Part shown: in pieces, positions 1 through 64,000 of the stretch
Layout: each line of letters starts with the position of its first letter
How positions within the stretch are numbered: position 1 is the stretch's first letter
IMG/VR virus record: IMGVR_UViG_3300037755_000308
Location: 3,061-67,060 of that record
Strand: one strand, 5' to 3'
DNA from: a virus
Lineage: Duplodnaviria; Caudoviricetes
DNA length: 64,000 nt
Position numbers and translations under genes: made by a program
The notes under the pieces: model-generated
What the model was told of the DNA's origin: nothing
The model's input: the letters and a program-made list of their open reading frames with translations, nothing else
The model's database searches: none

Positions 1-2
1 AG

Positions 3-2348
3 ATAGGACTTCCAGAACGTAGTGCACTAGACTTAAGTAGTGCCGCCCATGGGTATGTAATACCGTATTATGACATACAAGGGTTCCCAACACCCTTTTA
101 CCGCGTTCGTCTGGATACTCCATCCAAACATAAGTATAAGCAACCTAAGAATACTAGCAACGCGGTATACTACCCGAAGAATTTTCTCAGTACACTTAAT
201 GGTCACAAGTATGTGATCTTCACGGAAGGTGAGAAGAAGGCTGTTGCCGCTAACAAGATTGGCTGTCCAACAATAGCTTTCGGTGGAGTGTACAGCTGGA
301 AGAACAACGTATTCAAGTTGCCATCTGATGCTATAGTTCAAGGTAAAGCTGGAACTGATGTGGCAATCATACCCAAAACTAATATCACGATCAGACTCCA
401 GGAGGACTTTGATCCTGATAGAATGTTCAATATGTATGCTACTGGTTTTGATGCACTTGTCGATCTAGTTAAAACGCACGAGCTAACTGTACTAATAGCT
501 TATGACTCAAGTGCAAAAGGAAGTAAGAGTAATAACATAACCCTAGATGTTCAGAGAGCTGCTGCTAAGCTAGGGATGGAGCTACGATCTCTTGGCATCA
601 AGATGGGAAGAATCAAGCAGCTTCTCTTGCCCTTGGGCACCCATGAGAAGATGGGTGTGGATGATTACATTCAGCTACATGGTATATCCGCCTTCAAAAA
701 GTTGGTTGAAGATAGCTGTAATAATGCTCGAGGCTTTCCACATCACCCTGATCTACGCACTCACATAGCTAAGAAGTTACAGTTCCCAAAGATCACACGC
801 AAGGAGATGATGCAACTTGGACTGTCTATGGTTGCTCAGTTGGACTTCAGAGGACGTCGTCTCAAAGCGGTTCCTGATGGAGACATGTATTACTTTGATG
901 GTGTGACAAAAGAACTATTTCGTATGTCTCATCTTCAGGGTGGTAGTGGCAACGCTCCAGTAATGCACGACAAGTTCACTAACCTCCTCTACGATGAGTT
1001 CGACCTTACTGGAGCTGACCAGCGCGTTATCAAAGTTGTTAACACTCAGTCTTGTTGTGAAGGTCCTATTGATGAAGTAGTACCTCGAAAAGGTCTACAT
1101 ATCGATAGCGCCAAGGACACAGTGTACTTTCAAATCAGTAGTAAGGAATTTGTATCAGTTAGTGCTGCAGGCATCAACATACATGATAATGGCACTAACA
1201 ATATCATGTTTGAAGGGTTGCAGTACTCAAATGAGCTCGATGGTGCCCATCTATTAACTGAACTTAAAAAGCAGATCGACAATGACTTAGAACCATGGTG
1301 GTTTGATACGCTTCGTCAAACTAGATTGGATGACAATAAAGAAACACTACATCGTACAAAGCTAGCAACTGTTCTATTCTATGCATCACCATGGCTACAT
1401 CGTTGGAAGGGTACGCAGCTACCAATTGAGATAGCAACTGGTGAAGCTGGTAGTGGCAAATCAACTCTATATGGCTTACGTTTGGAGATGTTAACTGGAA
1501 GACAAGACCTTAGGAACAGACCAAAGAACATTGCAGATTGGTATGCTAGCATTATTGGCACAGGTGGACTGCACGTTGTTGATAATGCGAATCTAGAGGC
1601 TGATCCAGCACTAGGGCAGTTAATGTCTGATGAGATGTGTAGGATGATCACCGAGCCTAAACCAACTGTCGAAATGAGAAGGTACTACACCGAAAAAGAA
1701 CTTATGCGTGTTCCAGTTAATGCTGTATTTGCAATGACTGCCCTTCGGTTACCCTTTAGACAGCTTGACCTTATTCAGCGTTCAGTACACTTTTCATTGT
1801 CACGTGGTACTGGTGCATCGGCCTACCTATTTGATGCTGACTGGGCAGACAATCAGTTAAACATAAAAGGTGGTCGAGTAGGTTGGGTAGCTCATCATCT
1901 TATAGTCCTGCATAAGTTTCTCAAGCTTGCTGAAAAGAGATGGCAACCTAAGTACAAAGCCAAATTTAGGTTGATCAACCTTGAACAGATCCTTATGCTT
2001 ATGTGCGATCTATTTGGGTGGGACAACAAGTGGATACCTGATCACCTATCCAAGTCGGTTCAAGAATCAAGTGCAGAAGTGGATTGGATCCTCCAAGGCT
2101 TAATCGCTTACAAAGATGATGTTATGGCACGCCTTGGTGAAAACGCTAGCAGTATGACAATCTCACCAGGTATGATTGCTACTTGGGCAAGCGGGCATGA
2201 AGACTTTGCTACCTGTCAACCATTAACTGATGCCCGCAGGCTAAGCAACTATATGATACAACATCCTTCGATGATAGGAAGTGTGGCAAAGATTGTTCCT
2301 GTGAGTACAGGGGCAAATGAGCGGGCTAGCTACCGAATTATTCCCTAG
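3..2348 (+). CDS. DNA primase-helicase (Toprim/DUF3854-like N-terminus plus P-loop NTPase), 5'-truncated by the window edge
   Basis: The frame is open from position 3 (IGLPERSALD...GYVIPYYDIQG...FYRVRL...KYKQPKN) into the tracked ORF. It has a Toprim-like TEGEKKA motif, IAYDS and GVDDYI, Walker A GEAGSGKST and Walker B-like LHVVDN. Confidence 0.8.
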   Translation: MGLPERSALDLSSAAHGYVIPYYDIQGFPTPFYRVRLDTPSKHKYKQPKNTSNAVYYPKNFLSTLNGHKYVIFTEGEKKAVAANKIGCPTIAFGGVYSWKNNVFKLPSDAIVQGKAGTDVAIIPKTNITIRLQEDFDPDRMFNMYATGFDALVDLVKTHELTVLIAYDSSAKGSKSNNITLDVQRAAAKLGMELRSLGIKMGRIKQLLLPLGTHEKMGVDDYIQLHGISAFKKLVEDSCNNARGFPHHPDLRTHIAKKLQFPKITRKEMMQLGLSMVAQLDFRGRRLKAVPDGDMYYFDGVTKELFRMSHLQGGSGNAPVMHDKFTNLLYDEFDLTGADQRVIKVVNTQSCCEGPIDEVVPRKGLHIDSAKDTVYFQISSKEFVSVSAAGINIHDNGTNNIMFEGLQYSNELDGAHLLTELKKQIDNDLEPWWFDTLRQTRLDDNKETLHRTKLATVLFYASPWLHRWKGTQLPIEIATGEAGSGKSTLYGLRLEMLTGRQDLRNRPKNIADWYASIIGTGGLHVVDNANLEADPALGQLMSDEMCRMITEPKPTVEMRRYYTEKELMRVPVNAVFAMTALRLPFRQLDLIQRSVHFSLSRGTGASAYLFDADWADNQLNIKGGRVGWVAHHLIVLHKFLKLAEKRWQPKYKAKFRLINLEQILMLMCDLFGWDNKWIPDHLSKSVQESSAEVDWILQGLIAYKDDVMARLGENASSMTISPGMIATWASGHEDFATCQPLTDARRLSNYMIQHPSMIGSVAKIVPVSTGANERASYRIIP

Positions 2349-2395
2349 AAAGCGGTCTCGTCCAAAAATTTACCAGAATTACCTTAAAAAAACTG

Positions 2396-2424
2396 TTGAT
2401 TACCTTAAAAAAATAAGCTATTAT
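2396..2424 (+). promoter_or_regulatory. sigma70-like promoter
   Basis: TTGATT-17 bp-TATTAT in AT-rich intergenic DNA upstream of the 2623 gene. Confidence 0.65.
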
Positions 2425-2473
2425 CATATTGTTAACCCAGAGAATAGTGAAACTGTGGAACATGTACGATTGT

Positions 2474-2511
<38 letters not shown>

Positions 2512-2555
2512 ACAACACGAGATCACCATTCTCGAGTGGGTTCAGCTAGATGGTT

Positions 2556-2591
2556 GCAGTAGCAGTAGCAGTAGCAACGGCAACGGCAACG
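2556..2591. repeat. (GCAGTA)x3(GCAACG)x3 compound hexamer repeat
   Basis: Read directly. Confidence 0.9.
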
Positions 2592-2622
2592 ACATATGCC
2601 AACATGAACAAGGAGGTTCATT

Positions 2623-2970
2623 GTGACTGACACCCAGGCTTCGACGCAGACTCCAGCTCAGGCTGACAACTCGTATCTCGACAATATCGCTGTTCCTACT
2701 CCTCCGGCTGGTGGTCCCAAGACCGGTGGTGGTGGATCCGTGATGATCACCAACCCTGTCGACGGCACTCAGGTCTCGCGCAGCACCTATATCAAGGCTC
2801 TCGCGAAGGCTGGCTGGTCTCGCCGGCAGATCCAGGATCATCTCAAGGAGATCGGTCACGAGGTTCGTTACCAGACGGTCTACCAGGCTACGCAGGAATT
2901 CTTCCCCAAGCGTGGCGAGGAAGGCTATAACGAAGCTGAAGACGATGCAGACGAGAGCGCCGACGAGTAA
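2623..2970 (+). CDS. Small HTH-like DNA-binding protein (paralogue 1)
   Basis: Strong RBS AAGGAGGT before the GTG start and GC3-rich codons. STYIKALAKAGWSRRQIQDHL...VRYQTVYQ aligns with the ORFs at 60229 and 62130. Acidic tail. Confidence 0.7.
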   Translation: MTDTQASTQTPAQADNSYLDNIAVPTPPAGGPKTGGGGSVMITNPVDGTQVSRSTYIKALAKAGWSRRQIQDHLKEIGHEVRYQTVYQATQEFFPKRGEEGYNEAEDDADESADE

Positions 2971-3062
2971 ATCGAGACACGTGTACTACTCTTGATTGAG
3001 CAACCTCGCGCTCATGGGTGAGGGGGCTGATTGATAGCCTTGCCTAGCCTAGCCTTGCCTAA

Positions 3063-3121
3063 CCAACTAGTGTTAATGTGGGATAGTTACCGCCAGTCTC
3101 TGTTCCCTTAACACTAGTTGG
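3063..3121. terminator. Long hairpin (14-bp perfect stem), possible terminator or processing site
   Basis: CCAACTAGTGTTAA (3063-3076) / TTAACACTAGTTGG (3108-3121). Confidence 0.6.
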
Positions 3122-3172
3122 CCTGTCTTCTAATGTTAACAGTAACAGTAACAAACAGATGGTGTAGTAAAG

Positions 3173-3934
3173 ATGTCTACCAGCAGGGGTTTACACAGTC
3201 GAGTTGATTCTGTTAAAAGAAATGTGTCGGAGTGGACCGAGCGTGGCATCGTATTTCTTGAGCGAGGTGGCTTCGAGAACATATGCTACGTGGCTGTGCT
3301 TGTATTATACCTGATGGCATTATGGTATTTACTTCCCAAACCCGATGGTGGCTTGTCCAGTCGATATTTTGCTGAGCAACAGCAGGAGCAGCAGGACCAA
3401 CAACAACAACCAATTAAGTATACAAGCGAACCTGAGGTTGAAACCACGGTCGAAGTTGTTGATAGTGACCTTCAGCTGCCACCCGAGATCCAAGAGCACT
3501 ACATCTTTGCTATGTCATCTGTTGCTAAGGCAGATGAGATAGAGTGTGTATATAATGCTGCCAGCCGATATTTGAACTGTCCAGAGGTGCCCTTAATAGT
3601 TAACAAGAGTCCTATTAACTGGGATTGGGATTCAGAAGAGGTGGAAACTCGAGCAACATTAATACACCTGGCAGACATATACAGAAACAAGGCTAATATG
3701 AAGAGGCACTTCTCAACAGAGGAGAGCCTTCTAATAGACCCGGCTGTACTGCTTGAGGAGGAGATTGAGGACACCACAATCACTGTGGGTGATAAGGTAT
3801 ATCTAGTTGCATCAGCACTTCCAGTTCGCAATCCATTTGTCGATCCTAAAGACAAATCTAGAATACAGCATAAGCTAACATGTAAGAAGACAAGGTGGCT
3901 CACCTTGAAAGCAAAGCGGGCTGCTGGCTGTTAA
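3173..3934 (+). CDS. Hypothetical membrane-anchored protein
   Basis: 253 aa ORF with a hydrophobic segment (YVAVLVLYLMALWYLL) followed by a Q-rich linker. Confidence 0.6.
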   Translation: MSTSRGLHSRVDSVKRNVSEWTERGIVFLERGGFENICYVAVLVLYLMALWYLLPKPDGGLSSRYFAEQQQEQQDQQQQPIKYTSEPEVETTVEVVDSDLQLPPEIQEHYIFAMSSVAKADEIECVYNAASRYLNCPEVPLIVNKSPINWDWDSEEVETRATLIHLADIYRNKANMKRHFSTEESLLIDPAVLLEEEIEDTTITVGDKVYLVASALPVRNPFVDPKDKSRIQHKLTCKKTRWLTLKAKRAAGC

Positions 3935-3963
3935 TAACTAAGTGGGCGTGAGAAGAGTGGGAG

Positions 3964-4539
3964 ATGGGGGTGGTAGTGTCAATTGGCAAGAACTTTAAGA
4001 AGCTGGCAGAATCACAAGACGGATTTAGAGGACACATTCTTGGGCTAGATCCTGGAGAGCGAACAGGGTGGGCTTGGTTCCATGACTTCGAGCTCATCGG
4101 TAGCGGTGAAATCCAAACTGGCACTGTCTCTCTAACCGTGAAGAACTTAATAGAGAAGTTGACCTGGGTTCTAGAGCAGAGTGGTATTAATAGCCCTTTC
4201 GGGATTGGCAGCGCCAGCTCTCTTGAAACAGATAAGCTTCACTTTGCAGTTGAAGACTACAGAGTGTACAAGCAGAAGGCAGACAGTCATATTAACTCAC
4301 CTGTGTATACTGTTAAGGTAATAGCACTGATCGAGTACGTAGCTCATATTAACAAGATCCCAATTCGTCTGCGTATGGCTGAGCATGCTAAAACCTTTGT
4401 AACAGATGAGCGACTTAAGAGTTGGGGCTTTTGGCAAAGAGGTGAACGGCACGCTAGAGATGCGATCCGCCATGCGGCATTATACACTATAGACTATCGT
4501 CAGTGGAAGAAGAAGATGGCTAACACACAATCAGGCTAG
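3964..4539 (+). CDS. RuvC-like Holliday junction resolvase
   Basis: RNase H-fold motifs ILGLDPGERTGWA, AVEDY and HARDAIRH. Confidence 0.8.
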   Translation: MGVVVSIGKNFKKLAESQDGFRGHILGLDPGERTGWAWFHDFELIGSGEIQTGTVSLTVKNLIEKLTWVLEQSGINSPFGIGSASSLETDKLHFAVEDYRVYKQKADSHINSPVYTVKVIALIEYVAHINKIPIRLRMAEHAKTFVTDERLKSWGFWQRGERHARDAIRHAALYTIDYRQWKKKMANTQSG

Positions 4540-4573
4540 TTTTTTAAATTAGACGAGAGCTACCATAATTTTT

Positions 4574-4607
4574 GCACTTGAAAAACCAAAGACCTTTATT
4601 CTATAAT
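4574..4607 (+). promoter_or_regulatory. Phage promoter family copy 1
   Basis: GCACTTGAAA...AGACCTTTATTCTATAAT; 18-bp spacer between TTGAAA and TATAAT. Confidence 0.75.
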
Positions 4608-4662
4608 GTATGGATAAACAAGAGTACAGTGAAGAATCAAGGGGCAAGGGGCAAGGGGTAAG

Positions 4663-5052
4663 GTGAACGGAACCATGTTCATATACAGCGATACGGATGA
4701 TAAGCCAACAGGCTTTGTTCCTAAGTTCAACATTGACCCTCATCCGGCGTATCTGAAGCATGCTGCTAATTGGTTCTACCTGCGTCTTATCTACTCTAAT
4801 GGTTCCACATTGGACAAGTTCCAAGCAACTAAAGAGCTTGCGATCTGTGACAGAAAGTTAAAGTACTGGTCTAGCAAGCCAACCTTTAATCCTGATCTTG
4901 TTGAAACTGAAGTCAAGAGGCTCAGCAAGGAGTGGGGATTGGAGTTCCTCGCTGGCAAGTATGATGAGGTTCAGGATAAGTGGCTTAAGCAACTCGATAC
5001 GAAGTCGAAGTCAAAACCGAATAAGAAACAGGTAAAAAATAGGAGAAAGTAA
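4663..5052 (+). CDS. Hypothetical protein
   Basis: 129 aa ORF downstream of a promoter, with RBS TAAGG and a Lys-rich C-terminus. Confidence 0.65.
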   Translation: MNGTMFIYSDTDDKPTGFVPKFNIDPHPAYLKHAANWFYLRLIYSNGSTLDKFQATKELAICDRKLKYWSSKPTFNPDLVETEVKRLSKEWGLEFLAGKYDEVQDKWLKQLDTKSKSKPNKKQVKNRRK

Positions 5053-5054
5053 GA

Positions 5055-5999
5055 ATGACAATTACAGCTTCAACAACAGCAAATTCACCGATGCCTGAGT
5101 TCCCTGTACACACAGAGGGTAAGATCTCATGGCAACAATTCTGGACACCTGAAGTTGCCATAGCTGCAAAGCCAGACTGGCTGCATACACTGGAGATCGA
5201 GTGGTCTCTGGAATATGACAGCAGCCCAAGCTTCAGAGCACTCACCAACAGTGACCCCCTACACTTCACCAATGATGATGCTGCCGTCTGGGAGCTCAAA
5301 GAAGGCAGGCGGTGGGTAGCAGAGCATAATGGTTGCTTGATGCAACAGTTTCATGGTGGTAGATTGTCTTGGGATGAAGAGCGTCAGGCTTGGGTTACCA
5401 CCAGACAGGAAGGCTATGGTGGTCGAGAGTTTATGATCACAATGCGCCCAGGGTCAGATCCCCGGTTTACTGTAGGACGCAACAAGGTTATCCTTTGTGG
5501 TCCATGGCACGGAAGTCCTCCTAAGGGATATGCAAGCATAAGCACCAAGCCACGTGATAGTAATAACTGTTACTGCTTCGGCTTGGAATTGCATATCGTG
5601 GCTATCGTGCAGATGTTCCCACTGTTTTTTCCTGATCATACATTAAACTATGTATGGCAGAGTTATGGACGACATGGAGAGTACATGATGGGGCCATGGG
5701 TTGAACCTTTTAAGCCTGGACAAGAGGTTCCACGTACTCTAATCTCTAACCGTCGTTGTGATCGTGCTACGCAGCTCCAGAAGTGGAAGAACGCCAAAGT
5801 GATCGACGCAGAGGAACTCCACTATACTGTCGGCAGGACATACCGCGGGCATGATGGTGTTGTGTACTACATCGATCAAGAGACACGCAACGGCCTTGAT
5901 ATCATCTGCTTGAGCAAGCTCGATGTTGAGGCTACTCGTCGAAGTATATCGGTGTCAGCTATTGACAAAACGTTCCAACTAACCCGCAACAGGGTGTGA
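5055..5999 (+). CDS. Hypothetical protein
   Basis: 314 aa ORF translationally coupled to the upstream gene; no family recognised. Confidence 0.65.
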   Translation: MTITASTTANSPMPEFPVHTEGKISWQQFWTPEVAIAAKPDWLHTLEIEWSLEYDSSPSFRALTNSDPLHFTNDDAAVWELKEGRRWVAEHNGCLMQQFHGGRLSWDEERQAWVTTRQEGYGGREFMITMRPGSDPRFTVGRNKVILCGPWHGSPPKGYASISTKPRDSNNCYCFGLELHIVAIVQMFPLFFPDHTLNYVWQSYGRHGEYMMGPWVEPFKPGQEVPRTLISNRRCDRATQLQKWKNAKVIDAEELHYTVGRTYRGHDGVVYYIDQETRNGLDIICLSKLDVEATRRSISVSAIDKTFQLTRNRV

Positions 6000-6113
6000 G
6001 TTAGAGCTAGAGCTAATGACAGTTTAAGGAGGAGTTATGGTCTGTTCCTACTCCTATCTGCCGAGAGAGTGTGCTCTTCTCCTCCTGGGCAATGAACACT
6101 TTCTCCAACTTTA

Positions 6114-6173
6114 GGAGAGTCTGGTTCTGATTCTTCACTTATCCCTTGGATCAGAATCAGACTCTCCCTTTTT
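6114..6173 (+). terminator. Rho-independent terminator
   Basis: GGAGAGTCTGGTTCTGAT / ATCAGAATCAGACTCTCC stem followed by CTTTTT. Confidence 0.75.
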
Positions 6174-6190
6174 AACCATGCACTAGGGAG

Positions 6191-6415
6191 TTGATAATGA
6201 CCATAAAGAAAAAACCTACAATTGCTGATCCTGTTCTCTGCTCTGATGCCGACGCTCTCATCAATGGCAGAATGGCGGTAGAGAATCTTGCAATTCAGTT
6301 AGAGGTGGCTGCTAGGGAGCTAATTGCTAAGGCAAAATCAATTCGCTCTGAATGGAACACTTTTGAACGTTTATACAAAGAGACTGAGAGTCTCAGTAAC
6401 GGCAGTGCACAATGA
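6191..6415 (+). CDS. Hypothetical coiled-coil protein
   Basis: 74 aa ORF with RBS GGGAG. Confidence 0.55.
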   Translation: MIMTIKKKPTIADPVLCSDADALINGRMAVENLAIQLEVAARELIAKAKSIRSEWNTFERLYKETESLSNGSAQ

Positions 6416-6783
6416 ACAAGAGCGAGCACGAGAGTGTTGTCGTAAGTGAGCCGTGGCTACCAGCAACTGGTAAACATCAGGCGACAGTAATTAGTATGTC
6501 AATTGTACCTTTGGTGTCAAAACCAAATATGTTCATGACTAAGGTGGCGTTGCTACTAGGTGAGGGTAAGATCTATGCTTTTGTAACAGGTTCACTAAAT
6601 GCATGTTCAATGTTGTATCTTAGTGAACCTTACTGGATCAACAAGGATGTCCCTGTCACAATATCACATCAGATATATTCTGGGAAGCTGACATACCATG
6701 TTAGAATTGAATTCGGAGAGCTTCTGCGACATGCCAAAGCCGAAAGCGTACGCGGGAACACGTCCACATCCGCATCCGAATAA
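6412..6783 (+). CDS. Hypothetical protein
   Basis: 123 aa ORF with an ATGA overlap with the previous gene. Confidence 0.55.
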   Translation: MNKSEHESVVVSEPWLPATGKHQATVISMSIVPLVSKPNMFMTKVALLLGEGKIYAFVTGSLNACSMLYLSEPYWINKDVPVTISHQIYSGKLTYHVRIEFGELLRHAKAESVRGNTSTSASE

Positions 6784-7324
6784 GCTTCGGCGTTGCAAAG
6801 CTGGGGATGTATTCGGTGATATTAAGCTGATCCGGCGTGTTCGTAAGCCTGCTGGACAATATGGAGATGTTTGGCAAGTACAATGCAAGTGCGGCAAGAT
6901 AGAGGTCATTCGAGAACAGTACCTATTCCGTTCAAAGAACCCTAAGCGTAACTGTGGTTGTGAGCGTAAGACCATTATCACTGAGTACCCACGTGAGTAC
7001 TCGATCTGGAAGATGATGAACAAAAGGTGTTACGATGACACTCACGTTAGCTATCGTTATTACGGTGGTGCTGGTATCACAGTGTATAGTCCTTGGCGTG
7101 ATGGTGGCATTCGTGTTTCACTTGAACAAAATGTTAAAGCATTTGGCAACTTCTTTCGATACATTGGGCCAGCGCCTTCAGCAGAACACACATTAGATCG
7201 CATTAATGGATTCAAGAATTACGAGCCAGATAATATTAGATGGGCCACACGAGAGCAGCAAGCTCGTAACAAGAAGATGTATTACATAGGAGGTGAACCA
7301 CCAGAGAGCAGCAACACAGAATAA
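6731..7324 (+). CDS. HNH-family endonuclease (free-standing, homing-endonuclease-like)
   Basis: WKMMNKRC...YRYYGGAGITV...TLDRING...YEPDNIRWATREQQARN, plus CKCG and CGC zinc-type motifs. Start moved to the ATG at 6731. Confidence 0.8.
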   Translation: MPKPKAYAGTRPHPHPNKLRRCKAGDVFGDIKLIRRVRKPAGQYGDVWQVQCKCGKIEVIREQYLFRSKNPKRNCGCERKTIITEYPREYSIWKMMNKRCYDDTHVSYRYYGGAGITVYSPWRDGGIRVSLEQNVKAFGNFFRYIGPAPSAEHTLDRINGFKNYEPDNIRWATREQQARNKKMYYIGGEPPESSNTE

Positions 7325-7376
7325 ATTATACCAGCATGATTAACCAGTGTTAGATTTGCCCAAGGAGACAACCAAG

Positions 7377-7754
7377 ATGGCAAGATCAAAGACAAAGTCG
7401 ACTGCAACTTCATCTATTGGACGTCACAGTCGCTCAGCTGCTCAACCACCAGTTAAGACGAAAGCAGAAGAGCCTTGCACGGCATATGAGTTTATTATCA
7501 CATCCAAATTTCGTGTACGCTCTCGCAAGCATATGACAGCTCACAGTCGTGACTTCCAGTTACTGAACCCGAATGTTGTGCGCAAGATGTTTCGAGAGAA
7601 AGTTCAGGAAGGCATTGCTACAATGGTCACTGACGTTGTTCGATATCCTGATCATATTCTCTCTGATGAGAACATTATCGATATAACAGTGACAAACGGT
7701 GAGATGGCTCCTCTTGAAGGTATCGGTCATATCTACAGGCGCAGGGGCACCTAA
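7377..7754 (+). CDS. Hypothetical protein
   Basis: RBS AAGGAG before the ATG at 7377. Confidence 0.55.
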   Translation: MARSKTKSTATSSIGRHSRSAAQPPVKTKAEEPCTAYEFIITSKFRVRSRKHMTAHSRDFQLLNPNVVRKMFREKVQEGIATMVTDVVRYPDHILSDENIIDITVTNGEMAPLEGIGHIYRRRGT

Positions 7755-7811
7755 GCTCGTAGCACAACAGAGTTAGAGACAGAATAAGGTAGAATAAGAA
7801 GAGGGTCGTTA

Positions 7812-8186
7812 ATGCGTGGACGTCGAGAACGAAATGTTGTTATCAGACCAGATTCTCCAACGATCATTTCTTATAGTCTACGGCAAGGCATAACTCCATG
7901 TCGTGCAGACAAGGTGATCAAAGACTCTTGGTGGGTTATAGCTGCCACTGAGATGAGAGTCGGTTACAGAAAACAGGAAGTGCTCCTCTTTCTCGACTCA
8001 CTAGAGGGGCACATTCCACAGGAGTCTGCTGACGAGATGGTTATTCATCTGATGAAGCGAATCTTGTTTCCTTGGGCGGTAGTCAAACAGCTGTCCGAGG
8101 TTTATCTAGTCCGCCATGGAAACAAGGGCTGGCAGATACCATATGGTCGTGTAGGTGGTGAAGGCATTCAACGTCTCAAGCGGTAA
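7812..8186 (+). CDS. Hypothetical protein
   Basis: 124 aa ORF with RBS GAGGG. Confidence 0.55.
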   Translation: MRGRRERNVVIRPDSPTIISYSLRQGITPCRADKVIKDSWWVIAATEMRVGYRKQEVLLFLDSLEGHIPQESADEMVIHLMKRILFPWAVVKQLSEVYLVRHGNKGWQIPYGRVGGEGIQRLKR

Positions 8187-8201
8187 GAGGTAGGGTAGGA
8201 T

Positions 8202-8681
8202 ATGAGTAAAAGCGTATGGCTTTCCGGTAAAACATACACTCATGCAGTTGGATTGTCTTGCTGCTTTCGACAGCATAAAGCACAGTCACATTGCAAGTAC
8301 CTCCACGGATATGCACTGGAGATTAAATTCACGTTCTCCACGACCGATCTTGATGAGAACGGCTGGGTTGTGGACTTCGGTGGTCTTAAAGACCTCAAAG
8401 CTTGGCTGGAGCTTATGTTCGATCATAAGTGTCTAGTTGCTCACGATGACCCATCTATTAGTACATTCAGAGCACTACACAATGTGGGACTTGTCCAGTT
8501 GAGAGAAGTGCCTGGAACAGGATGTGAGAAGTTCGCTGAGATGATCTATGCTCATACTGAAGCATGGCTCAAGAGGGTAGACTTATCACCTCGATGTAGT
8601 CTTGTGTCTGTTGAAGTCAGGGAACATGGCGCTAACAGTGCTTCGTTCTGCAAGCTTGGGACAGGAGACAGCGTGCAGTAG
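8202..8681 (+). CDS. queD: 6-carboxy-5,6,7,8-tetrahydropterin synthase
   Basis: CKYLHGY, GWVVDFGGLK, MFDH and EVREH motifs of the PTPS/QueD T-fold family. Confidence 0.9.
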   Translation: MSKSVWLSGKTYTHAVGLSCCFRQHKAQSHCKYLHGYALEIKFTFSTTDLDENGWVVDFGGLKDLKAWLELMFDHKCLVAHDDPSISTFRALHNVGLVQLREVPGTGCEKFAEMIYAHTEAWLKRVDLSPRCSLVSVEVREHGANSASFCKLGTGDSVQ

Positions 8682-8728
8682 CCAGTATATAATCGTACAA
8701 GCGTGTAACTACAAGGAGATAAGTAGCT

Positions 8729-9220
8729 GTGACTTTAACTTTGACCTCGCCTACACCCCCATCGTCACACGCAATAGTAATACTAGCACGTGCGCTTGCT
8801 ATGTTTCGTGGACGAAGTATTGCTTTAGTTACTTCTCCTACAGCTGTAGGTGAATTGCAAACACTTCATCGTGAGCTCATTCTTGTGACTGGTGATGCAG
8901 GCTTTGCAGGTGATGTGCTACAAGCAATGGATGTTGCTCGTAATAGAGCGTTCAGTACACTTGGACAGCCTCTAGTTAAAGAGCACGGGCACGGGCACGA
9001 GCATAAGGGTGACAACCGATCACGTGAAGAAGTCCTTGCTGAAGCTCTAGACAAGGCGCGTGAAGTATTTGGTATATACGCAAAGCTCCACCAACAGAAG
9101 GGTTCACCAGCAGGAATGGCTAAAGCTGAAACTAATGCTAGCCTTGCTGAGATGTGCTCCCAAGCTCTTCACTATAAAGAACAGACAAAGATCGTAACTA
9201 CACCGGTAGAAGATTTGTAG
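8729..9220 (+). CDS. Hypothetical helical protein
   Basis: 163 aa ORF with RBS AAGGAG and an internal HGHGHEH stutter. Confidence 0.6.
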   Translation: MTLTLTSPTPPSSHAIVILARALAMFRGRSIALVTSPTAVGELQTLHRELILVTGDAGFAGDVLQAMDVARNRAFSTLGQPLVKEHGHGHEHKGDNRSREEVLAEALDKAREVFGIYAKLHQQKGSPAGMAKAETNASLAEMCSQALHYKEQTKIVTTPVEDL

Positions 9221-9234
9221 TCGCTTCTCTTTTC

Positions 9235-9268
9235 GCACTTGATGACTTGAGAACCTTTCTTCTATAAT
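9235..9268 (+). promoter_or_regulatory. Phage promoter family copy 2
   Basis: GCACTTGATGACTTGAGAACCTTTCTTCTATAAT, with a second TATAAT 11 bp downstream. Confidence 0.8.
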
Positions 9269-9311
9269 GGAGTTATAATCAGATGATGGGTTCAACAGGA
9301 GATTATAGCTC

Positions 9312-9515
9312 ATGACTGCAATGGAGAAAGGTGATCGCTTCGAGGTAACCGTTAAGGTTGTCAAGGAGACAAAAGCAACATACCGCTGTGAAGAGATCGG
9401 GGCAGACGGAGAGCCAGTGCACTTCAAGCAAGCGATGCTTGGAACTATTTACGTCAAGAAGGAACTCTTTGAAGTGAAGCCCAACCTTCTGACAATCATC
9501 GTCCAGGTGGAGTAG
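9312..9515 (+). CDS. Hypothetical protein
   Basis: 67 aa ORF with RBS AGGAG directly after a promoter. Confidence 0.6.
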   Translation: MTAMEKGDRFEVTVKVVKETKATYRCEEIGADGEPVHFKQAMLGTIYVKKELFEVKPNLLTIIVQVE

Positions 9516-9555
9516 AAACAGAAACAGAAGCAGAAACAGAAGTAGGAGCGCCAGC

Positions 9556-9828
9556 ATGGCTACGACAGTGCTTAAGAGAGCAAATCCAAACCTTCATGGT
9601 TGGATTGAGCTTATCGAGGATACCAACCTGGGATGCTTTTTCGTAACCACTCCCGACGATGAAGATGGAGCGGAGTTCGATGGTGATAAGGCTGGCGCTC
9701 ACGCTTACTTTGAAGAGGAGGTAAAGCGGTATTCAGAACTCCCTAACTGGGAGCTTCAAGCTCGGTATGATGAAGAGCATGGTACCATCAACGGGTATTC
9801 CCCTTGGCAGTTTAACAGGGAACAGTAA
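9556..9828 (+). CDS. Hypothetical acidic protein
   Basis: 90 aa ORF with RBS AGGAG. Confidence 0.6.
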   Translation: MATTVLKRANPNLHGWIELIEDTNLGCFFVTTPDDEDGAEFDGDKAGAHAYFEEEVKRYSELPNWELQARYDEEHGTINGYSPWQFNREQ

Positions 9829-9923
9829 CACTAGTTCTCCCTCTCTTAGGAGAACTTATACGGGGGTATCCGGGAGGTACAAAACAAGCTGAAGGTAATG
9901 CGTCAGCCCTAATTTGTACACGC

Positions 9924-10298
9924 ATGGCTCGCCGGATATCCCCATATAAGTTCTTATGCGCAAACGTGGAGCAGTGGGGCAGTAGAACAATGAGTGTAGG
10001 TACAATAAAAAGCACCATATCTGCTAAGGATATGGTCAGAAACCTTAACAGCAAAACACCCTGGCGTTTGCATCCAACAGCAGACGGTGCAAAAGGATGG
10101 GTGTGCTTTAGTACGTTCAAGGTGCTCAGAGAAAGTCTAGAGCTCAGCTATCTCGGCGCTGACATTGTGTTTGAGCCCAATGGTCCAGACAGTACTATAT
10201 TGCATGTGCATGTGGGTAATGAATACATGTATATTGCGAACGAGCATAAAGAGCCCATTGTAGACTCACCAACAAGGATAGATCAGATATGGGGCTAG
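9924..10298 (+). CDS. Hypothetical protein
   Basis: 124 aa ORF; start uncertain. Confidence 0.45.
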   Translation: MARRISPYKFLCANVEQWGSRTMSVGTIKSTISAKDMVRNLNSKTPWRLHPTADGAKGWVCFSTFKVLRESLELSYLGADIVFEPNGPDSTILHVHVGNEYMYIANEHKEPIVDSPTRIDQIWG

Positions 10299-10326
10299 TT
10301 CAACTCAAATATAAGAGCGTCGACAC

Positions 10327-10731
10327 ATGATAACAGAGGCATTCAAGAAAGAGTTTGGAGCTACACTCCAAGAGTTCTTAACTATTCGTAAGCGTAATTA
10401 CTGGATTGAAGTTGGTCCGGTTAGAGTGTACGCTCGTGAAACTTTCAGAGTGCTCAACGAGACACGATACTCCACTTTTGATATAGGCGCAGTGAGTGTT
10501 GAGTGTGCTGATCAAGAGAAAGGATACTTCAAAGCGACTGTTGCTATTATCATTGACATGATCACTGTCTGTGGTATTGAAGCTGTGTATATCGAGAACG
10601 TTCTTAATGAGCGACTTGAAAAGTACCTTATCAGAGATGGTTGGACTCTGCATATGATTGGTGGAATTCCTAGCTACTACAAGCTTACAAAGAGGTCGGC
10701 AGCAGGAGAGCTAGATGAGCAGCACACTTGA
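10327..10731 (+). CDS. Possible GNAT-fold protein
   Basis: FDIGAVSV..ADQEKGYF resembles GNAT motif A (Q/RxxGxG/F), followed by IENVLNERLEKYL..DGW. Confidence 0.45.
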   Translation: MITEAFKKEFGATLQEFLTIRKRNYWIEVGPVRVYARETFRVLNETRYSTFDIGAVSVECADQEKGYFKATVAIIIDMITVCGIEAVYIENVLNERLEKYLIRDGWTLHMIGGIPSYYKLTKRSAAGELDEQHT

Positions 10732-10960
10732 CATTAAAAGAACGGTTGAGTTCGAGATACCAATCGGTGAATGGAAGCTTGTTATTAGCCAGTCTAGTAC
10801 AGATGATCTAGTCTGTCTAGACCTGTGTTGGAAGGACAAGCAATCATCCAAACATAGCACAGCTGTGAAGGTTGAAACCTTTCTGGCAATAGCAGATGCT
10901 CTGTCAGATAACATCCCATCAAGTGATGGTGATGATGGTGGTACCAATAACGATGATTGA
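10715..10960 (+). CDS. Hypothetical protein
   Basis: 81 aa ORF with RBS AGGAG. Confidence 0.5.
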   Translation: MSSTLDIKRTVEFEIPIGEWKLVISQSSTDDLVCLDLCWKDKQSSKHSTAVKVETFLAIADALSDNIPSSDGDDGGTNNDD

Positions 10961-11270
10961 GCTACCACACATAGAGGTGTATGATCAACGAGCTACACGG
11001 TATATATTCAGAGAGCGTTGTCACGAAATGTTGTCTACACTGTACTGGAGGGAGAAGCCCTACACAAAGTGTAAGCATACTGCAACACATAAAGTCAACG
11101 GCAAGCCACTCTGCAACTTACATGCAGGGCGATTTGCCCTTGAGTTTGTGGTAGCAAACCAGCCTAAGGAAGAGATAGAGGTACAGTCAAATGACCACCA
11201 GTGGCAACAGCATACACATGAGCACAAGTGGGGCAGAAGTGGAGGTGTACTACCGATACGAAAACCATAA
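10953..11270 (+). CDS. Hypothetical protein with a Cys/His cluster
   Basis: C...CKH...LCNLH pattern. Start moved to the ATG at 10953, which overlaps the previous stop. Confidence 0.5.
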   Translation: MIELPHIEVYDQRATRYIFRERCHEMLSTLYWREKPYTKCKHTATHKVNGKPLCNLHAGRFALEFVVANQPKEEIEVQSNDHQWQQHTHEHKWGRSGGVLPIRKP

Positions 11271-11658
11271 TGTGTCTCTGGAGGTAGACCCAGAAACTGG
11301 AGAGTCTCATGGACACGGTGTTCATGTTACTCTTGATGAGTATCTAGTACTCCGTCATACCCCAAAGGGTGTCTGGTTGGATATGGGGCAAATGGTAGGC
11401 AGGTTCGTAAGGTACGATGCTCGAAAGAAATTCGCACATCCAACAAGGGAAGAGGCGTTAAGTTCGTTTCAGGAAAGGAAGAGAAGACAGATCAAAATCC
11501 TTTCTGGACGTCTAAGAGATGCAAGAGCAGCGCTTACCATAGCGTGGCATACCACAACGACAGACGTCGATATTAGCGATGAAGCAGCTTTCGAGCGTGA
11601 GCTAGAGGCTAGTAAAGAGGAGCATCCATACGATGCTTTCTTTGACAATCAACGGTGA
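11191..11658 (+). CDS. Hypothetical protein
   Basis: 155 aa ORF with RBS GAGGT. The YYRYE...LRHTPKGVWL...RKKFAHPTREEALSSF..RK.RQI pattern is typical of phage early proteins. Confidence 0.6.
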   Translation: MTTSGNSIHMSTSGAEVEVYYRYENHNVSLEVDPETGESHGHGVHVTLDEYLVLRHTPKGVWLDMGQMVGRFVRYDARKKFAHPTREEALSSFQERKRRQIKILSGRLRDARAALTIAWHTTTTDVDISDEAAFERELEASKEEHPYDAFFDNQR

Positions 11659-11873
11659 AAAGCGAGAGTGGGAGTGGCACGTCTATGAGCAATGATGAGA
11701 AATTCGGCACTACTGTTCTGCTGCTTTTCAGAGTGGTTTACATCGTGCTGGCAGTTGTTGCTCTTACTACAGGAAGAGAACCGTTACTCATTCTCAGTGT
11801 TATGCTGGGTATGGGGTTGATGATATTGTGGCAGATTATCGTGTTCTTCAAGATTCTGGAAAGAGTCAAATGA
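11655..11873 (+). CDS. Small two-TM membrane protein
   Basis: Two hydrophobic helices. Confidence 0.55.
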   Translation: MKSESGSGTSMSNDEKFGTTVLLLFRVVYIVLAVVALTTGREPLLILSVMLGMGLMILWQIIVFFKILERVK

Positions 11874-12130
11874 CAAGCAGTCGACGTAGAGAGGAACGTA
11901 GGCGTGAGCAGAAGGAGGCTGAGAGAGTCGCACTCTCACAGTTGCTTGCAGACCCCTTAAACATGAATAGCGACAACGTTACTGTCGAGTGGCATATCCA
12001 CGATGAGGGTGAACTATCCACTAAGCATGGCACTCGTGAAGGTCCTGTTGCAATTGTTGACATGTACCTAACTGAACGTTCAGATGGTAGTGTTACCATT
12101 TCAATTACACTAGAGCCCGTAACCTCATAG
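11870..12130 (+). CDS. Hypothetical protein
   Basis: ATG at 11870 overlaps the previous stop; basic N-terminus. Confidence 0.5.
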   Translation: MTSSRRREERRREQKEAERVALSQLLADPLNMNSDNVTVEWHIHDEGELSTKHGTREGPVAIVDMYLTERSDGSVTISITLEPVTS

Positions 12131-12147
12131 CAGGAGCTAAACGTAAT

Positions 12148-12537
12148 ATGAAAAGTCGCACTCTACTTGCCGCAGTACTAGTTGGCACACTTTTAACCGC
12201 ATGTGATGATGCCAGTATTGCTTCACGTAATTTTTCCCGATCGGCTGATATGTTTGAGATCAATCGTCGAGTTGTATTCTACAATGGCATTACCGACACA
12301 TATATGTTAACAGTTGAAGGACGATGCTCTATTGTAGCCGACGGTATAGATCGACGGACTCTTATGGTCACCTGTAAGACAGGTGATGCTACTTTTAAGA
12401 AGCACCTTCTAGGGTTGTCGCACAATGTAACTTACTTTGCTGAGCAGATAGAAGCAAAAGACGTAAGTACCTATCACTACCGTGTTATCTTCAAGCCTCA
12501 AACGATTATTCCTAATGTAGATCTTCGTATGGAATAG
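12148..12537 (+). CDS. Lipoprotein (conserved phage beta-sandwich-type family)
   Basis: Signal peptide with lipobox LTAC, followed by ASRN...FEINRRVVFYNGITD.YML.VEGRCS. RBS AGGAG. Confidence 0.7.
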   Translation: MKSRTLLAAVLVGTLLTACDDASIASRNFSRSADMFEINRRVVFYNGITDTYMLTVEGRCSIVADGIDRRTLMVTCKTGDATFKKHLLGLSHNVTYFAEQIEAKDVSTYHYRVIFKPQTIIPNVDLRME

Positions 12538-12584
12538 TCTGCTATTGCACCTACAATGCTAACTTAATATTAGGGAGTTAAAGC

Positions 12585-12863
12585 ATGGCAAAGAATGATT
12601 GGTATACATTTGTTACGTCTGAAGTTGATGATGGCTTCAAGGCGATCAAGTTCGACAAGGACGGCGATCCTCTTGGTGAGTACAAGCTCAACAAGAATGG
12701 CAGCTCTTGTGACTGCCCAGCTCACGTACCCTTCTGCCGTCACAAGAAGATGCTGGTAATATTCAAGGACATGGAGCGTGTCAATAGCGGCTGGCAATAT
12801 CAATTTGATACGGACAAGTGGAAAGCACCAATCAAGCTCGACCCTGATCTAGTCGAGATGTAG
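12585..12863 (+). CDS. SWIM-type zinc-finger protein
   Basis: CDC....FCRH (CxC...CxH). RBS GGGAG. Confidence 0.7.
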   Translation: MAKNDWYTFVTSEVDDGFKAIKFDKDGDPLGEYKLNKNGSSCDCPAHVPFCRHKKMLVIFKDMERVNSGWQYQFDTDKWKAPIKLDPDLVEM

Positions 12864-12918
12864 TGGCAATGGCTACTTAACTATAGTAAGACTGTCTTTT
12901 GTAAAAAGGAGTGAGAGC

Positions 12919-13062
12919 ATGACGACGAATACACTTTTGATAGTCATTCTAGTTATACTTCTTGTTGGAGCTCTACCTGCATATAATCGCTATGGGACGA
13001 GGGGAGCAGGTGGCCTCATACTGGTAGTACTGCTGATCTTGATCCTGCTGGGCAAGTTCTAG
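12919..13062 (+). CDS. DUF3309-like small membrane protein (47 aa; absent from the ORF track)
   Basis: MTTNTLLIVILVILLVGALPAYNRYGTRGAGGLILVVLLILILLGKF, with RBS AAGGAG. LL.GALP and GGL..V.LLIL.LLG are typical of DUF3309. Confidence 0.75.
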   Translation: MTTNTLLIVILVILLVGALPAYNRYGTRGAGGLILVVLLILILLGKF

Positions 13063-13117
13063 ATCAGCTGTGCCAGCTGCACAAGTTGCGCAAGCTGCAT
13101 GAGAGGAGCACACCTAA

Positions 13118-13480
13118 ATGTCTGATCCTATTAAATCAGTACGCATTCCAGAGAAGTACTTCGAGAATGTAAAGCCTGGTACAGAAGACGACATAGGTGT
13201 GCTCTTCAATGCTTGGCGGGCGTACTTAAAAGATATCAACTATGCTAGGCTTCTTACATTTGAAGCTGACTTAGAAGATGTTCTACGAGCACATCCCAAG
13301 GTCAAAAACTATGTACGTCGAACGGATTATCATTGTACATTTAATTATTGGAATTTACATGTCAGTTATTACCCATCTAAGGGTAAATGGGTGATGAACA
13401 ATAACAAAGCTGTTTGGGGTAGCCTTGAAGACATGATCAATTACCTCGATAAGAGAGCGGTAATATATGAGCAGGGGTGA
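13118..13480 (+). CDS. Hypothetical protein
   Basis: 120 aa ORF with RBS GAGGAG. Confidence 0.6.
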   Translation: MSDPIKSVRIPEKYFENVKPGTEDDIGVLFNAWRAYLKDINYARLLTFEADLEDVLRAHPKVKNYVRRTDYHCTFNYWNLHVSYYPSKGKWVMNNNKAVWGSLEDMINYLDKRAVIYEQG

Positions 13481-13530
13481 TATCCGCGCGTCCGCGGTTG
13501 CCTCAGAGCAAGCCCGTATATCGCGCCCAC

Positions 13531-13563
13531 GATCAGATCCCCAACAACTGTTTTTCCCCCATC
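13531..13563 (+). repeat. Dispersed motif copy (GATCAGATCCCCAACAACTGTTTTTCCCCCATC)
   Basis: Matches the copies at 30718, 31497, 55166, 58290 and 63274. Confidence 0.9.
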
Positions 13564-13696
13564 CGTGAGCAGATAGGCCTAATTTTATGCGAGCACTTAT
13601 GATTCTAATCTACTTCTCTACCGCATGGGTATTCGTTATCCTGCTATTCGCGTCGTGTATAGGTGGACTTAACCTTCTAGGAGCGTTGCTAGGCTG

Positions 13697-13954
13697 ATGA
13701 ACAAATACACAGTTGAAATAAAGCGTATGATCACTATTGAAGAGACAGCTACAATTACTGTTGATGTACCTATCTTTTTAGAGAAGTACTCTGTCAAAAA
13801 AGGATTCATCGAGGAGTTTGCCAGAGCACAACAGGATAAAATAACGTGGAAAGAAGAAGACCGAATGACGAAAATCGAAGTCGATGCGTCATTGATGTAT
13901 CATGATGGAGAGAAGGAACCTTCAAACATATTCTTGGATCACGACGAAGAGTAG
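13697..13954 (+). CDS. Hypothetical protein
   Basis: 85 aa ORF with RBS AGGAG. Confidence 0.55.
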   Translation: MNKYTVEIKRMITIEETATITVDVPIFLEKYSVKKGFIEEFARAQQDKITWKEEDRMTKIEVDASLMYHDGEKEPSNIFLDHDEE

Positions 13955-14003
13955 CAGTCAATCAGTCAGAACAACTAGTTAAAAGAGGAGCAAGGTAACT
14001 ACT

Positions 14004-14222
14004 ATGGCTTGGAATCAAAGATATGGTCTTCAACGAGTCGATGTTGAAACTGGGCAATGCACCTGGCGCGATCTCCGGCAACGCCTTCATATCATTAATC
14101 TTGAACTGGCCGTAGCTGTTAAGGTCAAAGATTGGATGGACAGCTACCCGGCTAAGAGACTCGGTGTAAGTGTTCCTGAACTAACAGAGGTACAAGTATT
14201 ACAGTTGGTTGGCGGCATCTAG
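14004..14222 (+). CDS. Hypothetical protein
   Basis: 72 aa ORF with RBS GAGGAG/AAGGT. Confidence 0.55.
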   Translation: MAWNQRYGLQRVDVETGQCTWRDLRQRLHIINLELAVAVKVKDWMDSYPAKRLGVSVPELTEVQVLQLVGGI

Positions 14223-14285
14223 TTACACCTAAGCTGTCTAGCTACGCCTGTCACACGTCAATAGTTTGTAGGCGGTTCTCTTTTC

Positions 14286-14319
14286 GCACTTGATAGTCCG
14301 AGAACCTTTTTTCTATAAT
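14286..14319 (+). promoter_or_regulatory. Phage promoter family copy 3
   Basis: GCACTTGATAGTCCGAGAACCTTTTTTCTATAAT, with a second TATAAT downstream. Confidence 0.8.
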
Positions 14320-14345
14320 AAGTCTATAATCATGGAGTAAGAAAC

Positions 14346-14543
14346 ATGCTCGACAAGCAGTACGGCAACATCATATTCAGGTGTGATGATTGTGAGGAGG
14401 CAGAGTTCGAGACCGACTGTAGCAACTTCCAAGATGCACTTGATACCTTCAAGAATGATACAGAAGGCTCTCAATGGGTGAGTTATAAAGAAGGCGATCA
14501 ATGGAGACACACCTGCCCTGAGTGCTCCAAGATCATCGCCTAG
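14346..14543 (+). CDS. Small zinc-ribbon protein
   Basis: CDDC...CPEC. RBS GGAG. Confidence 0.65.
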   Translation: MLDKQYGNIIFRCDDCEEAEFETDCSNFQDALDTFKNDTEGSQWVSYKEGDQWRHTCPECSKIIA

Positions 14544-14596
14544 CACGCCTAACACGTCTAGCACGCCTAATACCACACACCGAGGAGAATTGCATC

Positions 14597-15574
14597 ATGC
14601 ATAACGTTGATCATCGCCCGATGTTAGCTGCAGCTGTTGATGTCGAAGACTTGCACAAGGTTACATATCCAAAGATCTTGCAAGTCAAGTACGATGGCAT
14701 TCGTGCTGTCTGCCGCAGCAACTATATGATGTCACGTTCGGGGAAGTTCCTACCTAACGAATATGTACAGGAATTCTTCTACAATCTGTGTGCAGACTAT
14801 CCAGTGTTCAACCTCTGTGATGGTGAGCTGATGGTTGGTGATCCGACAACTCCAGCTGTTTGTATGGCAACAGCATCTGGTATCATGTCAATAGGTGGTC
14901 AACCTGATTTTACCTATTATGTTTTCGATCGTGCTATGCAAGGTCCTACTTATAACCAAAGGCGAGAACACTTGCATACTATCATTGACAACTTACCAAG
15001 TAAGTATCGTGATCGCATTCAACTCGTTGGTGAGTTCCAGGTGAACAATGTTCATGGTGTTCGTGAGCGGTTGGACGACTTCTTGGCAAGTAACCTTGAG
15101 GGATGTATTCTGCGAGATCCACATGGCCTTTATAAACATGGGAGATCTACATTCAAGCAGGGTACGTTACTGAAGATCAAAGACATTCGTGACGCTGAAG
15201 CTATCATTGTTGGTCACGAAGAACTCAACCACAATCTTAACGTGGCAACTACTGACGCTCTTGGCTATACCAAGCGGTCTTCACACAAGGACAATAAAGT
15301 TGGTGGAGGTAAGCTTGGAGCTTTTGTTGTCAGAGCACTTGGATGGGGAGGTGCTACCTTCAAAGTTGGTACTGGCTTCACAGATGAACAACGTGTCACT
15401 TACTGGAAGAAGCGTCAACACACCACTGGTATGATTATCAAGTTCAAGTACCTGGGTGCTGGTGGAAAAGAGCTGCCACGACATACTGTATTCATGGGAT
15501 TTAGAGCACCTGCTGATGTAGACACATCTGTCTTGCAGCAATTGAATAAACTGGCGACTACTGATGTCAAGTGA
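14597..15574 (+). CDS. ATP-dependent DNA ligase
   Basis: Adenylation motif QVKYDGIR, DGEL, YYVFD, EGCILR...YKHGRS, LLKIK, and an OB domain with FKVGTGF. Start moved to 14597 (RBS GAGGAG). Confidence 0.92.
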   Translation: MHNVDHRPMLAAAVDVEDLHKVTYPKILQVKYDGIRAVCRSNYMMSRSGKFLPNEYVQEFFYNLCADYPVFNLCDGELMVGDPTTPAVCMATASGIMSIGGQPDFTYYVFDRAMQGPTYNQRREHLHTIIDNLPSKYRDRIQLVGEFQVNNVHGVRERLDDFLASNLEGCILRDPHGLYKHGRSTFKQGTLLKIKDIRDAEAIIVGHEELNHNLNVATTDALGYTKRSSHKDNKVGGGKLGAFVVRALGWGGATFKVGTGFTDEQRVTYWKKRQHTTGMIIKFKYLGAGGKELPRHTVFMGFRAPADVDTSVLQQLNKLATTDVK

Positions 15575-15890
15575 GTTCAACTCAGAAGATAAAGATGTCA
15601 TAGTACCCAGTGCTAGTGACATAACTCAAGAGCAGCTGGCTACCTTTCTGGATGAGCTAACTTCACTCACCAGGAAGTATGGATTGGAGATCTCTTCAGA
15701 GGGTAGCGTTGATATACCTTCTATTAGGTTGATCAGCCATGCAAAAGCTAACTCTGGAAGGTACTTACCCTTCTGGACGCATGTTGAGCAGCAGGAGCAT
15801 GTGAAGACTCCTACTGAGATCTTCTTCACTGCCGATGCAGAGCTGGAAAACGTCGTGAGATTCGATGATGAAGACTACCACGAAAAGTAG
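15564..15890 (+). CDS. Hypothetical acidic protein
   Basis: 108 aa ORF overlapping the ligase stop. Confidence 0.5.
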   Translation: MSSEFNSEDKDVIVPSASDITQEQLATFLDELTSLTRKYGLEISSEGSVDIPSIRLISHAKANSGRYLPFWTHVEQQEHVKTPTEIFFTADAELENVVRFDDEDYHEK

Positions 15891-15924
15891 CACGAGAAAC
15901 TAAAAATAGTTGGGTACATGACAC

Positions 15925-16185
15925 ATGACGTATTCATATGAGAAACAGCGTGCAAACATCTTCACGGAAGATGGACAAGTAATGTTCCTCAAGATTCGTG
16001 ATCAAGTGTATAAACTTATCAAGATAGCAGGTGCTGTACGAGTCCAAGAAGCAATAGCTGAAATTGGTGGGGACAGTTGGGATATGCTTGCATGTCTTGA
16101 TAGACTAGTAGAACTTGGTGAAATCGAGGAGGTTATAACTACAGGTTCTAGGCAACGTCGTATATTCATAAAGGCACGAAAGTAG
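15925..16185 (+). CDS. Hypothetical (possible winged-helix) protein
   Basis: 86 aa ORF with GDSWDMLACLDRLVELGEI. Confidence 0.55.
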   Translation: MTYSYEKQRANIFTEDGQVMFLKIRDQVYKLIKIAGAVRVQEAIAEIGGDSWDMLACLDRLVELGEIEEVITTGSRQRRIFIKARK

Positions 16186-16212
16186 CAGCGAACAGGCTAG
16201 GACACATAACTA

Positions 16213-17673
16213 ATGCTAGCGATTGAAATAGCAGACAAGCTGTACAGGGGTAAGCTACCAAGGGATATCCCAATGGAGTCTCGCCTCTTCCAGGATAAAG
16301 CTGTTGAGAAGCTCAACAAGCATTCTAGGCATATTTTAGGGCTGCCAATGGGTAGCGGCAAGACTGTCGTTGCTGTTAGAGCATTAAAGAACTGGGCACC
16401 CAGTCGATCATTGATTATACCAACAGAGAGGGCTATACTGGGTTGGCTTAAGGTCATGTGGCTATGGTTTCCAGAGGAGTTGGAGAAGTATGCTATCATT
16501 GGTAAGAACTATACCAAGCATGAAAGAATCAAGTTCTATAATGAGCATGCAAAGCATCCCAGACTGTCTGTAATATCAAACTGGCACCTTCTAACACGTG
16601 ACTCTGATAATATGCCACCGTTGCACTTCGATGTGATTATGACGGATGAGCATCATAAGTTTATGCGTAACCGAAATACCAAAGCACACAAGATGCTAGC
16701 CACCCATTTCAGATCAGATAAGATACTGATGTTGACGGGCTCACCTGCTTCTAAGGGAGCTCAAGACTTCTACGCAACATTAAATGTGCTCGACCCTAAA
16801 CTGTTCAAGTCATACTGGAAGTTTGTTAGCACGTGGTGTAACGTTAGTGAAACACCACATGGCAAAGATGTATGGGGCACTCGCAACGAGGAAGCATTCA
16901 AACGTATGCTATTCTCCTATGCAATCATAGCAACTAAGAAGCAACTTGGGCTGCAAAAGAAAGTTCGTGACGTTATTCGAGTCCAAATGGATGCACTGCA
17001 ACAGCGAGCTTATGATCAGATCAGAGATGAGTTCCTGCTGGAGTTAGAGGACGCTCCACCAGTGGTGATGCTCAATACATTGTCTCAGTATATTAAGTTG
17101 AGACAGGTTACTAGCTGTCCAGCTATTCTTAATCCTCAGCTTGGTATTGGTGGAGGTGCTAAGCATATTCAAGATACGCTACTCGACCTTAGTGTTCCAG
17201 AGAGACACTCTGTTATCTTCACACCGTTTAAATTGGGGCTGCCTTATCTGAAAGCTTTTTATGAAGGTCGTGGTAAAGAAGTTGGGTTACCAGCCAGCGA
17301 CAACGGTGTCTCTCTTGGCATTCCAGTTTATACATTCTCTGGTGGGATGGGATTGGACAACCTGTTTGAAGGCCTTTACAACTTTAAGAAGTATGGTGGC
17401 TTGGCCATCTGTACAACACAGTTCGCTGAATCATTTGACATGGAGACTACTGACAAAGCCTTTATGCTTGGGTTTGATTGGGACCCACAAATTAACTATC
17501 AAGCTGAGGATCGTATTGATCGACTTAACAATCCACATGGCTTGATCAACATCTATTACCTATTACATGAAGGTAGCTTGGATGAAGACATACTGTACAG
17601 TCTTGCGTACAAACAAGAGAATGTACACAAGCTGTTCTCACAGACACATCGTTTGATTGAAGCTTTGCGGTAG
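16213..17673 (+). CDS. SF2 (SNF2-like) helicase
   Basis: Walker A MGSGKT, DEHH, LTGSP, and motif VI QAEDRIDR. Confidence 0.88.
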   Translation: MLAIEIADKLYRGKLPRDIPMESRLFQDKAVEKLNKHSRHILGLPMGSGKTVVAVRALKNWAPSRSLIIPTERAILGWLKVMWLWFPEELEKYAIIGKNYTKHERIKFYNEHAKHPRLSVISNWHLLTRDSDNMPPLHFDVIMTDEHHKFMRNRNTKAHKMLATHFRSDKILMLTGSPASKGAQDFYATLNVLDPKLFKSYWKFVSTWCNVSETPHGKDVWGTRNEEAFKRMLFSYAIIATKKQLGLQKKVRDVIRVQMDALQQRAYDQIRDEFLLELEDAPPVVMLNTLSQYIKLRQVTSCPAILNPQLGIGGGAKHIQDTLLDLSVPERHSVIFTPFKLGLPYLKAFYEGRGKEVGLPASDNGVSLGIPVYTFSGGMGLDNLFEGLYNFKKYGGLAICTTQFAESFDMETTDKAFMLGFDWDPQINYQAEDRIDRLNNPHGLINIYYLLHEGSLDEDILYSLAYKQENVHKLFSQTHRLIEALR

Positions 17674-17810
17674 TTAACCTGTGACCAACAAAGCTACTAA
17701 CAGCGAGCTGGGTTAGCTGTGGCTAGAGCTACGACGATCAAGTATAAGCCGCCCGATAGCGGCATAATCTAATCGTCAAAAAATTTGTCACAAAAGTCGC
17801 AATTTTTCAG

Positions 17811-17839
17811 TTGATTCGGTCATAAAAATGCGATATTAT
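17811..17839 (+). promoter_or_regulatory. sigma70-like promoter
   Basis: TTGATT-17 bp-TATTAT upstream of the recombination genes. Confidence 0.65.
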
Positions 17840-17867
17840 ATAAATAGATCGCAGGGGGAAATTAACA

Positions 17868-19280
17868 ATGTCTAACGGCACAGAGCATGGGCACGACCAC
17901 AATAGTGGGGGGCTTGATAAAAGTATTGTTCCTATTCATACCAGCGACAGGGCCCAATATAGACATTGCCGGCGTAAGTGGTTGCTTGGGTCACATTTGA
18001 ATCGTGGACTTGAACCAGTTTCAAAACCTGCCCCATTATGGTTTGGTGAAGGTGTTCATTTCGCATTAAAAGACTTTCACGGACCAAAGCAGCACTCTAC
18101 TCTTGTGGATTCGTTCAAAGAGTTCACTGACGCTTCTATGGATCTGTATCCTGATCGGCTTCCACCTGAGACTCCTGAGCTTCTGTTGCTCGGACCTGAG
18201 ATGCTAAGGTTCTATGAGGAGGATTGGCTTGAGAGACGAGATCCTTTAACAACTTATGTCTTAGATGGCATTCCACAGGTTGAGGTTGCGTTTGAGATCG
18301 AGCTTCCCATAGACCCTCACCTCTTGTCACGTATTAATAAACGAAAGGTAGTGTACAGAGGCACATTCGATAGGATCTCAATTGACGACTATGGGATGCT
18401 CTGGATTGTCGAATACAAGACAGCTAAGCAACTTGACACCTACCACTTATTAACTGACCCACAGGTAACAGCCTACTGCTGGGCAGCAGCATGTGTGTAC
18501 AAACTACCAATCGCTGGAGTTATCTATCAACAGCATAAGAAGGTTGTTCCTAAGCCAGCACGTATATTGAAGAACGGCAATATCAGTGTTGCCAAGAATC
18601 AAGTAACGTCGCATAAGATATACAAGGCTGCACTGACAAAAGTTTATGGAGCAGTAGTTAACAAATGGTCTCCAGAACATGTTGAGACCTTGAATATGCT
18701 CGCTCAACGAGAGAGTTGGGATCATGATGCGTTTATCAAACGTACAAAGATCTCACGTAATGAATTCCAGATTGGCAATGAGGGGAGAAAGATCTTACTA
18801 GAAGTTCATGAAATGCTGAACCCAGACACACCTATGTATGCAAGTCCAAATTGGATGTGTGGATGGTGTGACTTTCAGTCAGCATGTGTGTCAATGGACG
18901 ACGGCTCCGACTTCGAACAGGAGCTTAACGACGAAGGACTATTTCGTGTTCGCCATAAGGCGTCTAGTGAGTGGGAACTCCTAGCACACGAGAAACTTGG
19001 CGGTATACTTCATCATAGTAAAGCGAGTGTAACTCATGACAGATCAGGCGCTCCCATTGAAAACCCCGACGCAGCCGGCGACGGTAGCCCCAGCTTCGGA
19101 GGCGACGACGGCTCCAGCACAACCTATGGCAGCAGCTACAACTACAGTGCCACAAAGCGCCCAGGTTCCCTCCCAGCCCAAGACGCCTCCGACGAGCAGT
19201 GGGACGATTGGATCGAAAGGTTCGACAAGCAGCTCAGTGGCGGCGACACCGACGGCGACAGTCACCCCACCGAAGGGTAA
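17868..19280 (+). CDS. PD-(D/E)XK (RecB/Cas4-like) exonuclease
   Basis: HTSDRAQYRHCRRKW, GEGVH, GTFDRI...IVEYKT, QVTAY and CGWCDFQSAC. Confidence 0.85.
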   Translation: MSNGTEHGHDHNSGGLDKSIVPIHTSDRAQYRHCRRKWLLGSHLNRGLEPVSKPAPLWFGEGVHFALKDFHGPKQHSTLVDSFKEFTDASMDLYPDRLPPETPELLLLGPEMLRFYEEDWLERRDPLTTYVLDGIPQVEVAFEIELPIDPHLLSRINKRKVVYRGTFDRISIDDYGMLWIVEYKTAKQLDTYHLLTDPQVTAYCWAAACVYKLPIAGVIYQQHKKVVPKPARILKNGNISVAKNQVTSHKIYKAALTKVYGAVVNKWSPEHVETLNMLAQRESWDHDAFIKRTKISRNEFQIGNEGRKILLEVHEMLNPDTPMYASPNWMCGWCDFQSACVSMDDGSDFEQELNDEGLFRVRHKASSEWELLAHEKLGGILHHSKASVTHDRSGAPIENPDAAGDGSPSFGGDDGSSTTYGSSYNYSATKRPGSLPAQDASDEQWDDWIERFDKQLSGGDTDGDSHPTEG

Positions 19281-20172
19281 TGTAGCAACACCAGCAGCTG
19301 TAGCGACAGCTGAGCCACAGAAGGCTGTAATGGCTCCTCTGTTCAGTGTAGTGCCACTTCGTAGACTGGCTATGAGAAAGAAGCTCAAGGCACTACTCTA
19401 TGGCAAGTATGGAGTTGGCAAGACTACGCTAGCGGGTACAGCTGTCGATGTTCCAGCTATGTCTGATGTCTTCCTTATCTCAGCAGAAGCTGGTGAGATG
19501 TCTCTAATAGACAATGCGCTGATCACTCTCGACGAGCGTATTGATGTTGTTCAGATTAGCTCGTTCAAGAAGCTTCAACTCATTTTGGACTACTTGAGAG
19601 CACACGTTGTCTTCCGGAACAACAATGACGAAGAGAAGCTTAAGATCACTCAAGACAAAGTACTATCACCTGAAGACAATCCTGACGGGCGTCTTCGCAA
19701 GTACAACACAGTGATTATCGACTCTCTGACAGAACTCAATGATCTCTGTATGGCAGACTTGCTTGGCTTGTCCAACAGCATGAGCTTTGCTGCTGATCTA
19801 CCAACTGCTGAGTTCAAGGAATACAAACAGAACTTCAACAAGATGCAGATGTTGGTAAGGTCATTTCGTGATCTTGACATGAATGTGATTATCACAGCTG
19901 CTACGTCTTATGACCAAGATGAGCTGAAGGCATACCATTATACAGTGAGTTTAACTGGTAAGCTTAGCAATCAGGTTCAAGGGTTCTTTGACGTCGTAGG
20001 CTTCCTTGTTGTTGGACCTTCTACGGAAGATAAAGCAGCTCCTCGGCGTCTATGGTTACAGCCTGTGGGAGGCAAGTTTGATGCCAAATCCAGGCTTTCG
20101 AAAGGCGGTAAGGCTTACCTTGATAACCCATCTATGATGGGCATTATGAAGGAAGCAGGTCTTACCACTTAG
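19036..20172 (+). CDS. AAA_24/Sak4-like ATPase (single-strand annealing protein) with a long A/T/P-rich N-terminus
   Basis: LLYGKYGVGKTT, SAEAG, VIIDSLT and GFFDVVG. It lies between an exonuclease and an SSB. Confidence 0.82.
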   Translation: MTDQALPLKTPTQPATVAPASEATTAPAQPMAAATTTVPQSAQVPSQPKTPPTSSGTIGSKGSTSSSVAATPTATVTPPKGNVATPAAVATAEPQKAVMAPLFSVVPLRRLAMRKKLKALLYGKYGVGKTTLAGTAVDVPAMSDVFLISAEAGEMSLIDNALITLDERIDVVQISSFKKLQLILDYLRAHVVFRNNNDEEKLKITQDKVLSPEDNPDGRLRKYNTVIIDSLTELNDLCMADLLGLSNSMSFAADLPTAEFKEYKQNFNKMQMLVRSFRDLDMNVIITAATSYDQDELKAYHYTVSLTGKLSNQVQGFFDVVGFLVVGPSTEDKAAPRRLWLQPVGGKFDAKSRLSKGGKAYLDNPSMMGIMKEAGLTT

Positions 20173-20244
20173 AGGACACCTCCCTCTCTAAAAATGGAGT
20201 GTCATGAAGTGTGCAAATCGTAAACCGTAAACCGTTAAAGAAAG

Positions 20245-20739
20245 ATGGTTAAGCCAATGTCTGAGTTCGACAACCAGCCTAACACAGAAGTCAATGAAGA
20301 AGCACATATCGTCGATATCGATGCCATTGAAGAGGCCAAGCGGATTAATCTTCCTGCTGGCTGGTATCCGATGACGATTGAAGAGCACGAGTACGGTCTA
20401 TCTCAATCTTCTGGCCAGCCAATGTGGACGACGAAGATGTCCGTCGACAGTGGTGACTATGCTGAGCAGAAGGTGTACAACCATATCTCGTGGTCGCCAA
20501 AAGCTGCGCCTTACTCCAAGGCAACTGTAGCACAGTGCTTCCCTGACCTTCTGACCAATCCTGCATATCGCACGGCAAATGGTGGTCTCGACGTCAAGAA
20601 GATTGGCGACGAAGCTGCTCTGATCGGCCGGCAGGTTATGGTCAAGATTGGTTTCCAGAACTACGAAGGTGAGAAGCGGAATACCGTTAAGGGTATGAAG
20701 CCCAACACTGAGGCTGGCAATCAGTTCATGCAGGCGTAA
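20245..20739 (+). CDS. Single-stranded DNA-binding protein (DUF669-like)
   Basis: LPAGWY...SSGQPMWT...G..VMVKI....YEGEKRNTVK; positioned after Sak4. Confidence 0.75.
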   Translation: MVKPMSEFDNQPNTEVNEEAHIVDIDAIEEAKRINLPAGWYPMTIEEHEYGLSQSSGQPMWTTKMSVDSGDYAEQKVYNHISWSPKAAPYSKATVAQCFPDLLTNPAYRTANGGLDVKKIGDEAALIGRQVMVKIGFQNYEGEKRNTVKGMKPNTEAGNQFMQA

Positions 20740-20965
20740 GCTCAAGCTTGAGCTGTATAAGCATGAGTTAAACAAGAACGTGTTACTGGGTTAACGCCCC
20801 CGCTAGGCTCGGTAACACTAGCGAGGCTTGAACATAGGTTAGTCTGAGCCGGAGACTTCTATGTTGACAAACAGATGGTTTACCCTCTCCCATCTAGCCT
20901 CGCACCTACATCTGCATCTGCATCTCTCTAGTTTAACAACTTCCAAACAACATAGGTGAATAGTT

Positions 20966-21721
20966 ATGACGACGAGAACTTTCAACGTTGATAAGGCGTT
21001 TGGAGTACCAGATTTCTCTGCTATATTGTTTAGTGGAGGCATTGACTCCACAACTGCTTTGTTTATGGCATTAGCAATGCATAAGCAAGACTCTAATAAA
21101 GTGCACGCTATATCATTCAACTACGGGCAGCGTCATAGCAAAGAGCTTACCGCTGCTAGTGATATATGCAAGCACTGGAGTATTGAGCAGCACACAATTG
21201 ACTTGTCGAACATCATTCCGGAGTCGACAATGCTCAGAGATACAGAGTCAGATATTCCTGACGTTAATTATTCTGAGCTTAAAGGTGTATCACCAACATA
21301 CGTTCCTTTCCGGAATGGCTTGATGATTACAGCTGCAGCATCGTATGTCGTTGGTTTACTCGATAGCGGTATCGAATCCGGCATCTATGAAGAAGATGCA
21401 GTTGCTCATATCTATGCTGGCATGCATGAGGGTGATGCAGTAAACTTCGCATATCCAGACTGTACACCGGAGTTCGCTGGCTCCATGTCAAATGCAATCT
21501 GGCTGGGAACCTACGGGCGTGTACGCTTTGTGGCTCCTCTAATCCACATGTCGAAGCATCGTATCGTTGAACTCGGCGATGAACTGGGTGCACCTTTAAG
21601 TGACACATGGTCTTGTTACAGAGGCGATGATATTCACTGTGGTGTTTGCCCAACTTGTCGTGCACGTAAAGAAGCATTCATTGATGCGTGTGTGGACGAC
21701 AGCACCGAGTACGCTAACTAA
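20966..21721 (+). CDS. queC: 7-cyano-7-deazaguanine synthase
   Basis: PP-loop SGGIDS, YGQRH, YVPFRNG, YPDC, TWSCY and the zinc motif CGVCPTC. Confidence 0.93.
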   Translation: MTTRTFNVDKAFGVPDFSAILFSGGIDSTTALFMALAMHKQDSNKVHAISFNYGQRHSKELTAASDICKHWSIEQHTIDLSNIIPESTMLRDTESDIPDVNYSELKGVSPTYVPFRNGLMITAAASYVVGLLDSGIESGIYEEDAVAHIYAGMHEGDAVNFAYPDCTPEFAGSMSNAIWLGTYGRVRFVAPLIHMSKHRIVELGDELGAPLSDTWSCYRGDDIHCGVCPTCRARKEAFIDACVDDSTEYAN

Positions 21722-21785
21722 TAAGAGCACGCACGCACTTACAATAACGTAGCACTAACTAACTGATAGTGGAGTACACGTAACT

Positions 21786-22187
21786 ATGTTAAAGGTAGAC
21801 AAAGAGAAGCTATGGCCTGAGCAACATCAGTTTGCAGGTCATACCTTCAAGCCCGATGAACTTGCTGGTGCACTTGATACACTTGCAACATGGGTCAACT
21901 TTACAGGCCATCAGAAAGGCTTCTGGGATCCTCAAGTCGATCGATCATTGTCGACCAAGATGATGAAGATCATAGGTGAACTCGGTCAAGGCTTCGAAGA
22001 GTACCGTCGTGGTGATAAACCATCTGACAAGATCCCAAGCCATACCGAATTTGAAGAAGAACTGAGTGATGCAGTCATTCTAATCTTTGATCTAGCTAAA
22101 GAGATGGGTTTTGATCTGGGAGCTGCTATTATCTCGAAGGGCCTCTTCAACGAAGGTCGTCCAAGACTTCACGGTAAACAGTTCTAA
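21786..22187 (+). CDS. MazG-like all-alpha NTP pyrophosphohydrolase
   Basis: GELGQGFEE...EEELSDAVILIFDLA and N..R..LHGK.F. Confidence 0.75.
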   Translation: MLKVDKEKLWPEQHQFAGHTFKPDELAGALDTLATWVNFTGHQKGFWDPQVDRSLSTKMMKIIGELGQGFEEYRRGDKPSDKIPSHTEFEEELSDAVILIFDLAKEMGFDLGAAIISKGLFNEGRPRLHGKQF

Positions 22188-22291
22188 CAACTAGCGGTCA
22201 GCGACCGACTACAAACACACAGGAGCAGTATGCTGTTAAAGGGTGCTGCTCCTCTTAAACATTAACAACATTAGCACAAGGCAGAGATATT

Positions 22292-23104
22292 ATGAATGAG
22301 GACATCATAAAAGAAGCTACAGGCCTTGAAGTCGAGTCTACTCTTGAAGGTACAAAAAAGCTACCAATTATGGAGATCTTCGGTCCTACAATTCAGGGTG
22401 AAGGTCCCGCTGTAGGTGAACAGACCTTCTTTATCCGATTTGGTGGGTGTGATTATCGCTGTCAAAAGTGCGATTCAATGCATGCTGTTATTCCCGCTTT
22501 GATTAAAGAGAATGCAACATATATGACGGTAGCTGACATATTCGATCATTTGATTGACTTGCGTAATAGAACCATGTGCTCATCTGTAACACTGTCAGGT
22601 GGGAATCCGTTAATTTATGACATTACAAATTTAATTACAATTCTGAAGCTCAATGGATTTAAGATTCATGTTGAGACACAAGCAACAATCTTTCGACCTT
22701 GGGTGAATCTTTGTAATAGTGTAGTACTATCACCAAAAGCGCCAGGCATGGGTGAACGATTTGAGAAGGACAAGCTTGTTAACTTTATTGGGCTTACTGA
22801 TACATCTGTACCACTAGCAGTAAAGATTGTTGTGTTCTCTGCACAAGACATTGATCATGCTGCAATGGTATTCCACGGGCTCACTCGATCGTTTGGGCAG
22901 CGATGCTCCTACTTCTTGTCGCTGGGTAATTCAATGCCACCTTCGGAAAAAGGTGGGCCAGTACATGAAGGATTTGAGCGAGACTTCCTAATTCATGAAT
23001 ATCGTATTCTCATGGAAGACATTCTTCAAGACGTTCGAATGCGCGATGTAAGGGTCCTACCACAGGTTCACGTTCTACTGTGGGGTAATGCACGAGGAGT
23101 GTAG
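22292..23104 (+). CDS. queE: 7-carboxy-7-deazaguanine synthase (radical SAM)
   Basis: EIFGPTIQGEG, CDYRCQKC (CxxxCxxC), SGGNP, ETQ, SPK and PQVH. Confidence 0.93.
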   Translation: MNEDIIKEATGLEVESTLEGTKKLPIMEIFGPTIQGEGPAVGEQTFFIRFGGCDYRCQKCDSMHAVIPALIKENATYMTVADIFDHLIDLRNRTMCSSVTLSGGNPLIYDITNLITILKLNGFKIHVETQATIFRPWVNLCNSVVLSPKAPGMGERFEKDKLVNFIGLTDTSVPLAVKIVVFSAQDIDHAAMVFHGLTRSFGQRCSYFLSLGNSMPPSEKGGPVHEGFERDFLIHEYRILMEDILQDVRMRDVRVLPQVHVLLWGNARGV

Positions 23105-23155
23105 CTTCAGTTATTAGGTATTAACAATAAGGTACAATAAAGGAGTAGTTTAAAG

Positions 23156-23782
23156 ATGTCAGTTGCAACAGTCACTGATGGTAACTCAGCTCTTCCTCGT
23201 GCGTCGCAAGTTGCTCGTCGAAATAGAGAAGTGTTAGCTTCATATGTAACGCATATACTGAATGAAGTTGGGTTGGATTTGCAAGACCCTAGTATCAAAG
23301 ACACACCGGTACGTTGGGTGAAGATGCTATTAGCATTCAATACACCGTTCGACGCTAAGGCTTTACTGACAAAAAGCTTTCAGTCAGCTGACTCTACAGC
23401 TATTGTTGCACAGACAAAAATTCCATTTGCTATGTTGTGTGAGCATCATCTACTGCCGGCATATGGTCATGCTCATATTGCATATCTTCCACAAGATGGT
23501 GTTGTTGTTGGATTGTCAAAGCTCGCACGTCTTGTTGATGCAGTTGGGCATGAAAAGCCATTTCTGCAGGAGAGCATCAACGATCGTATTGTTAACTTGC
23601 TTAGTGAACATCTGAAGCCTAGAGGCGTCATCTGTGTCATACAGGCAGAGCACACTTGTATGACTTGTCGTGGTGTTAGCACTCCTGGTGTTATAACTTC
23701 GACTAGCGTAGTAAAGGGTGCATTTAGAGATGCTCCGCAAGCAAGAGCAGAGGCTTTCCAACTGTTTCAATTAGTCAGGTAA
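23156..23782 (+). CDS. folE: GTP cyclohydrolase I
   Basis: DTPVR, CEHHLLP, GLSKLARLV, LQE and HTCMTCRGV. Confidence 0.95.
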   Translation: MSVATVTDGNSALPRASQVARRNREVLASYVTHILNEVGLDLQDPSIKDTPVRWVKMLLAFNTPFDAKALLTKSFQSADSTAIVAQTKIPFAMLCEHHLLPAYGHAHIAYLPQDGVVVGLSKLARLVDAVGHEKPFLQESINDRIVNLLSEHLKPRGVICVIQAEHTCMTCRGVSTPGVITSTSVVKGAFRDAPQARAEAFQLFQLVR

Positions 23783-23835
23783 GTTATAGACGCAGGCAAC
23801 TAAACAACTGTTAGTTAAGAGAGGAACTAAGATCA

Positions 23836-24645
23836 ATGACTGTTAAGTTTGCACCAGTTGGACCACTTGGCACTATGAACTATCTTCTGGAGAAGGGTGT
23901 TCCAGTAGTTGGCGATTATCACTTGCTGCTCGCACATGAAGTGCTTGCTAATCAAGCAGGATGGAATCTCTGGGCTAACCAAGTACGAATTGCTCATGAT
24001 CGATGTGGCTTGTCTGAGCCAACATTTATTATGGATACATCTGTCATTGAGCTTGGTATGCCAATGACTGCTAATGAGATCTTACGTGCTGCTAGAACAA
24101 TTAGAGCACAGGTACTTGTGCTGCCAGATATCATTGGTGATAAGGAGGCTACACACTCTCAGGTGGAAGACTACTTCACTATGTTGGACACGGTCGATGA
24201 TGAGCATATACCGCTATATCACATGTTTGTTCCACAAGGAACGTCGCTTCCAGAGTATCTGGACTCTCTTGAGTGGGCATGTCAAGCAACAGACTTGATC
24301 AACTGGATTGGGCTACCACGTGATGCTCTCCAGTTCGATGGTATCACATCTCGTCGCACACTCATTGATGCTTGCAGTGTTATTATGCCTGGTGTACCAA
24401 TTCATCTTCTTGGAATGTCTGACAACATACTCGATGATGTGCTGTCATGCCGTCATTCACCAGTGATTATGGGACTCGACAGTGCTGTTCCTATTCGTGC
24501 TGGTCTTAAACACATGCAATTGAAACTGTCAGTCAACGACTACGGTAAACGTGGCAATTACTGGGACACCATCGTAGATGGTAGTAACGGTATATTGCCC
24601 ATTGTTAACATGCAGTGGTTCAGAGAGGCAATCCAACCAATATAA
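23836..24645 (+). CDS. Putative DpdA-like 7-deazaguanine DNA transglycosylase (TGT-fold TIM barrel)
   Basis: Directly follows folE. IMDTS, LPD, VPQG, WIGL, HLLG and GLDSAVP match the TGT Asp102, VQG, H..G and nucleophile Asp280 positions. No C-terminal zinc cluster. Confidence 0.68.
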   Translation: MTVKFAPVGPLGTMNYLLEKGVPVVGDYHLLLAHEVLANQAGWNLWANQVRIAHDRCGLSEPTFIMDTSVIELGMPMTANEILRAARTIRAQVLVLPDIIGDKEATHSQVEDYFTMLDTVDDEHIPLYHMFVPQGTSLPEYLDSLEWACQATDLINWIGLPRDALQFDGITSRRTLIDACSVIMPGVPIHLLGMSDNILDDVLSCRHSPVIMGLDSAVPIRAGLKHMQLKLSVNDYGKRGNYWDTIVDGSNGILPIVNMQWFREAIQPI

Positions 24646-24688
24646 AAGTGGCTGCAGCTGATGCTGAGACGAATACTAAGAGAGGGAG

Positions 24689-27190
24689 TTGGGAGTTAGA
24701 CACGTGTCCAAGCCTATTGATATTCATAGTATTCTGTCACCTGTTCGTGGTAAGGGGTTAAGTCCCAATGTCACTATGGCACATGCGTGCTTAAGCTGTG
24801 TGTTTAAGTCACGAACATGTGGATCTAGTGGACCGTCTGACTCCCCCTTTGTTATTGTCGGGGAGAGCCCTGGCAAGAAAGAAGCTATCTATGGGATGCC
24901 ATTCATTGGCGAAAGTGGAGGCTTGTTAAAGAAGCAGTTGCAGGCAGCTGGGTATAATGCAGACCATCCTGAGCCGTACATTACAAACGCTGTTAAGTGC
25001 TCTCCTGGTGATAAGAAAGATCAGACAGCTCTTAAACACGCTTGTCAAGCTTGTCGTGGTAATCTGATTGCTGAGATAGCTGCACATCCACGATCAGTTA
25101 TCTTAGCGTTGGGCGCGGCAGCTATATGGTCGCTGACAGGTGACTACAGTCTTAAGATCACACAAGTGCGTGGACAAGTGTTTCCATCTCCACTAGCCTC
25201 GCACGGTATTGTAGCTTCAGTACACCCAGCATTCCTTCTACGTGGTGGTGGGTCTATTAACAAGTTCAAAAGTGACATAGGACTTGCTGCAGAAGCAATC
25301 CAGAACATAAAAAGACCCAGATACAAAAATAGCACGGAGACTATATTACATACTGTGGACGATTTTATGCAAGTCATAGATCGACTTACATATGTAGTAT
25401 GGTGGTACAAGGTGCTAGGCCTTAGCCCAGTTCCGATAGCAACAGACATTGAGACAACTGGCTTCTCTGCACTAGAGAACCTTATACTTTGCTTGGCTTT
25501 CACTTGGGAGGATGAACATAGCTACGTTATACCAGAAGAGGCATTCGAGGACGAAGAATACTTGGCAGCGATGAAAGACTTCTTAGAGTGGAGCTCTGAT
25601 GAGGTCATCTTCATTTGGCATAATGGTAAGTTCGATATTCAGTTCTTCTGGGCAATAGACATTGACGCTCGTGTTGATGAAGACCTAATGCTCCTGTCAT
25701 ATACCTTAGATGAGAACAAAGGACTTCATGACCTTGAGCAAGTTAGCAATGACGCTATTAAAGCACCTAACTGGAAGGCTATGCTTGATGAACACAAACC
25801 AGATAAGAATGCAAGTTACGATGTAATACCTCGTCCCATTCTGTATAAGTATGCAGGAAAGGATGTTGCTGCTACTTTACAAAGCTGGCGTGTGTTACAT
25901 CCAAGAGTGAATGGTGATCTTAATTCACGTACAGCCTATTATGAGTTAATGGTTGATGCTTCACATCTGCTTGGGCGTATTGAGACTGTCGGTATTAAAG
26001 TTGATCAAGAACAAGTCAAATACAATATGGCTAGGCTCGATAAGGAGATGACTGAGCTTCAACGCGACTTTGATGCCTACACAATGGAGCTGTGTGGTCA
26101 GACCTTTAATATGCAGTCCCCACCACAGATTACAAGATTGTTATTTGACATACTTAGTTTGGAAGCACCTAAAGGGGAAAGATCAACTGGCAAAGACATC
26201 TTAGCCACGATGGAACACAAGGCCATAGACTTCGTCCTTGCCTATAGAAGACTGGCTAAGAAGAAGGGCACATATGTTAAAGTCTTACTTCCATGGCGGA
26301 GAGAGAAGAACCGTATCATTCGTGGACATGTAAAACGTGATGGTCGTGTACATGCATCATACTTAATTCATGGTACTGTTACTGGAAGATTGTCTTCTCG
26401 CAAGCCTAATATGCAGAACCAACCTCGTGATCCTGAGATCAGAAGTCAGTTCTGTTCTGAAGATGGTCACGTCTTAATAGAGGTTGATCTTAACCAAGCA
26501 GAATTGCGTGTGCTTGCCGAGCTGTCTCGTGACCCAGGACTAATGGAGATCTATCTTGATCCAGACCATCCAGGCCTCCATCATGAAGTTAGTATCACAC
26601 TGTTTGGCAGTGGATATAACAAAGATGAAAAGGTCAGAGCTAAAGCAGTTAACTTCGGAATTGTCTATGGACGCACTGGAGGTTCCATCGCAGAAGAATT
26701 CAATATGCCAAAGGCGGAAGGGGAACGTTGGGTATCAGGCTGGGCTAGCAGATTCCCACATGCCTGGGACTATATTCAGAAGTGTCGTGAGGCCCCTCTC
26801 AAGGGTAGAACTCTGATTACCAACTTTGGGCGTAAACGTCGATTCGGAATTGTTACAAGAGCCAACGCACATAGTGTACAAAATGAAGCTAGCAACTTTC
26901 CTTTTCAAAGTATTGCATCTGATGTAACTTTGAAAAGCACTGGACGAGTTGTCAGAGATCGTAGATATAAGTGTGTACCTGTCAATCTTATACATGATGC
27001 AGGATTGCACGAGGTTATCAACGATCTAGACATTATCGACTATCAAGTAGCACTCATTCAGTACTATATGGCTAAGGAAGCTCCCCTATGGGGATTGAGT
27101 ACTGTACCCTTTACTACCGAGGCAGAGCTTGGCACACACTGGGGAAAGTCGACTAAGTACAAAGTCAAAGGTCAATACACTTTTAATTAG
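24689..27190 (+). CDS. polA: Family A DNA polymerase with an N-terminal family-4 uracil-DNA-glycosylase-like domain and a 3'-5' exonuclease domain
   Basis: UDG: CLSC, VGESPGKKE...PFIGESG, TNAVKC and HPAFLLR. Exonuclease: DIETTG, HNGKFD and YAGKD. Polymerase: TGRLSS, DLNQAELR, RAKAVNFGIVYG and IHD. Confidence 0.93.
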   Translation: MGVRHVSKPIDIHSILSPVRGKGLSPNVTMAHACLSCVFKSRTCGSSGPSDSPFVIVGESPGKKEAIYGMPFIGESGGLLKKQLQAAGYNADHPEPYITNAVKCSPGDKKDQTALKHACQACRGNLIAEIAAHPRSVILALGAAAIWSLTGDYSLKITQVRGQVFPSPLASHGIVASVHPAFLLRGGGSINKFKSDIGLAAEAIQNIKRPRYKNSTETILHTVDDFMQVIDRLTYVVWWYKVLGLSPVPIATDIETTGFSALENLILCLAFTWEDEHSYVIPEEAFEDEEYLAAMKDFLEWSSDEVIFIWHNGKFDIQFFWAIDIDARVDEDLMLLSYTLDENKGLHDLEQVSNDAIKAPNWKAMLDEHKPDKNASYDVIPRPILYKYAGKDVAATLQSWRVLHPRVNGDLNSRTAYYELMVDASHLLGRIETVGIKVDQEQVKYNMARLDKEMTELQRDFDAYTMELCGQTFNMQSPPQITRLLFDILSLEAPKGERSTGKDILATMEHKAIDFVLAYRRLAKKKGTYVKVLLPWRREKNRIIRGHVKRDGRVHASYLIHGTVTGRLSSRKPNMQNQPRDPEIRSQFCSEDGHVLIEVDLNQAELRVLAELSRDPGLMEIYLDPDHPGLHHEVSITLFGSGYNKDEKVRAKAVNFGIVYGRTGGSIAEEFNMPKAEGERWVSGWASRFPHAWDYIQKCREAPLKGRTLITNFGRKRRFGIVTRANAHSVQNEASNFPFQSIASDVTLKSTGRVVRDRRYKCVPVNLIHDAGLHEVINDLDIIDYQVALIQYYMAKEAPLWGLSTVPFTTEAELGTHWGKSTKYKVKGQYTFN

Positions 27191-27210
27191 ACGTAACGAC
27201 TATAATTTTG

Positions 27211-27244
27211 GCACTTGATGACCCCAGAACCTTTTTTCTATAAT
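27211..27244 (+). promoter_or_regulatory. Phage promoter family copy 4
   Basis: GCACTTGATGACCCCAGAACCTTTTTTCTATAAT. Confidence 0.8.
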
Positions 27245-27287
27245 TGAGCTATAAGATGAAGAAGCAGCAACATAAAGGTGACAATAC

Positions 27288-27539
27288 ATGACAGGCACGG
27301 CGAGCGCGGCGAGCATGGTGGGCACGGAATATGCGGCAGCAGTTAAAACCTTCTGGAGGATCAATACTATCTGGAAGCAGAGTCTTGGTGGCATTACAGT
27401 TGAGCAGGCGTTGAAAGAGTTGGGGAATGCTCACAAGGCAACTCCACTGGCTTCTCCACTGTATCGACATATTGCTACGCTGACCAATGACATCTGCAAC
27501 AATGCCATGGATCCAGAGGATCTGGAAGAAGCAGTATAG
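27288..27539 (+). CDS. Hypothetical protein
   Basis: 83 aa ORF with RBS AAGGTG after a promoter. Confidence 0.55.
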   Translation: MTGTASAASMVGTEYAAAVKTFWRINTIWKQSLGGITVEQALKELGNAHKATPLASPLYRHIATLTNDICNNAMDPEDLEEAV

Positions 27540-27618
27540 GCTGCGTACATACGCATCACAAGAGCCAGTAAGAGTCAAGAGTCAACCGACAACGCAAGAT
27601 CTACGGAGTTAGTTTAAG

Positions 27619-30165
27619 ATGCAAAAGACCGGCAAAGGTACCATAATCATTGGTGGAAACGGGGGCGCTGGCACACACGAAGATGCTGGCGATGGCAATG
27701 GCGCTGGTGGTAAGGTGATAAGCGCACCTACGCCAACCTATTACTGCCTGTCCGAGCTGCAGGAAATGATGGGTGTTCAGCAAGCATTCTTTCCTCTGTT
27801 CCAAGAGACCGTTACTGACGATGTTTGGCAACTCAAGTACAAACGTCGTAATGAATTATCAATAAGTGAGACTCTGTCACGAGTAGCTGGAGCATTCGAA
27901 GTCTCTAACGGCAAAGACTTCAGTGCTGCTCTATACTGCTTGATGGCAATGGGTGTCTTCTTTCCTGCAGGTCGTGTTATAGCCGGCGCTGGTATTGATG
28001 AGCATGACTCTACGCTTATGAACTGTTACGTCATGGGGACCCTACCAGATTCATTGGACGGCATTTTTGATTGCCTGCATGAGTCAGCTAAGACTCAGAA
28101 ATATGGTGGAGGTATTGGCGTAGACTTTACTCCTCTACGTCCAAAGGGGGCTGAAGTCTCCACTGCAGCATTCTTTGCTGGCGGCTCAGTTGCCTTCATG
28201 GGCTTATGGGATGCTATGGGGCATGCCTTGGAATGTGGTGGTAACCGTCGTGGTGGGAAGATGGCTACACTAGCAGACCATCATCCTGACATACTGGAGT
28301 TTATCGAAGCTAAGTCCAAACGTGGTATGCTTACTTCATTCAATGTGTCTGTATTAATCTCTGACAAGTTCATGCAGGCTGTTGAGAATGATGAACCGTG
28401 GAATCTGTATCACACGTCACCCAAGAAGGGTATGATACATCGTACGTTCCAAGACGCTACAGGCACTTGGCAGTGCATCTGGGATACCATTCCAGCTCGT
28501 GAGCTCTGGGACGCTATCATGAAGAACACCTACTTATATTCCGAGCCAGGTGTTATCTTCATCGATCGAGTGAATGAAATGAATCCGCTGAATTACGCGG
28601 AAGTAATCAGATGCACGAATCCCTGTGCTGAGCAGCCACTGCCATCGTATGGTGCCTGTGATCTCGGACAAATCAACTTGGCTCGTCTTGTAACAAATCC
28701 GTTTCTCAGCAATGCTGGACTGAATATGAGATTGCTGGAGTATGCTGTCAAGATGGGTGTCAGAACCCTGGATGCTGTTCTTGATATTACCAAATACCCT
28801 CTGCACCAACAATACAAAGAGGCAATGAATAAGCGTCGCATTGGTCTTGGTATTACAGGTCTAGCGGACATGTTGACTATGCTTGGACTTAGCTACGATA
28901 GTGAACAAGCGAGGTCAGTAGTTCATAATGTTATGAGTCACATTGAAATGTGGGCGTACAAAGCGTCTATTGAACTTGCACAAGAGCGTGGAGCGTTTCC
29001 ATTGTTTAGTGTAGCGCATCACTTGGAAACAAAGTTCTCCAAGACACTGACAAAAGATATGCGTGAGCAGATCAGAGAGCACGGTCTACGTAATTCGCAT
29101 ATGCTCTCTATTGCACCTACTGGTACCGTCTCTATCCTCTTTGGTGATGTAAGTGGTGGTTGTGAACCTCACTTCCTGCATAAGATGAAACGTAAGATCA
29201 AGGTTAAAGACGAGAACAATAACGACGTATTCAAGTCCTATAACTCCTATAGCTATGCTGTACGTATGTACGCTCATGTGTATGGTATTGACCCTGAAAA
29301 GGTTTACCAAGAGATTCATACAGGTGACGAATGGTGTACAGCTGACACTATATTGCCTGATGATCATATAGCGATGCAGAGTGTAATTCAGAAGTACATT
29401 GATGCATCAATCTCCAAGACAGTCAACTGTCCTGAAGACATCCCCTTTAATGGGTTCAAGAGTGTCTATATGCATGCATTCAAAACTGGATGTAAAGGTT
29501 GTGCTACTTATCGACCCAGTGACGTTCGCGACGAGATCCTCAGCGCTGTCAAAGAGCCAGCGGCTGAGACAGAGGGAGAAGCAGCAGAGGCAGCTCTAAC
29601 ACTTGACTTTGCAGATGTGGTTACAATACCAGAGGTGATAACGCTTACACCAGACTATAAGCGTGAGGGTATGCTTCATGGTGTAACACACAAGTTGCGC
29701 TGGCCTGGATTATCCTCACCTGTGTTCGTTACCATCAATCATCTATCAGATGGCAAACCAGTTGAAGTGTTCATCTCTTCTAAGAATGATCACTACAATG
29801 AGTGGGCTGTAGCTATGTCAGTCATGATCTCCAAGCTGTTACAGGCTGGCGTCTCAGCTAATGAAGTTGGAGATCAACTTGGAGAGATCACCTTAAGCCA
29901 TAATGGTGCTTTCATGGATGAGCGTCATTATGGTTCTATCATTGCTAAGATTGGTGAGCTCATAAAGAATCATAGTTCATACAGTACGCCACTATTCAAA
30001 GTGAAAGCTCTAGCAACTCCACTAAGAGTTGTTGCTGCTGCTGCTGGCAATATTGCTGGTCGCAACAGTGTTAGTAACACCTGCACGTTCTGTGGCTCTC
30101 GTAACACACAATATAAGGAGGGATGTTTAACATGCATTGACTGTCACCAAAGCAAATGTGATTAG
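27619..30165 (+). CDS. nrdJ: Class II (adenosylcobalamin-dependent) ribonucleotide reductase with a C-terminal TSCPD-like domain and zinc ribbon
   Basis: PAGR, NCYV, GGGIGVDF, TNPCAEQPL, CDLG, RRIGLG, SIAPTGT, ISKTVN and C-terminal CTFC..GCLTC.DC..SKC. No separate beta-subunit gene. Confidence 0.9.
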   Translation: MQKTGKGTIIIGGNGGAGTHEDAGDGNGAGGKVISAPTPTYYCLSELQEMMGVQQAFFPLFQETVTDDVWQLKYKRRNELSISETLSRVAGAFEVSNGKDFSAALYCLMAMGVFFPAGRVIAGAGIDEHDSTLMNCYVMGTLPDSLDGIFDCLHESAKTQKYGGGIGVDFTPLRPKGAEVSTAAFFAGGSVAFMGLWDAMGHALECGGNRRGGKMATLADHHPDILEFIEAKSKRGMLTSFNVSVLISDKFMQAVENDEPWNLYHTSPKKGMIHRTFQDATGTWQCIWDTIPARELWDAIMKNTYLYSEPGVIFIDRVNEMNPLNYAEVIRCTNPCAEQPLPSYGACDLGQINLARLVTNPFLSNAGLNMRLLEYAVKMGVRTLDAVLDITKYPLHQQYKEAMNKRRIGLGITGLADMLTMLGLSYDSEQARSVVHNVMSHIEMWAYKASIELAQERGAFPLFSVAHHLETKFSKTLTKDMREQIREHGLRNSHMLSIAPTGTVSILFGDVSGGCEPHFLHKMKRKIKVKDENNNDVFKSYNSYSYAVRMYAHVYGIDPEKVYQEIHTGDEWCTADTILPDDHIAMQSVIQKYIDASISKTVNCPEDIPFNGFKSVYMHAFKTGCKGCATYRPSDVRDEILSAVKEPAAETEGEAAEAALTLDFADVVTIPEVITLTPDYKREGMLHGVTHKLRWPGLSSPVFVTINHLSDGKPVEVFISSKNDHYNEWAVAMSVMISKLLQAGVSANEVGDQLGEITLSHNGAFMDERHYGSIIAKIGELIKNHSSYSTPLFKVKALATPLRVVAAAAGNIAGRNSVSNTCTFCGSRNTQYKEGCLTCIDCHQSKCD

Positions 30166-30230
30166 GTGACTTGGTGGCTAGTCGAAACACAAAGCACATG
30201 TAAACACATAATAGGACAGGATATCACTCA

Positions 30231-30875
30231 ATGACTGAGAAGACACAAGGTTCTAACGTTAGACAGATAGCAAAAGCTTCACCTCACAAACCTTCACAGG
30301 CCCAACTATCTATCCAGGATGAGGTGGAAAAACATCTTCCCAAGAATGTTACTGTTGTTGCTACAAAGGAAGAGGAACAACTCTGGGATCCAAAGGGTAG
30401 AATTGTAACTATATGCGCCAACGTAGCAAGTATGACTGGCGCAGTATGTGACTGGGACATTGCACTCACTCTAAGTGGAGCATATGTCTACACTCCATGT
30501 CATACACTTATCGAAGGGTACGGTGATACCGAGCTTGGGCTTGCCGACTTCGCTCAGAATATAAAGATCGGGCAAGCTGACTGTGTACTACTTATCACAA
30601 ATCGAATGGGGTCGATTGACGACTTTATGATCCCGTGGATTATGCACGCCTTTAACTCTGGTAAGGAAGTATACTCCAATACTAGTCTAGTGAGAGAGAA
30701 GGACGATTCTCTCACTAATGGGGAGGAAACAGTTGTTGCCATGATCCGGGTTAACGTGCTCGCGCTGTTACGGCCGCACTACCTATACCCACTATCTCGT
30801 GAACACTTCGAAAGCCATATCAGGCTGAAACAAATCGACGCGCTATCTGTCAACGATAGTAAGTTAATAGAATAG
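30231..30875 (+). CDS. Nucleoside 2-deoxyribosyltransferase-like (Rossmann-type) protein, probably degenerate
   Basis: IVTIC...LTLSG.YVYTP...KI..ADCVLLI....GKEVY pattern. The usual catalytic Glu (..EI.YA..) position reads PWIMHA. Confidence 0.45.
   Translation: MTEKTQGSNVRQIAKASPHKPSQAQLSIQDEVEKHLPKNVTVVATKEEEQLWDPKGRIVTICANVASMTGAVCDWDIALTLSGAYVYTPCHTLIEGYGDTELGLADFAQNIKIGQADCVLLITNRMGSIDDFMIPWIMHAFNSGKEVYSNTSLVREKDDSLTNGEETVVAMIRVNVLALLRPHYLYPLSREHFESHIRLKQIDALSVNDSKLIE
30718..30738 (-). repeat. Dispersed motif copy inside a CDS (ATGGGGAGGAAACAGTTGTTG)
   Basis: Core match to the other five copies. Confidence 0.75.
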
Positions 30876-31001
30876 CGTGCACAACTGACTGAAAATTTTG
30901 CGTCCCGCGATGCGGTAAATACAGTAATACAGTGGGCTGGAGTAACAAAAAGACCGGTAAGCTCATAGAGCGCCGGTCACCCCTCTCTTTGGAGATACCC
31001 G

Positions 31002-31496
31002 ATGTTCATAAATCAAGCTATGTTCTCAAATCAAGCTGCGATGACGTTTATCTTGTTTGTAGTAATATTCAGCCTGATTATTTGTGCATTGATGATCATG
31101 GGTAAGATCAGATTCAAAGTCGTTAGAGAGATCTTCTACGACAGTCATAATGACGACAGTGACGACGCTGCTGATTATAGTGAAACTAGTGTGGCTGGTG
31201 GAGCTGGCAGTGACAGTCTATTATGTATGCCGAGTAGTACTGCTGGAGGTGGTGGTTCAGTAGACCCATCTGTTGTAGTTATCACTCGCGTTCATGGTAT
31301 AACAATTCCAGAGCATATTACTTCTTATGCTATACTCAATGATGGTGTATGGGAGTATTACAGTCGAAGTCATGGTTTGTTCGTATATCTTGATACGATA
31401 GTTCAGCACGATGATGGTACCTTTTGGGTACTAGAGTTGAAGGAAGCTGTTGACGTTCCAGTCGCTACCCCAGGTGGGGGATCACAATCGCGCTGA
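31002..31496 (+). CDS. Hypothetical membrane-anchored protein
   Basis: N-terminal TM helix and an acidic/Gly linker. RBS GGAG. Confidence 0.55.
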   Translation: MFINQAMFSNQAAMTFILFVVIFSLIICALMIMGKIRFKVVREIFYDSHNDDSDDAADYSETSVAGGAGSDSLLCMPSSTAGGGGSVDPSVVVITRVHGITIPEHITSYAILNDGVWEYYSRSHGLFVYLDTIVQHDDGTFWVLELKEAVDVPVATPGGGSQSR

Positions 31497-31528
31497 GATC
31501 AGATCCGCCACAACTGTTTTTCCCCCAT
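31497..31528 (+). repeat. Dispersed motif copy (GATCAGATCCGCCACAACTGTTTTTCCCCCAT)
   Basis: Fills most of the intergenic gap; near-identical to the 13531 copy. Confidence 0.9.
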
Positions 31529-31540
31529 TAGAGAGAAGTT

Positions 31541-31924
31541 ATGCGCCCAGAGTCAGACACATTCACATCTGCAACTACATCCGCATCCGGATCCAAATTC
31601 AGCCCAACCAGGTATAACATAACTCCTGGTCGCTGGTATTATGCTAAAGACTTGCCAAATCCTTTAAAGCACAAGGATATGGAAGGAGTCAAGTTCGATC
31701 TCATTATTAAACGTTACGATGCGATAACTGATGCCTTTGAGTTCTATCGACTTACGGACGTTCCAATACGAGTTAATACACATACTAATGAGAAGCGAAT
31801 TGACTTAGAATATTGGACTTGGGGACATGACATCGATCACAAACGAAATCTGGTAGTTGCTTTTATGTATGCCGCTGACTGGAGGCAAACCTTCTACCGT
31901 GACACAACGGAGCTAGTACAGTGA
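31541..31924 (+). CDS. Hypothetical protein
   Basis: 127 aa ORF. Confidence 0.55.
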   Translation: MRPESDTFTSATTSASGSKFSPTRYNITPGRWYYAKDLPNPLKHKDMEGVKFDLIIKRYDAITDAFEFYRLTDVPIRVNTHTNEKRIDLEYWTWGHDIDHKRNLVVAFMYAADWRQTFYRDTTELVQ

Positions 31925-32487
31925 GGATAGGATTTACTGGAGCTGCATCAACAGGTAAAACAACTACGGCGAAAGACCTAGAAGCTTTAATACCCGAGAG
32001 GTATATGCCAAGTGTTGCACGTGGTGTCATGGAGAGTAGAGGGCTTAATGAAAAGACAGCTCTCGAGTTGACTCCACGAGAACGTCTTGAACTTCAAATT
32101 GCTATCTTCGAAGCTAAGGTTGATCAAGACCTTAATAACCCTGATGGTATTTTTGATCGGACCCTAATTGATCAGGTTGCATACCTATTGATCAAGTGTA
32201 ATGAATGTTTACCAGATCATGTATACACCAGATTGCGTTTGAGAGCCTTTGAGTCTCTCCGTCAATATGACGTAGTCTTTTACTTTCCAGTTTTATTTAA
32301 AATACCGTACGAGAGTGATGGCTTTCGTGCAGGTGGTGCAGGGTATCGTGATATGCAAGATATGATCATGAACGGTCTGCTTAACTTTTCAAGAGTGAAA
32401 TATCGACCTGTACCTTATGGCACTGTCCATGTGCGTGCAAGTCATATTCGCAAAGTAGTCGAAACGTTAAGATTGAAAGGGAGCTGA
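31921..32487 (+). CDS. Deoxynucleoside monophosphate kinase-like P-loop protein (AAA_28-like)
   Basis: MRIGFTGAASTGKTT, FDRTLID and YDVVFY. Adjacent to thyX. Confidence 0.75.
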   Translation: MRIGFTGAASTGKTTTAKDLEALIPERYMPSVARGVMESRGLNEKTALELTPRERLELQIAIFEAKVDQDLNNPDGIFDRTLIDQVAYLLIKCNECLPDHVYTRLRLRAFESLRQYDVVFYFPVLFKIPYESDGFRAGGAGYRDMQDMIMNGLLNFSRVKYRPVPYGTVHVRASHIRKVVETLRLKGS

Positions 32488-32493
32488 GATACT

Positions 32494-33501
32494 ATGACGA
32501 TCATTACTGCTCGGGTTATCAAAGACGCTGTCAATACTAACATGGATAGGTTGATTACACTTGAGTTGACCTATCCGAGGTTTATTCATGCTGAGCTTAT
32601 GACACACAGGGTATTCTCTCGGAACTCAGCTTCGTCGCGAGCTATACCAATTCACAGACAGTTGGACGCTATTAAAGGACATCCAGCCGAACCAGTTCAT
32701 TGGGGTGCTCATCAAAAAGGCATGCAGGCTGACCGAGAGCTTGAAGGTTGGAGACGTTTTGCTGCTCGTGCTGTCTGGCGTACACATCGGAGGTTTTCAT
32801 ACCACTGTGCCTATGCGCTATATAGATTTGGTGCACATAAACAGTTTGCCAATAGACTGACAGAACCTCACAGCCATATTAAGGTGCTTGTGACCTCAAC
32901 TAAATGGGCAAACTTCTTTGCTTTGCGTGCTCATTCAGCTGCTCAACCTGAATTCAGAGTACTTGCAGATGAGATTGCTATTGCCGTTGAGAGCAGCATG
33001 CCAGTACTACTCGAGAATGGTCAGTGGTATCTTCCATACATTACGGCATCTGATTACGAAGCTATTACAGGACACATCAGTGCTAATGGCATGGGTGGTT
33101 CTGGTGGTGGCAATGGTGGCACCACTGGTGGCACTTATGCACATATTGACCCAGTCAGACTTCACGAGCTTCGAGTACATGCTGCAATACGAGTGTCTGT
33201 AGCTCGGTGTGCACGTGTGTCGTTCACTACTGTTACAGACGACAGCGTCAAAAATGCACCTCCGTTCTATAATCTTGAACGTGATATGGATCTTGGTGAT
33301 CAGCTTATATCAGCAGACCCAATGCATGCCAGCCCACTAGAACATGTTGCTCAACCGGATCCTCAAGGCTTATACACGTCTCAGTGGGGAAACTTCCACG
33401 GCTGGATACAATATCGCAAGACGCGAAACAATGAAGCTAAGACTGACAGACGTTATAAGGGTAGCTACACACCTGCTAATAAGGGCAACGCACTACTTTA
33501 G
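32494..33501 (+). CDS. thyX: Flavin-dependent thymidylate synthase
   Basis: THRVFSRNSASSRA, HKQFANRL.EP, AQPE, SVARCARVS and HASPLEH. Confidence 0.92.
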   Translation: MTIITARVIKDAVNTNMDRLITLELTYPRFIHAELMTHRVFSRNSASSRAIPIHRQLDAIKGHPAEPVHWGAHQKGMQADRELEGWRRFAARAVWRTHRRFSYHCAYALYRFGAHKQFANRLTEPHSHIKVLVTSTKWANFFALRAHSAAQPEFRVLADEIAIAVESSMPVLLENGQWYLPYITASDYEAITGHISANGMGGSGGGNGGTTGGTYAHIDPVRLHELRVHAAIRVSVARCARVSFTTVTDDSVKNAPPFYNLERDMDLGDQLISADPMHASPLEHVAQPDPQGLYTSQWGNFHGWIQYRKTRNNEAKTDRRYKGSYTPANKGNALL

Positions 33502-33549
33502 CTGGTGTTATAACATAAGTCGTACCTAGTTCTGGACCACAAGTAAGTT

Positions 33550-33601
33550 GGGAGCCGGTTATCTTAGTCAAGGAGGCGTAAACCTATGATAACCGACTCC
33601 C
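33550..33601. terminator. Hairpin at the convergence of the two genome arms (likely bidirectional terminator)
   Basis: GGGAGCCGGTTATC ... GATAACCGACTCCC between thyX (+) and the spanins (-). Confidence 0.6.
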
Positions 33602-33629
33602 TCACCCGCTTAGCATCTAGCACCAGCTT

Positions 33630-33881
33630 CTAGCGCCCAGCAGGACTCGGGCTCCAACAACCTTGAATCTCACCATATTTATTATGGGCGGCGATCTGTA
33701 AGAACAGCTTGCGTGGTAACTTAGTGTCAGGAGCCATTATAATAGGTTCCCAACCGCTACAAACAAGTGGTTGAACAGCAAGACCAAAGCTACTCGCTGG
33801 TGTATTGCTGGCGCAGCCGCTCAAGCTCATCATCAGACATATTGCGAAGGTCTTGTTCAACCTGTTTTCTTGTAACTTCAT
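33630..33881 (-). CDS. Outer-membrane spanin (Rz1-like lipoprotein)
   Basis: Lipobox LSGC and two further Cys. Overlaps the i-spanin in another frame. Start moved to MKLQEN at 33881. Confidence 0.7.
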   Translation of the reverse strand: MKLQENRLNKTFAICLMMSLSGCASNTPASSFGLAVQPLVCSGWEPIIMAPDTKLPRKLFLQIAAHNKYGEIQGCWSPSPAGR

Positions 33882-34056
33882 TTTCGTAAGCCTTTTTATA
33901 AGTGCTTGCCTTAGCTTCTGCTTGTGCCTGATTGTATCCGGATCTCCTAAGTCCAAAGAAGGCACCAACTAAAGCTAACAAAGATACTAGAGCAGGGAGA
34001 ATAATACTACCCCCACCTGACAGGAAGCTAAGTAAGAAGGTGAAGATAGCTGTCAT
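33790..34056 (-). CDS. Inner-membrane spanin (Rz-like)
   Basis: N-terminal TM followed by a helical periplasmic domain; immediately follows the endolysin. Confidence 0.7.
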   Translation of the reverse strand: MTAIFTFLLSFLSGGGSIILPALVSLLALVGAFFGLRRSGYNQAQAEAKASTYKKAYENEVTRKQVEQDLRNMSDDELERLRQQYTSE

Positions 34057-35285
34057 TTCTTTGGCACCCCCTGCTCACGCTTACGGTCTTGCCACTTAGT
34101 CCAAATGACATACGCCCCGATAGCGATGACGATGAAGCCAAAGATTAGTAGCGCTCCACTAGCGCTGTCATTGACCTTCTGCACCTGTTCTGTTGCATCT
34201 CTTGCGGAGACAACCACTTCTCTAAGACCGCCAGACACACCCTGAAGGTCTTTGATTGAGTCGAGCACACTCTCAGCTTTGTCAATCTGTGCTGTAGTTC
34301 CATTGGTTGCATCCACCACACCTTTAGCAGCTGCTGCCACACCAGTTACTACTGCTGTAGCACCACCAATGTTGCGTTTGGACTCAAGCATTGAAGTTTC
34401 TGCAACTCGCTCAGCAGCTAGCCTCTCATAGGTTTGAGCACCAACGACTCCATCAACAACAATGCCCCACCTCTGCTGGAGTTTTCTGACAGCATCATCA
34501 GTTGCAGTACCAAAGATGCCATCTATAGTGACCGTCATGCCCTGCTTGTTAAGAAGCTTCTGCAAGGTTGTAACCTTTACACCCTGAGCACCTTTACGCA
34601 GAGTATGAGATATTAAGTCACGATAGTATCCAAGGAAACGGACGTCATATCCATGAGTACGAAATTGAGGTCCATTGTACTTGAAGAAAGCTGTATCCCA
34701 GTCCTTAGCGCGTAAGGCTGGAATAATACTACGCTTCGTTAAGAAACGCATAAAGCAGTCGAACTGATTTGCTTCAGACTCCAACATAAAGAGGATCATA
34801 TCCTCAACAGTGGAGAACCCAAGCATCTCATAGTTCTCGCCTAAGATCTGATACGCTCCCCAGGAGCATGCCATTAGAGCTGCTCGCTGATCGAGTATCA
34901 TAGCACGTTGTAGGCGATCGTACTGATGACCGCCTCCCGCACCATATAACGTACGGTCCCAACTGGATGAAGACAGAGTTGGATACTCTTCACTGAACCT
35001 GTTTTTCGGTTCAGTGTTTCTGGCAAATACATGAGCTTCGTATAAGATTGGCATTCTACCATCTGGCATGTACGCACCCTTAGGTGACTCTGTCAAAGCA
35101 AAAGCCTGCAGAGCCTCAGGCTCAATATTGTGCATACGAGCCGTCTCAATAAGGATCGCCGGATCCATACTTGGCATACCAGGATTGTAAAAATCCTCTA
35201 CTACAAGACCTTTAACACCTACATGTGCTTTTTCGGCAGGTGTTTGTTGGTCCCTAGTTTGTACTTCTTCAATTCTGCTCGCCAT
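34053..35285 (-). CDS. Endolysin: N-acetylmuramidase (DUF3380-like) + PG-binding domain + C-terminal membrane segment
   Basis: ES..G...ILYEAHVF, SWGAYQILGENY, YNGP, LRKGAQG..V..LQ.LL...DGIFG..T..AV..LQ...DGVVG, and a C-terminal hydrophobic helix. Confidence 0.88.
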   Translation of the reverse strand: MASRIEEVQTRDQQTPAEKAHVGVKGLVVEDFYNPGMPSMDPAILIETARMHNIEPEALQAFALTESPKGAYMPDGRMPILYEAHVFARNTEPKNRFSEEYPTLSSSSWDRTLYGAGGGHQYDRLQRAMILDQRAALMACSWGAYQILGENYEMLGFSTVEDMILFMLESEANQFDCFMRFLTKRSIIPALRAKDWDTAFFKYNGPQFRTHGYDVRFLGYYRDLISHTLRKGAQGVKVTTLQKLLNKQGMTVTIDGIFGTATDDAVRKLQQRWGIVVDGVVGAQTYERLAAERVAETSMLESKRNIGGATAVVTGVAAAAKGVVDATNGTTAQIDKAESVLDSIKDLQGVSGGLREVVVSARDATEQVQKVNDSASGALLIFGFIVIAIGAYVIWTKWQDRKREQGVPKK

Positions 35286-35338
35286 CTTACTTGCTCCCCT
35301 TCAATTAGTTGCTACACGATTGCTGGTTGGTTGCACGG

Positions 35339-36094
35339 TTACTTGATCATCTCAAGAACCCAAGCATACAAGCTACTGGGCGTCGTTTCTCTTACCTTAT
35401 CCTTCTTGTGACTCTTATGCTTTTTGTGCGAGATAGTGCTGGTTGCGACTTTTTGGGATTTTGGTTTAGATGCTGGAAGCTTCACACTTAATCGCTTTTC
35501 TGCAGCCTCAACTTTGGTTTTGATTGGAGCAGGTCTCAAATTAAGTTCAGTCTTACGTTTATTCTCTTCCAACTTGTCAACCTTCTGAGTTAAGCTAGTG
35601 ACCTTCATACTCAGTTGATGCACACGAGCCCAAAGTGTAGACACCAATCTGGATCTAGACTCAGTAGCTTCATCTTGGACTGTAAAAGTATAGCTACCCA
35701 TATCAATTATTATTGGTCCAAGAGTATTGATCCTGTTACACACAAATTCTGCATGCAAATACAGACGAGCTTTACCTGGTTTAGCATGCGAAGGTAGACC
35801 AATCTGAATGATTCTACCTACTTCTAAAGCACCCTCGGGCACTTCAAGTGAGCCCTCGAAGAATCGAACAGTCTCAATTCCGTCATGCACTTCACCTATT
35901 AGAGTGCCTCGACAGTTAGTCCGTGTTACTTTATAACGGTAGCTAACTTGCAGTTTCTCACCTTGGCTTACTACTTCGTTGCCAAGTCTAACTTCTACGA
36001 CCTCAATTGGGGGTGTGAAGGTTGAATGCCAAGCATATCCAACAAGTCCTAAGAAGACTAATGTTGAAGTTGCCGCTAGTACATGCCTGTTCAT
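35339..36094 (-). CDS. Membrane-anchored protein (TM + beta domain + coiled coil + Lys-rich tail)
   Basis: Start moved to MNRHVLAA. Located inside the lysis cassette. Confidence 0.6.
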   Translation of the reverse strand: MNRHVLAATSTLVFLGLVGYAWHSTFTPPIEVVEVRLGNEVVSQGEKLQVSYRYKVTRTNCRGTLIGEVHDGIETVRFFEGSLEVPEGALEVGRIIQIGLPSHAKPGKARLYLHAEFVCNRINTLGPIIIDMGSYTFTVQDEATESRSRLVSTLWARVHQLSMKVTSLTQKVDKLEENKRKTELNLRPAPIKTKVEAAEKRLSVKLPASKPKSQKVATSTISHKKHKSHKKDKVRETTPSSLYAWVLEMIK

Positions 36095-36135
36095 TGAGTG
36101 CGCTCCTGACACCACTATATTGCTGCTGCTGTACA

Positions 36136-36315
36136 TTAAGAGAGTAGTTTTTGTATCAACTTCTCCACATAGTCCCATATAATGTACAATGATACTAGAC
36201 CACCAGATACGTAGCCAACCCAAAGTCTAACCGTGCTATGTAGCCAGCGAATTCTTTCTCTCGCTACTAGTATAGCACGTAGCTCTGCAACCTCATGTGG
36301 TGTAAGCGTAGTCAT
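36136..36315 (-). CDS. Small membrane protein, holin candidate
   Basis: MTTLTPHEVAELRAIL..RERIRWL...WVGYVSGGLVSLYIIW (59 aa, one TM) at the head of the lysis cassette. Confidence 0.5.
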   Translation of the reverse strand: MTTLTPHEVAELRAILVARERIRWLHSTVRLWVGYVSGGLVSLYIIWDYVEKLIQKLLS

Positions 36316-36450
36316 GTACTCTTCACGATCTTGCAAATGCGATGTAGGCTGTGGCTGTGGCTGTGGCACCTGATGTTTACTAACTGGTTTGATATTGTGT
36401 TCCCCATTCATTCAGGCCTCGAATTCTTGGTCTTATTGGACAGATATTAT

Positions 36451-37347
36451 TTAGCCTAGTCTACCCTTTATAGTAAGTTCCCCTTCCGGTGTGATTTCAG
36501 CTAGATCTCCAGTATCAAACACGCCATCAGTCACTCGCAAAGGTTGATCAGCATACTTGAGCGCAAGCCGATCATTCTTGACTATCACAGTTCCTCTAGG
36601 ACCTATTGACACACCGTCAGCCAGAGCTGTCTTTGATACGACAACACCGTTCTGAATGACATGTTTAGTCATGGCCAGAATGCCAGTCTCAGACGCACCA
36701 TAATGATCGTACACAACACGACCAGAGGATAGTAGAATTGATAATTCTTGCTCCTCCATTATTCTACCCATGCATATCACAGGTGCCTTGTCAGTAAGCA
36801 GGCCTCGACGAACGGCTTTTGATAATACGCCAGGATCTCCAACAACGAGATTATAGGTCTCAGGACGATTATCAAATCCATAGTAACACTCAATGCCTTT
36901 CCTAAGAAAGGAAAATCTAGCTGATGCCCAACCCAAAGAACTACGCCAGTTATGAACGTGCCATACAGGACCTTGAATCTCTCCAATCAAGGAAAGCCAA
37001 GCTTCAGATCTTCTAACAAACACGTCCCAAGGCGTTATTGTGCCTTTCGCTGTACCCGTAGTCCCCGATGAAGATATTATAATTCCAGGTACGAGTTCGT
37101 CGGTTACTAGAAATCCGTAAACAGAGCGGCTGTCAATAGGACCAACAGATACGATTTTACCTTCCTGAAACCCCTTAAGAACATCTTCATCATTCTCGGC
37201 TACGACGATGCCTTTGCGCGTCAAAGCATCAGGCATCAAATCCTCAATCGGTATCATATCCCCATCCGGGTGTACAAATCCAGACTCAGGATCCACAGCG
37301 ATTGTATTCAGAAATTTACCGTCCTTCACTAGTGCAAATCTAGCCAT
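36451..37347 (-). CDS. Truncated ANL-superfamily AMP-binding (adenylate-forming) domain protein in the tail module
   Basis: Core motifs A3 SSGTTGTAKG, A5 YGASETG, A7 FDTGDLA and A8 ELTIKGR, then a stop. The N-terminus MARFALVKDGKFLNTIAVD resembles small fibre-associated proteins. Confidence 0.8.
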   Translation of the reverse strand: MARFALVKDGKFLNTIAVDPESGFVHPDGDMIPIEDLMPDALTRKGIVVAENDEDVLKGFQEGKIVSVGPIDSRSVYGFLVTDELVPGIIISSSGTTGTAKGTITPWDVFVRRSEAWLSLIGEIQGPVWHVHNWRSSLGWASARFSFLRKGIECYYGFDNRPETYNLVVGDPGVLSKAVRRGLLTDKAPVICMGRIMEEQELSILLSSGRVVYDHYGASETGILAMTKHVIQNGVVVSKTALADGVSIGPRGTVIVKNDRLALKYADQPLRVTDGVFDTGDLAEITPEGELTIKGRLG

Positions 37348-37358
37348 TGTATCTTCCT

Positions 37359-38252
37359 CTAAGGCGCGGGTGCAACCGGATAGACAATTACATCCACACG
37401 ACCGTCAGCTCCGGAACCAGCCGTCGTTGTTTCACTTGTTCCTCCGCCACCGCCGGGTTGTACTCCATTCTCTCCCACCGCGGCGTTAAAGCCACCATCT
37501 CCCCCGTTACCCGCATTGATACTTATTCCGCCTGTTCCTGCTTGATCAACATCACCGCCGCCACCACCACCGCCTCCCCAGACTGAATCCCCGCCATTTA
37601 GAAATTCAGGATTAGAGTCCTGACTACCAGCGCCACCCCCTCCATGGTCGATTCCATCACCAGGAGGATTAACGGTAGTCCCCCCTGCACCAAGATATAT
37701 GGTCGAAAGTGAAATGATCCTGGGTTGAGCGAGCTGACCTAATGGACCACCAGCATCACCAGATCCTCCCTTCGTAGTGGCGCCCCCACCACCGTAACCC
37801 GTAAGATGTGAACCAAACGTAGTGTCACCGCCATTAGTCTCTGGAGCCCCTCCTCCACCAATCGTAACTGTTTCTGTTGATCCTAGCTCGCTAAGGAGCA
37901 TTCGTCTTTTAGATGAGCCGCCCCCTCCACCTCCTTTGCCTGAGCTCCCAGACGCAGTCTCACCGCCACCACCTGCACCAACCGCATAGATCTCGACAAT
38001 GCTGTTAGGACCAAAAGATTCATCCGTAGGCTTGTTCCACGTGCCGGAAGAATTGAATCTCTGAAAGTCAACTGCTCCTCCACCACCACTTGCAGGGTCT
38101 TCCCAAGTGGGTTGTTCACCTGCACCAGCACTAGTTAGAATTTGGCCTGTCTCACCTGGATCATCATCCGCAGTGATAACTGCTTTGACTTCTTCAACTG
38201 TACCGAAATCCCATCTGACTATATTACCATCTATAGGAACACGTCCTACCAT
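37359..38252 (-). CDS. Glycine-rich tail fibre / receptor-binding protein
   Basis: FNSSGTWNKP, VGAGGGG, TVTIGGGG, GGDTTFG, GGGGGG and GADGRV.V.VY motifs of the Gly-rich phage fibre domain. Confidence 0.8.
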   Translation of the reverse strand: MVGRVPIDGNIVRWDFGTVEEVKAVITADDDPGETGQILTSAGAGEQPTWEDPASGGGGAVDFQRFNSSGTWNKPTDESFGPNSIVEIYAVGAGGGGETASGSSGKGGGGGGSSKRRMLLSELGSTETVTIGGGGAPETNGGDTTFGSHLTGYGGGGATTKGGSGDAGGPLGQLAQPRIISLSTIYLGAGGTTVNPPGDGIDHGGGGAGSQDSNPEFLNGGDSVWGGGGGGGGDVDQAGTGGISINAGNGGDGGFNAAVGENGVQPGGGGGTSETTTAGSGADGRVDVIVYPVAPAP

Positions 38253-38273
38253 TGTACTGCTCCGTCAATTAAA

Positions 38274-41042
38274 TTAGAAGGGGGCGAAGATGCCCTCACT
38301 ATCTGGATCTACTAGTTGTTCACCATCAGGATCGATAATAGGAACACGTATGGACTCATCTACTAGAGTTAGTGCCGCTGTATAGTCGCTCAACGGATCA
38401 ATTCCTAAAACTAGCATACGTTTCTCAACACCGGATAGAGGTCCGCAAGCAACTAGACAGTGCTCTTCCAAATTATCGTCAACAGGAATAGTGAACGGTG
38501 TTGCGAATGTTATTGTGTCTGTGTCTACTTCCTCATCGATCTCTTCAGTTATAGTCGTTCCATCTTTGAGTTGTATCACAACTCCTGCAGGATAATCTGA
38601 TGGATCTCCTAGTGAGCCAATTAAGGATAGACGTAGAGGCGCGTCCAGTGTAAGACCTGTGACATCTCCTCCAGAGGTTTGCACTGACACAACTCTAGCT
38701 GCATCATAGTGACGCGCTAGAGTATCGTATACCAACGCTACTAGAGACCCTTTGACACAGTACAAATTCTCAATGTCAACTTCGTGGCTGTATAGACGTC
38801 CTCTCTGAAGTAGTTGACCCAAGTCCAGATAAGCTCGATCAATTACTTGTGACGTATTAGTTATGCCTAGATAGGATATAGCTTCAATATTCAATGGTAC
38901 AGTGGACAAAGCCTTACGATAAACAAAGATCTCTTCAGGTTCGTAATCATTGTCCTCGTTATTGAATCTTACACGAAGTCCATCAGGGATACGAGGAAAC
39001 GCCCTTCTGATAGTGAGACCACGAGCATTACGTTGTGTGAACAACTGTATAGGAGATTCAGCACTACGGTCTCTATCAATAACTACCCCTATCTTGTCTG
39101 ACATACGTACTGCAGCTCTACCACATGCACCTACTATGCGAAGTACTTCACCAATGCTTCTGCTTGTATTAAAGAATGCATTGCATTCATAGACTCGTTC
39201 ATCAACACTACCTTCACAAAAATCAAACCAGTCTGTTAGACTGTCATCATCGAGTTGTGCCTCAATAAATGTAGCTCTAGCACTCTGTCCACCAAGAGCA
39301 AGAAATCTCCACCATGCAGCAGGATTGTTAGTGGGTTCGAAAGTATCCCAATCATTACCATCCCAAGTATTTGCATATCCCGTTGCAATAGTTGTTAATG
39401 AGTTAATAGCAATATTCTTAGCCTTAATTGCAATCAGAGATAGACCAGTTTCCTTTAGAGGTGGTTCATCCCATACACTCGATATGGATTGCAACCCTAT
39501 TTGAGTGGCAAGCTTTGCCTGCTCCTGTCTAATAGCAGGAGGAGATGAAGCTGGTATATGTGAAAAGAAGTACGGAATCTCAGTCAAGTACGTATATGCA
39601 GAAGGAATAAAATCACTCACAATGTATCCATACCCACGCTTAACCTGTATATCATAAGTACCCAGAGGGAACACTTCTGGGTCTAAGAAGATAACAGCTA
39701 CACCATCTTCAGACGATACATTATCAGCATTGTTACCTGATTCTAAATCGAAGTATTCATCTACCTCGAATAATTCGTCATTGTCTGTATCCGTAAGATA
39801 TAAAGCATGACTCCATGGTGGAACAGTTACATCTTGATCAAGTCGGGTTAGTGCCGGACCAGCAGCTTGAAATCTTAACTTAATCATACCACGGAAAGCT
39901 TCAAGACGTTCTCTCTGAACGTGAAACTCAGGTAGGTTAATCCATGTTATCTCACCAGCACGACGTATACGAATACGAAGTGGTGTACCAGCTCGAGCAG
40001 TACCTTCATCAGTCTGTGCGACTAGAGCCGACCATCCAAACTGCAACCATATCTCATCAGGTACTGTGCGACTACGTACACCATGCCACCTCGGATATGA
40101 AAGAGAAGGAGTTGTTAAATTTTGCAGCTCGTCCGTAGCATCGTCATTAATTTTATGCGCTGAAACTGCAATACCTGCTTGATTCTCATACACCTGTTGA
40201 GTTATAAGAGTGACTGGGGTGTCATCGTTAACAACATCTCTGACTTCAAATTCAATCTCATCTGCGTCGAAGTCTCCAATAGGAGCATTGTTGACACGTA
40301 TGTCATTGAAATCATGTGCCCCATTCAGTCCGACAATAGCGTACACAAACTGGTCATCGTTAACACTCTCAGTCCAAGGTAATATTAGATGTGGTGGTGA
40401 GACACGGTGAGTACCTGCTACAAAGGGGATTGCACCAAATGGTTCAAGTACATTGCCCTGAATCGAAGCAGCTCCCAGTTCTGCCTTCTTACCTCCATCT
40501 TCTTCTTGTGTCTGTGTGTCAGCTGCAGTAGGCGCTAGTGCGTTGAGTGCTAAAGCACCAACAACCGATACGCCAGCAGCTAAGAGTGCAGCAGAAGTCG
40601 AGCCGGCAGCAAATAGTGTGCCAGATATTGATAATGCACCTGCCGGCCCAAGGATGCCCCCACTAATAGCAGTTACTGCAACGACCAGTGCAATGGCAGC
40701 AATTGTAGTGAAGATGTTCTTGCCACCTCCACCACCACCTCCAGCTAGCTTGACACCCACATAAATAAGATGACGTGTACCTGGTTTGGGTTTAACACGA
40801 GACCACCATTCTCGAGGAACTTCAATGCCTCCTACTTGCACAACTCCATGTGTCCAAATTTCAGGAGGCAGATCAGGAATGTCACCTAAGATGTCAGCTA
40901 TAGACTGTCCAGGCCGAGCATGATATTCTGAAGTAGCTAACTTAAAGGGCGATGGGCGCAATATAACGGGCATAGCCAGAGGTGTGACCAATAATGGTTG
41001 GAGTTCAATATTGTTGGTAGTAGTCACACGATCTTTAAGCAT
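38274..41042 (-). CDS. Tail tip / central host-specificity protein (lambda J-like)
   Basis: 922 aa. GGGGK...AAIALV, N...PFGAIPFVAGTHR.SPP, TNNPAAW, LDD..L.DW..FC and PDGLRVRF.N...Y. Confidence 0.82.
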   Translation of the reverse strand: MLKDRVTTTNNIELQPLLVTPLAMPVILRPSPFKLATSEYHARPGQSIADILGDIPDLPPEIWTHGVVQVGGIEVPREWWSRVKPKPGTRHLIYVGVKLAGGGGGGGKNIFTTIAAIALVVAVTAISGGILGPAGALSISGTLFAAGSTSAALLAAGVSVVGALALNALAPTAADTQTQEEDGGKKAELGAASIQGNVLEPFGAIPFVAGTHRVSPPHLILPWTESVNDDQFVYAIVGLNGAHDFNDIRVNNAPIGDFDADEIEFEVRDVVNDDTPVTLITQQVYENQAGIAVSAHKINDDATDELQNLTTPSLSYPRWHGVRSRTVPDEIWLQFGWSALVAQTDEGTARAGTPLRIRIRRAGEITWINLPEFHVQRERLEAFRGMIKLRFQAAGPALTRLDQDVTVPPWSHALYLTDTDNDELFEVDEYFDLESGNNADNVSSEDGVAVIFLDPEVFPLGTYDIQVKRGYGYIVSDFIPSAYTYLTEIPYFFSHIPASSPPAIRQEQAKLATQIGLQSISSVWDEPPLKETGLSLIAIKAKNIAINSLTTIATGYANTWDGNDWDTFEPTNNPAAWWRFLALGGQSARATFIEAQLDDDSLTDWFDFCEGSVDERVYECNAFFNTSRSIGEVLRIVGACGRAAVRMSDKIGVVIDRDRSAESPIQLFTQRNARGLTIRRAFPRIPDGLRVRFNNEDNDYEPEEIFVYRKALSTVPLNIEAISYLGITNTSQVIDRAYLDLGQLLQRGRLYSHEVDIENLYCVKGSLVALVYDTLARHYDAARVVSVQTSGGDVTGLTLDAPLRLSLIGSLGDPSDYPAGVVIQLKDGTTITEEIDEEVDTDTITFATPFTIPVDDNLEEHCLVACGPLSGVEKRMLVLGIDPLSDYTAALTLVDESIRVPIIDPDGEQLVDPDSEGIFAPF

Positions 41043-41054
41043 GCAAAGTACATC

Positions 41055-41531
41055 CTATACTATATCATTATTGTATCTGTACCTGTAGAACCCTACCACC
41101 CTATGTTTGACTCTGGGATGGTTTCTGTAATCCACAACTGAGACTTCACTTCCCAGTTCTATATGAATTAGCATTCCAGGTTTTACTACACATCCTATAT
41201 GAATAGGACGTGAGTACTTACTCCCCTCATGCTCGATCTGTCCTTTCATTAGAACAACATCAAAAGCACGTTCATCACCTTTAGTAATTTCTTCCCATTG
41301 CTCGCTTAAAGCTGCCCCTCCGATAGCTTTGAGCTTCTGGAGATTTGCACCTTCTTCAACTTCAGAGTAAGTAGGTAGTTCTATATTCTGTTGTTCTAAT
41401 AGAATAAGACGAACTAGTCCCCAGCAATCACATCCATGATAATCGCACCCCCGCTCCTTAAACGGGATATACAAATAAATAGCAGGCCATGGTGGATTCG
41501 CATACCGCTGTTGATGTCGTGGCTGTCTCAT
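41055..41531 (-). CDS. NlpC/P60-family tail protein (lambda K-like)
   Basis: GCDCWGLV and HIGC...LIH catalytic pattern. Confidence 0.85.
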   Translation of the reverse strand: MRQPRHQQRYANPPWPAIYLYIPFKERGCDYHGCDCWGLVRLILLEQQNIELPTYSEVEEGANLQKLKAIGGAALSEQWEEITKGDERAFDVVLMKGQIEHEGSKYSRPIHIGCVVKPGMLIHIELGSEVSVVDYRNHPRVKHRVVGFYRYRYNNDIV

Positions 41532-42019
41532 CTAAAGAACACCGGTGAGATTCGCGTTGATAATACCCTTCCTGGACATGGCTCAATAGCTTGACCTCTG
41601 ATCACAATTGTGCCTGTAACCATCATAGCGTCAACCACGACATCTACCAATTCTAAGTTGACAGCCTCGTACTCGATAACATTAGGTGTCTCGCGCATGA
41701 CAATCTGTAAAGTGATTGTTACAGCATCATCAGGTAGATCAAGTAGTGCAGTACCAATACGATCATCCACATTCTGAATGCGAACTGTAGCTCTAGGCTC
41801 ACTCTCATCATCCGTCAGTAAAGTAACATCGAATGGAAAAGTAATGAATGTATTACCATTCGAAACTATATCCGCAAACTCTGTAGGATCCCCCGATACG
41901 AAACGAAATGGTGTATCAAACTGTGCGTGATCCACCGTAAGCAGAGCTCTGATATCCTTGTCACGCCAAGGAGTAAAGAGTTGCCTTTTCAGATTAGCAG
42001 ATATATCACGTGAGGTCAT
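41528..42019 (-). CDS. Minor tail protein (DUF1833-like)
   Basis: F..FPF.V.L.TD.E.EP.A...I.NVD; located between the distal tail and NlpC genes. Confidence 0.75.
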   Translation of the reverse strand: MTSRDISANLKRQLFTPWRDKDIRALLTVDHAQFDTPFRFVSGDPTEFADIVSNGNTFITFPFDVTLLTDDESEPRATVRIQNVDDRIGTALLDLPDDAVTITLQIVMRETPNVIEYEAVNLELVDVVVDAMMVTGTIVIRGQAIEPCPGRVLSTRISPVFFR

Positions 42020-42040
42020 AGTTTATGCCTGTGCCTGTGC

Positions 42041-42394
42041 CTATGCAAGCCTCATTAGAGTAAACTCAGCCAACCATGGTCGAGGACCAACGCCTGCAGC
42101 GAATCTGATACCACCCATGAACTTGACAGTTACTGTTGACAAGCTAACAGGGTCTGTTATATCAAATGGTAAACTACCTGTCGCACAGTCATCCTTCCAG
42201 AAGTTAAATAGAATAACCCTCTGTGCATTAGTTAAGAGTTGAGTCCAAGGAACCGTAACCTTAACCATTGCAGATCTTGGCCAAGTACTTGGTAGTCCAA
42301 CGTCAGGTTCAAATGAAGCATTGAAGTCTTCATACTGTTCATTAAACCCAGATAGTAGTGGACTGGTGGGTAATGTTGCGGGCCAATCGGGCAT
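42041..42394 (-). CDS. Distal tail protein
   Basis: WP..LP...GF...LT.AQ...L..FW...G.LPF...DP; follows the tape measure gene. Confidence 0.7.
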   Translation of the reverse strand: MPDWPATLPTSPLLSGFNEQYEDFNASFEPDVGLPSTWPRSAMVKVTVPWTQLLTNAQRVILFNFWKDDCATGSLPFDITDPVSLSTVTVKFMGGIRFAAGVGPRPWLAEFTLMRLA

Positions 42395-42396
42395 AG

Positions 42397-45222
42397 CTAT
42401 ACCCTCCTTCTAGTAGGTGACAGCCCAAACCTAGTCAGAGGTCCATCAAATCCTCCACTGGCTACACTCTCCTTAACTGTACCAATAAGTAGCTTGACAA
42501 TCTCTCTATTACCAGACTTTGAACGTTCTTCCCTTACAGGAGCACCAGTGTAATTGAAGATCTGAACCTGTGTCTGTGAACCGCTACCACCTCCACCAAC
42601 TGCTCTGACTCCAAGGTCTCCACTTGATGAGCGTACTAGAGGCATGACTGCTTCTGTACCAGCTTCTCCACCAATAGCAGGACCGCTTGAAGTTCTAAAC
42701 AGTGTTGGCTTGTTGAGAATATCACCTTGAGCCATAAAGCGTACACCGTTATTGAATGCACCTCCCTTAGCAAATCCAGGACCACCAAAGCTAAGAGAGG
42801 GTAGTGGAGTAGCACCTCCAAATAGGGAATTCATAATTGGGTTGATAACAGCAAGGCGTAATATCTGCTGGATGATCTGACTTGCCATATCCTTGACAAT
42901 GTCAACAAAGGCATCAGCTTCTAACTTGCCGTTGACCAATGCATCTGCAAGTGCTTTGCCAGTAGAGTTGAAAGCTTCTACCATAGTGTCTCTAAGACCT
43001 GTAGCTAGTTGCTGCAGACCAGCAAACACACCTTCAGAGATCTTACGGTTATGTTCCAAAGCAAATGAATACTGATCGATCTTGACTTTGATAATATCAG
43101 CTGCAACACCAGCATCTGTTAGTCGGTCTTTCATAGCCGAGATCTTCTTATTGAACTCCTCTTGCTTTTCAAAGGCTGCAAACACTGCAGGGCCTTGCAT
43201 CATAGCTGCATTAGCACGAAGTAATCCGTCAATAGCTTGAGTAGCCTCACGAATGGCTTTTGCAGCTCGGTCATTCTCATCGCCGTCAAGAATACCACCA
43301 GGAGCGATAGGTGTCTCTCTGATCTTCTTCAACTTCTCAAGACGATCTGTCTGTTCACTGATAGACGCATTCATCTCGTCGATCTGGTTCTTGAAACCTT
43401 GCTCGACACTTGTCATACGAAGGCCAACACCACTTTCCTTTGACTCACTACCTGGATCAATCTGCACAAGGAACTTCTGTGTGTTCTCATGCATTAACCT
43501 AAGCGCATCATTATTTCTAATCTGCTCCAGGTACAATATCTGATAGGCTCTCAGTGCAGACTTAGTAGCAGCGATCTCATGTTGCATTGCTGCAATTTTG
43601 AGTTCAGCTGCTTTGACAAAGTCATTAGCAGTAGAACTGACAGTCTTGCCTAATTGCTCTTGTGACTCAATGAGTGCGTCTGACTTCTCTTTCATCTCAT
43701 CTTCTGCAGTAGCAGCTTCCGCTACAGAAGAACCAAACAACTTGACAGCTAGTGTTGCACCACCAATAATTGCAACTAGGCGTATAGCAACCGATAGAAC
43801 ACCAAGGAACGGATTAGCTGCCATTGCAACATTAAGACCAATGAATGCAATTGCAGCTGTCCTAATTGCAGCTGTCAAAGAGATGAACATGCGTATGAGT
43901 GACGGCAGTGCTAGTAATGAAAGTCCACCAGCTAGCCCACCAATGATAGCTGACACAACTAGAATGTTCTCACCAAGTGACCGTATCACACTAGTTAGAG
44001 CTTCAACACCAGACTTGAATGCAGCTGAAATACCAAATGCTCTATCAAACTCAGTATTGAAGATCGTATAGGAGTTTGTCAGGCGATTGACAGACGCTCT
44101 CAACGAATCAACGGCGTCCCCAGCATCTCCTGCCAATCTCTTTCTGACCTGTTGTGAGAAGGGTAGTAAGAACTGTTCAGATGCAACTTTGCCTCTCTTC
44201 AGTAGTTTGTTGAACTCTGCAGTTGTGACACCCATTGCATCTGCAGCGGCTTTAAAGGCACCAGGTAGACGATCACCAAGTTGCTGACGAATTTCTTCTG
44301 CAGCGACCGTGCCTTTCGACATGATCTGTTCAAGTGCTCTGAACACACCTTCAGCTGAGACTGCATCCAACTGGAAGTTACCAATTGCATGAGCCATATT
44401 CTCGAAGATCTCTCGAGCCTTGTCACCCTCTAGTGATGTTCCTTGTGCAGCGGCTTGGAACCGGGTGAACTGGTCTGCCAGAGTAACAAACTCAATGCCT
44501 GTTACATCAGCTAACCTTTGCAGGTTGTTAAATTCAATCTCAGCAAGTTCAACTGCACCAGTTGTTGACTTTAATCGAGCTTCAATACGTTGAATGTCAA
44601 AAGCCGTTTTAACTGCTGCTGTTGACAGTTTTGTTACGACAAGACCAGCAGCAATAACACCACCAATAAAGGCAGCAAGTGCTACACCTGATCTATTAGC
44701 AACTGCACCAAGTGCTGCCACCCTAGCACCGACACCAGACAGAGGACCTACAGCGAGTACCGAAGCTGAAGCCATATCACGGAGGAATTCACCAAAAGCT
44801 GTGTGCCCTTGTCTCCGCTGTGCTTCTGCTGCCCGCAACGCTTGTATGCGCCTCTGAACGGTAGACATGCTAGCACCGAACGCCTCGTTGGCTCTTTGGT
44901 ATGCTAGAGTTGTCCGCTGCCCCATAGTCATCTGTTGGCTCAGACGATTAAAGGCTCTGGTTGTTCTGTCAATAAGTTGTGCTTGCTCATTACCACCAGC
45001 AGTTCTGCGGATCATTTCGTTGACACGCAGTGTAGCTTGTAATGCGCGAACAGAAGCAGCTTCCTGACGTCGCATAGCAGCTTCGTGACGTCTAGCATTG
45101 TTACCAGTGGCTTGAGCTGCTCTGTCAACAGCTTGTCCAAATCGAACTACACGACTAGTAGCTTCTTGAAGCCGACGAGTGTCAACACCTAACCCAAATT
45201 GTACTTGTCCTAGATTAAGCAT
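42397..45222 (-). CDS. Tail tape measure protein
   Basis: 941 aa, Ala-rich helical. Tape-measure core ALEQIMSKGTVAAEEIRQQLGDRLPGA and C-terminal GGAF...GEAG.EA.MPL. Confidence 0.92.
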   Translation of the reverse strand: MLNLGQVQFGLGVDTRRLQEATSRVVRFGQAVDRAAQATGNNARRHEAAMRRQEAASVRALQATLRVNEMIRRTAGGNEQAQLIDRTTRAFNRLSQQMTMGQRTTLAYQRANEAFGASMSTVQRRIQALRAAEAQRRQGHTAFGEFLRDMASASVLAVGPLSGVGARVAALGAVANRSGVALAAFIGGVIAAGLVVTKLSTAAVKTAFDIQRIEARLKSTTGAVELAEIEFNNLQRLADVTGIEFVTLADQFTRFQAAAQGTSLEGDKAREIFENMAHAIGNFQLDAVSAEGVFRALEQIMSKGTVAAEEIRQQLGDRLPGAFKAAADAMGVTTAEFNKLLKRGKVASEQFLLPFSQQVRKRLAGDAGDAVDSLRASVNRLTNSYTIFNTEFDRAFGISAAFKSGVEALTSVIRSLGENILVVSAIIGGLAGGLSLLALPSLIRMFISLTAAIRTAAIAFIGLNVAMAANPFLGVLSVAIRLVAIIGGATLAVKLFGSSVAEAATAEDEMKEKSDALIESQEQLGKTVSSTANDFVKAAELKIAAMQHEIAATKSALRAYQILYLEQIRNNDALRLMHENTQKFLVQIDPGSESKESGVGLRMTSVEQGFKNQIDEMNASISEQTDRLEKLKKIRETPIAPGGILDGDENDRAAKAIREATQAIDGLLRANAAMMQGPAVFAAFEKQEEFNKKISAMKDRLTDAGVAADIIKVKIDQYSFALEHNRKISEGVFAGLQQLATGLRDTMVEAFNSTGKALADALVNGKLEADAFVDIVKDMASQIIQQILRLAVINPIMNSLFGGATPLPSLSFGGPGFAKGGAFNNGVRFMAQGDILNKPTLFRTSSGPAIGGEAGTEAVMPLVRSSSGDLGVRAVGGGGSGSQTQVQIFNYTGAPVREERSKSGNREIVKLLIGTVKESVASGGFDGPLTRFGLSPTRRRV

Positions 45223-45246
45223 AACTACAACTCGCCTTGTGCTACC

Positions 45247-45839
45247 TTATTTTCTGCGTCCGCGTCCGGGTTTAGCTGATGGTGCTCTTCTACCTTTACT
45301 ACTACTGCCACCAGGTAGTGATCTGATCTTACTTCCGCTACTTGCTTCTTTCTGAACTTTTGCTTTGTACCTGAAGTATGCTAGTAGTCTGCAATACTCC
45401 TCTTTGGATAAGGCCAAAACTTCGTGTTCAAACTTCCCCAGTTCGTTGCATACGAACAGTAAATCTAGGAGACCTGGCCACTCACGAAGTTTTTTGCCTG
45501 TTCCACAATTTCAGTTTCAATACCTGTCAGATCACCGATAGCAGTTTGAAGTCTCTGCAGATCAGGACCGAATGGGAGTTGTAGAATAGAACTGGCATCA
45601 GCTTCTTCAAACACAGGCGTGTTTGTACCAGGTACAAAGATATAGCGGATGATTGTCTCTGCCATACTCTGACCTGTATCATCAGCACGTTGCATACTGA
45701 GAATAACACCCAGAGGTGGTTGGACCAGTTCAACTTCTTGTCCAAAGAGAGTCAATGCTCTGCGATCTGGTTTTGCTCCCAAGATAGCATTGCGGATGTC
45801 TTTTCGACGCTGTTGTAGTTCTGCTTTCGGGTCGCTCAT
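45247..45839 (-). CDS. Tail assembly chaperone -1 frameshift product (gpGT-like)
   Basis: Slippery A-AAA-AAC at 45489-45495 in the correct phase. The -1 frame stays open to the TAA at 45247 (KLREWPGLLDLLFVCNELGKFEHEVLALSKEEYCRLLAYFRYK...). Confidence 0.82.
45465..45839 (-). CDS. Tail assembly chaperone (gpG-like)
   Basis: 124 aa between the major tail and tape measure genes. RBS AAGGAGG. Confidence 0.85.
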   Translation of the reverse strand: MSDPKAELQQRRKDIRNAILGAKPDRRALTLFGQEVELVQPPLGVILSMQRADDTGQSMAETIIRYIFVPGTNTPVFEEADASSILQLPFGPDLQRLQTAIGDLTGIETEIVEQAKNFVSGQVS

Positions 45840-45903
45840 AATTGCCTCCTTAGGGCGTAGTGTGCACGTGTGTACGTGTGTGCGTGTATGCGTGCGTCTA
45901 TAA

Positions 45904-45939
45904 ACTAGCCGGTCCTCTATGATAAAGGAACCGGCTGGT
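45904..45939 (-). terminator. Hairpin downstream of the major tail gene
   Basis: ACTAGCCGGTCC / GGAACCGGCTGGT inverted repeat. Confidence 0.55.
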
Positions 45940-45991
45940 CAATGTGAATTAGCAATAACCGGTAAGCTGGTAGACCGGTAGTCTCTCATCC

Positions 45992-47068
45992 TTATGGTAC
46001 AGTTGACAATGCACCTGACAGCTGTAGACCAACTGAGAATTCATTCATAGCCTCAAGACCGCCTGTAATGGAGATCTCGGAGACCAGTGCATCTGCTTCC
46101 TGACCGTTCACACCATCATCCAGATATTGTGCCAGTAAGGTGGTTTCCTCCTCCCAGGCATTCAAGCAGATCTGAACAGCCGTAGCCAAATTCGTACCAG
46201 CCGGATGATTCCATCTGAACGGTGTTAACAGAAGCTCTTCGTCAAATCCAACTGTTGGAACATCAGACTGTTGTGGAACCTTGAGTGTGAAGTTAACAGT
46301 CTCTTCCTCAAGATTGCCAACGTCACCAGACTGCGACTGCCTATTGACACGGAAGATACCACGAGCCCGACTATCGTCACCCTCACTGCCAACTGGAGCG
46401 ATCTCGATGATCACATCCGAACGACCTTGAAGAGCTGTAAGCCAGCCATTGGATGAGGCAAACACACCACCGATCTCAAGTGCAACAGTTTTGAGACCAT
46501 ACTGAAAGGTATTGCGCCCATCATTAGCTTGTGCTGTCTCATAGTCGGTGTCGTCAATGGGCTCCTGGGTCATTGTCAGATTGAACGAGCGTCCATTGGC
46601 AACTGTCACTTTGGGAAAGAACTCACCCTCGACAGTAATCGTATCTGCTGGAGTAAAGCTGGCATTAAAGGTGAATATTCCAAACAGGAAGTCAATCGAC
46701 TCTACTTCGTCGGTGACATCAGCTGCACCATCAAGAACGGTGATAGCCTGAGTGTAATCCCAGACATCTTTGGTCGCGTCGGTAATTCTGTACGTCTTGC
46801 CACTGACAAGTGTAGTTGCTTCAGCTGTGAAAGATGTTGTCACACCAGCCATCTGTTGAATGTCAGCATGATATCCTGCGAAGCCCTTGTAGAAGGAATT
46901 CGAGTCAATCATACCAGCAATCAAACCAACTTCGGAGGAGGAGAATGACTGCCCAAAAATGGTGTCATTCAACTCGTTGGCTTCATTACGCAACTCGCCA
47001 GTGCTACCCGGCAACGTGTGATATGAACTTCCAGCATCGTTCGAGACTCTAATACGTTTCGCTGCCAT
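45992..47068 (-). CDS. Major tail (tube) protein
   Basis: 358 aa with GC3-rich, highly expressed codons. Lies between the tail terminator and chaperone genes. RBS GAGGT. Confidence 0.82.
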   Translation of the reverse strand: MAAKRIRVSNDAGSSYHTLPGSTGELRNEANELNDTIFGQSFSSSEVGLIAGMIDSNSFYKGFAGYHADIQQMAGVTTSFTAEATTLVSGKTYRITDATKDVWDYTQAITVLDGAADVTDEVESIDFLFGIFTFNASFTPADTITVEGEFFPKVTVANGRSFNLTMTQEPIDDTDYETAQANDGRNTFQYGLKTVALEIGGVFASSNGWLTALQGRSDVIIEIAPVGSEGDDSRARGIFRVNRQSQSGDVGNLEEETVNFTLKVPQQSDVPTVGFDEELLLTPFRWNHPAGTNLATAVQICLNAWEEETTLLAQYLDDGVNGQEADALVSEISITGGLEAMNEFSVGLQLSGALSTVP

Positions 47069-47082
47069 GGTATAACCTCAAC

Positions 47083-47520
47083 TTATTCTAGTGGTTCCCT
47101 ATTAGTCAGTGCATTTGTAGGTCGTTCGATAATGATCCTGAAGTTCGCTATTAGTTCAGGTCTGTCATTATCATCCCTACCAAGGAAGGTAATGTCACTA
47201 ATACCTGTAACGCCATCCCATCTATCACCTGCAACAGTTTGTGCTGTTAAACCTAACAGTACATCCTGCACATCAGTTATCTTTTGATATACAGCGGTAT
47301 AGTCGCTAACGTTACCTCGCACACGGACTTGAATACTCTTGTAGTCCAATAGCCATTTTGGATTCGGGTTTTCAACACCTCCCGAATCGAAGATAGCTAT
47401 TGCCCTATCAGGGATAGCGGGCATCTTCGAAATATGGACAGACCAGTCCTCTGATGGTACGTTGCTACCAACGGAAGCCGCTACTAGCAACGCTTTGGCA
47501 CCAACAGCAGGACTGGCCAT
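47083..47520 (-). CDS. Tail terminator / tail completion protein
   Basis: IAIFDSGG..P...LDY..IQVRVRG...Y...LGRDDNDRPE...NF; positioned before the tail tube gene. Confidence 0.78.
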   Translation of the reverse strand: MASPAVGAKALLVAASVGSNVPSEDWSVHISKMPAIPDRAIAIFDSGGVENPNPKWLLDYKSIQVRVRGNVSDYTAVYQKITDVQDVLLGLTAQTVAGDRWDGVTGISDITFLGRDDNDRPELIANFRIIIERPTNALTNREPLE

Positions 47521-47569
47521 AACTTCTATCCTAATGCTCTTCTATATAGTGGACTAGATCAAGATTGGA

Positions 47570-48328
47570 TTAGAACAACGAGACTGTTGCACCAATCTTG
47601 ATGATGTCCTCATCGACTCCTTCAGTGACAGTGATATCCTCATTACTGAAGACAGTCTCGTCATCGAAGAAGTTGTGAGCGTACTCGAGCCGCAGCTTGA
47701 TCAGCTCAGTGACCGCTGTAGAGACACCGAGTCCCAAGCCTAGACCTTGCCGATCGTCAAACTTGAAAGACCCGCCAGTGAACTCAAGCTCGCTGCCTTC
47801 CTGATTGACCCAACGTGCCAGACCATACACATGAGTAAAGTCGTTGACAAGGTAACCCAGGTTGCCACCGACATACCAAGAGTCACCACGCTTGAGCTCA
47901 GCTGTGAAAGCTCCGTTAGCAATTGAGAGCTCAGAGTTCCAATCAGGAACATACTCATAGCCGCCATGTACACCGGCCACGATACGCGAATTCGGAAGTA
48001 GATAGTTAAAACCAAGCTCACTAGAGACTGCAGCACCCATCGAAGAGATACCACTCAGGTTGAGCAGGTTGTAGGTGGCTGCTTCGACTTCAGCTTCCTC
48101 ACCGTGGTCGACATCAACGTTGTACTCACGATGAGACTGACCATAGCCAACACTGATACCAGCATAGACCTCAGTCCATCTGACAGCCGCACGATCATCA
48201 GCTGGGGTTGTGTATCCAGAATTGCCCCCATAGATATCAGCTGCTGCAGCTGGTAGCGTCAGCATAATTGCTGCACCAGTCAAGATCGACAGTGCAGCCA
48301 AAGAGAGTTTGATACCCAGTCGTTTCAT
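47570..48328 (-). CDS. Outer-membrane beta-barrel protein (Omp25/RopB-like porin family)
   Basis: Signal peptide ending PAAAA-D, W...YAGISVGYG, ELGFNY, VAGVHG, GGNLGY, GLGLG.STAVT..IKLRLEY and a terminal Phe. Start moved to MKRLG (RBS AAGGA). Confidence 0.85.
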   Translation of the reverse strand: MKRLGIKLSLAALSILTGAAIMLTLPAAAADIYGGNSGYTTPADDRAAVRWTEVYAGISVGYGQSHREYNVDVDHGEEAEVEAATYNLLNLSGISSMGAAVSSELGFNYLLPNSRIVAGVHGGYEYVPDWNSELSIANGAFTAELKRGDSWYVGGNLGYLVNDFTHVYGLARWVNQEGSELEFTGGSFKFDDRQGLGLGLGVSTAVTELIKLRLEYAHNFFDDETVFSNEDITVTEGVDEDIIKIGATVSLF

Positions 48329-48350
48329 TATTAACGTTTCCTTATTTAGG

Positions 48351-48791
48351 TTAAACACCACTGACAGTCCTAAAATTACCTGCTAGGCGCTGTCTTATTG
48401 CCGCGGCGTCTTCCTCAAGGGCTGCCTGTAGGAACTTCCACCTAGTTGGTTCGGTATGCTTATTAGGAACCTCATGCACAATGATTGCATATGAGGGTAC
48501 ACCTCCCTTGCCAAAACCAATTTCAGCTTGGTATCCACCAAGTAAACCTTGTCGCCGGACTTCTAAATAGGCACTCTTACGTAGTGCACCTGTCTTAACA
48601 GGTGTGTACGAGATTGCCTTTCTGAGAGTTGGCGCTAGTGCCGCTCTCAGCACTTCACCTGAATTTGCACTCATGTGAAGTGTCCATTGCCGGAAGTTTT
48701 CAGAGATCTGTCTAAATTGTGCAGCAGCAGCAGATCCGGGGCGTGTACCCCCGATATCAACTCTAACTGGTCTGAAAGGACGTAATGCCAT
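48351..48791 (-). CDS. HK97 gp10-like neck/tail-completion protein
   Basis: TPVKTGALRKS, YAIIVHE and KFLQAAL. Confidence 0.8.
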   Translation of the reverse strand: MALRPFRPVRVDIGGTRPGSAAAAQFRQISENFRQWTLHMSANSGEVLRAALAPTLRKAISYTPVKTGALRKSAYLEVRRQGLLGGYQAEIGFGKGGVPSYAIIVHEVPNKHTEPTRWKFLQAALEEDAAAIRQRLAGNFRTVSGV

Positions 48792-49982
48792 TTACAGTAT
48801 CGCCTTTCTTTCATCACGACCAGGTGCTAGTCCAGGTGTCCTAATAAAGTTACGAATTCTATAAGCTCCCTGAACTGACGTAGGATCAGCTGCTAATGTC
48901 GTACCTAAGAACAGATATCCTCCAACGTCCAGTCTTACCCTTTCTACAAAGACTCTAGAGTGACTTACAAACTCTTGACCAAGCTCATCATGAACAAGCT
49001 CGTTTCGTTCTTCCCAACGTGCCTGCATAACTACAGGAGCAGCAAATAATGACCCTCCCTCACCATCATTGCCCTCTCTCCTCCAGTAAGTGATGTTATG
49101 AATAAATCCACTAAAGTTTACCAACCCAGCAGTGAAATCCTGTACTAGAAATCCTGCCACTCCACCATTAATACTAAACTCACCAGTCTCAGAAGCCAAG
49201 TAATTAATAACTACATCTTGACCTGCAAGAGTAAATACTCCCACGTCTGCTGTTAATATAAGATTACGTAAGAACTCAGAATCTTGCCCTTCTAGAGAGA
49301 AGTTACCAACTTCTGCTTCAAGTGTAAAGTCAAACTCAATAATCTCTTCATAGACAGCTGCAATTAGAGTTGTATTGCTAGGAGTGCCTGCAGTCCAGTT
49401 AACGGAAATCGCTCTATTAACTTCTGCTACGAGATTGCTTGCAGCTGCCGCTGTGTAAGCAGAATCTTCAGCTCCAACAACCGCATCAGCTATTTCAGTT
49501 ACACCTGCCCATGTAGCGTTGCCAGCCAAAGCTGACGAAGAACCAGAAGCGCCTGCAAAGACAATATCACCTTCATTAACCGTCAGATTACCTGATAAAG
49601 GAGTAGTTCCCGTATTTATCGCAATAATCTTTGCAGTAGGCTGAATATTTATTGCAGTTCCAAATGAAATAGCAGCACGTAACTGATTTGCATTAACCTG
49701 CACACTAGCAGTTACAATTCCTGCAGTAGAAACCTGAGCAAAAAACTGTGCGTGATAATCCCAAATCGCACCCGTTTCTTGCCTTGTAATTTGTACTACA
49801 GGTGTAGCTGGTTCTCCATCAATACTAGCAGCAACTAGAGTCTGTTCGTTATTGGTTCCTCTCGTGTAAAAGTCTAGAATGACACCCTTATTTGCATTAG
49901 CCGCGCCAATGTCAATATCAAACTCGTAGGTAGCAGCATTTGCCCCACTAGAATCAGCGCCTGTATCTACTAGACTTACCAT
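48792..49982 (-). CDS. Head-closure (stopper) domain fused to an N-terminal fibre/lectin-like region
   Basis: C-terminal ~110 aa ITYWRR...G...FAAP.V..ARWEE...G.E.VS.S.V...G.L.LG....DP....AY.IR. Repeated L.A..G.F.L.GQD linkers upstream. Confidence 0.65.
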   Translation of the reverse strand: MVSLVDTGADSSGANAATYEFDIDIGAANANKGVILDFYTRGTNNEQTLVAASIDGEPATPVVQITRQETGAIWDYHAQFFAQVSTAGIVTASVQVNANQLRAAISFGTAINIQPTAKIIAINTGTTPLSGNLTVNEGDIVFAGASGSSSALAGNATWAGVTEIADAVVGAEDSAYTAAAASNLVAEVNRAISVNWTAGTPSNTTLIAAVYEEIIEFDFTLEAEVGNFSLEGQDSEFLRNLILTADVGVFTLAGQDVVINYLASETGEFSINGGVAGFLVQDFTAGLVNFSGFIHNITYWRREGNDGEGGSLFAAPVVMQARWEERNELVHDELGQEFVSHSRVFVERVRLDVGGYLFLGTTLAADPTSVQGAYRIRNFIRTPGLAPGRDERKAIL

Positions 49983-50035
49983 TACGCTGCTTACCTAAGA
50001 CACCATTGCTGAGATGCTGAGATGCTGATTACTGA

Positions 50036-50461
50036 CTACGTGATCTGTAACACTCCATTAGCATCACTAAAGTTCTGGAGTAAACTTTCACCGTCATTTA
50101 GTGTAATAGCAGATCCAAAGTCCCACCAACCAACTAAAGGGTCTGCAGGTGTGGTAGGTGTATCATCCACCAGCACAAAGTATCTAAACGGTCCAATAGA
50201 CTCACCAGTGGCGAGAATAGCCAAATCATCAAGGACTAACGTATAGACTCCTGCAGTCTGTCCATGTGATGCTACAGTAACAGCTAATCCACCAGCAGTG
50301 TAACCACCAGTTGCAGCAATCTCAGTTAACTCAGCTGCCACTTGATTAGTAGCTACAGGAGCTGTGTTAGTTAAAATGATCTTAAGAGTGTCATTCTCAA
50401 AATCAAATACAGCCTCAGCCAGAAATTCCACAAACTGATTGAACTTGTTAAAAGCCGCCAT
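50036..50461 (-). CDS. Conserved virion protein (putative neck/head fibre base)
   Basis: F..DTLKIILTNTAP...EIAA.GGYTAGG...GPFRY.VL.DDT....PL.GWWD.G..ITL.DGE. Confidence 0.65.
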   Translation of the reverse strand: MAAFNKFNQFVEFLAEAVFDFENDTLKIILTNTAPVATNQVAAELTEIAATGGYTAGGLAVTVASHGQTAGVYTLVLDDLAILATGESIGPFRYFVLVDDTPTTPADPLVGWWDFGSAITLNDGESLLQNFSDANGVLQIT

Positions 50462-50491
50462 CTTGTTTAATCTTTCCTAGCCTGACCCAAC

Positions 50492-50887
50492 TCAACTTGC
50501 GATCTTAGGTGACGCATCACCCACAACTCTAAACTTCGCCTTAAGGTTGGCATTACCCTGTTCTGCAAGTGTACCTGTGGTATCCAGAGCAAGAGCACTC
50601 TGCCCAAACCTAGTCAAGGTGAACCCTTTGAAATTCTCACTAATAGTCTGAAAGGATTGACTTGACTCTCCCATAGCTTCTCTTCGTATACCACCTCGTT
50701 CCACTGCAAGGACGGCGAAATGAGCTGCCAGAAAGATCTCAATTTGTGTTAAGACACTTTCTGACAGCCCCTTACCCTCAAGCAAGCTCTCAACAACCAC
50801 AACTGCAGAGTTGATATATGGAGCAGTAGAGACACTGGTACTAATTACCACATAAGCCCGTACATCTTCATCAGTTGCTCTTGGCAT
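50492..50887 (-). CDS. Head-tail adaptor
   Basis: IE.FLAAH...E.MG.S...F...T.FGQ.A..LD..G.L; lies after the capsid genes. Confidence 0.75.
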   Translation of the reverse strand: MPRATDEDVRAYVVISTSVSTAPYINSAVVVVESLLEGKGLSESVLTQIEIFLAAHFAVLAVERGGIRREAMGESSQSFQTISENFKGFTLTRFGQSALALDTTGTLAEQGNANLKAKFRVVGDASPKIAS

Positions 50888-50977
50888 TGCAGAGTGACCT
50901 TAAGTAGTAAGAACCAGTAGTAAAGAGACAGTGGAGACAGTTAAGCCTTTGTCAGAGTGGGCCCTCAGCAGGGAGCA

Positions 50978-51385
50978 CTATTTGCTGGACACGCCTTTTG
51001 CAGGGTTAGTCGGCTGCGAACCAACAACGGGCCCACTCTGACTGGGGGACTTAGGCTCACCACTGGGTGATCCAACACCAGTGGCTTGCCCCTCATCCTT
51101 CTGCTCAGTGGCCGGCGAAACCCTGGCAGAAAGATTAGTTTCGGCTAACTTAACTTTAGCTTTAGCTTCAGTTTCATCAGCCTCGAGCTGCTTGATAGTA
51201 GCAAGTTGAGCTTCAGCTACCTCAGCTTCAGCCTTGACAACCTCAATCGACTTGAACTTGTCGCGAAACGCCTTCGCACTTGCTGCCTTAAGATCCACAA
51301 CTTCACCAGCATGGAACTTACGACGAGCACCAATCTCGGCATCGAATGCCATGTGTGTGCCTTTTTGCAGTACAAACTTTGCCAC
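50978..51385 (-). CDS. Small capsid-associated hypothetical protein
   Basis: 135 aa with RBS AGGAGGT. G.VV.L...AKAF.DKF followed by a low-complexity tail. Confidence 0.6.
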   Translation of the reverse strand: MAKFVLQKGTHMAFDAEIGARRKFHAGEVVDLKAASAKAFRDKFKSIEVVKAEAEVAEAQLATIKQLEADETEAKAKVKLAETNLSARVSPATEQKDEGQATGVGSPSGEPKSPSQSGPVVGSQPTNPAKGVSSK

Positions 51386-51443
51386 GGTTACCTCCTGGCA
51401 GTGTAAATTAAACAGTTGCAGTTACAAGTGTTAAGGTGTATGA

Positions 51444-51479
51444 CGGCTAGTCAATAAGGAGCGTCTTATTGACTAGCCG
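51444..51479 (-). terminator. 15-bp perfect hairpin downstream of the major capsid gene
   Basis: CGGCTAGTCAATAAG-GAGCGT-CTTATTGACTAGCCG. Confidence 0.75.
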
Positions 51480-51537
51480 AACTATTCATCAAACAGGTAG
51501 TGACTATATTACCTGTTCAACAAATAGTGTTCGAGTG

Positions 51538-52569
51538 TTACTCGGAGTAGTGAACGATACCAGACTGGCCAGATTGGTCAGACTTCATGCGCGGAAGCAT
51601 GATAGCCATAACCTTGAACATCATCTGGAAGCCACCCTTCTCGTCCCACTGGACAACAGTCGGCTGCATGCCGTTGACGAGATCGACGACATCACGAGTC
51701 ATCTGTACTGTAACAACTTCCGTAGCAGCAAGATTGTCAGCAGGAGCAACAGTCTCGAGCGAAGGAATGGCATTCAGACGTTCCAGAGTCGTACGATCAC
51801 TCTCCGCTTTGTAATCATCGGCGAGATTCACGAACGCGAGCGCTGGCACATATGTGGTATATGGACCAAACATATGATCACCGTGAAGCACACCGATCAT
51901 CTCAATCTGGTCCTGTACAATCTCTATGCCGGTCGTACCAATGTCTGACCACGAACCAGTAAGAGAACCAGTATTACGGTTCAGAGCATTCGTATAACCG
52001 AAGATCGAACCGTTTGCACCGACACTGTAGCCGCCGTTGCAAATAAGATCCTCGATCTTCTCAGACACCAGCCGACCTGCAAGTGCAACCTGAGTTGTGT
52101 CCAAAGACTCACCCGTCTCGCGCGAAGCTGCCAACGCACGAATGTTGATGGAGAAGTCTTTGTGGATGATCGGGATAGGCATCCCAGTCAGCTCGAAATT
52201 GACCCGATCTTCTTCAGCCTGAGTAAGACCAGACATGTTGATCTCAGCTTCAGTCATATCAGAGACCGTCTCCCACTCCAACCGCGTTTTGCCCATGGCG
52301 TTGCGGAGGTTGTGGGTAAGTCCACGAGACATCAGGTCGCCAGCAAGACGAAGTCTCTGACGGGCAATTTCGATAAGAGCATTGTCGAGCGAGATCCATT
52401 CATCCTTACGCAACGTCGCGTTCGTACGAAGAACCTTCGCATTGAAGTTCGACAGCAGAAGTCGCTGAGCCAAAGTCCCAAGAGAAGCAGACGTCTTGAA
52501 ACCACCATTACCATTGAGTGTCAAGAAGTCTACGCTCGTTGGACCGCCGGCCGAAATGATTGATTCCAT
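51538..52569 (-). CDS. Major capsid protein (HK97 fold, encapsulin-like branch)
   Basis: 343 aa with highly expressed codon bias. LRKDEW..LD...P.PIIHKDF.IN.R.L.ASR. Follows the protease and decoration genes. Confidence 0.88.
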   Translation of the reverse strand: MESIISAGGPTSVDFLTLNGNGGFKTSASLGTLAQRLLLSNFNAKVLRTNATLRKDEWISLDNALIEIARQRLRLAGDLMSRGLTHNLRNAMGKTRLEWETVSDMTEAEINMSGLTQAEEDRVNFELTGMPIPIIHKDFSINIRALAASRETGESLDTTQVALAGRLVSEKIEDLICNGGYSVGANGSIFGYTNALNRNTGSLTGSWSDIGTTGIEIVQDQIEMIGVLHGDHMFGPYTTYVPALAFVNLADDYKAESDRTTLERLNAIPSLETVAPADNLAATEVVTVQMTRDVVDLVNGMQPTVVQWDEKGGFQMMFKVMAIMLPRMKSDQSGQSGIVHYSE

Positions 52570-52645
52570 TTCCTCGTTCCTAACTAAGTGTGTAACAAAT
52601 ATACGGTTACGGTTACGGTTACAATTAAGCCTCAGTCCAAAGAGA

Positions 52646-53119
52646 CTATACGGAGACTACGCGAATACGTACGATCGTACCACCAGCCGAGTTGTCGACG
52701 GCTTCCTTAGCGTACCCGACAATATGACCTTCAGGAGTAACCGCAAATGGGGTAGTACCATCCTGGTCAAAAGCAGTTACAACACGCACGGTACCATCAC
52801 CAGCCGATTCGAGAGCAGCACCAATGACAATTGCGTCGGCATTAGCTGCCACATTGGCATAGATCTCGTCGCCGTGCGTGGTTGCCCATGCAAGAACGTT
52901 GTCGAGAATTGCATAGTTGTCGTTGATGTCACCACCAAAGACTTCATTCTCCGCAGCCCACAACGGGCGCGCTGCACCGCCTTCAACTGCGTGGCGAATG
53001 AATTCACCGTCATCATTCTTGGAGATCAGATCCCCAGGAGTGATAACTCCAGCAGCAATCGCTTCCTGACGCTGTGGAGTGCCTTTCAGACGGATTGTGT
53101 GAGACGTCAAGCTAGCCAT
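52646..53119 (-). CDS. Capsid decoration protein
   Basis: A.AA.VITPG.L...GD...AN...I..GA.LES.GDGT; lies between the scaffold and MCP genes. Confidence 0.72.
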   Translation of the reverse strand: MASLTSHTIRLKGTPQRQEAIAAGVITPGDLISKNDDGEFIRHAVEGGAARPLWAAENEVFGGDINDNYAILDNVLAWATTHGDEIYANVAANADAIVIGAALESAGDGTVRVVTAFDQDGTTPFAVTPEGHIVGYAKEAVDNSAGGTIVRIRVVSV

Positions 53120-53205
53120 TAGACTTCACCTTTTCCATAATATGTATACGGTTGTGGTTGTAGTATTGTTGTATACGGTTACAGTTAGCTAGTTTTGGCT
53201 AGCAG

Positions 53206-54960
53206 TTAAGCCGTCTTCTTCACTTCGAAGATTGCCGGCGGATCGGGAGCGTACATGTCATCAGCATTGCTATAGTCACGAGGCATACCACGGCCGCTGT
53301 AGTCAATGAGAGAAGGACTAGCAGCTTCGTCGACGAGTGTGGCGCCAGCAAAGGATGCAAGCTTGCGAAGCTCATCAAGAGGCTTCGCATTGAGCTCAGC
53401 TTCACTGTACGGCGACTTGTTGGTCGACAGAATAGCTGCAACCACATGCTTCTTCTGCGCAGCATGAACGACCACGCTCTCACGAAGAACATCACGAATC
53501 TCCGACGGCGCAGCAGCAATATAATCAGCCAGAGTAACTGGCTTGGCAGCATTGTTCGTCACGGCAGTGTTTCCTGCGTTGTCTTCTGCACCACCACCCG
53601 GTGTTGTAGCTGGGGCCACTGGCTTATCAGTTGCCGGAGGCTCAGTTGTGGTTACGGGTGGTGTTTCAGTCGTGGTTGAGGGCGTGGTATTGTTGGTGGT
53701 GTCGTCATCGGCAGCAGGAGAAACAGCAGCTGGCGCGTCTTCCCCTGTGTTGACTTGATGGTTTGCAGGGTGCTGACCCGAAGCAACCGTCATGGCATTC
53801 TCCTCTTCCGGTTTCTCGATAATATTAGTCACGAGCGTAATTTCCACAGGCGCAGAAGTGAACTCAACTTCCAAATCTGAGGAAACGTTAATGCCGACTT
53901 TGAAATATCCGTACGTACCAGTGTCATAGTCGTACATATCAAAGACGACATAATCTGTGGTGTATCCAAAGCAGTACGCACCATCCCACTGCTTAGATAC
54001 CGCACGTCGAATAGCTGAGTAGATGTCGTTGTTGAACCTATCAGCAGGAAGCGCATTAACACTGAGCGTAGCACTGATACGCTTAGCAAGCTCTTCAGCA
54101 CCAAATGCAGGCGCAGTGGTAGTGATGTTGACAGAAGTCATCCCCGACCTGCTCTTTCTAACCTGTGCTGGTGTAAGATTCAGGTTCAAAGAGGGTGGAG
54201 GTGGAACTTTAATAGCATCAAGCTCACTACATGAGCACGAGCTTGAGCTATTTCCGTTACCACCTCCACACTGACAGTGGGACTGAGCTTGTACTTTCGA
54301 CACTGTAGGCGCTGCGGGAATTGGCGGTGTGGCTGGCGTATTAGACGTGGATACGTTTTTCATTGGCTTAACCATGTTGACTCTAGGAGTGCCACACCCT
54401 CGTTCGACAGAGCAAGCACCAATTAATCCATTAGGTAGGAGAGCTAGATGGTCTGGAGTTGTATCCACCCAAATAGAAGAGTACTCTTGTCCCAGATATA
54501 CACCGGACACATCTTCTATAAACACAAATATGCCTACTGAAACCTCTACTAACTCACCTGCAGTCAGACGTCCAATAGTCTCAGCAAAGTTACCAGTCTT
54601 AGCTTCCGCAATCTCAGTATCAATCCAAGCTTCCATCTTGAGCTTGGTACCATCTAGATGTGTATTGAATACTTGACCGAAAGCCCATGAATCAAGAACC
54701 TCGGGAGAGTTGGCACTTACATACTCACCAGAAGCATCCTGAGGGTGACCCATTACAACTGGACGGCCATTCCACCCTTCTGGACTTTCTCCAAAAACGG
54801 AAGCTAGTGCAAGTTCAGGATTTTCTGAATTAATACCCTGAATTACACCTTCAACGAGGGCGATCACAGGAGCTACCAGGTAGGTACGACCTTGATAGGT
54901 CTCCTCACGAACATCTGCAGCATTAATGGTAGCCTCAAGCGCAGCATATCTACGGGCCAT
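53206..54960 (-). CDS. Prohead protease/scaffold (DUF2213-like)
   Basis: LVAPVIALVEGV, WNGRPVVMGHP, EVSVG, PDHLALLP..GACS...GCG and a long low-complexity scaffold tail. Start uncertain (54960 chosen; the track gives 55098). Confidence 0.82.
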   Translation of the reverse strand: MARRYAALEATINAADVREETYQGRTYLVAPVIALVEGVIQGINSENPELALASVFGESPEGWNGRPVVMGHPQDASGEYVSANSPEVLDSWAFGQVFNTHLDGTKLKMEAWIDTEIAEAKTGNFAETIGRLTAGELVEVSVGIFVFIEDVSGVYLGQEYSSIWVDTTPDHLALLPNGLIGACSVERGCGTPRVNMVKPMKNVSTSNTPATPPIPAAPTVSKVQAQSHCQCGGGNGNSSSSCSCSELDAIKVPPPPSLNLNLTPAQVRKSRSGMTSVNITTTAPAFGAEELAKRISATLSVNALPADRFNNDIYSAIRRAVSKQWDGAYCFGYTTDYVVFDMYDYDTGTYGYFKVGINVSSDLEVEFTSAPVEITLVTNIIEKPEEENAMTVASGQHPANHQVNTGEDAPAAVSPAADDDTTNNTTPSTTTETPPVTTTEPPATDKPVAPATTPGGGAEDNAGNTAVTNNAAKPVTLADYIAAAPSEIRDVLRESVVVHAAQKKHVVAAILSTNKSPYSEAELNAKPLDELRKLASFAGATLVDEAASPSLIDYSGRGMPRDYSNADDMYAPDPPAIFEVKKTA

Positions 54961-55165
54961 ATTAGTAGTGCCATTACCGCCTTGTCGATAACCTGAGACC
55001 TTCATGTATGTTCTGTGCCCCGTGCCTCGATAGTATTCTACTTGGGCTATTGTGCTTATTTCTGCTTCTATTATACATTGGTTAAAAAGGGAAGGCAACA
55101 GGTAATTTAGGGCCTATAGGACCAATTTTTAGACCTGTTGCCTTTATTCGGCCTTTCTGCGCACT

Positions 55166-55198
55166 GATGGGGAAGAAACAGTTGTTGAGGATCTGATC
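55166..55198 (-). repeat. Dispersed motif copy between the portal and protease genes
   Basis: GATGGGGAAGAAACAGTTGTTGAGGATCTGATC on the + strand. Confidence 0.9.
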
Positions 55199-55262
55199 CT
55201 CTCCTGGGCTGATCCGCAGCGCGATTTTCCGACCGATCGTGGGTATACAGTCAAGGCCTCAT

Positions 55263-56666
55263 TTAGACCCTCGTAGTAATGTCCGATTCTCTATTAGGAT
55301 TGTCATTGAGAATGGACGTGGTATCACCAAGACCGATAATGTTACGAATCTCATCCACAGTGAGAAGATTTGGATTGTCCGTAAGCACCTTAGACAGGTT
55401 AGTAGCAGATCGTGCTTTCTGTGCAGAAGTTTGAGCACGCTCAAGAGGAGCTAGAATGAACGCATCTGGCCACTCAAACATAAGCTTGTCTTGCACCGGG
55501 AGAGCTCCTAGCTCAACAAACTTTTTGATAGTGGGTTTTAGGACGCGCGGCTCTCCGAACTTAGAACGGCGTTCCTGGACGCGTTCTGCCCAGTTAGCTC
55601 GATCTTGTTCAGAAGCCAGCTGCCCTGCTTCAGCACCCATAAGCAGCCTCTGTGGGATACGAGTAGTCGCTGCTATCAATGAGATAACCGCATTAATAGA
55701 CAACGTAGGGTCTGCAACACGAGAGCCCAGCTCGGTCATCTCCACACCACGGGTGCGCATGAAGCGACGCAAGCCGTGATAGTACTCATCCACTTCCGCT
55801 GCCAGAGCTTCTTCATCCTCTGGACCGAGCTCCATGTCTTTTTCGATATTGATCTGCATGCCACGATTGGCCGTGAGCCAGTATGTCTCAGCAGCACCAC
55901 CACTCATCTTGAGCAGATCGTCTAATAGATTAAAGACTGACTCCAGACGTGGCGTTCCGTATACAGGATCCTCCACAATACCATCACCGATATGAATAAC
56001 TCGGGAATGGTGCACCGTAAATGAGAGTCTTGATGCATCTGCTGCACGGCGTGATACCGCTCCCTGTTCGGTTTCATTGAGCATCACCTGATAGGCAGTT
56101 GGCAAGCCATATCGTGGTGACGTTGAGTTATTCTCAAAGCCCTGGATGGTGATCCCAAGCTCACTATAGGGCTGCAAATAAGTAACCTTTCGTACTGCCC
56201 CTGCTTGGACTGGCTGAGCTGGCTGATCAAGTGGGAGACCATCATCAAGACCGACAACGACGATAGCATAGCGTCCAAACCCTGTCATATAATCAGCTCG
56301 GTTAAGAATAGACCATAGGTCATGAGCGTTGATTAATTCCTCCCAAGCAGCAGCAAAGGTCTCATCAGCATCTTTGAGACGAGGAGGACGTGTCCACAAA
56401 GCATCTGCTGGAGCTTCAACGATAGTGCGCGCGATATCCTGTCGCTTATACTTGATATACAGATCCTGCACTGTAAGATCGGTTTTATAGCCAAAAACAG
56501 TCCACAGGTTACGAGCAGAACCATGAGTGAGGCCCGCTCTGGAGAGCCATGATGCTCTTGTGATCAACTCTGACAGAAAAGTCCCAAGCTTGGAACTGCG
56601 ACCAGAAGTGCGAGCTGCCTTCGATTTTGTGCTCATATCGGTCATAGTAATATGTACCTTTCCCAT
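55263..56666 (-). CDS. Portal protein (DUF1073-like)
   Basis: YKRQDIARTIVE.PA.A.W, GLDDG..LDQP, PRYGLP..Y, VHHSRVIH, GTPRLE.V.N.L.DL.K..GG.AE and TRIPQR.LMG...G.LAS.QD..NW. Confidence 0.9.
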   Translation of the reverse strand: MGKVHITMTDMSTKSKAARTSGRSSKLGTFLSELITRASWLSRAGLTHGSARNLWTVFGYKTDLTVQDLYIKYKRQDIARTIVEAPADALWTRPPRLKDADETFAAAWEELINAHDLWSILNRADYMTGFGRYAIVVVGLDDGLPLDQPAQPVQAGAVRKVTYLQPYSELGITIQGFENNSTSPRYGLPTAYQVMLNETEQGAVSRRAADASRLSFTVHHSRVIHIGDGIVEDPVYGTPRLESVFNLLDDLLKMSGGAAETYWLTANRGMQINIEKDMELGPEDEEALAAEVDEYYHGLRRFMRTRGVEMTELGSRVADPTLSINAVISLIAATTRIPQRLLMGAEAGQLASEQDRANWAERVQERRSKFGEPRVLKPTIKKFVELGALPVQDKLMFEWPDAFILAPLERAQTSAQKARSATNLSKVLTDNPNLLTVDEIRNIIGLGDTTSILNDNPNRESDITTRV

Positions 56667-56677
56667 TACACCGTTCT

Positions 56678-58234
56678 TTAGTGATACTTCTTAGGAACTA
56701 TTAAACCCGAACTCCCTCGCCTGCCCCATATAACGCCACTATTGCCGGATCGAGTGCCTCTTACGGTATTTACACTGTCGCCAGGTGCGGTAGTGGTAGT
56801 GGTAGCTCCTGTACCTGCTGGAGTACGACCCCAAGTTGCGCTTAACTTGGTTATACCGATCATCTTGTTCCAAGCTATTGCAACACAATCGATCTGATCA
56901 TCATATTCAGCATTAGGGAAGCCATCAAATTCGTTTGCAAAGCAGTCATTCCACTGTGCGTACTTAAGGATCAGATCGCCTCTTTCAGCACCTGCAAGCA
57001 TACCATGCGCCTTAGCCGATTTACCAGTAAGCTCAGGAATGCCAAGTACAGTATATCCGTACAATTCCTTCTGTTTTAACAGCTTCTTGAAGTGATTGGT
57101 AGTAATAATCCCACTAGCACCTGGCTCTTGAGCAATTAAGATTAAGCAATGTGGCCCATCAGCTCGAGCTGTTTCTACAAACAAAGTATCGACGTCATCA
57201 GGTGTCCACTGACCGCGTACAATGTCCGTTATGAAAGCCTGCTTCTTTTCTTTGTTGGCACCCATTTTAAGACCACAAGTATAATCCCCTGTTTTCTTAA
57301 GACCACCAAAGTCCCATGCTCGACACCAATCGAGTGTATTAGGAGCTGGAACGGTATGAATGTATTGTAGCCATTCCTTGTTGGCCATACGTGATTCATC
57401 ATCACGGGGGTCTTGTTGATAGAGTGCAGAGAACCAAAATGAGCCAAGCATACGCTTAATGCCCAGTAGAGCGTCTAGATCATACCGTTCCGGGAATAGT
57501 GCCTCACCAACATTGCGCCCCAATGGGTCATTTGACTCCGCAATAGCTGGTAGCTTGATATAGGTCCACAAGCCAGGCTGTTCCTTTAATAGACGCCCGA
57601 TAAGATCATCACCATGCCAGCGAGTCGCAATAATAATGACGGTTGCACCTGGTTCAAGACGAGTGAACGCTGTTGTGACGAACCAATCCCACAGTTGTTG
57701 ACGATATACTGGAGACAGAGCCTCTTTGAGTTGCTTGATATAGTCGTCAAGGAAGAAGAGGTTGAAGCCACGACCTGTCATTGCACCGCCAACACCGAAG
57801 GCCATAACGCCTCCATCTGTCTCGGTGAGGAATTTGTCAATACGATTGGAGCCCTGACGGATCCTTGTCTCTAGCTTATCTGGATTCCTTTCAATCTGAT
57901 CGCGTACAGCTTGACTAAAATCCTTTGATAGTTCAGCTCCATAGGTGCACAGACCAATATTGTAGCCAGGAAAGTTCTCCAACCCCCAAGTTGTGCCACC
58001 AATACTAAGCATCCGTGACTTACCATGGCGAGGTGGCATTGACAATATATACCGTCCACCACCCCTTTTAATACCAGTGGCCATCAGTGTAGAAATGTAC
58101 AGCAGATGTTTAGCCGGTATATACAGTGGATCAAGATGGAGCGCTAGCGTAGCAGGAGTTAGCTTCGGGTTGAAGTTTCTTAGTGCTGACTCTCGCACAC
58201 TTTGTTGTCTGCCTAAGCCCAGGTCTATTGCCAT
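56678..58234 (-). CDS. terL: Terminase large subunit
   Basis: Walker A MPPRHGKS, GGAMTGRG, Walker B LDDYIK, ATRWH..DL.G, RAWDF and DDQID. Confidence 0.93.
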   Translation of the reverse strand: MAIDLGLGRQQSVRESALRNFNPKLTPATLALHLDPLYIPAKHLLYISTLMATGIKRGGGRYILSMPPRHGKSRMLSIGGTTWGLENFPGYNIGLCTYGAELSKDFSQAVRDQIERNPDKLETRIRQGSNRIDKFLTETDGGVMAFGVGGAMTGRGFNLFFLDDYIKQLKEALSPVYRQQLWDWFVTTAFTRLEPGATVIIIATRWHGDDLIGRLLKEQPGLWTYIKLPAIAESNDPLGRNVGEALFPERYDLDALLGIKRMLGSFWFSALYQQDPRDDESRMANKEWLQYIHTVPAPNTLDWCRAWDFGGLKKTGDYTCGLKMGANKEKKQAFITDIVRGQWTPDDVDTLFVETARADGPHCLILIAQEPGASGIITTNHFKKLLKQKELYGYTVLGIPELTGKSAKAHGMLAGAERGDLILKYAQWNDCFANEFDGFPNAEYDDQIDCVAIAWNKMIGITKLSATWGRTPAGTGATTTTTAPGDSVNTVRGTRSGNSGVIWGRRGSSGLIVPKKYH

Positions 58235-58289
58235 GTTATGTCATGCACCTATAAAAAAGACTGGCCTAAAAATGGACGATTTTCGCACG

Positions 58290-58314
58290 GATGGGGAAGA
58301 AACAGTTGTTGAGG
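58290..58314 (-). repeat. Dispersed motif copy between terS and terL
   Basis: GATGGGGAAGAAACAGTTGTTGAGG. It also shares a downstream GATCCGCAG(C/T)GCGATTT with the 55166 copy. Confidence 0.9.
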
Positions 58315-58491
58315 AACATCAAGCGACACGATCCGCAGTGCGATTTACGGGAACGCATCTGATTCCGGCCGTAGGCGTGGCCTGAGCTACGTGCACAGTC
58401 GATCCTGCCACGGGATACGGCCGATTGAGCATCCTCGTGGGCGTGGGCGTGGTCGCGGTTACCATCTTGTACATGATTGCGAGCGTGTGCT

Positions 58492-59820
58492 TCATTGCTT
58501 TTTGCCTTTTAGTAATCGTACAGCGAGCTCCTGGGCAAGATTTGCTGTATCTTCATCATCCAGAGCTTCAAGTCCAGTAACTTCCCCACGGTCTCGTGTA
58601 TTAGCGATAGTGCGAAGATGTTCCTCGATAGGAGTGGAAGCATTGCTGTCGCTGGACCCAGGAAGGTGAGCATCAGCGGGCGCCGCTGCAGGAAGTCCAA
58701 CGCTAACGCGCTGCAAGTGTAGGAGCTCTTTCAAGACCTTGACAGTCTCACCAGGATCAAGTGAGTCGAGATCATCCGCACTGAAATGATCAAAGCGGCT
58801 CATCACACGCTCGACCATCTTATTGACGCGGGTGAAGGTCCGTTCGTCTAGATGGATCGCCCGTACTGCTCGGATCTTTCGTACAGCTGCCTCTCCAACA
58901 ATGTCGAAGGCGCTGGCACGAGCTTTCCAGAAATACAGAATGAATAGCGTTCGAAGACGATCATTTGTAGCGCGCATCAACTGCTCGTGCTCGACGTCTG
59001 AGATGATCGCTGGTAGACCACCCTTAGCTGTAGACAGAGCTGCTGCCTCATCCTCGTGGGCTTGGGTACGAGAGTGGCCGCTACCCTTCTCAAGGTGAGC
59101 TACGGATGGCATTGGAGGTCGCTTCTGTTTAATGCCACTGCCACTGCCACGCTTCTGGTTTTGAGGCTTTGACACCATGTCGATAAAGATGTTACCAACA
59201 TCATACTCGCCGCCACTACCATTTGGACGTGTTGGCACAGCGATATGGTCTACGTCTGTGTGTACGCCTGTAGCTGTAGCTGCGCCTGTAGCTGCGTCTA
59301 CGTGCATGGCCGATTGAGCATCGTCGCGGTCGCGTACTTGCTCCCGCTCACGCTCACGCACCTGCTCTCGCTCCGCTGCAACTAGTCGAACACGCTCCTC
59401 AATACTCTCTCGGACAAGGGATTTGGCCAGCAGTTGAGTAGAACGATATCCGTAGGTAGACACCATCTCAAGATATCGCTGGAACAGCATGAACTCTGAG
59501 CTACCTTCATGGTCCAACCTCTCCCAGAAAAGGCTGCCTGAATTTGTAACAGGAAAGCCATCACTGTAGTGGATGTCAACGCGCGCAGCATCAATGTGTG
59601 CCCACTGTAGCTCTCGCGTCATACTCTCAAGATGGTGCGGAATCATATCAGCACGCACAATGAACTCTGGCATTCCAAAGTCATTCTTGGGGATCTGCTC
59701 TTGAATCGCTATCATATTGCTAAGGAGCAACTCTTCTCGACTTGCTACTTGTGGACCACCGTTCATCTTTTTACTAGGCCTTGCTTTTCTACCACTACTT
59801 ACTTGCTGACTCTCGCACAC
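58492..59820 (-). CDS. Terminase small subunit-like protein with large low-complexity insertions
   Basis: FWERLDHEGSSEF.LFQRYL.M...RS...LA...W..RA.AFD pattern. Directly upstream of terL. Start uncertain. Confidence 0.65.
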   Translation of the reverse strand: MCESQQVSSGRKARPSKKMNGGPQVASREELLLSNMIAIQEQIPKNDFGMPEFIVRADMIPHHLESMTRELQWAHIDAARVDIHYSDGFPVTNSGSLFWERLDHEGSSEFMLFQRYLEMVSTYGYRSTQLLAKSLVRESIEERVRLVAAEREQVREREREQVRDRDDAQSAMHVDAATGAATATGVHTDVDHIAVPTRPNGSGGEYDVGNIFIDMVSKPQNQKRGSGSGIKQKRPPMPSVAHLEKGSGHSRTQAHEDEAAALSTAKGGLPAIISDVEHEQLMRATNDRLRTLFILYFWKARASAFDIVGEAAVRKIRAVRAIHLDERTFTRVNKMVERVMSRFDHFSADDLDSLDPGETVKVLKELLHLQRVSVGLPAAAPADAHLPGSSDSNASTPIEEHLRTIANTRDRGEVTGLEALDDEDTANLAQELAVRLLKGKKQ

Positions 59821-59838
59821 TTTACACTTTATATTCCC

Positions 59839-59867
59839 ATTATAACGGGTATTTATTGACTAATCAA
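59839..59867 (-). promoter_or_regulatory. sigma70-like promoter for the terminase/late operon
   Basis: On the - strand, TTGATT-17 bp-TATAAT. Confidence 0.7.
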
Positions 59868-59979
59868 CTGTTATTTTTAGCCCATATAAGCAGTTCTATG
59901 AGGGAAATGAGCTTGACTATGTGTGTTATTTGTGAAATTTTTGGTAAAAATTTTTCCAATTGCCTTGATACTGACTAAT

Positions 59980-60046
59980 CTGGTTTTTGAAAATATAGTA
60001 TATTTTTTGTGCAGCCCTGGTTTTTTGAAAATATAGTATATTTTTT
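59980..60046. repeat. Two direct copies of a ~29-bp unit, each containing the palindrome AAAATATA-G-TATATTTT
   Basis: CTGGTTTTTGAAAATATAGTATATTTTTT at 59980-60008 and CTGGTTTTTTGAAAATATAGTATATTTTTT at 60017-60046. Confidence 0.9.
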
Positions 60047-60154
60047 CGAGTGACCTTAGCGCGCAGATCTAAGATCTTAGATCCTCAACCGAAAATTACT
60101 AAGATCTTAGATGCTAAGATCTTAGATTAGTAACAAAATTTAATAAAAAAGTTC

Positions 60155-60183
60155 GTGATATATCTTAGATGTTGTGATATAAT
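60155..60183 (+). promoter_or_regulatory. Extended -10 promoter
   Basis: TG-A-TATAAT at 60175-60183, flanked by the palindromes. Confidence 0.6.
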
Positions 60184-60228
60184 TTAAGTGTAGGAAAAAT
60201 CCTACATGTCAAAGATAGGAAATCTAAG

Positions 60229-60480
60229 ATGTTAGACCGAAAGAACGTAACACAGGACATGGTATCTAAGATGTTAGACCTAACGACCAAAAGTACGGTC
60301 ATCCGGTACTTAACCCGGGTAGGGTTTAGCAGGTCTGAAATCGCTAAGATGTTAGATATAAGATATCAACATGTACGAAATGTCCTGACACAAGAATGTA
60401 AGATCAAAGATCTTGAATCTGATATGTCAGATCTAGAATCTAAGATCTTAGACGATGACCAGTTAGATCTTAACATCTAA
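60229..60480 (+). CDS. Small HTH-like DNA-binding protein (paralogue 2)
   Basis: TKSTVIRYLTRVGFSRSEIAKMLDIRYQHVRNVL. RBS-like GATAGGA. Confidence 0.75.
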   Translation: MLDRKNVTQDMVSKMLDLTTKSTVIRYLTRVGFSRSEIAKMLDIRYQHVRNVLTQECKIKDLESDMSDLESKILDDDQLDLNI

Positions 60481-60744
60481 GATCTTACGGGTGGGGCGTT
60501 AGGTCGGATGACCTAACGTCCTATCTTTAGCCCGGGCGGTAAGATCTTAGATCTTAGCATGTCATATCTTAGATCTCATATCTTAGATCTAAGATCTAAC
60601 CAGATCAGTGCGGTCCTGTCCAAATTGGAGCATGCACTAGCCCCCCTACATGGGACTTTTTCAACAGTAGTGAGGACCTACTTACAAGACGTACTACGAA
60701 AATAAGACCAGGTAGAATCTTATAGTCGTACTAGCATTTTGACG

Positions 60745-60774
60745 TTGTGACCTCTAGGGACCTTGCGCTATAAT
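60745..60774 (+). promoter_or_regulatory. sigma70-like promoter
   Basis: TTGTGA-18 bp-TATAAT with GGACCTT in the spacer, upstream of the 60824 gene. Confidence 0.55.
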
Positions 60775-60823
60775 ATTTTTATAAGTTCAGGAATCAACCT
60801 GTGCTTATGTAGGAGTAGGTAGT

Positions 60824-61129
60824 ATGACACTGTTGAACATCCCGGTGCTTGCGTCCACGTCAGAGCAGTGCGACCATGACTACGACGTCATGTTTGCGTC
60901 CAAGGTTAGCAACCTGCTCAGGAACATTGGCTTTGCACTTACCACGGTTAATATTGCCAGGGTAAGGAACATATTGATCAAACGGTACGAGACCCTGTAC
61001 GGTAAGTCCAATGTTACAGTCTGGCGGTTGTGCCAGCTGACGGCCGAAGAATTGTTGAACCTGGCAGCGCAGTCACCTTACCGGGAAGACATGTTAGCAC
61101 AGTTGTACGTAAGCGACACGGTTCACTAG
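60824..61129 (+). CDS. Hypothetical protein
   Basis: 101 aa ORF with RBS AGGAG. Confidence 0.6.
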   Translation: MTLLNIPVLASTSEQCDHDYDVMFASKVSNLLRNIGFALTTVNIARVRNILIKRYETLYGKSNVTVWRLCQLTAEELLNLAAQSPYREDMLAQLYVSDTVH

Positions 61130-61145
61130 AACCAGTTCCAGTTCA

Positions 61146-61181
61146 GGATCCAGATCCAAAACCAAAACCGGATCTGGATCC
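61146..61181. terminator. 12-bp perfect hairpin
   Basis: GGATCCAGATCC / GGATCTGGATCC. Confidence 0.6.
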
Positions 61182-61231
61182 TTGGCGGGAACTGATAACC
61201 AGTTACCGACAATAGGAAGGAATCAAAACAC

Positions 61232-61579
61232 ATGACGAAGTCTACAATAGTCATCGAACATGAAGGCACAACGGACGAACTGCACGAAAAGCTGTGCAGG
61301 GCTATTCACGAAGGCAATCCGGCCAGTCAGGCTTGGTTAAGTCGTAACGTGTCAAATGTTGTGCATCCAACTATGCAGAGCGAAGACAAGGGTAAAGACA
61401 CACCTGAAACCAACGAACTGAACAAGGCGGTCCAGTTCATTCAGGACACTGCACAGCAGTACACAGATGGACTGATCACTGGTTGGGAATTCCACCAACT
61501 GGTTACGGAACATATGTCCGGTCTTGACGTGAAAGCCATACTTGACGAACATGAAACCAGCATGACAGAACAGGAATAA
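61232..61579 (+). CDS. Hypothetical protein
   Basis: 115 aa ORF with RBS AGGAAGGA. Confidence 0.6.
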   Translation: MTKSTIVIEHEGTTDELHEKLCRAIHEGNPASQAWLSRNVSNVVHPTMQSEDKGKDTPETNELNKAVQFIQDTAQQYTDGLITGWEFHQLVTEHMSGLDVKAILDEHETSMTEQE

Positions 61580-61589
61580 GTTCCAGTTC

Positions 61590-61632
61590 CTGGGTACAGA
61601 CTAGATCCGATCCGATCACGGTCTGTACCCAG
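61590..61632. terminator. 12-bp perfect hairpin
   Basis: CTGGGTACAGAC / GTCTGTACCCAG. Confidence 0.6.
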
Positions 61633-61671
61633 TGACGGGTACTTAAGCCCGATGACAGGAGTAAAAAGACC

Positions 61672-61965
61672 ATGAACAAGGACAGTGAATCCACTAAGGC
61701 CGACGAAATGGCTGGTGCGCTAGCAGACATGCTCGCGACCTGGCTCTGCAAGACCTTCGAGATTCGTGAGGCAAGTTTCTACCGAGTCGGTCAATACGGA
61801 TTTGACTACAAGAAGACTTGGGAAGAGGCAGCTACCGAAGCGGGTATGCCGACACATTTCCACGGTCTTGTCAAACCGTTGATGTACTGGAGCAATGACA
61901 CAGAATCGTGGATCACATCTATTCTGGGTCATGGCTACCAGACCGGAGCACAAAAAGACGAGTAG
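61672..61965 (+). CDS. Hypothetical protein
   Basis: 97 aa ORF with RBS AGGAG. Confidence 0.6.
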   Translation: MNKDSESTKADEMAGALADMLATWLCKTFEIREASFYRVGQYGFDYKKTWEEAATEAGMPTHFHGLVKPLMYWSNDTESWITSILGHGYQTGAQKDE

Positions 61966-62033
61966 GGCGCTCCAACCGCAAGACATGAAAAGCCTATGCG
62001 GTAGAAAATGAGGGTCAGACTACGAGAAAAACG

Positions 62034-62063
62034 TTGATTGACCCTCGACCAGTGTGTTATAAT
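62034..62063 (+). promoter_or_regulatory. sigma70-like promoter
   Basis: TTGATT-18 bp-TATAAT with a TG extended -10. Confidence 0.7.
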
Positions 62064-62129
62064 ATTTTATCGATGGGAGAGAACTACACCCACCGATATG
62101 ACTGAAGCCCAAGATAGGAGACTACTACC

Positions 62130-62612
62130 ATGGCATCTTTATCGTTCAAGAAGTCTGATCCCAAGGTCAACGAGCCGGTCAAGGACGAGGTGAAGGTCGA
62201 TCCCAAGACGAAGGTCGATCCCAAAACCGAATCCGGTTCCAAAACCGAAACCGAACCGAAAACCGGAACGGAATCGAAGACGGAACCGAAGATCCTCAAC
62301 CCGGTCGAAGTTCCTCCGGCGCCTACTTCCGAGACCAAGGATCCGACGCCGGCAGTACCGGAATCGAACGACGCCAGGCTCGCCGAAAAGGATCGGATCT
62401 CCAAGATGACGGTTGATCAGGTCTGGGCTCACTTCGGCGGTGAAAACCTTCGCGGTAATGTCAGTAGCGTGATCAGGAAGATGAACGCCTTGAACTTTTC
62501 GCGCGCCGACATCGCCAAGCTGACTGGGAAGCGTTACCAGCACGTCCGTAACGTTCTTACCGAGGACGCCAAGGCAGCCGAACGTTCGAAGGCCAAACCG
62601 AACCAGAGCTGA
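62130..62612 (+). CDS. HTH-like protein with a K/E/P/T repeat N-terminus (paralogue 3)
   Basis: KVDPKT/EPKT repeats, then SSVIRKMNALNFSRADIAKLTGKRYQHVRNVL. RBS AGGAG and GC3-rich codons. Confidence 0.75.
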   Translation: MASLSFKKSDPKVNEPVKDEVKVDPKTKVDPKTESGSKTETEPKTGTESKTEPKILNPVEVPPAPTSETKDPTPAVPESNDARLAEKDRISKMTVDQVWAHFGGENLRGNVSSVIRKMNALNFSRADIAKLTGKRYQHVRNVLTEDAKAAERSKAKPNQS

Positions 62613-62656
62613 TCCGCTTGGTAGCTTGACTGAACTGATCTGACATCTTAGAACTT

Positions 62657-62685
62657 GGGTGGGTACGTTACCCACCCTCTTTTTT
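62657..62685 (+). terminator. Rho-independent terminator
   Basis: GGGTGGGTA-CGT-TACCCACCC followed by TCTTTTTT. Confidence 0.85.
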
Positions 62686-62698
62686 GAAAGTCTGGCAG

Positions 62699-62815
62699 AT
62701 GAGTGGTAAACATACCGAGCGACAGCTCAATCAGGTCCGGACAGCCTTAAGTTATCTGGGTCTGGGTATTGTGGCTGTGCTTGTCATACTACTCTTAGTA
62801 GTGAGGTTGGCCTAA
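62699..62815 (+). CDS. Small single-TM peptide (38 aa; absent from the ORF track)
   Basis: MSGKHTERQLNQVRTALSYLGLGIVAVLVILLLVVRLA. Its TAATG overlaps the next start. Confidence 0.5.
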   Translation: MSGKHTERQLNQVRTALSYLGLGIVAVLVILLLVVRLA

Positions 62816-63036
62816 TGTCATACACAACCGACTACACTGGTCTTGATCCCATTACCGCACACAACAGGGCGATCAGAGACATCATTGACTATATGGGACA
62901 GGAGAAGTTCGACGAACGTACTGCCGAACTTCGAAAGGAACAGCTCACCTTGGAGGTGTTCCAGTTGGTAGTGAGCTTTTGTGGCGTGCGTGGATATCCG
63001 GCTAAGGCCTGGTTCAACTACTGCTATCCTCTCTAG
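62815..63036 (+). CDS. Hypothetical protein
   Basis: 73 aa ORF translationally coupled to the upstream peptide. Confidence 0.55.
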   Translation: MSYTTDYTGLDPITAHNRAIRDIIDYMGQEKFDERTAELRKEQLTLEVFQLVVSFCGVRGYPAKAWFNYCYPL

Positions 63037-63273
63037 GGCAAAGCTAGAACCAGGGCGAAAACCAGGATCCAAAACTGGATCGGGGTACAAAACCCCGGTC
63101 CTTTCTATTTGGACCTTAGGGACCGGCTTACCAGATCGGGCCTTAGGGGGCCTTAGGGACCTACGGAGCAGCTCGGTCCTGCTACCTTGGTTGACGACCC
63201 AATGAAGGCTGACGCTCTTGTCGCGCATGCGCTAGCCCTCTCGCACGCCAAAAATTCTGACGAACTCAAAACA

Positions 63274-63297
63274 GATGGGGAAGAAACACTGTTGAGG
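63274..63297 (-). repeat. Dispersed motif copy
   Basis: GATGGGGAAGAAACACTGTTGAGG. Confidence 0.8.
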
Positions 63298-63365
63298 TTG
63301 TTGCGGTGATCCAATCACGGGCGTAGACGCGGTCGCGATCTTGGGACATCACTATCAAAACAAAA

Positions 63366-63401
63366 GCACTTGATAACCATAGAACCTTTATAATATAATA
63401 G
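63366..63401 (+). promoter_or_regulatory. Phage promoter family copy 5 (divergent -10 region)
   Basis: GCACTTGATAACCATAGAACCTTTATAATATATAAT. Confidence 0.65.
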
Positions 63402-64000
63402 TGGTAGATAAGAAGACAGTAGCAAACATGAGCATACGGTTAGCTATGTAGAGCGACACAATGCAATAGGAGGTAGGCGACAGCACAGCAGATGACGATG
63501 GGTAGGCGACGGCATATGCGGGCATCATAATGCGCGGGCCACTATAGAGCGGTCCTCATATCCAGGTGCGATCGGCGCACTCGATGATTTTATAGGCTGG
63601 CAGATGTGGATGTGGCCACGATTCTGCGGCAACGCGGTTGGTGCTGGCGAGATCGTTAGTCGCTCTTGGCTCGAGCTTGGGTGATATAAGCGGAGACAAT
63701 ACGCACGATCCCGGTATATGGAGATCAAAACCTACATGAAATACCAAATCCAAATCCAAAACCAAATCCAAAACTAGAGCGAAAAATGAGCGAAAAAAGC
63801 GTAAAATCCGATGAAATAAGTTGTGGCGAGTGCGGAGATGAATGGAGCATGAAGTTACAGGATCATTCCTAATGAAATTTCGCCATCCATTTCGCACTTT
63901 TCATGTTAACTCGTTGATATCATTCATTTCTGGTTGTTCGATGGATACTTCGGGAAAATCTCTATATATATATATAATCAATAATATTTGACATTTGGTC

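Follow-up and report, generated by a model that had tools for sequence, protein, structure and literature searches.

The gene at 36451..37347 on the minus strand of the window (the whole stretch of 64,000 nucleotides that was analysed) encodes a 298-aa protein, referred to in the following as mini-ANL, in which an N-terminal module is fused to an ANL-superfamily domain reduced to its N-terminal part, the Acore. The gene lies directly behind a gene for a Gly-rich fibre-type protein, in the slot of fibre chaperones. The ANL superfamily is well known; what is new here, and well supported, is the architecture, an Acore-only ANL in the fibre-chaperone slot. As for its function, the reading that we prefer, at slightly less than an even chance, is that mini-ANL is a natural Acore-only ANL on a fibre-binding N-terminal module, docked on the fibre and forming an adenylate that serves to modify or mature either the fibre itself or a molecule that the fibre carries.

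The window covers 64,000 of the 67,060 bases of IMG/VR record IMGVR_UViG_3300037755_000308, which is rated complete by CheckV. Of the sequencing runs listed as containing this DNA, one is a DNA run, from a sediment metagenome that may be the source sample, and none is an RNA run. The minus strand carries a siphovirus-type structural module with the large terminase (56678-58234), the major capsid protein (51538-52569), the tape measure (42397-45222), three minor tail proteins, a J-like central tail fibre or tip protein (38274..41042, phrog_31), the 297-aa Gly_rich_2 fibre-type protein (37359..38252; PF21722, phrog_863) and mini-ANL. Downstream, on the same strand, lie a 91-aa protein with a hydrophobic C-terminal segment and no assigned role (36136..36411), a 294-aa ORF and then a muramidase endolysin (34053-35285), and mini-ANL is the final gene of the tail module ahead of the lysis genes. 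The related loci L001-L004 have a counterpart of the 91-aa ORF, of the same size and in the same place (91-93 aa, with a coiled coil and a transmembrane segment), followed by a Phage_holin_10 gene. The GC content of the mini-ANL gene (45%, GC3 36%) is in line with that of the adjoining tail genes. A blastn comparison of the 8-kb region with phages gave no match.

The first-pass annotation had placed the gene directly downstream of the Gly-rich gene with a gap of 11 bp, and the coordinates agree: 11 bp, with an AGGAAG Shine-Dalgarno sequence, separate the TAG stop of the Gly-rich gene from the ATG start of mini-ANL. On the coding strand, no promoter-like or terminator-like site was found between the J-like, Gly-rich and mini-ANL genes. 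The ANL motifs that had been reported were also located, in the reported order, in the translated ORF: the A3 P-loop SSGTTGTAKG (residues 93-102, 37042..37071), A5 YGASETG (residues 216-222, 36682..36702), A7 FDTGD (residues 277-281, 36505..36519) and ELTIKGR at the hinge and start of A8 (residues 290-296, 36460..36480), all on the minus strand. The ORF does end just past the A8 GR, with Leu and Gly followed by TAA. By homology to small proteins encoded behind other fibre genes, residues 1-45 (37213..37347, minus strand) form the N-terminal module, a predicted β-hairpin with the sequence MARFALVKDGKFLNTIAVDPESGFVHPDGDMIP and the main predicted contact with the Gly-rich protein. Residues 46-298 (36454..37212, minus strand) form the compact Acore domain, as delimited by VIA-align and by the ESM Atlas model.

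With the chain ending two residues after the A8 GR, the C-terminal subdomain (Asub), with A9 and the A10 lysine, is absent, as had been claimed. In ANL enzymes, the A10 lysine stabilises the adenylation half-reaction (PMC11253843). No match to AMP-binding_C (PF13193) was found anywhere in the 67-kb phage record, and none to a PP-binding carrier protein (PF00550) anywhere in the phage. The 91-aa downstream protein was considered as an Asub supplied in trans and was rejected: Pfam gives no match for it, and it seems to be anchored in the membrane. A split C-domain was likewise rejected, the L001-L004 counterparts of this protein being a coiled coil plus a transmembrane segment.

Homology to the ANL superfamily was remote at the level of the single sequence. 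Against Pfam AMP-binding (PF00501), mini-ANL scored 9.3 bits, below the cut-off of 29.9, and it had no PHROG match. The weak NCBIfam matches were all to ANL families in register (12 of 12; best TIGR01923 MenE, E 3.8e-5), and the weak PDB matches of the single sequence were likewise ANLs. A family profile of the four core proteins described below matched 18 PDB sequences, all of them ANLs, with FadD13 as the best match (E 8.6e-6) and residues 87-296 aligned to 174-413, from before the P-loop to the hinge. When two shorter cousins, P0005 and P0006, were included, the six-member profile yielded 100 matches (E 9.4e-13).

AF2 prediction from the single sequence was not usable (pLDDT 38), and prediction with a 51-sequence alignment gave a pLDDT of 93.9 and a pTM of 0.89. 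A Foldseek search with the latter model returned at least 500 matches, and among the matches listed all were ANL enzymes. With VIA-align, residues 46-298 of the model were superimposed on about residues 55-411 of the matched chain (Z 19.7, rmsd 3.1 Å, 245 residues aligned). Because the AF2 alignment had taken in canonical ANLs, we added the ESM Atlas model, which is MSA-free (pTM 0.77); over residues ~40-298 it matched AMP-binding clusters at TM 0.69-0.72. The predicted structure matches the Acore fold (two β-sheets and a distorted barrel), reduced by about 100 residues. With so many residues missing, most of them from the stretch that separates A2 from A3, the acyl pocket may be absent in its usual form. 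Since the profile matches, the fold matches and the Atlas model agree, mini-ANL is, as far as sequence and model can tell, a true but remote member of the ANL superfamily, with a compact Acore that ends at the GRxD hinge opening A8 (domain framework from PMC11253843). The check with AMP-binding profiles and structure prediction that the first-pass annotation had proposed thus came out in favour of an ANL for the family profiles and the fold, with the single sequence below threshold.

Compared with the Acore domains of known enzymes (M. tuberculosis FadD13, MenE, MatB, 4-chlorobenzoate-CoA ligase and DltA), mini-ANL has the same fold (Z 18-20), the same order of motifs (A2-like, A3, A5, A6, A7 and A8) and the same hinge position. 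Its end coincides exactly with that of artificial N-domain constructs of FadD13 (1-396/398) and PqsA. Unlike these enzymes, mini-ANL has neither an Asub nor the P-loop Pro and A4 His, its Acore is smaller, its first ~50 residues are swapped for a phage fibre-accessory module, and its gene lies in a phage tail operon.

An exhaustive phmmer search of 1.84 billion cluster representatives identified three full-length relatives, of 298, 301 and 300 aa and 39, 32 and 30% identity, respectively, and two shorter, ANL-only cousins, P0005 (247 aa) and P0006 (283 aa); ordinary ANLs came next. The fused form is extremely rare, amounting to four clusters among about 15 billion proteins. A k-mer-based homologue search returned mini-ANL itself as the sole match, tblastn of the whole protein against 50,697 phage records gave no match, and searches of viral contigs for related loci gave either no usable pattern or no confirmed relative. 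The tblastn matches of P0005 and P0006 were rejected as mini-ANLs, being host-type MenE/EntF genes, as was MT839182.1, a high-GC "Bacteriophage sp." scaffold that carries a canonical full-length ANL of the FadD type.

The four core proteins (298-301 aa) can be aligned over their whole length, and 45 positions are invariant among them. The relatives end 2-5 residues after the GR; P0006 alone has a tail, of ~30 residues past the A8 glycine. Across the six short ANLs, identity to the window protein is 24-39%, and the invariant positions include S94, G95, T96, T97, G98 and K101 of the P-loop, T279 and D281 of A7, and G295 of A8; R296 is kept in five of the six. Also invariant in all six are the family-specific P106, W107 and R113, right after the P-loop, and a few further glycines and prolines. 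The canonical form of A5 is confined to the window protein and the two cousins. The three close relatives have YASSEAG, YSSTEAG and MASSDGG at this site, with Thr changed to Ala or Gly, and with Glu changed to Asp and Tyr to Met in one sequence each. Neither the P-loop Pro nor the A4 His is conserved. This pattern indicates a conserved short form and not decay.

Short ANLs without a C-terminal subdomain, starting near A2 and ending at the hinge, are represented also by P0005, P0006 and the ESM Atlas clusters, which carry the automatic name "AMP-binding protein" (228-236 aa; 53 and 132 members, 80-97% viral). The genes for P0005 and P0006 also lie behind a Gly-rich gene. Unlike mini-ANL, these two cousins lack the N-terminal module, which is a separate downstream gene in L005, and have more canonical motifs (TSGTTGxPK, YGSAE/YGATE) that let them pass the Pfam AMP-binding threshold.

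A survey for conserved synteny placed a Gly-rich gene directly upstream of the short ANL in six of six loci, namely the window, L001/L002, L004, L005 and, from partial upstream ORFs, L003 and L007. The upstream proteins match PF21722 at E 1e-6 to 4e-11, and their Gly-rich domains share 41-46% identity. According to the first-pass annotation, homologues occurring only as decayed host fragments with no fibre synteny would have spoken against a tail function; what we found instead were relatives of the same length with the Gly-rich gene upstream in every case. In L001 a gene for a Gp80-type fibre monomer (PF23140; see PMC13730344 for this type) precedes the Gly-rich gene. In L004 a full-length MfnB-like 4-HFC-P synthase gene (PF04476, E 2.5e-75) is inserted beside mini-ANL. 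The order in L005 is the Gly-rich gene, the unfused mini-ANL P0005 and then a separate 143-aa protein, P0085. A further 63 IMG/VR loci with Gly-rich relatives were surveyed, and mini-ANL was present in none of them.

P0085, which starts MAKKRYAVVVDGRVVNRIVVDEG, bears on the suggestion that the first ~40 residues of mini-ANL resemble the small proteins behind Gly-rich fibre genes. An hhalign comparison of the core family with P0085 gave a probability of 93.3% (E 2.7e-7), with columns 3-49 aligned to 5-56. A free-standing ORF for the module occurs only in this locus, where the ANL is unfused; there is none in the window or in L001-L004, where the module is fused. When the N-terminal 50 residues were compared with phage records by tblastn, the matches were non-significant (E 0.6-6) or absent, and the match in Brevundimonas phage Domovoi is informative because of its gene context: it lies in a 161-aa protein, starting MRHALIRDDQVVNIILCGPEF (MRHALIRDDQVVNII), whose gene comes directly behind that of a Gly-rich protein of 306 aa and overlaps it at an ATGA. 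Matches were also seen in Caulobacter phages; in CcrMagneto the flanking genes are all annotated as hypothetical.

Fifty of these loci have a downstream ORF that could be read, and in 41 of them a small ORF (55-190 aa) directly follows the Gly-rich gene. Thirty-five of the 41 are unique, and 19 of these 35 join one profile, of the type ALIxxxxVxNVI...W.PP.G...GD.WDG..F, which was defined by gene position and built without mini-ANL sequences. This profile picks up P0085 (E 1.7e-10) and the Domovoi protein (E 2.8e-4). Its HMMER matches to the mini-ANL N-termini are not significant (E 0.5-2.7), and they fall in the correct place and rank near the top; hhalign of the same profile with the mini-ANL family gives a probability of 72-88%. 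The 75-aa family phrog_18617, which has no assigned function, matches three of the four N-termini (best E 0.0037). When residues 1-39 were compared by structure in the Atlas, the neighbours were small viral proteins and a single Caudo_TAP cluster (TM 0.56 over 39 residues), which is no more than a lead; PF02413 (Caudo_TAP) had no match at E ≤ 10 in the N-terminal 60 residues of any member. A search for short proteins related to residues 1-75, limited by a k-mer filter, found none. The resemblance is thus upheld by the profile comparisons, and residues ~1-45 form a separate module, homologous to the N-terminus of the small post-fibre proteins. With this module fused in one set of loci and a separate gene in L005, mini-ANL is a fusion of the Rosetta-stone type, which ties the ANL functionally to a fibre-accessory protein. 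An unnamed, widespread family of small proteins behind Gly_rich_2 fibre genes is now defined.

Structure prediction of mini-ANL together with the product of 37359-38252, which the first-pass annotation had also proposed, was run as a 1:1 complex, and docking was predicted: ipSAE was 0.80, 0.78 and 0.80, compared with 0.00 for the best of three controls. For comparison, a score at this level was attained by 58 of 80 solved complexes and by 2 of 110 mismatched pairs; these counts apply only roughly here, as the alignments were self-made, with four rows. The runs share at least 73% of contacts, with a partner pLDDT of at least 86. A search of PDB sequences with the Gly-rich profile found no relative, and we know of no solved complex like this one, so the score is unlikely to reflect a complex already known to the predictor. 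The contacts with the lowest predicted error join residues 14-18 of mini-ANL, in the hairpin of the N-terminal module, to Gly-rich residues 130-135 (in the invariant ETVTIGGGG), 69 and 283-284. Residues 70-74, 131-136, 157-159, 172-177 and 198-201 of the ANL core also contact the Gly-rich protein in the model. Since this interface leaves out the P-loop, A5, A7 and A8, the ATP face would stay open and no fibre residue would enter the active site. The model supports docking of mini-ANL on the Gly-rich protein, mainly through the N-terminal module.

In the reading that we prefer, the Gly-rich fibre gene and mini-ANL would share a transcript, probably with coupled translation. The hairpin of the N-terminal module would dock on the ETVTIGGGG strand, invariant in the Gly-rich domain, and keep the ANL core against the fibre protein. 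The core, which retains the N-domain motifs that contact ATP (P-loop, A5, A7 Asp and A8 Arg), would bind ATP and most likely make the adenylate of a carboxylate, which would be spent stoichiometrically, once per fibre copy, in modifying or maturing the fibre or a molecule that it holds. We propose that the subdomain that handles CoA or carrier is dispensable because the acceptor is the docked protein.

The steps of this scheme are not equally secure. Judged from its motifs, mini-ANL probably binds ATP; that it forms an adenylate is a tentative proposal, about as likely to fail as to hold and perhaps a little more so; and the fibre as its target is something that we infer. The retention of the P-loop, the A7 Asp and the A8 Gly across 24-39% identity favours catalysis. 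Artificial Acore-only versions of PqsA and NpsA have been crystallised, with an acyl-adenylate (PqsA) and an acyl-AMS analogue (NpsA) as the listed ligands (PMC11253843). Counting against catalysis are the missing A10 Lys, the degenerate A5 of the close relatives, the reduced substrate side and a predicted interface that lies off the active site. A stronger version, which we think rather unlikely, is that the fibre-docked ANL carries out ATP-dependent covalent chemistry on the Gly-rich receptor-binding protein itself, the docked substrate replacing both Asub and carrier. An activated acid could then acylate the fibre, or a carboxylate of the fibre could be adenylated and go on to form an amide or isopeptide bond.

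The main rival, which we hold to be unlikely though a serious contender, is that mini-ANL is a pseudo-enzyme, its ANL core exapted as the bulky, non-catalytic body of a fibre-assembly protein. The usual small accessory protein has a helical C-terminal part; here the core would take its place, and nucleotide binding, if any, would merely stabilise mini-ANL or time its release from the folded fibre. The place of the gene in the chaperone slot and the presence of the N-terminal module fit this explanation. Like the known fibre chaperones (Pam3 gp25, the T4-type gp38/gp57A, and Tfa / Caudo_TAP), mini-ANL is encoded directly behind the fibre gene and is modular, with an N-terminal part for fibre binding, the docking of which is predicted in our case. 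Pam3 gp25, a Gly-rich fibre chaperone that binds the fibre through its N-domain and has a C-domain apart from it (PMC9608196), offers an analogy for such a build. The body of mini-ANL differs in being an ATP-type enzyme fold where the chaperones have a helical trimerisation domain, and, unlike the Caudo_TAP proteins, mini-ANL has no sequence match to PF02413. The predicted interface, made up of the N-terminal module and surfaces away from the active site, the absence of A10, and the degeneration of A5, A4 and the P-loop Pro in the relatives would all suit a protein that no longer catalyses. The conservation of the SGTTG..K P-loop, the T.D of A7 and the G(R) of A8 at 24-39% identity would, on the other hand, be unusual in a dead site, and in L005 the mini-ANL adjoins a complete small accessory protein and does not replace it.

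Two further explanations appear improbable to us, and to the same degree. Mini-ANL might stay on the Gly-rich fibre tip as a virion-borne distal domain, with adhesion or the sensing of ATP or a carboxylate ligand as its role, much as gp38-type adhesins remain on fibres of the T2/S16 type. The stable docking predicted on the Gly-rich domain and the place of the gene at the end of the tail module, before the lysis genes, agree with such a role. However, extracellular ATP is scarce, and the homologous N-terminal module belongs to small proteins of the chaperone slot. The chaperone of Pam3 has to leave the fibre because it covers the receptor-binding loops (PMC9608196). Alternatively, mini-ANL might be an unrelated moron or auxiliary metabolic gene whose product supplies host metabolism or envelope modification with an activated small-molecule acid, at a tail/lysis junction that tolerates cargo; the MfnB-like synthase gene inserted beside the mini-ANL of L004 shows that this junction can carry small-molecule enzymes. 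The linkage to the Gly-rich gene in six of six loci over deep divergence, the fusion to a fibre-accessory module, the docking prediction that was passed, and the lack of any gene for a carrier protein or C-terminal subdomain in the phage all speak against cargo of this kind. A decayed, functionless fragment of a host acyl-CoA synthetase gene would account for a short protein that stays sub-threshold in Pfam, but is contradicted by the conservation pattern, with four phage lineages keeping 298-301 aa end to end at 30-39% identity and with 45 invariant positions, as well as by the native composition and the confident, compact AF2 model, and we give it hardly any weight.

The first-pass annotation knew of no described tail module of this kind, and none was found in the limited literature that we searched. 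Specifically, this limited collection contained no AMP-binding or ANL protein tied to phage tail fibres or placed in the fibre-chaperone slot. To our knowledge, no nucleotide-dependent tail-fibre chaperone is known, and neither is an ANL enzyme in virion assembly. Three links join this natural Acore-only ANL to a Gly-rich receptor-binding protein: the fusion, the conserved synteny and the predicted docking. If inactive, it would be a clear example of an enzyme fold recruited as the body of a chaperone. If active, it would add a new post-translational step to the building of a phage receptor-binding protein, with a bearing on host range and on fibre engineering, and it would represent a minimal ANL, about 250 residues long and able to work with no domain alternation, of interest for the evolution of adenylating enzymes and for enzyme design. 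Should covalent chemistry on the fibre prove true, mini-ANL would be the first adenylate-forming enzyme in virion assembly and would define a new, protein-directed class of ANL.

The Gly_rich_2 fibre-type protein of the window (37359-38252) is 297 residues long, as against 376-383 in the relatives encoded at L001 and L004, where the mini-ANL is fused, and at L005, where it is unfused. An N-terminal domain of about 85 residues is present in the three relatives and absent from the window protein. The window gene comes immediately after the J-like gene, with no Gp80-type fibre monomer gene between them. Short glycine-rich stretches also occur within three otherwise ordinary window proteins: a ribonucleotide-reductase-like ORF (27619-30165), at its N-terminus (GGNGGAGTHEDAGDGNGAGG), a 164-aa ORF (31002-31496) and a ThyX-like ORF (32494-33501; GMGGSGGGNGGTTGG).

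The fused mini-ANL was always followed downstream by a 91-93-aa protein with a coiled-coil and a C-terminal transmembrane segment (window 36136-36411; L001:4622-4897; L003:1145-1420; L004:11650-11931), whose gene is followed at L001, L003 and L004 by a Phage_holin_10 gene. The window protein is strongly diverged from its counterparts (13-19% identity) and contains a PQPQPQP linker. Proteins of this type may act either in lysis or in the fibre system. In the endolysin of the window (34053-35285), a muramidase domain is combined with PG_binding_1 and a hydrophobic segment at the C-terminus. Its gene is closely followed downstream by two small, mutually overlapping ORFs (33630-34056) that resemble a spanin pair; one of them contains a lipobox-like LSGC.

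L004 also encodes a full-length, 239-aa MfnB-like 4-HFC-P synthase (L004:10916-11635; PF04476, E = 2.5e-75), an enzyme of the methanofuran pathway that is uncommon for a phage. The gene lies inside the phage late operon, with the mini-ANL on one side and the 93-aa protein and holin genes on the other. One possibility is an auxiliary metabolic gene; another is that the chemistry of its product is tied to that of the ANL.

A 4.5 kb record from a human faecal sample (MT839182.1, our L075), labelled 'Bacteriophage sp.' in GenBank, is high-GC DNA encoding a canonical, full-length FadD-type acyl-CoA synthetase, and is probably of bacterial rather than phage origin.

Among the IMG/VR loci with Gly-rich relatives and no mini-ANL (L012-L074), small proteins of 65-186 aa were encoded directly 3' of the Gly_rich_2 fibre-type gene at 41 of the 50 readable loci. 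Their N-termini are of the type ALIxxxxVxNVI...W.PP.G...GD.WDG..F. They belong to no Pfam family, and weak matches to phrog_18617 were the only ones found. These proteins constitute an unnamed, widespread family and are probably fibre chaperones.

Follow-up and report, generated by a model that had tools for sequence, protein, structure and literature searches.

A 7-bp-phased palindrome array written around and in frame through a small HTH gene in a group of ~67-kb siphoviruses

About 15-18 elements of one palindromic word are packed into 535 bp around and inside a small HTH gene of a siphovirus genome. The array is neither an artefact nor a product of chance, since the same word and layout are found in three diverged relatives and the layout is kept in more distant ones. 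The window analyzed here is a stretch of 64,000 nucleotides, bases 3061-67060 of a 67,060-bp IMG/VR virus record which is labelled linear there. Within it the array pinpoints the chief control region of ~67-kb siphoviruses that form an uncharacterised group. The best explanation is that the elements are cooperative operators for a dimer of the encoded HTH protein, which would serve both autorepression and a nucleoprotein switch between late and early genes; this is a tentative reading, held with somewhat less than even confidence. We infer that a protein binds the array, that the HTH protein is the binder, and that repression is the effect. For the HTH protein as the candidate binder, taken by itself, the chances are slightly better than even.

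The underlying unit of the array is a word phased at 7 bp with the core ATCTWAGAT, and its paired form is CTAAGATCTTAG. This 9-bp palindrome also stands alone, at 60162 and 60566, and overlapping copies 7 bp apart compose both the 12-mer and the 18-bp perfect palindrome of site 1 (Table 1). The longest palindromic form in the array reaches 18-20 bp. The phasing can be measured: at lag 7, identity reaches 0.63 for the downstream cluster and 0.51 for the part encoding the tail of the HTH protein, against 95% shuffle maxima of 0.46 and 0.43, respectively. Moreover, two double sites with a centre spacing of 15 bp are opposed across the HTH gene (60099-60125 and 60462-60488) and are 96% complementary.

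Counting confirmed that the word belongs to this locus. With up to one mismatch allowed, CTAAGATCTTAG was found 10 times, every copy within 60069-60557 of the window, where 0.27 would be expected; none of 100 shuffles reached 10. At up to two mismatches, 13 of the 17 matches in the window fall in 60069-60600. Of the 15 copies of the half-site ATCTTAGA in the window, 14 are within 60068-60595. Its sole copy outside the array (62640-62652) lies 30 bp past the stop codon of a paralogous 160-aa HTH gene, before the terminator. Across the whole record, the 12-mer (with C or G at the centre) is confined to the array, as are all 19 occurrences of the 9-mers and the 10-mer core, and 14 of 45 AGATCT copies lie inside it. 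A sequence-only reading of this DNA had placed four perfect copies, three CTAAGATGTTAG variants and at least two one-mismatch copies here and had noticed the 12-mer nowhere else. All of these positions are correct, a further one-mismatch copy was found at 60546, and the count over 67,060 bp likewise finds array copies only.

Table 1. Features of the control region (window coordinates unless a relative is named)
Feature	Position	Strand	Remark
TerL gene	58234-56678	-	clear assignment
TerS-position gene, 442 aa	59820-58492	-	assigned by position
Near-consensus sigma70-type promoter of leftward operon, TTGATT-17-TATAAT	59867-59839	-	conserved in five lineages (alignment A8)
A-tract/T-tract near-palindrome, local copy of TACCAAAAAT-type element	59943-59957		also in L062, L155, MaInes, L006, L007, L023
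Pair of identical AT-rich 25-bp direct repeats at a distance of 38 bp, each with a 17-bp palindrome	59984-60046		repeat families D6, I23; within the lowest-GC stretch of the genome
A/T-tract repeats, window and relatives	window 59943-60046; L155 5290-5440; L062 1310-1375; L302 3790-3880; L305 3720-3800; L303 1-90		
Conserved box CCTTAGCG just 5' of first palindrome	60054-60061	+	in window, L062, L302, L155; degenerate in L305 (A8)
Site 1, 18-bp perfect palindrome enclosing 12-mer 60069-60080	60066-60083		position kept in L062, L302, L155
Conserved non-palindromic box CCGAAAATTA between sites 1 and 2	60089-60098	+	invariant GAAAATTA in five lineages (A8)
Double site, two perfect 12-mers, centres 15 bp apart	60099-60125		inverted partner 60462-60488
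HTH gene promoter, GTGATA-17-TGnTATAAT	60155-60183	+	ATCTTAGAT (60162-60170) in spacer
Variant site enclosing start codon ATG 60229	60224-60235	+	sequence, motif match
83-aa HTH gene, first early gene	60229-60480	+	in-frame sites 60266, 60344, 60440
One-mismatch site enclosing stop codon TAA 60478-60480	60477-60488	+	sequence, motif match
Terminator-like hairpin 3' of HTH gene, 9-bp stem, 4-nt loop	60497-60518	+	same place in L062, L302, L155
Downstream cluster, overlapping 7-bp-phased copies including recurring unit CTCATATCTTAGAT	60539-60600		conserved in L062, L302, L155
Next early promoter, for 101-aa gene 60824-61129	60745-60774	+	~145 bp beyond array
Perfect 12-mer copies	60069, 60099, 60114, 60440		
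CTAAGATGTTAG variant copies	60224, 60266, 60344		
One-mismatch copies	60477, 60539, 60546		
Partial in-gene copies	60399-60413, 60427-60436, 60462-60472		

The record is a closed circular assembly of ~66.9 kb. Its bases 1-168 (L064 1-168) repeat window 63833-64000 save for a one-base indel in an A-run, which rules out the contig ends as physical termini; as a 168-bp assembly overlap they are uninformative on the termini of the virion. Rightward genes run from ~60.2 kb across the junction to ~33.5 kb and leftward structural genes from 59.8 kb down to ~33.6 kb. The two blocks meet at the array, the only place on the map where genes diverge. Among isolates, the Brevundimonas siphophages MaInes and StAshley come closest, with a TerL identity of 37%. 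A search of the complete genome for a CbiA-type ParA, ParB_N, a tyrosine integrase and a resolvase found none of them, and the phage therefore looks virulent.

The closest homologue of the HTH protein (P0002, 66% identity) sits on L062/L063. A second relative, L155, was found by a 14-mer scan and a third, L302, via a homologue of the protein at the TerS position; bulk 14-mer scans of viral and metagenome contigs otherwise gave mostly single chance matches, with the array only in L155. L062, L302 and L155 come from other samples and independent assemblies and share the word, the synteny and the order of elements with the window. Their TerS-position proteins are 37-43% identical to that of the window, and this protein and the HTH protein are the only genes common to all four fragments. 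In L062 and L302, one extra small gene is followed by a third site cluster, and the sites reach 1.2 kb from the TerS-position gene; the homologue of the 101-aa gene comes after the last site cluster in L062. The start codons of L155 and L302 likewise lie inside motif copies, and the stop codon of L302 inside a half-site.

Aligned array segments are ~69-75% identical, which is at least as conserved as the neighboring gene (64%, L062). With the scoring unchanged, no alignment was obtained for the spacer 3' of the array. The array is therefore under selection. The sequence-only reading had raised the possibility of an assembly artefact. An artefact, or an expansion of short repeats with no function, is very improbable: overlapping 7-bp units could spread by slippage, but the same array stands in four independent assemblies, the positions of its sites are kept while the flanking spacer diverges, and those within a conserved gene stay in frame.

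In more distant relatives, including the Brevundimonas phage MaInes, the layout is kept while the palindromes differ. Related palindromes are found at the HTH genes of three lineages, AAGATCTT in the window, AAGTACTT in L023 and ATGATCAT in L007. In L023 the variant palindrome GGAAGTACTTAC lies upstream of the HTH gene and twice in frame inside it (2656-2670 and 2916-2962), and in L007 ATGATCAT is found upstream of the gene (2860-2910), with at least five copies of GACTAGTC downstream of it after a hairpin (3340-3470). L305 carries GGACATATATGTCC on either side of a tail-less HTH gene (3140-3220 and 3590-3660). MaInes (L301, ON529866; 5999-6640) keeps the divergent pair of HTH (MAINES_00460) and TerS-position (MAINES_00470) genes with three ACTGTAT-type repeats between them. 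Being cultivated, this phage offers an experimental handle on the architecture.

The coding part of the array was examined by synonymous resampling, in which the protein sequence was fixed and codons were redrawn 3000 times from the genome's own codon usage. Three 12-mers at up to one mismatch lie fully inside the HTH gene of the window against 0.10 expected, a number reached in none of the 3000 resamples. For AGATCT the gene has four copies against 0.6 expected (fraction of resamples 0.0007), and the HTH genes of L062 and L155 also have four, against ~0.65 (fraction ~0.002-0.003). The control relatives L006 and L007, which are without the array, have no in-gene copies; gene 2, an insertion in L062 and L302, is free of the seven-mers, of which every HTH gene has 3-6. 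The in-gene copies are thus selected at synonymous sites, beyond the needs of the protein. The earlier proposal of a dual-coded array of palindromic sites for a dimeric protein is supported in its core by confinement to the locus, conservation in diverged relatives and this in-gene excess, which at synonymous positions extends to L062 and L155. Its details also hold: the ATG at 60229 lies inside the copy at 60224, and the in-gene copies are read in frame as S-K-M-L-D, A-K-M-L-D and S-K-I-L-D. A-K-M-L-D is a conserved motif of the HTH family, and this copy is therefore in part a by-product of the protein. The N-terminal and tail copies fall in parts of the protein unique to the array-bearing clade.

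The HTH family is an orphan, with hundreds of metagenomic members and no Pfam family of its own. A fold model of the 83-aa protein (pLDDT 79) predicts helices at residues 9-18, 21-31 and 35-42 and a tail helix at 55-76, in which the heptads have hydrophobic residues at 6 of 9 a/d positions. Based on this model, the protein may form a dimer via its C-terminal heptad helix. The CENP-B_N profile matches it marginally (22.2 bits, cut-off 21.2), other HTH models fall below their cut-offs, and its atlas neighbors are HTH_23-like with scores below 0.9. A profile search of PDB sequences returned designed repeat proteins only, and Foldseek with the model gave nothing at E <= 0.001. The HTH domains of ParB, KorB and Spo0J were rejected as structural kin, with VIA-align Z scores of 3.4-3.9 lying within noise (best Z overall 4.8). 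A motif search of the literature returned primers with BglII sites and nothing else.

In the favored explanation, dimers of the HTH protein would bind the sites cooperatively, with the C-terminal heptad helix supplying dimerization. From the site in the spacer of its own sigma70-type promoter the protein would shut off that promoter (negative autoregulation), and further sites cover the 5' UTR, start codon, coding sequence and stop codon. Site clusters on either side of the gene could be bridged by looping, and the protein would fold a control region of ~0.6 kb into a repressive or architectural complex that could act as an early/late switch between the leftward structural and rightward early genes. 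Such a looped cooperative complex agrees with clusters that precede every early promoter and flank the gene. The spacer site and the start-codon copies suggest that their binder, whatever it is, represses the HTH gene. ATCTTAGAT lies immediately 3' of the -35 hexamer in the 17-bp spacer in the window, L062 and L302 but not in L155, and the spacers of L062 and L302 start identically with TATCTTAGAT. The autoregulation proposed in the sequence-only reading therefore fits three of the four phages. A small hairpin lies between this promoter and the site that contains the ATG.

Several observations favor operators for the HTH protein. The motif is enriched at and confined to the locus that encodes the protein in cis, the same word and layout are kept in three diverged relatives, and related palindromes surround and run in frame through HTH genes elsewhere (L023 and L007). 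The in-gene copies exceed what the protein sequences would give, with the controls free of copies; a putative dimerization helix is modelled; and a virulent phage with no integrase, ParA or ParB found would need an early regulator. Other observations speak against it. The model gives no helix to IRYQHVRNVL, the best-conserved segment of the HTH family, and no PDB structure matches the fold of the protein significantly. This segment is unchanged in relatives with other palindromes or none (GGACATATATGTCC in L305, GACTAGTC in L007 and ATACTGTAT-type repeats in MaInes), whereas the DNA word is kept in L155 although its HTH has diverged much further (31% identity, with the segment altered); protein and motif thus do not visibly covary. 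Moreover, ~18 sites are many for an operator, and L155 is without the promoter-overlapping site.

Control of the late genes by the array is speculative, because the leftward promoter is near-consensus and ~200 bp away from the nearest site. This promoter is of the sigma70 type though the structural operon is presumed to be late. A precedent for a switch of this kind is phage phi29, where several sites for the small dimers p4 and p6 lie between divergent early and late promoters of a virulent phage and form a nucleoprotein complex. The phi29 proteins have no sequence or fold relation to the HTH protein, and their sites are few and not written into the regulator gene.

Between the leftward promoter and the first palindrome, every relative, MaInes included, has two or three A-tract/T-tract palindromic repeats of the TACCAAAAAT or CCAAAAATTTTTGG type (Table 1), and a similar pair of AT-rich repeats is present in L303. 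These repeats form a second class of conserved, putatively protein-bound elements. The boxes CCTTAGCG and CCGAAAATTA flank site 1 and are kept even where the palindromes differ (L305, L007 and L023); CCGAAAATTA itself is also found in L007 and in a variant form in L023.

The main rival reading is a replication origin, which we consider unlikely but still a serious contender. The palindromes would be initiator sites equivalent to iterons and the repeats at 59943-60046 the unwinding element, with the HTH protein or an unlinked replication protein loading the replisome; the site in the promoter spacer would then give the autoregulation usual for initiators. One such candidate is the 802-aa early protein (L064 3000-5408), which matches DUF3854 alone. 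Consistent with an origin, the stretch 59916-60216 has by far the lowest GC content of the genome (28.7%, the next lowest being 35%), and A/T-tract repeats adjoin the sites in all relatives. This low-GC stretch with sites inside a gene is a signature of phage origins and counts to that extent against operators. The array also stands at the divergence of the two transcription arms, and no recognizable initiator, helicase loader or origin was found elsewhere in the genome. In P1 (incC-repA-incA) and F (incB-repE-incC), a small gene is flanked by arrays, of which the upstream one overlaps the gene's promoter and mediates autoregulation, and the present layout recalls them. In these replicons, Rep_3-type initiators bind iterons that are direct repeats of 19-22 bp, and DnaA boxes are close by. 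The array shows none of this: the HTH protein gave only generic HTH matches and none to a replisome-organiser or Rep family, PF04492 (Phage_rep_O) is absent from the genome, and DnaA boxes at up to one mismatch are absent from 59,800-60,800. The nearest box (59178) is ~0.9 kb from the first site, and window-wide their counts are at chance level.

The closest design to in-frame sites is ori-lambda, where repeated sites lie in frame inside gene O of lambdoid phages and add residues to its product, with an AT-rich tract adjoining (PMC7466680). Both cases share sites of a DNA-binding protein in frame in a gene beside an AT-rich tract, although the binder is putative here. O is a replisome organiser of ~300 aa with 4-6 iterons of ~18 bp, all inside the gene. 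In contrast, the array has an 83-aa product of no initiator family, and its repeats are 7-bp-phased palindromes rather than iterons of 17-22 bp, most of them outside the gene on both sides. The third cluster behind the extra gene of L062 and L302 would be odd for a compact origin, and the cumulative GC skew is confounded by the direction of transcription.

A packaging site of the pac or cosB type is an improbable alternative. Here, the TerS-position protein would bind the palindromes, cutting or bending would take place at the conserved boxes, and packaging would run leftward into the structural operon. In all relatives the array does directly precede the genes for the TerS-position protein and TerL, where cos and pac are usually found, and the motif is common to the clade with the most alike TerS-position proteins; the contig ends, as a mere assembly overlap, do not argue against it. 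At lambda cosB (gpNu1) and SPP1 pac (G1P), repeated sites and bent AT-rich DNA are found just upstream of terS, and specificity varies among relatives. The combination of lineage-specific palindromes and lineage-conserved boxes parallels cosB and cosN of lambdoid phages. However, the cosB and pac sites are few and within ~100-270 bp of terS or inside it, whereas the sites of the array are 250-780 bp from the TerS-position gene (1.2 kb in L062 and L302) and run through a separate divergent gene, its promoter and past it. The L305 TerS-position protein is as close to that of the window as the L062 protein (42-43%), yet L305 has a different palindrome. Furthermore, the sequence-only reading had placed the array between a late terminase operon and the early genes; the position and TerL stand, while the identity of TerS is weak. 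The 442-aa protein has a single weak PHROG TerS match (E 4e-4), no Pfam or NCBIfam match and no fold match at E <= 0.001. Its model shows an N-terminal alpha/beta domain, predicted with confidence, and long helices, and no fold like that of TerS was found. The protein also contains a low-complexity insert of ~90 residues (~179-270) that is missing from relatives. The published paper on Brevundimonas phages is without termini or packaging data.

It was also considered that the sites are bound by a different protein of the phage or host with its gene elsewhere, such as an omega- or ParR-type centromere protein or a methylation-sensitive GATC-binding factor, with the HTH gene merely lying inside the array. 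We regard this as quite improbable. The failure of the HTH segment to covary with the motif would agree with it, as would the 17 GATC sites in ~540 bp of array. The 7-bp repeat clusters over promoters resemble the parS heptads of pSM19035, where the omega repressor/ParB binds cooperatively to 7-bp heptads at three promoters, its own included, and the same array is both operator and higher-order complex (PMC9499535). Shared features are a very small protein, dimeric here by prediction, 7-bp units in both orientations and clusters at promoters. Omega has a ribbon-helix-helix fold and a ParA as its partner, whereas here an HTH protein, in-gene copies and a virulent-looking phage with no ParA are found. 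A parS-like centromere, also among the functions proposed earlier, is unlikely, because no CbiA-type ParA, ParB_N, integrase or resolvase was found in the complete genome. A Dam or restriction reading of GATC and AGATCT was rejected: genome-wide, GATC is not depleted (383 against 330 Markov-expected), no D12 or N6/N4 methyltransferase was found in the genome, and the in-gene variants are without GATC. Variation of the motif among related phages would also be unexpected for a host factor.

Both arrays written into the gene of their binder and small repressors that act on multi-site operators have been described before. Particular here are the orphan HTH family, the agreement of the 7-bp phase with a heptad tail, sites that enclose the start and stop codons, and an architecture kept across lineages while the word changes. 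The orphan family and its DNA word make a short, testable pairing. Should the array instead turn out to be an origin or a pac site, this phage group would have its missing signal for replication or packaging.

The tail-coding DNA consists of three 21-bp units (repeat family D3), and as 7 bp times three is seven codons, the phase of the DNA coincides with the heptad of the protein. This is a clear case of a DNA element that dictates part of a protein sequence, and it calls for caution in reading conservation and repeats in small phage proteins. A further, rather doubtful proposal is that the array predates the protein, which would in part be a translation of it: the 7-bp phase of the word, read in frame, would have given a heptad peptide (K-I-x-D-L-E-S type) which would now be a coiled-coil tail dimerizing the HTH protein on the palindromes that encode it, and occupancy of the sites with start and stop codons would gate expression. 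L155 has a similar-looking peptide at the N-terminus of its protein rather than in the tail, and in L023 the core AAGTACTT of its own palindrome occurs twice in frame, read as QEVLTT. These two cases suggest that conversion of a cis element into protein was repeated in this phage group.

Two further features were seen away from the array. In L305, five 10-bp direct repeats of the TTCCGGATGT type abut the promoter. In the window, a family A DNA polymerase (24689-27190) carries an N-terminal domain of the UDG superfamily.
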